Position numbers and translations under genes: made by a program
Notes under the pieces: generated by a model
Seen by the model: the letters and a program-made list of their open reading frames with translations, nothing else
What the model was told of the DNA's origin: nothing
Database searches by the model: none
Source of the DNA: Octopus sinensis
Taxonomy: Eukaryota
DNA length: 15,069 nucleotides
NCBI RefSeq assembly: GCF_006345805.1
Contig: NW_021825602.1
Coordinates: 1 to 15,069 of the forward strand
Reading direction: 5' to 3'
Shown: positions 1-15,069 of the stretch, one piece after another
Layout of the letters: each line of letters starts with the position of its first letter
Numbering within the stretch: the first letter of the stretch is position 1

Positions 1-185
1 GCGTAGCCGCTTTCGTCTGCCGTTACGTTCTGAGTTCAATTCCGCCGAGGTCGACTTTGCCTTTCATCCTTTCGGGGTCGATTAAATATTGTACCAGTTA
101 CGCACTGGGGTCGATATAATCGACTTAATCCGTGTGTCTGTCCTTGTTTGTTCCTTGTGTTTAGCCCTTGTGGGTATAAAGAAAT
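1..185 (+). mobile_element. tRNA-derived SINE family A, subfamily A1 (head cut by window edge)
   Basis: Colinear with the full copy at 8517-8748: B-box-like GAGTTCAATTCC, central GTCGACTTTGCCTTTCATCCTTTCGGGGTCGAT domain and A1 tail (TTTAGCCCTTGTGGGTATAAAGAAAT). Confidence 0.9.
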
Positions 186-325
186 GGGTACTTATTTTAT
201 CGGACCCCAGAGGATGGAAAGCAAAGTCGACCTCGGAAGAATTTGAACTCAGAACGAAAAATGGGCGAAATACCGGAAAGCATTTTAAAAAATTCGGGCA
301 AACGATTCTGCTCGCTCGGCCGACT
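186..325 (-). mobile_element. SINE family A, 5' part only, diverged
   Basis: Reverse complement matches the family A head and central domain (GCAAAGTCGACCTCGG...ATTTGAACTCAGAACG). Confidence 0.8.
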
Positions 326-330
326 TAATT

Positions 331-548
331 ATTATCCTTTCTACTTAATGCACAGGGCCTGAAATTTGGGGGAGGGGAACTAGTCGTTTAAAACAATGAC
401 CCCATTACTCAACTGGTATTTATTTCATCGACCCCGAAAGGATGAAAGGCAAAAATCAACCTCGGTGGAATTTGAACTCAGAACGTAACAGGCGAAATAG
501 CGCTCAGCATTTCGTTTTATCCGGCGTGCTAAGGCGGGCTCACCGCCT
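331..548 (-). mobile_element. SINE family A, subfamily A2 (near full length)
   Basis: Family A head and central domain plus the A2-specific 3' end (plus strand ATCCTTTCTAC...GGCCTGAAATTTGGGGGAGGGG), shared with 868-1080 and 9251-9466. Confidence 0.85.
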
Positions 549-549
549 T

Positions 550-867
550 ATTCTTGTATTCCTTTACCTGTTTCAGTCATTTAACTGCGGTCATGCTGGA
601 GCACCGCCTTTAGTCGAACAAATCGACCCCTGAACTTATTCTTTGTAAGCCTAGTACTTATTCTATCGGTCTCTTTGGCTGACGATGGATTGGGACAAAC
701 ACAGACACTTAAATACACCTTTCAGTCAACCAAATCACGCACAAGGTTTTGGTCGGCCTGAGGCTATAGTAGAAAAAACTTGGCCAAGGTGCCCACGCAA
801 TGGGACTGAACCCAGAACTATGTGGCTGGTAAGCAAGCTTTTTACCCACACAGCCACTTCTGCGCCT
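550..867 (-). mobile_element. SINE family B (tRNA head, CORE-like domain, probable RTE-type tail), internally deleted
   Basis: Colinear with 1127-1489 and 11877-12244. The minus strand has a tRNA-like head, a CCTTGGCCAAG CORE-like segment and the tail GGTGCTCCAGCATGACCGCAGT...GACTGAAACAGGTAAAG. Confidence 0.85.
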
Positions 868-1080
868 TATCCTTTCTGCTAAAGGTACGAAGCTTGAAAT
901 TTTGGGGGAGGGGACTAGTTGATTACATCGACCCCAGTGTTTCACTGGTACTTAATTTAGCGACTCCGAAAAGATGAAAAGCAAAGTTGACCTCGACGAA
1001 ATTTGAACTCAGAACGTAAAGACAGAGCAAATGCCGCTAAGCATTTTGTTCGGCGTGCTAACGAGTCTGCCAGCTTGCCC
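868..1080 (-). mobile_element. SINE family A, subfamily A2 (full length)
   Basis: Colinear with other A2 copies. Minus-strand A box TGGCAGACTCGT and B box GAGTTCAAATTTC. Confidence 0.9.

Positions 1081-1126
<46 letters not shown>
1081..1126. repeat. (TAT)n microsatellite
   Basis: About 15 perfect TAT units. Confidence 0.98.
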
Positions 1127-1127
<1 letters not shown>

Positions 1128-1489
1128 TCTCTTTTACTCTTTTACTTGTTTCAGTCATTTGACTGCGGCCATGCTGGAGCACCGCCCAGTACTTATTCTA
1201 TCGGTCTCTTTTGCCGAACCGCTAGGTTACGGGGACGTAAACACACCAGCATCGGTTGTCAAGCAATGCTAGGGGGACAAACACAGACACGCAAACACAC
1301 ACATACATATATATATACATATATACGACAGGCTTCTTTCAGTTTCCGTCTACCAAATCCACTCACAAGGCATTGGTCAGCCCGCGGCTATAGGAGAAGA
1401 CACTTGCCCAAGATGCCACGCAGTGGGACTGAACCCGGAACCATGTGGTTGGTTAGCAAGCTACTTACCACACAGCCACTCCTGCGCCT
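1127..1489 (-). mobile_element. SINE family B, full length with a ~43-nt internal deletion
   Basis: Minus-strand head AGGCGCAGGAGTGGCTGTGTGGTAAG, B box GGGTTCAGTCCC, CORE-like TCTTGGGCAAGTGTCTTC, internal (TA/TG)n and tail GCTCCAGCATGGCCGCAGTCAAATGACTGAAACAAGTAAAAGAG. Flanked by (TAT)n on both sides. Confidence 0.92.
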
Positions 1490-1614
1490 ATTATTATTAT
1501 TACTAATATTATTATTATTATTATTATTATTATTTTAATAATAATAATAATAATAATATAATAATAATATATAATATAATAATAAATTATTATTATTATT
1601 ATTATTATTGATAT
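1490..1614. repeat. Compound (TAT)n/(TAA)n microsatellite
   Basis: Alternating TAT and TAA blocks read directly. Confidence 0.95.
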
Positions 1615-1712
1615 TATTACCTTTTCTGCGCTAGGCACAACTGTTGACTTAATTTATCGACCCCGAAAGGATGACAGGCAAAGTTAGTCTGAGCAGAATT
1701 TGGACTCAGAAC
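1615..1712 (-). mobile_element. SINE family A2 fragment
   Basis: CTAGGCACAA...TTAATTTATCGACCCCGAAAGGATGACAGGCAAAG...TTGGACTCAGAAC matches the A2 copies. Confidence 0.75.
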
Positions 1713-1816
1713 CTGTATTTTGTCCGATAGCGATTCTGTTTGTTTACCACCTAAAAATAAGTAAGAAAAGGTTACGGCTTAGAGAGGACGAAGTCTTCGC
1801 TTTGTTAAAGGTTAGC

Positions 1817-1822
1817 ATGTGC

Positions 1823-1879
<57 letters not shown>

Positions 1880-2851
1880 AATGATTTACACGTACTTATA
1901 TGAGTGATTGGACGAGGGTAAGGGAGAGGTAAGAAATGTGAAGGTAGTAGTTTTGATGGATGTTGTGTGTGTGTTGGCGTGGTTCATGACTCTACACGAG
2001 GACGTGTGTGAGGAGAAATACAGATAGAGAGAGAGAGAGACAGTGAGGGGGAAAGGGTGATAGAAAGATGGACAGGTAAATAGAGAGAGAGAAAGAGAGA
2101 GAAAGAGGAGAGAGATATGGAGTGTGTATGCGGAGGAACGGGATAGATAGACCGGGGCAGAGAAAGATGTGTTTTGTGTGTGTGTGTGCGTGCGAAGGAA
2201 TATACAAAGACAAAGAGAGAGAAAGATAGATAGAGAAAGAGAGGGAGAGAGAGGGAGACGGAGACGGAGAGAGAGAGAGAGAAAGAGAAGGAGCGTGGGG
2301 GAAGGTGAGTGTACACGTTGATAAAGAAGAGAAGAGAGTGTTGGGTGGAGGGAGGGAATACACTGATAGCGAAGGAGAAATATAGAGAATATATATATAT
2401 ATATATATATATATTTTGTAAAAATGAAGTTCGAAAATGCTGCTATATATATACATATATATATATATATATCTATATATATATAGAGAGAGAAGAGAGA
2501 GAGAGAGAGACAGAGACAGACAGACAGACAAATGGATAGATAGATAGATAGATTGATAGATAGAGAGGTAGAGACAGACAGATAGAGAGAGATATGGATA
2601 GATAGATAGATAGATAGAGAGAGATAGCGAAAGAGAGATAGAGATAGATATAGACAGATAGATAGGGAGAGAGAATGAGTGAGTGTGTGAAGAATATACA
2701 GATGAAGAAACAAAGAGAGAGGGGGAGGGATCCGGGGGTGGGGAATGAGGGTATTTGGGTGCATGTTTAAGGCGAAAGTTTGCGTAAGTGGGATTGAGAG
2801 TAATATAAAACGACTGTGTGCTTCCGAGTGTGCACGTGGGCATGTGCGACT

Positions 2852-2922
<71 letters not shown>

Positions 2923-3101
2923 AGTGAAAGAGGAGGGAGGGAATGAGACACTCAGAAACACAGAGCGGAAAGGGAGAGGTGCATGTCACATGTCTGTGTT
3001 TGTGTGTGTAGGGGAGAGGGTAAAGTTAGATGGGATTGTGGGTTTGTGATTCTGTACACACTCAAACATACAAACACAGGCATACAAATATACATAATAC
3101 A

Positions 3102-3143
<42 letters not shown>

Positions 3144-3200
3144 GTATACACACGCGCACACACACATATATACATAAACATATATGTGCGTGCGCGTGTG
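1817..3200. repeat. Compound low-complexity block: (TG)n, GA-rich purine tract, (TA)n, (GATA)n, (GA)n, (CA/TA)n
   Basis: Read directly. It accounts for the 367-aa, 319-aa and neighbouring S/L-rich ORFs. Confidence 0.95.
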
Positions 3201-3210
3201 CGTAATATAC

Positions 3211-3299
3211 CTGGAAGTAATAATCCATTCAACGGAACCGCAGTCATAAGCCGTTGGGAAGCAATCGTAATTCCGCTCTTCTGTCTTCGGAAGTCTCAT
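3211..3299 (-). other. Candidate coding exon segment of an unidentified gene (tentative)
   Basis: Minus strand AAAATG at 3302-3297, an open frame MRLPKTEERNYDCFPTAYDCGSVEWIITS(R), then a donor-like CAG|GTATAT at 3211/3210 exactly where unique sequence gives way to microsatellite. No homology recognised. Confidence 0.2.
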
Positions 3300-3859
3300 T
3301 TTAGTATTTCCTGCTTACTTCCGAAATCTACATCCGCCAGGGTTGCTCCAGCCTGACCGACACGCTTCTTAATTGCCCTCGTGTGGCTGTCTTAACTGAA
3401 TTTCTCACGAGCGTGAAAAGCGGTTGGTGTCGGATGGAAGAGAGAGACGGCCTCCTTCCTGGAGAGAGTCACAGAAATACAATTGGTTTGAGCGGTCTTT
3501 TATTATCGGTGATTCCTTGCATTGGCACCGATAGGAATTTACATTGGCACCAACAGGTATATCGTCCATTGAATCGGTCCACAAGTTTTAATCAATCATT
3601 TTGGATGGTGTACAGAATGGTGTACTTGTGTTAGAATTGGATCCTCATCCACTTGTATGTTGTTGTCGGCACTGTGATGTTGTGGCGGTATCCCTCGCCT
3701 GATTATCTTCGACTCTCCTATCGTTCTATCGCTGGTAGCTCCGCAAGACAATGTCTTTGAAACGTAATGCCGAGTAAATGGACAGACTATAGTTAAGCCC
3801 CAGGTTCGGTGATTATGCGAATGAGGTGTCCAACGTAGATCATATATCAGTATGCATGT

Positions 3860-4247
3860 GGAGGCGCAATGGCCCAGTGGTTAGGGCAGCGGACTCGCGG
3901 TCGTAGGATCGCGGTTTCGATTCCCAGACCGGGCGTTGTGAGTGTTTATTGAGCGAAAACACCTAAAAGCTCCACGAGGCTCCGGCAGGGGATGGGGGTG
4001 ATCCCTGCTGTACTCTTTCAACCCACAACTTTCTCTCACTCCTCTTCCTTCCTTTTCTGTTGTACCTGTATTTTCAAAGGGCCGGCCTTGTCACTCTCTG
4101 TGTCACGCTGAATCTCCCCGAGAACTACGTTAATGGTACACGTGTCTGTGGAGTGCTCAGCCACTTACACGTTAATTTCACGAGCAGGCTGTTCCGTTGA
4201 TTCGGATCAACCGGAACCCTCGTCGTCGTAACCGACGGAGTGCTTCC
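3860..4247 (+). mobile_element. tRNA-derived SINE family C (full length)
   Basis: A box TGGCCCAGTGG (3870-3880), B-box-like GGTTTCGATTCCC (3913-3925), 3' ~170 nt shared with 13722-14032, and an A-rich tail after 4247. Confidence 0.88.
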
Positions 4248-4264
4248 AAAAAAATATAAAAATC

Positions 4265-4613
4265 AACAGAATGAGATAAAAAAAAACATGGCTGTGAATG
4301 ATTTCAGAGCATTTATAAAGAGGTCTTACAGCTGTTTCCGGGATATTTTATATATCCCTTCATCAGAGACGGTGCGAGAAAATGGTTCAGCAGTAGTTAT
4401 TCTAGAGAAGAAATGAAATACAGTGTAGAGTGGAGGGATGGAAAACAGACGTGAGATACGTAAGGATATTGTATCTGCAGTTCCATTATTTAAGCAGAAT
4501 GGTATGCATATGAGTTTCCTGTACCTTGTGTGTAAGTTCCAATGGTAAGAGCTTCTCTTTATAAATGTTATGAAATCTTTCACAGCCTTGGAATTTTTTT
4601 ATCTCATTCTGTT
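4265..4613 (-). mobile_element. Probable Penelope-like retroelement remnant with an inverted terminal duplication
   Basis: Arms 4265-4329 and 4545-4613 are imperfect inverted repeats enclosing a hammerhead motif. The Penelope assignment rests on the known PLE-hammerhead association, as no RT or GIY-YIG sequence is present. Confidence 0.6.
4323..4370 (-). ncRNA. Minimal type I hammerhead ribozyme motif (HHR-1)
   Basis: Minus strand GUCU CUGAUGA A GGGAUAU-AUAAA-AUAUCCC G GAAA C-AGCU-G UA|AGAC. Intact core, 4-bp helix I, 7-bp helix II, palindromic helix III ACAGCUGU and a GUA triplet with predicted cut between 4327 and 4326. Confidence 0.78.
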
Positions 4614-4615
4614 AA

Positions 4616-4620
<5 letters not shown>

Positions 4621-4690
<70 letters not shown>
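4621..4690. repeat. (CT)n then (CTAT)n microsatellite
   Basis: Read directly. Confidence 0.97.
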
Positions 4691-4691
<1 letters not shown>

Positions 4692-4792
4692 CAGTGCGTA
4701 ACTGGTACTTATTTAATCGATCCCGACAGGATGAAAGGCAAAGTCGACCTCGGCGGAATTTGAACTCAGAACGTAACGGCAGACGGAATACC
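4691..4792 (-). mobile_element. SINE family A internal fragment
   Basis: Near-identical to 4873-4975 of the adjacent full copy. Confidence 0.88.
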
Positions 4793-5028
4793 TATTTTTT
4801 TACTACCCACAAGGGGCTAAACACAGAGAAGACAAACAAGGACAGACAAAGGGATTAAGTCGATTATATCGACCCCAGTGCGTAACTGGTATTTATTTAA
4901 TCGATCCCCGAAAGGATGAAAGGCAAAATCGACCTCGGCGGAATTTGAACTCAGAACGTAACGGCAGATGAAATACAGCTACGCATTTCGCCCGGCGTGC
5001 TAGCGTTTCTGCCAGCTCACCACCGCCT
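4793..5028 (-). mobile_element. SINE family A1 (full length)
   Basis: Reverse complement is colinear with 8517-8748 end to end. Confidence 0.93.
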
Positions 5029-5619
5029 TTTTTGTTGTCAATAATGTGCTCTGACTGCCTGCATCTATGTCAGTATGTTTGTCTCTCCTACCATCAACTG
5101 GGAGCCATCAATTGTTTTCAGACCAAACTGTAGCGACAAAATTTGATTATAACGAGAAACCCCTATTCCAGCCCAACTAATACAATTAAAAACATTGCAG
5201 AAATCAGATTCACCTATTTACGGTTTTTTGTATGTAAATTTTCTATGTATGTTGAAACTGATTTCGCCATTTCTAAAACTCGTGTTTGTCTTTACAATTT
5301 GAATTCTATTTATTTATTTGGCATATTTTCGATTTAAAAAAAATTAAAAACAAAGATTATTAAGTTATAAAGATTTTAGAAATATGGCAACGGTGCCTTT
5401 GTCAGAGACATTCGTCTTGTTTCATGAAATTAAATGGCTTCCAGCGGTGGGAATTGAAATCGCGACGCGTTCCCAAATGGCAGTGAACTAACCTCAGGAT
5501 GTAGGGCACTTGCCATAAATTAATCTTTTACTTTAGATTAAAAGAAATGATTTAATTTTAGTAAAAATACATTAATAGAATATATACAATATGTGTATAC
5601 AATTATATTACAATTTATA

Positions 5620-5640
5620 CATATAAAATACTATATATAT

Positions 5641-5680
<40 letters not shown>

Positions 5681-5701
5681 TACACACATCACACACACAC
5701 A
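5620..5701. repeat. (TA)n/(GA)n/(CA)n compound microsatellite
   Basis: Read directly. Confidence 0.9.
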
Positions 5702-5795
5702 TATTAACATTTTAGGGAATAATATGTATTCCAGGTTATCAGGACATTTTACTATTTTACTCTTTATTAAAGCAATGTAAACAGTATCATTTATA

Positions 5796-5934
5796 ATATT
5801 ATTACAAATTTGGGGTTTTACCAATGGAACCGCAAATTCTATTTCAGGATAACCTCATTGTATTCCATACAATAAGGTTATCCTGAAATAGGAGTTGCGA
5901 TTCTGTTGGTAAAATCCCAAACTTGTAATAATAT
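5796..5934. repeat. Foldback palindrome with 67-bp arms and 5-nt loop (MITE-like)
   Basis: 5796-5862 aligns without gaps to the reverse complement of 5868-5934 at 59/67 identity. Loop TTCCA. Confidence 0.9.
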
Positions 5935-5940
5935 CATATA

Positions 5941-6440
5941 CTAGCAGTATCGCCCGGCGTTGCTCGGGTTTGTTTCGACCCTTTAGAATTTGAATTTTTG
6001 AAAAGTAAAATTTTTGCATTATGTCGCTTGTTATTCTCTTTAAGTGGACATTTTTCTGGTTGAAATACACCGAAAAATGGAGACACAGCAGTCAAAGAAT
6101 CGTAAAAAATAGGGATTTTCGTAGAAAAAAAGCACCATTTTGATGCAAATAATTTTTGGTGTTAACATGGTCCGATTTGAATTTTTTCTTCTATGGAAGG
6201 AAAAGCAAGCCTTCGTCTATCAGCCTCTCAATTTTGGTCAACTTGCGCCGCAGGGGGTTTTTAGAGTCAGGTATTTGACTGCTATTTCGGCATGGTGGTG
6301 TCTCTCAGATACCCTTATTTATAGTTATAAAAAAATTACTACCTTTGTATGGTATTTATTCCTATGCTGGTTACTTGATAATATCGATATTTAAAATATC
6401 GATATTATCCTTATTTATAAATTTATATATATATATATGA
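5941..6440 (-). mobile_element. Non-autonomous Helitron, copy 1
   Basis: The minus-strand 3' end has the GC hairpin CCCGAGCAACGCCGGG (5968-5953) and CTAG|T at 5941. The putative 5' end is A|TC-ATATAT at 6440. 5941-6255 is shared with copy 2. The 5' boundary is less certain. Confidence 0.78.
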
Positions 6441-6469
6441 TGGATTCTTCCGCCGAAGACGATGTATAA

Positions 6470-6737
6470 GTGTTCAGTTTTTGCTGAAGAACCTGCACAA
6501 ATGTTTTTTTTTTTTAACAGTGATCAAATGTCTGTGCTGTACATTAGCTGACGGCCTCCATCAAAGCAGCATTGTCCGTTCAGATGCGTAAGTGTGTGGC
6601 ACACATCAAATGTCGAAATGATCGCGGAGCAACGTGAAGCGAAGAGTTTAGCTGAAGAATACAACGCACTGCTTGGTCCGGGAATCGAACCACGATCTAG
6701 TGATTGTGAGTGCAAGACTTAAACAACTAGGCCACAC
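6470..6737 (-). mobile_element. tRNA-derived CORE-like SINE, family D
   Basis: Minus strand GTGGCCTAGTTG (A box), GGTTCGATTCCC (B box) and GCGTTGTATTCTTCAGC...TTCACGTTGCTCC related to the heads at 13096 and 14032. The 3' boundary is approximate. Confidence 0.75.
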
Positions 6738-6786
6738 ACACACACACATATATAGAGAGAGACAGACATATAGTCATACAGAGGTC

Positions 6787-6992
6787 TGTGTGTGTTTGGG
6801 TGTGTGTTTCTCTCCGCCAACCGCTTGACAACCGGTGCTGGTGTGTTTACATCCCAGTTACCTAGCGGATCGACAAAACAGACCGATAAAATAAATAACA
6901 GGCTTGAAAAATAAGTAGTGGAGTCGACTTGTTCGACTACAATTCTTTAAGGTGGTGCTCCAGCATGGCTGCAGCCAAAGGAAATAGTAAAA

Positions 6993-6995
<3 letters not shown>
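6787..6995 (+). mobile_element. SINE family B, 3' half only
   Basis: CGCTTGACAACCGGTGCTGGTGTGTTTAC...GGTGCTCCAGCATGGCTGCAGCC...GTAAAAGA. Confidence 0.85.
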
Positions 6996-7045
<50 letters not shown>

Positions 7046-7059
7046 TTCTTTATAGGTAT

Positions 7060-7283
7060 GTGTGTGTGTGTGAGTGTTTGCCTCGCCATCACCGCTTGAG
7101 AACCGGTGTTGGTGTGTTTACATTCCCCGAAATTTAGCGGTTCAGCAAAAGCGACTGATAGAAGAAGTACTAGGCTTACAAACAATAAGTCATGGGGTCG
7201 ATTTGTTCGACTAAAATCCCCTGAAGGCGGTGCTCCAGCATGGCCGCAGTCAAATGGCTGACACAAGTAAAAGCGTAAAAGAA
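7060..7283 (+). mobile_element. SINE family B, 3' half only (second tandem copy)
   Basis: Same module order as 6787-6995, ending GGCGGTGCTCCAGCATGGCCGCAGTCAAATGGCTGACACAAGTAAAAGCGTAAAAGA. Confidence 0.88.
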
Positions 7284-7689
7284 GACGCATACAGGTAGCC
7301 GCGTCCAATTGTGCGGTTAATTAGATGAGGGAGGTGACAAGACGATATTTATGGAGTTCCGTAAACAATGGCGAAGATGGTCAGCCACAACTTGTGAAAC
7401 GTTTATTACGAGGTGTCATCTCAGTAAAGTGTCGTCTGTTTGGGACGATGTGGACGCTGGAGAGACCTTTGCTGGAAGCCAGGGCATCAATGGACAGTAA
7501 ATGAGACCCGCATCGCAGTAATTAAAATGGTGGCGTTGGTGGGATGGACGCGGATCTTCATTTTGATTTGTAACGATTTGGTTCTATTTGTGCCCGGAAA
7601 AACATTGATTAATGTGAAAGCAAATTAAAATCTAAAAGTCAGCAACAAAACATTGCCAAATGAAGATATACATACATACATAGAAACAC

Positions 7690-7763
<74 letters not shown>

Positions 7764-7790
7764 TATATATATATATAATATATATATACT
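7690..7790. repeat. (TATC)n then (TA)n microsatellite
   Basis: Read directly. Confidence 0.97.
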
Positions 7791-7820
7791 TTATTTAAAG
7801 CAGCAGAAAATTCAACAAAA

Positions 7821-7860
7821 CCTATTACTCTGAGTTTCCCGTTGCTGTTCATCGGACAGT
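7821..7860 (-). ncRNA. Degenerate or variant minimal hammerhead motif (HHR-3)
   Basis: Minus strand ACUGU CCGAUGA A CA-GCAA-CG G GAAA CUCAGAG UA|AUAGG. Core has U4>C, helix II has one mismatch around a GNRA loop, helix III is self-complementary and the triplet is GUA. Confidence 0.45.
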
Positions 7861-7936
7861 TTTTGCATATTACTCTACCACTGGTATATGAGTACTCTTT
7901 TTTCCACCTTGTTTCATATTTATGTGTTTACTCCGG

Positions 7937-8010
<74 letters not shown>

Positions 8011-8131
8011 CTGCCTGTCTCTCCCCTGTCTGTCTGTCTGTCTGTCTCTCACATACATGTGTGTGTGTGTGTGATCATACAATAACCACGATCATTAAGA
8101 TCTTAAGCAAATTACACATACACACACACTC

Positions 8132-8165
<34 letters not shown>
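7937..8165. repeat. Compound (TA)n/(TG)n/(CTGT)n/(CT)n microsatellites
   Basis: Read directly. Confidence 0.9.
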
Positions 8166-8168
<3 letters not shown>

Positions 8169-8516
8169 AATGTAAATATATGTTTGTATATGTATGCATA
8201 TATGTCAGTTTTCTGTAACATAACAGAATACGGTGTTCCCTGAGGATCCGTTGTAGCGACGCATTCAATTAGAAATAGCAGTCAGATGTACCTTAAATCA
8301 CAGTCTTCTGTTTCACAATAAACGAAGGCACTTTAGAGGATGTATTCGCAGCTAGTTTTAAAATCAAATAAAATAAAACGAGAGGCTCACCGCTGGAATG
8401 TCTTTTGTCATTGGCTTACTCCTTTAGGTATTACCTGGATCCAGGTAACAACAGCAAACACAAGAAGAACAACAACAACCACAACAACAACAGAATAATA
8501 ATACAAGAAACAAGGA

Positions 8517-8748
8517 AGGCGGCGAGCTGGCAGAAACGTTAGCACGTCGGGTGAGATGCGTAGCCGTATTTCATCTGCCGTTACGTTCTGAGTTCAAATT
8601 CCGCCGAGGTCGACTTTGTCTTTCATCCTTTCGGGGTCAATAAATTAAGTATCAGTTACGCACTGGGATCGATGTAATTGACTTAATACCTTTGTCTGTC
8701 CTTGTTTGTCCCCTCTGTGTTTAGCCCCTTGTGGGTAATAAAGAAATA
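8517..8748 (+). mobile_element. SINE family A1, full length with a 17-bp target-site duplication
   Basis: TSD AATACAAGAAACAAGGA at 8500-8516 and 8749-8765, A box TGGCAGAAACGT and B box GAGTTCAAATTCC. The central domain resembles, from memory, the Meta/MESC SINE domain (unverified). Confidence 0.96.
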
Positions 8749-8802
8749 AATACAAGAAACAAGGATCAATTTCTTTTGATTAGACATAATGATATTTAAG
8801 AA

Positions 8803-8900
8803 AAGACGTGTAAATGTTGGCTGCGTGGTACGAAGTCTATTTCCCACCCATATGGTCCCGGGTTCAGGCCCACTGCGTGACACTTTGGGCTAATGTCTTT
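8803..8900 (+). mobile_element. SINE family B head fragment, diverged
   Basis: TGGCTGCGTGGTA...GGTCCCGGGTTCAGGCCCACTGCGTGACACTTTGGGCTAATGTCTT aligns to the family B head. Confidence 0.75.
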
Positions 8901-9140
8901 TATATATGGAGAAAATATCCACCTAATCTATGGAGAAAGTGCTGATATAAGGAAGATTATTTGCTGTGGTTTAACAGTGACACTGTGACTTAGATTAAGT
9001 CAACCATGTTGTTGGTTATTTAGGGTCTTAGTAAACGGGGAAAGGTTTGAAATGACTGGACGCAGCAAAATATTGGATGAATTTATGTTCACAAACAACA
9101 CTTGTCATTTGTGTTATAGTTTTGGTTAAAGATATAAGGA

Positions 9141-9209
9141 TGGGTGGATCACATCGACCCTTGTTCACCACTGGTACTGTATTTTATCGACCGCAGAGGG
9201 ATGAAAGCA
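9141..9209 (-). mobile_element. SINE family A2 small fragment
   Basis: ACATCGACCC...CTGGTACT..TTTTATCGACC..AGAGGGATGAAAG. Confidence 0.6.
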
Positions 9210-9250
9210 CTCTGTTGCTTCTAATAAATTTTGATAATAATAATAATATA

Positions 9251-9466
9251 ATAACCCTATCAGGCACAAGGTCTGGAATTTTGTGGGGGGAGGGGTTAAG
9301 TCGATTACATGGACCTCCAGTGGACTGGTACTTAATTAATATCGACCCCGAAAGAATGAAAGGCAAAGTCGACCTCGGCGAAATTTGAACTCAGAACGTA
9401 AGGACCGTCGAAAAACTGCTAAGCATTTTGCTTAGCGCGCTAAGAATTCTGCCAGCTCACTGCCTT
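9251..9466 (-). mobile_element. SINE family A2 (full length)
   Basis: Colinear with 868-1080. Confidence 0.9.
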
Positions 9467-9467
9467 C

Positions 9468-9542
<75 letters not shown>

Positions 9543-9565
9543 TTAATAATAATAAGGATGATGAT
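9468..9565. repeat. (TAA)n microsatellite with short (GAT)n
   Basis: Read directly. Confidence 0.97.
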
Positions 9566-9750
9566 GATAATCCTTTTTAGTAAAGGTACAAGGCCTGAAA
9601 TTTGGTGAATGGAGACTAATCAATTACATCGACTCCGAAATGACAAAAGGCAAAGTCAACCTTGGCGGAATTTGAACTCAGAACGTAGAGACGGACGAAA
9701 TGCCGCTAAGCATGATTCCTGGCGTGCTAACGATTCTGCCAGCTCGCCGC
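9566..9750 (-). mobile_element. SINE family A2 with a ~31-nt internal deletion
   Basis: Colinear with 868-1080 but lacks the segment between the two ATCGAC repeats. Confidence 0.88.
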
Positions 9751-10112
9751 AAGAGCATTCAGAGAGGGAAAACCTCCGCCAAGGCAACACCAACATCAAC
9801 GAGTAGCCAGAGATGATTTTTAAAAGAGAATATCTGAAATAAACTCGACTGCTCTCACAAACGAGGATACTAAAAATGAACCTGGTCGCTCTCAAAAATT
9901 AAGTATAAAAAACCCGGAAAAATAATCCAGAATCCTTGTTCGGTACTAGATCGATCCCAAACTCTAATCAGTTTGTGTCAGTCCCGAGGCCAAACATCCC
10001 TGAAAGTTTCATCCGATTCCATCCAGCGCGATTCTTGAGATATCTTGTCCACAGACAAACAAACAAACGCAACTGTAAACAATACCTCTGCCTTCGCTAA
10101 GGCGGGGGGTAA
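9751..10112. mobile_element. Helentron-associated non-autonomous element (HINE/DINE-1-like)
   Basis: Subterminal ACCTCCGCC (9772-9780) is complementary to GGCGGGGGGT at the right end. Terminal hairpin TACCTCTGCCTT-CGCT-AAGGCGGGGGGTA (10083-10111) and subterminal (CAAA)n (10055-10068). This architecture is typical of HINEs. Confidence 0.68.
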
Positions 10113-10186
10113 GAATCCTTTCTACTTTAGGTATAAGGCCCGAAATTTTGGAGAAGGGGCAAATCGATTACATCGAACCCCAGTGC
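10113..10186 (-). mobile_element. SINE family A2, 3' end only
   Basis: AATCCTTTCTACTTTAGGTATAAGGCCCGAAATTTTGGAGAAGGGG...ACATCGAACCCCAGTG. Confidence 0.78.
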
Positions 10187-10272
10187 TCATATATATATAT
10201 ATATATGTGTGTGTGTGCGTATACTCATGTTCTGAGTTTTGTTCTTCCTGTTTGGATCACGAAACCCATAAA

Positions 10273-10505
10273 TATGTGTGTATGAGTTGCCCCCGCCACT
10301 ACCGCTTGAAAACCGGTATTGGTGTGTTTACGTCTCCTTTAACTTCACGGTTCGGTAAAAAAAACCGATGGAATAGGTACCAGGTTTGGAAAAAGGAAAG
10401 AGAGAAAAGAAAATAGTTTTGAGGTTGATTCGTTTGAGTAAAAAATTCATTCGAGGCGGTGCTCCAGCATGGCCGCAGTTTAATGACTGAAACGAGTATA
10501 AAAGA
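10273..10505 (+). mobile_element. SINE family B, 3' half only, diverged
   Basis: ACCGCTTGAAAACCGGTATTGGTGTGTTTACGTC...GGCGGTGCTCCAGCATGGCCGCAGTTTAATGACTGAAACGAGTATAAAAGA. Confidence 0.82.
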
Positions 10506-10790
10506 TCATCATCATCATCATCAACAACAATGAACAAACAATATTTACAACAACAATAACAGTCTGATGATAAAGAGGTGGAGGAGGAGGGAGATTAGGA
10601 TGGTGATCATGATGATAATGATGACGATGATGATGACGATGATGATGATAGAGATGTGGAGGAGGAGGGATATGTGGATGGTGATGATGATGATAATGAT
10701 GACGATGATAAGGAGATGGAAGAGGAGGATGGAGATGAGGCTGATGATTATCATCATCATCACCAACATCAACAACAGCATAATAATACC
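10506..10790. repeat. Trinucleotide block (CAT/CAA/GAT/GAG) with three higher-order units
   Basis: Read directly. GATGATA...G(T/A)GGAGGAGGAGGG...GGATGG recurs near 10566, 10645 and 10704. Confidence 0.85.
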
Positions 10791-11194
10791 AGAGCGCTTA
10801 AAATACATGGTGTTTGTTTTCTCTTTTTTTGTTTTGTTTTGTATTAATTTTCCGCATTTCCAAAAACAGCGGAAACAGAAAAAATATAATTAAAAGAAAA
10901 ACGCTGACAACAACAACAACACAAACAGTGAAATAAACAAATAAATAAAAGTAAAAAAAAAAAGGGGGTTAAAAGACGATGTTAGTAATAAGGGGGCGAA
11001 GTGGGTGGGGAGAAGAGGGACGAGTGCCCCACGGCAATGGAATCTCTGGTAGACTAATAAGGGGGGCGGGGTTTATTGTTTAGTTTCAGTCGGGTGATAG
11101 ACTTTTATGGGGTTTAGCGGGAGAAGATGGAAACAAGTGTTCGAGTCGGGGTCGCTCTTTGTTTCACGTTTGAATTTTTTGGGGTTTTGTGTCA

Positions 11195-11715
11195 TTTTCG
11201 ATGTGTGCGAGCGTGTGTGTGTGTGTTTGTGTGTCTGTTTGTGTCTGTTTGTGTCTGTTTGTGTGTGTTTGTGTGTGTGTATGTGTTTGTGTGTGTGTTT
11301 GTGTCTGTTTGTGTAGTGTTTCTGTGTGTGTTTGTTTATGTGTGTGTATGTGTGTGTGTGTTTGTGTGTTTGTTTGTGTAGTGTGTGTATTTGTGTATGT
11401 GTGTGTTTGTGTGTTTGTTTGTGTGTGTTTGTGTGTGTGTATGTGTTTGTGTGTGTGTGTTTGTGTGTGTATGTGTTTGTTTGTGTGTGTATGTGTTTGT
11501 TTGTGTGTGTGTGTTTGTGTGTGTGTGTTTGTGTGTTTGTTTATGTGTCTGTGTTTGCGTGCGTGCTTGTGTATATATATGCGCGCGCGTGCATTTGTGT
11601 GTGTTTTTTCTGTATGTGTGTGTGCATTTGAGTGTTTGTCTGCATGTGTGCGCGTGTGTGTGCGTGTGTGCGTGCATGTGTATTTGTGTGTATTTGCGTG
11701 CGCGCGCGTGTGTAT
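11195..11715. repeat. Long imperfect (GT)n/(GTTT)n satellite
   Basis: Read directly. It produces the V/C and H/T ORFs. Confidence 0.97.
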
Positions 11716-11876
11716 GCCGAGAGAAAAAGAGTGAGGGAGAGAATATAGAAAATGGTCCAACCCCGCCGCGTGGCATCTTGGTTAAATGTCTTCTGCTGAA
11801 GACTTGCGCTGACCAAGATTTTTCGATTGGAATTGGTACAGGGAGACTGAGTAGAAGCCCTTTATATGTATTTTTT

Positions 11877-12244
11877 TATTCTTTTACTTGTTTCAGTCAT
11901 TTGACTGGGGCCATGCTGGAGCAACACGTTTAGTCGAGCAAGTCGACCCCAGGACTTATTCTTTGTAAGTTTAGTTCTTATTCTATCGGTCTCTTTTGCC
12001 GAACCACTAAGTCACGGGGACGTAAACACACCAGCATAGTTGTCAAACGATGTTGGGTGGGGGACAAACACAGACACACAAACATATACTTATATATACA
12101 TATATACGACGGAAGTTTTTCAGTTTCCGTCTACCAAATCCACTCACAAGGCATTGGTCGGCCCGAGGTTATAGTAGAAGACACCTGCCCAAGGTGCCAC
12201 GCAGTGGGACTGAACCCAGAGCCATGTAGTTGGTAAGCAAGCTT
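11877..12244 (-). mobile_element. SINE family B, lacking ~25 nt of head
   Basis: Colinear with 1127-1489 and includes the segment deleted there. Confidence 0.92.
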
Positions 12245-12334
12245 TGAATTTCTACATATTTAACAAGAGGAATTGTAAATCAGAAAACAACAAACAAAAC
12301 AAAAACAAAAATAAACGAAAAGCAAATTTTCCTG

Positions 12335-12387
12335 TCTTTAACTTGTTTCAGTTATTGGGCTGCGGCCATGTTGGTGCTTCACCTTTA
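12335..12387 (-). mobile_element. Isolated family-B-type 3' tail
   Basis: Minus strand AAAGGTGAAGCACCAACATGGCCGCAGCCCAATAACTGAAACAAGTTAAAGA resembles the family B tail. Confidence 0.75.
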
Positions 12388-12414
12388 AAATGAGATGTTT
12401 GGGTTTAACCAAGC

Positions 12415-12472
12415 TCCCTAAGCGGTCACCCATCTAAGTACTAACTTGGCTTGACGTTGCTTAATTCGGTGA
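12415..12472 (-). pseudogene. 5S rRNA-derived fragment spanning the internal control region
   Basis: Minus strand TCACCGAATTAAGCAACGTCAAGCCAAGTTAGTACTTAGATGGGTGACCGCTTAGGGA matches the conserved metazoan 5S segment (approx. nt 43-102: box A, IE, box C) with several substitutions. Both 5S ends are missing. Confidence 0.85.
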
Positions 12473-12484
12473 CAATATGTAGAA

Positions 12485-12880
12485 CTAACAGTATCGCCCG
12501 GCGTTGCTCGGTTTTGTTTCGACCCTTTAGAATTGGAATTTTTGAAAAGTAAAAATTTTGCATTATGTAGCTTGTTATTCTCTTTAAGTGAACATTTTTC
12601 TCGTTGAAATACACTGAAAAATGGCGACACAGCAGTAAAAAAATCGTAAAAAATAGGGATTTTCATAGAAAAAAAAGCACCTTTTTGATGTAAATAATTT
12701 TTGGTGTTAACATGGTCCGATTTGACTTTTTTCATCTACGAAAGGAAGAGCAAGCCTTCTTCTATCATACTCTCAATTTTGGTCAACTTGTACTGCAGGG
12801 TCTCGGAGGGGAAGTGTTAGTTGAAGGCTACCAAACCTGCCACACGCACACAGACAACTTCAGCTTTATATAGAGAGAGA
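12485..12880 (-). mobile_element. Non-autonomous Helitron, copy 2 (complete, 396 bp)
   Basis: Minus strand A|TC start at 12880 (TCTCTCTCTATATAAAGCTGAAGTTGTC), 3' hairpin at 12512-12497, TTAG|T end at 12485 (CTAG variant), AT target and no TSD. Confidence 0.85.
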
Positions 12881-13096
12881 TTACCTCCTCGAGTCATGCC
12901 GCTCTATAATATTCCCTCAACTGGACGGGACGCCGGTGCTTGGCAAGATGAAATCGTTTTCGCCAGCTGAGTGGACTGCAGCAACGAGGAATGACGGGTG
13001 TTGCTCAAGAATACAATGTATCTCCCGGTCCAGGAATTGAAACCGCAATATTCCGATCATGTGTCCAACAGCCTCACCACTAAGCCACGCACCTCC
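12881..13096 (-). mobile_element. tRNA-derived CORE-like SINE (C/D-related head, distinct tail)
   Basis: Minus strand GGAGGTGCGTGGCTTAGTGG (A box), GGTTTCAATTCC (B-box-like), TTGTATTCTTGAGCAACAC (CORE-like) and GTTGCTGCAGTCCACTCAGCTGG. Confidence 0.8.
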
Positions 13097-13224
13097 ATTT
13101 TTTCGGTGAGTGGATCAAAAGCCATGCTTCCAACGTGACGGGATCGGGGTTTTTTCTCCCACCTTCGTTCCTCGCAATCGCTGGGAACTTTTTAATTCTG
13201 ACATTTGTTGTAAATGCACGCGCT

Positions 13225-13715
13225 CACACATTAACACACACAATGGCACTCACACACACGCATACACATACATACGTACATACATATACATACATACACG
13301 GAAACATACACACACACATTTATACACACACATACATGCATACATTGCATACATACACACATACATATATACACACTCTCATACATGCATACATATATGC
13401 ATACATACACACATATATATACACACGCACTCACATACATATATACACACACGCATAAATACACACGTACGTACGTATACATACGTACATCTATACATAT
13501 ACACACGCATATGTACACACATATATACATACACACACATACATAGTACATACACACATATTTACATACACATACATACACATGTGCACATATACACACA
13601 TATATACACACGTGCACATATACACACATACATACACACGTGCACATATACACACATACATACCTACCTAACTACACACACATACATACACACGCATACA
13701 TACATGCATGCACAC
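13225..13715. repeat. Long imperfect (CA/TA)n satellite
   Basis: Read directly. It produces the 213-aa H/T/Y ORF. Confidence 0.97.
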
Positions 13716-13721
13716 CTGAGC

Positions 13722-14032
13722 TGTCACTCCGTCGGTTACGACGACGAGTGAATCTGTTAATCCAATCAACGGAACAGCCTGCTCATGAAATTACTGTGCA
13801 AGTGGCTGAGCACTCCACAGACACGCATACAGACGTAGTTCACAGGAAGATTCAGCGTGAGATACTGAGACAAGGTAGGCCCATTAGATTACAAGTACAA
13901 CCTGTTTTTGATAGCCGAGGGGACTGGAGCAATAAAGTGCTTTGCAAGGCCACAATGCGCCCGAGAATCGAACTCGTGACCTTACAATTGTGAGCCGGAC
14001 ACCCTAACCACTAAGCCACCATTCTTCGCTCC
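13722..14032 (-). mobile_element. tRNA-derived SINE, family C variant
   Basis: Minus strand GTGGCTTAGTGGTTAGGG (A box) and GAGTTCGATTCTC (B box). The 3' region GTGTCTGTGGAGTGCTCAGCCACTT...CGTCGTCGTAACCGACGGAGTG is shared with 3860-4247. Confidence 0.85.
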
Positions 14033-14049
14033 CCCCCCCGCATATTCTC

Positions 14050-14255
14050 ATATTGTTGATGTCATAAGAAACATTGAGAGAATGTGGAAAAATTTCTTGG
14101 GGGATGGTGACACTTGAAGCAGATAAAGCTATAAATAACAGTGTGTAAATATTGGGTTTAAAAGCTCTTTAGATGAAAAAACCCCAAAGGCTGCACGTTC
14201 GACTCGAACCCACATCTTCTGTAAACGTGATAAACGCATTTACCTATCCCTCATC
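14050..14255 (-). mobile_element. Old tRNA-derived element, family E, copy X
   Basis: Minus strand TTACAGAAGATGTGGGTTCGAGTCGAACGTGCAGCCTTTGGGGTTTTTCATC aligns with plus 14408-14460. The left boundary is uncertain. Confidence 0.5.
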
Positions 14256-14372
14256 GAGTCTTTATTCTTCCCTACGATAATTGTACATTGTTGACGTCAT
14301 AGGAACCTTCCAGAGAATTGGAATAATTCTGTTTTGGAACGTCAATAAAAGCGGGTTGAGATAAATCGAAGA

Positions 14373-14567
14373 ATTGCTTTGGTGCAATGGTAGAACATCT
14401 GTCATGATTACAGCAGATGTCGGTTCGAGTCCCAGGGGCAGCCTTCGATGTTTTCTATCCAAATGGTTTGAAGATGCCTGGCAAGTGTTTTGATCTAAAA
14501 CCGTGGAAAACATTGCCGTTCTCTAGAAATAATATATTTCTAAATCACTCAGAGAAATTTATGCAGC
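14373..14567 (+). mobile_element. Old tRNA-derived element, family E, copy Y (decayed tRNA-like head 14373-14443)
   Basis: A box TGGTGCAATGG (14380-14390) and B box GGTTCGAGTCC (14422-14432). The acceptor stem pairs mostly through G-U wobbles, the T stem has two mismatches and there is no valid anticodon loop, so it is not a functional tRNA. Confidence 0.55.
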
Positions 14568-14947
14568 AACAGCGCGATAAAGCGATAGGATGTTGTCAAC
14601 TTATTGTGACAGTCCCATGAAATGGAAGAATGCTACTGTTATTTAGCCCTAGGAAACACCGTTTATTTTTGGACTTGACACTTTTCCTGTGTCCTAATGT
14701 TTTCAAAGGCATCGACAGCTATCAAGCCATGATACACCAGTCTGATGATGAGCAATGACTCTGAAACTAGTCTCTGGATGCTGGCTTTGCTGGGTGGGGA
14801 TGCTTGTCTGCACTTTGAAAACATAAGGACTCAGGAAATGCTTCAAGTCCAACAGGAAACGGTGTTTCCTAGGGCTAAATAACAGTAGCATTCTTCCCTT
14901 TTATGGGGACTTTCACATTGACAACACACTATCACTTTATTGCCGTT
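14568..14947. mobile_element. Foldback element with ~135-bp inverted arms and a hammerhead motif at the apex (probable Penelope-like derivative)
   Basis: Arms ~14568-14708 and ~14812-14947, including a perfect 41-bp inverted match (14624-14664 vs 14857-14897). Weaker complementarity continues inward to the ribozyme helix I. Confidence 0.8.
14737..14777 (+). ncRNA. Minimal type I hammerhead ribozyme motif (HHR-2)
   Basis: CCAGU CUGAUGA U GAG-CAAUGA-CUC U GAAA CUAG UC|UCUGG. Intact core, helix I CCAG/CUGG with a U.U first pair, 3-bp helix II, palindromic ACUAGU helix III and a GUC triplet with predicted cut after 14772. Confidence 0.65.
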
Positions 14948-15069
14948 CTATGTTTGGACGAAACTCGTCTCATATTGATCGCCGCTCTTCTCCCTCCATC
15001 GCAGAAAATGCAAACAGAAAACAAACTTAACTTTGCGATGTGTGTGTATGAGAAAGAGAGAGAGAGAGA

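Follow-up and report, generated by a model that had tools for sequence, protein, structure and literature searches.

The window analysed here, a stretch of 15,069 nucleotides from Octopus sinensis, consists of non-coding DNA that is rich in microsatellites and SINEs, a repeat landscape reminiscent of cephalopod genomes; it includes 34 tandem-repeat rows and numerous dispersed repeat families, and none of its ORFs is meaningful. At positions 14568-14947 this non-coding DNA forms a strong foldback of 380 bp (the first unit), which carries a hammerhead-like ribozyme motif between its arms, and a second unit that also carries such a motif lies on the minus strand at 4260-4618. The features of the two units are the following.

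14568..14717, minus strand: left arm, read as the shorter of two copies, inverted and 5'-truncated, which lacks a ribozyme and has its 3' terminus at 14568
14718..14804, plus strand: asymmetric centre, read as unique to the longer copy; it holds the ribozyme motif, and the putative copy junction lies within 14718-14736
14737..14777, plus strand: minimal type I hammerhead-like motif, read from the sequence and matched by a structure descriptor
14748..14882, plus strand: short ORF of 44 codons plus stop, listed as 14745..14882, with a second M at 14748
14805..14947, plus strand: right arm, read as that segment of the longer copy which follows the ribozyme and runs to the 3' end of the copy near 14947
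4260..4618, minus strand: second unit of about 360 bp, read as an inverted short copy (4618-4555) and a longer copy (4554-4260)
4323..4370, minus strand: second hammerhead-like motif, a descriptor match; the neighbouring arm begins at 4322

There are no long ORFs in the window, and a Pfam search of 10 ORF pieces found no remnant of a reverse transcriptase or GIY-YIG endonuclease in it. None of the 10 window ORFs was found in the protein collection, no homologue was found for either the 65-aa minus-strand piece across the first ribozyme or the 85-aa ORF of the second unit, and peptide searches showed no homology to any Penelope-like element (PLE). DNA pattern scans with an arm 22-mer and the core pattern gave no match in metagenome contigs or viral contigs. 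By its coding content, the first unit would be at most a truncated or non-autonomous PLE derivative, not an autonomous element. For a 49-aa piece downstream of the ribozyme, an exhaustive HMMER search returned a sole match, the 1833-aa ankyrin-repeat/SET-type protein P0001, which we judged spurious: the match has 31% identity and is made up of 13 stretches along an artefactually repeated segment. In P0001 an ankyrin-type segment of about 41 aa is repeated identically some 15 times, giving an inflated E-value, and this repeat is probably an assembly or annotation artefact.

Several other repeats lie in the same window. A near-perfect hairpin at 5792-5863/5867-5938, with 72-nt arms that are 87.5% complementary and 3 nt between them, abuts a dispersed repeat (5940-6255) that recurs without the hairpin at 12484-12800 (316 bp, 92%). 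Another dispersed repeat, of about 130-250 bp and present in at least five copies on both strands at 80-91% (917-1079, 4691-5033, 8509-8748, 9340-9467 and 9628-9750), often lies beside (ATT)n or (TC)n and behaves like a SINE. Two long arrays, at 11202-11691 and 13254-13715 (about 450-490 bp), consist of degenerate (TG)n-like and (ACAT)n-like repeats; each is in part the complement of the other, and they are the main source of GC and AT skew in the window. A head-to-head inverted pair of tRNA-like sequences occupies 14165-14465, some 100 nt upstream of the foldback (arms 14178-14230/14402-14454, 53 nt, 79%), with a T-arm box GGTTCGAGTCC and with both members ending in TTTT; ARAGORN detects no tRNA there or elsewhere in the window, and the sole Rfam match of this segment, to a long-hairpin miRNA, is meaningless.

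Arms and fold of the foldback at 14568-14947

An earlier reading of this DNA made from the letters alone (the sequence-only reading) had described a 380-bp foldback with a 41-bp perfect arm match, and this description is borne out by both alignment and folding. The paired arms, 14574-14717 and 14943-14805, are 84% identical over 146 columns of a gapped alignment with four indel blocks. A repeat search returns an arm pair of 95 nt at 89% (14614-14708/14813-14907) and an outer pair of 26 nt at 85% (14574-14599/14918-14943), and the longest perfect inverted match, of 41 bp, joins 14624-14664 to 14857-14897. Folded as RNA, 14568-14947 reaches -203.6 kcal/mol, compared with -95 +/- 4.9 for shuffles (z = -22).

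The inverted repeat stops at 14717/14805, and an 87-nt asymmetric centre (14718-14804) separates the arms. It had been proposed that helix I of the ribozyme continues into the arms through AAGCCA/TGGCTT. This pairing does exist, but the complementarity between 14718-14741 and 14773-14804 to which it belongs is equalled or beaten by 21% of shuffles, and because the inner pairing is not above chance we treat the whole 87-nt stretch as asymmetric. The 104-nt spacer of the first unit, when folded alone, does no better than shuffles (z = 0.33). The MFE fold of the full-length unit keeps helices I and II at its tip. The 15 mismatches between the arms comprise three that would be G.U pairs in the plus-strand RNA (the ribozyme strand), three that would be G.U pairs in the minus-strand RNA and nine of the transversion type; these differences look like the neutral decay of a DNA duplication, not the conservation of an RNA helix.

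When flanking direct repeats were checked, no target-site duplication abutted the ends of the first unit, in agreement with the earlier reading, or those of the second. A search of 14000-15069 revealed no direct or tandem repeat at or beside the first unit, and no further copy of it occurs elsewhere in the window. Nor is a 30-40-bp tail recognisable at either of its ends, because both outer ends coincide.

Hammerhead motifs of the two units

The motif in the first unit reads CCAG-U-CUGAUGA-U-GAG-CAAUGA-CUC-U-GAAA-CUAG-U-C / U-CUGG, with C17 at 14772. The sequence agrees with the earlier description of the loop as CUGAUGA-helix II-GAAA-CUAG-UC with a predicted cut after 14772, that is, between 14772 and 14773, after C17. 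The conserved hammerhead core, which comprises C3 to A9, G12-A-A, an A15.1-U16.1 pair and H17 at the cut site, is present (CUGAUGA 14742-14748, GAAA 14763-66, U14771 and C14772). Helix I has 4 bp (CCAG 14737-14740/CUGG 14774-14777), with U14741 opposite U14773 next to the core, and helix II has 3 bp (GAG 14750-52/CUC 14759-61) with the loop CAAUGA and a preserved G10.1-C11.1 pair. Two extra nucleotides flank helix II: U14749 after A9 and U14762 between C11.1 and G12. The place of helix III is taken by CUAG (14767-70), a pseudo-helix within the palindrome ACUAGU (GAAAC-UA-GUC).

Judged by its letters, the first hammerhead is of the dimer-dependent kind, in which a palindrome replaces helix III, and action as a dimer is therefore implied. 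On its own, one copy could be cut only with the help of a second ribozyme, because helix III, consisting of A-U and C-G around a 2-nt UA, cannot close; the earlier expectation that cleavage would yield a long duplex with defined ends is thus unlikely to hold. This copy is probably inactive, since it is single and is weakened by the 3-bp helix II and the U.U beside the core, and such a decayed look is to be expected because the arms have themselves drifted to 84% identity. The earlier suggestion that U.U pairs at 1.1/2.1 and 10.1/11.1 may inactivate the copy is retained in part. The copy does look impaired, with a U.U beside the core in helix I, but the supposed U.U at 10.1/11.1 appears better read as the usual PLE extra nucleotide after A9, followed by a kept G10.1-C11.1 and then by an unusual extra U before G12. 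The AUG at 14748 is formed by A9, the extra U and G10.1, with the cut site 25 nt from its A, and the ORF that it opens (14748..14882) may be a remnant of the start of the element's ORF, or a coincidence.

The second motif, on the minus strand, reads GUCU-CUGAUGA-A-GGGAUAU-AUAAA-AUAUCCC-G-GAAA-CAGCUG-U-A / AGAC. Its parts run from GUCU (4370-67) through CUGAUGA (4366-60), the extra A (4359), the extra G (4339) and GAAA (4338-35) to CAGCUG (4334-29), U (4328), A17 (4327) and AGAC (4326-23), with a predicted cut between 4327 and 4326. Helix II, GGGAUAU/AUAUCCC with the loop AUAAA, has 7 bp, helix I has 4 bp and is fully paired, and the predicted dimer fold uses an intermolecular helix formed by the palindrome ACAGCUGU. 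On these features the second motif appears to fit the description of PLE minimal hammerheads better than the first.

To assess whether such motifs could arise by chance, we used a structure descriptor consisting of CUGAUGA, 0-1 nt, a helix II of at least 3 bp, 0-1 nt and GAAA, followed by a 0-6-nt palindrome, U, H and a helix I of at least 4 bp. The descriptor was written to accept the first motif, and its expectation per 15-kb window is 0.002 against an order-1 background and 0.0008 against an order-0 background (300 Mb). It matches the window twice, at 14737-14777 (+) and 4370-4323 (-), and the latter is the real test of the descriptor because it was not used in designing it. Both motifs share one layout (CUGAUGA, one nucleotide, a G...C helix II, one nucleotide, GAAA, palindrome, U, H and a 4-bp helix I), and for the exact arrangement, in which single nucleotides flank a G...C-closed helix II on both sides, the expectation is 0.0001 per window. 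Such hammerhead motifs are enriched in the window and are not accidents. In both motifs the extra nucleotide before G12 (U in the first, G in the second) leads to a U.U or A.G stacked under helix II. PMC4209133 does not list such an additional nucleotide between C11.1 and G12, and we found no description of it in the literature.

Rfam, applied to the whole window at the gathering score, returned nothing. At E <= 10, with short stretches as queries (e.g. 76 nt), neither motif matches Hammerhead_1, Hammerhead_3, Hammerhead_II, HH9 or HH10, models that may or may not cover minimal PLE variants; the minimal PLE hammerheads of PMC4209133 were found by a structure descriptor (RNAmotif). C/D-box snoRNA look-alikes (AUGAUGA...CUGA), which score 12-15 bits against cut-offs of 36-40, were rejected because their boxes lie only about 10 nt apart and their E-values are around 1.

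The second unit has 63-nt inverted ends, composed of the arm pairs 4278-4322/4555-4599 (45 nt, 84%) and 4260-4284/4594-4618 (25 nt, 92%), and it adjoins a (GA)n microsatellite at 4620-4690. Comparison of the first unit with the second, and with the rest of the window, gives similarity at the shuffle level and nothing beyond the core. The two units nevertheless have a plan in common: the ribozyme lies upstream of a 3'-terminal segment, and this segment is repeated in inverted orientation at the far end. In both, the shorter half has no ribozyme; that of the longer half lies upstream of the outer end, at a distance of 175 nt in the first unit and of 67 nt in the second. The second-unit ribozyme abuts one arm and has about 190 nt of unique sequence on its other side, and an apical ribozyme is therefore not a common feature of the two units.

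Origin of the inverted units

From the arrangement of arms and ribozyme, we consider it probable that 14568-14947 is an old, decayed PLE insertion, or a short non-coding element mobilised by one, in which two 5'-truncated copies stand head-to-head. Two copies of one terminal segment, both truncated at the 5' end, would have been joined head-to-head: a shorter inverted copy (14568-14717) with its 3' end to the left, and a longer direct copy (about 14718-14947) with its 3' end to the right, which would carry the minimal type I hammerhead (14737-77). The ribozyme would lie in the asymmetric centre because only the longer copy reaches far enough in the 5' direction to include it. The inverted arms would then be a by-product of integration, not an RNA hairpin selected for function, and in a source element with two ribozymes the hammerhead would pair with a second copy and cut after C17. 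The insertion signature of PLEs, an inverted, shorter, 5'-truncated copy head-to-head with a hammerhead-bearing direct copy, is found in both units. A mild coincidence under this two-copy model is that the copy junction falls 0-19 nt upstream of the first ribozyme. We infer from these features a PLE origin, an insertion history with two copies and a loss of activity. The head-to-head inverted truncated arrangement is already described for PLEs, and the first unit is most likely not a new type of element.

The sequence-only reading had instead proposed a dedicated non-autonomous ribozyme-foldback retroelement, whose transcript would be one long hairpin capped by a ribozyme. The consensus of such an element would be arm, hammerhead and arm, and its RNA would perhaps feed dsRNA or small-RNA pathways, or form a rod as retrozyme circles do. 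It would account for the near-central place of the ribozyme within the 87-nt centre and for the MFE fold, which keeps helices I and II at its tip. The circular RNAs of metazoan retrozymes are described as highly self-paired (PMC7761336), and one window holds two units of 360-380 bp with inverted ends and one ribozyme each. However, the ribozyme of the second unit is not apical and its arms span only 63 nt, pair-preserving differences between the first-unit arms are not in excess, helix I is not extended into the arms above chance, and the spacer is not unusually structured. In addition, a single ribozyme of the dimer type cannot release the unit, and the word "inverted" is absent from the metazoan retrozyme paper (PMC7229834). 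We therefore regard such an element as unlikely. What stands of the proposal is the retroelement-derived look of the unit, which lacks a target-site duplication, and its PLE-type ribozyme; what does not is the capped hairpin as the design of the element, which the non-apical second ribozyme, the unbiased arm mismatches and the unextended helix I argue against.

A distinctly unlikely explanation is a relic of a foldback-type MITE or DNA transposon that bears a hammerhead-like motif by chance, or as a captured PLE fragment. In its favour, the first unit is of typical MITE size, lacks coding capacity and has long terminal inverted repeats that extend to its two ends. On the other hand, the arms take up 144 of the 380 nt and are not short conserved termini, no further copy occurs in the window, the probability of the motif by chance is about 1e-3 per window, and its rare layout recurs in a second unit with inverted ends. 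Both units lack a target-site duplication, and for this reason the first appears retroelement-derived rather than a MITE.

It is also quite unlikely that a tandem hammerhead repeat of a non-LTR retrozyme left the first unit behind as a single monomer, self-complementary through a rod-like circular-RNA fold: although its size lies within the reported 150-400 bp, its hammerhead is of type I, dispersed monomeric derivatives are reported to be common and retrozymes have been proposed to come from PLE pLTRs (bioRxiv 10.64898/2026.07.22.740005; PMC7229834), there is no tandem or direct repeat at or beside it and only one motif per unit, the motif is of the minimal PLE kind and not a canonical type I with loop-loop contacts (and fails Rfam Hammerhead_1), the unit ends opposite the ribozyme and not at the cleavage site, and the indels between the arms of the inverted repeat in the DNA suggest a pair of copies, not a single folded unit. 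We would also give little credence to small PLE-dependent elements of a lineage-specific class whose long inverted arms enclose a variant hammerhead with an extra U.U or A.G between A9.G12 and G10.1-C11.1; were this class real, its transcripts would be long hairpins of dsRNA or rod-like RNAs, and an encounter of two copies would be required for their processing.

If the two units are head-to-head PLE copies, as we favour, some retroelement relics may be booked as DNA transposons, because a structure-based pipeline will see a MITE where two Penelope-type ends form a short inverted pair. The earlier warning that standard pipelines would mislabel this unit as a DNA transposon or MITE is likely to be correct on the same grounds. 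An embedded minimal hammerhead would offer a cheap diagnostic that separates PLE end pairs from MITEs. Moreover, should hammerheads whose helix II is flanked by an extra nucleotide on both sides prove common in this genome, PLE-associated hammerheads would tolerate more core variation than is known so far.

Comparison with known hammerheads and inverted-repeat elements

Minimal type I hammerhead ribozymes of Penelope-like elements are reportedly the subject of work by Lunse, Weinberg and Breaker from 2017. In the minimal PLE hammerheads analysed by Cervera and de la Pena (2014; PMC4209133), a nucleotide lies between A9 and 10.1, G10.1-C11.1 is conserved, helix II has 6-8 bp and helix I 4-5 bp; positions 15.2-16.2 are palindromic, and the Drosophila virilis type carries a palindromic insert of 2 nt. 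These ribozymes act as dimers and are weak in vitro. The same authors report pairs of them on opposite strands, 100-700 bp apart, as well as many solitary ones, which they interpret as truncated PLEs. The motifs described here resemble them in the CUGAUGA...GAAA core, the nucleotide after A9, G10.1-C11.1, the 4-bp helix I, the palindrome with a 2-nt insert and the solitary position in non-coding DNA. They differ in that both have one more nucleotide between C11.1 and G12. In the first, helix II is only 3 bp long, compared with 6-8 bp, and helix I contains a U.U beside the core; the second, with a helix II of 7 bp, is like the PLE motifs in the length of this helix.

The arrangement of copies can likewise be set beside known PLE insertions, in which an inverted, shorter, 5'-truncated copy or pLTR stands head-to-head with a direct one (PMC8557442, PMC3846280). 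The pLTRs measure about 180-220 bp including the first ORF codons, target-site duplications are of 8-10 bp or are missing, and solo pLTRs occur (Arkhipova et al. 2013, PMC3846280); PLEs also favour microsatellite targets (Craig et al. 2021, PMC8557442). Here, too, the 3' ends point outward and the inverted copy is the shorter, the two copies of the first unit (about 150 and 230 bp) compare with the 180-220 bp of a pLTR, target-site duplications are missing, as they can be in PLE insertions, a microsatellite adjoins the second unit, and the ribozyme is located close to the 3' end of its unit. In contrast to such insertions, the first unit has no ORF body, no direct pLTR repeat and no recognisable 30-40-bp tail, and the likeness is one of architecture, not of sequence homology.

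Short non-coding elements of other kinds share part of these properties. The metazoan non-LTR retrozymes (Cervera and de la Pena 2020, PMC7229834) are similar in being non-coding and about 300-400 bp long, with a type I hammerhead, a self-paired RNA and a likely dependence on a PLE enzyme; unlike them, the first unit is not tandem and has a single minimal ribozyme, and inverted DNA arms are not described for retrozymes. MITEs and foldback DNA transposons are also short and non-coding, with long terminal inverted repeats, but the first unit has no target-site duplication and carries internally a ribozyme motif of a retroelement class.

A parallel for the position of the short ORF comes from the Poseidon element of Anolis (PAc), whose enzyme cleaves and extends both target strands, with reverse transcription starting 111-118 bp into the ORF (PMC11167929); this activity would supply biochemical grounds for the insertion structure of PLEs. 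The PAc ORF has its start at stem II, and the hammerhead is cut 26 bp further downstream (PMC11167929); the AUG of the first unit similarly lies at stem II, 25 nt before the cut site. Among cephalopods themselves, genomes reportedly hold Penelope elements, and that of the giant squid has 235 Hammerhead_1 matches (PMC6962438).
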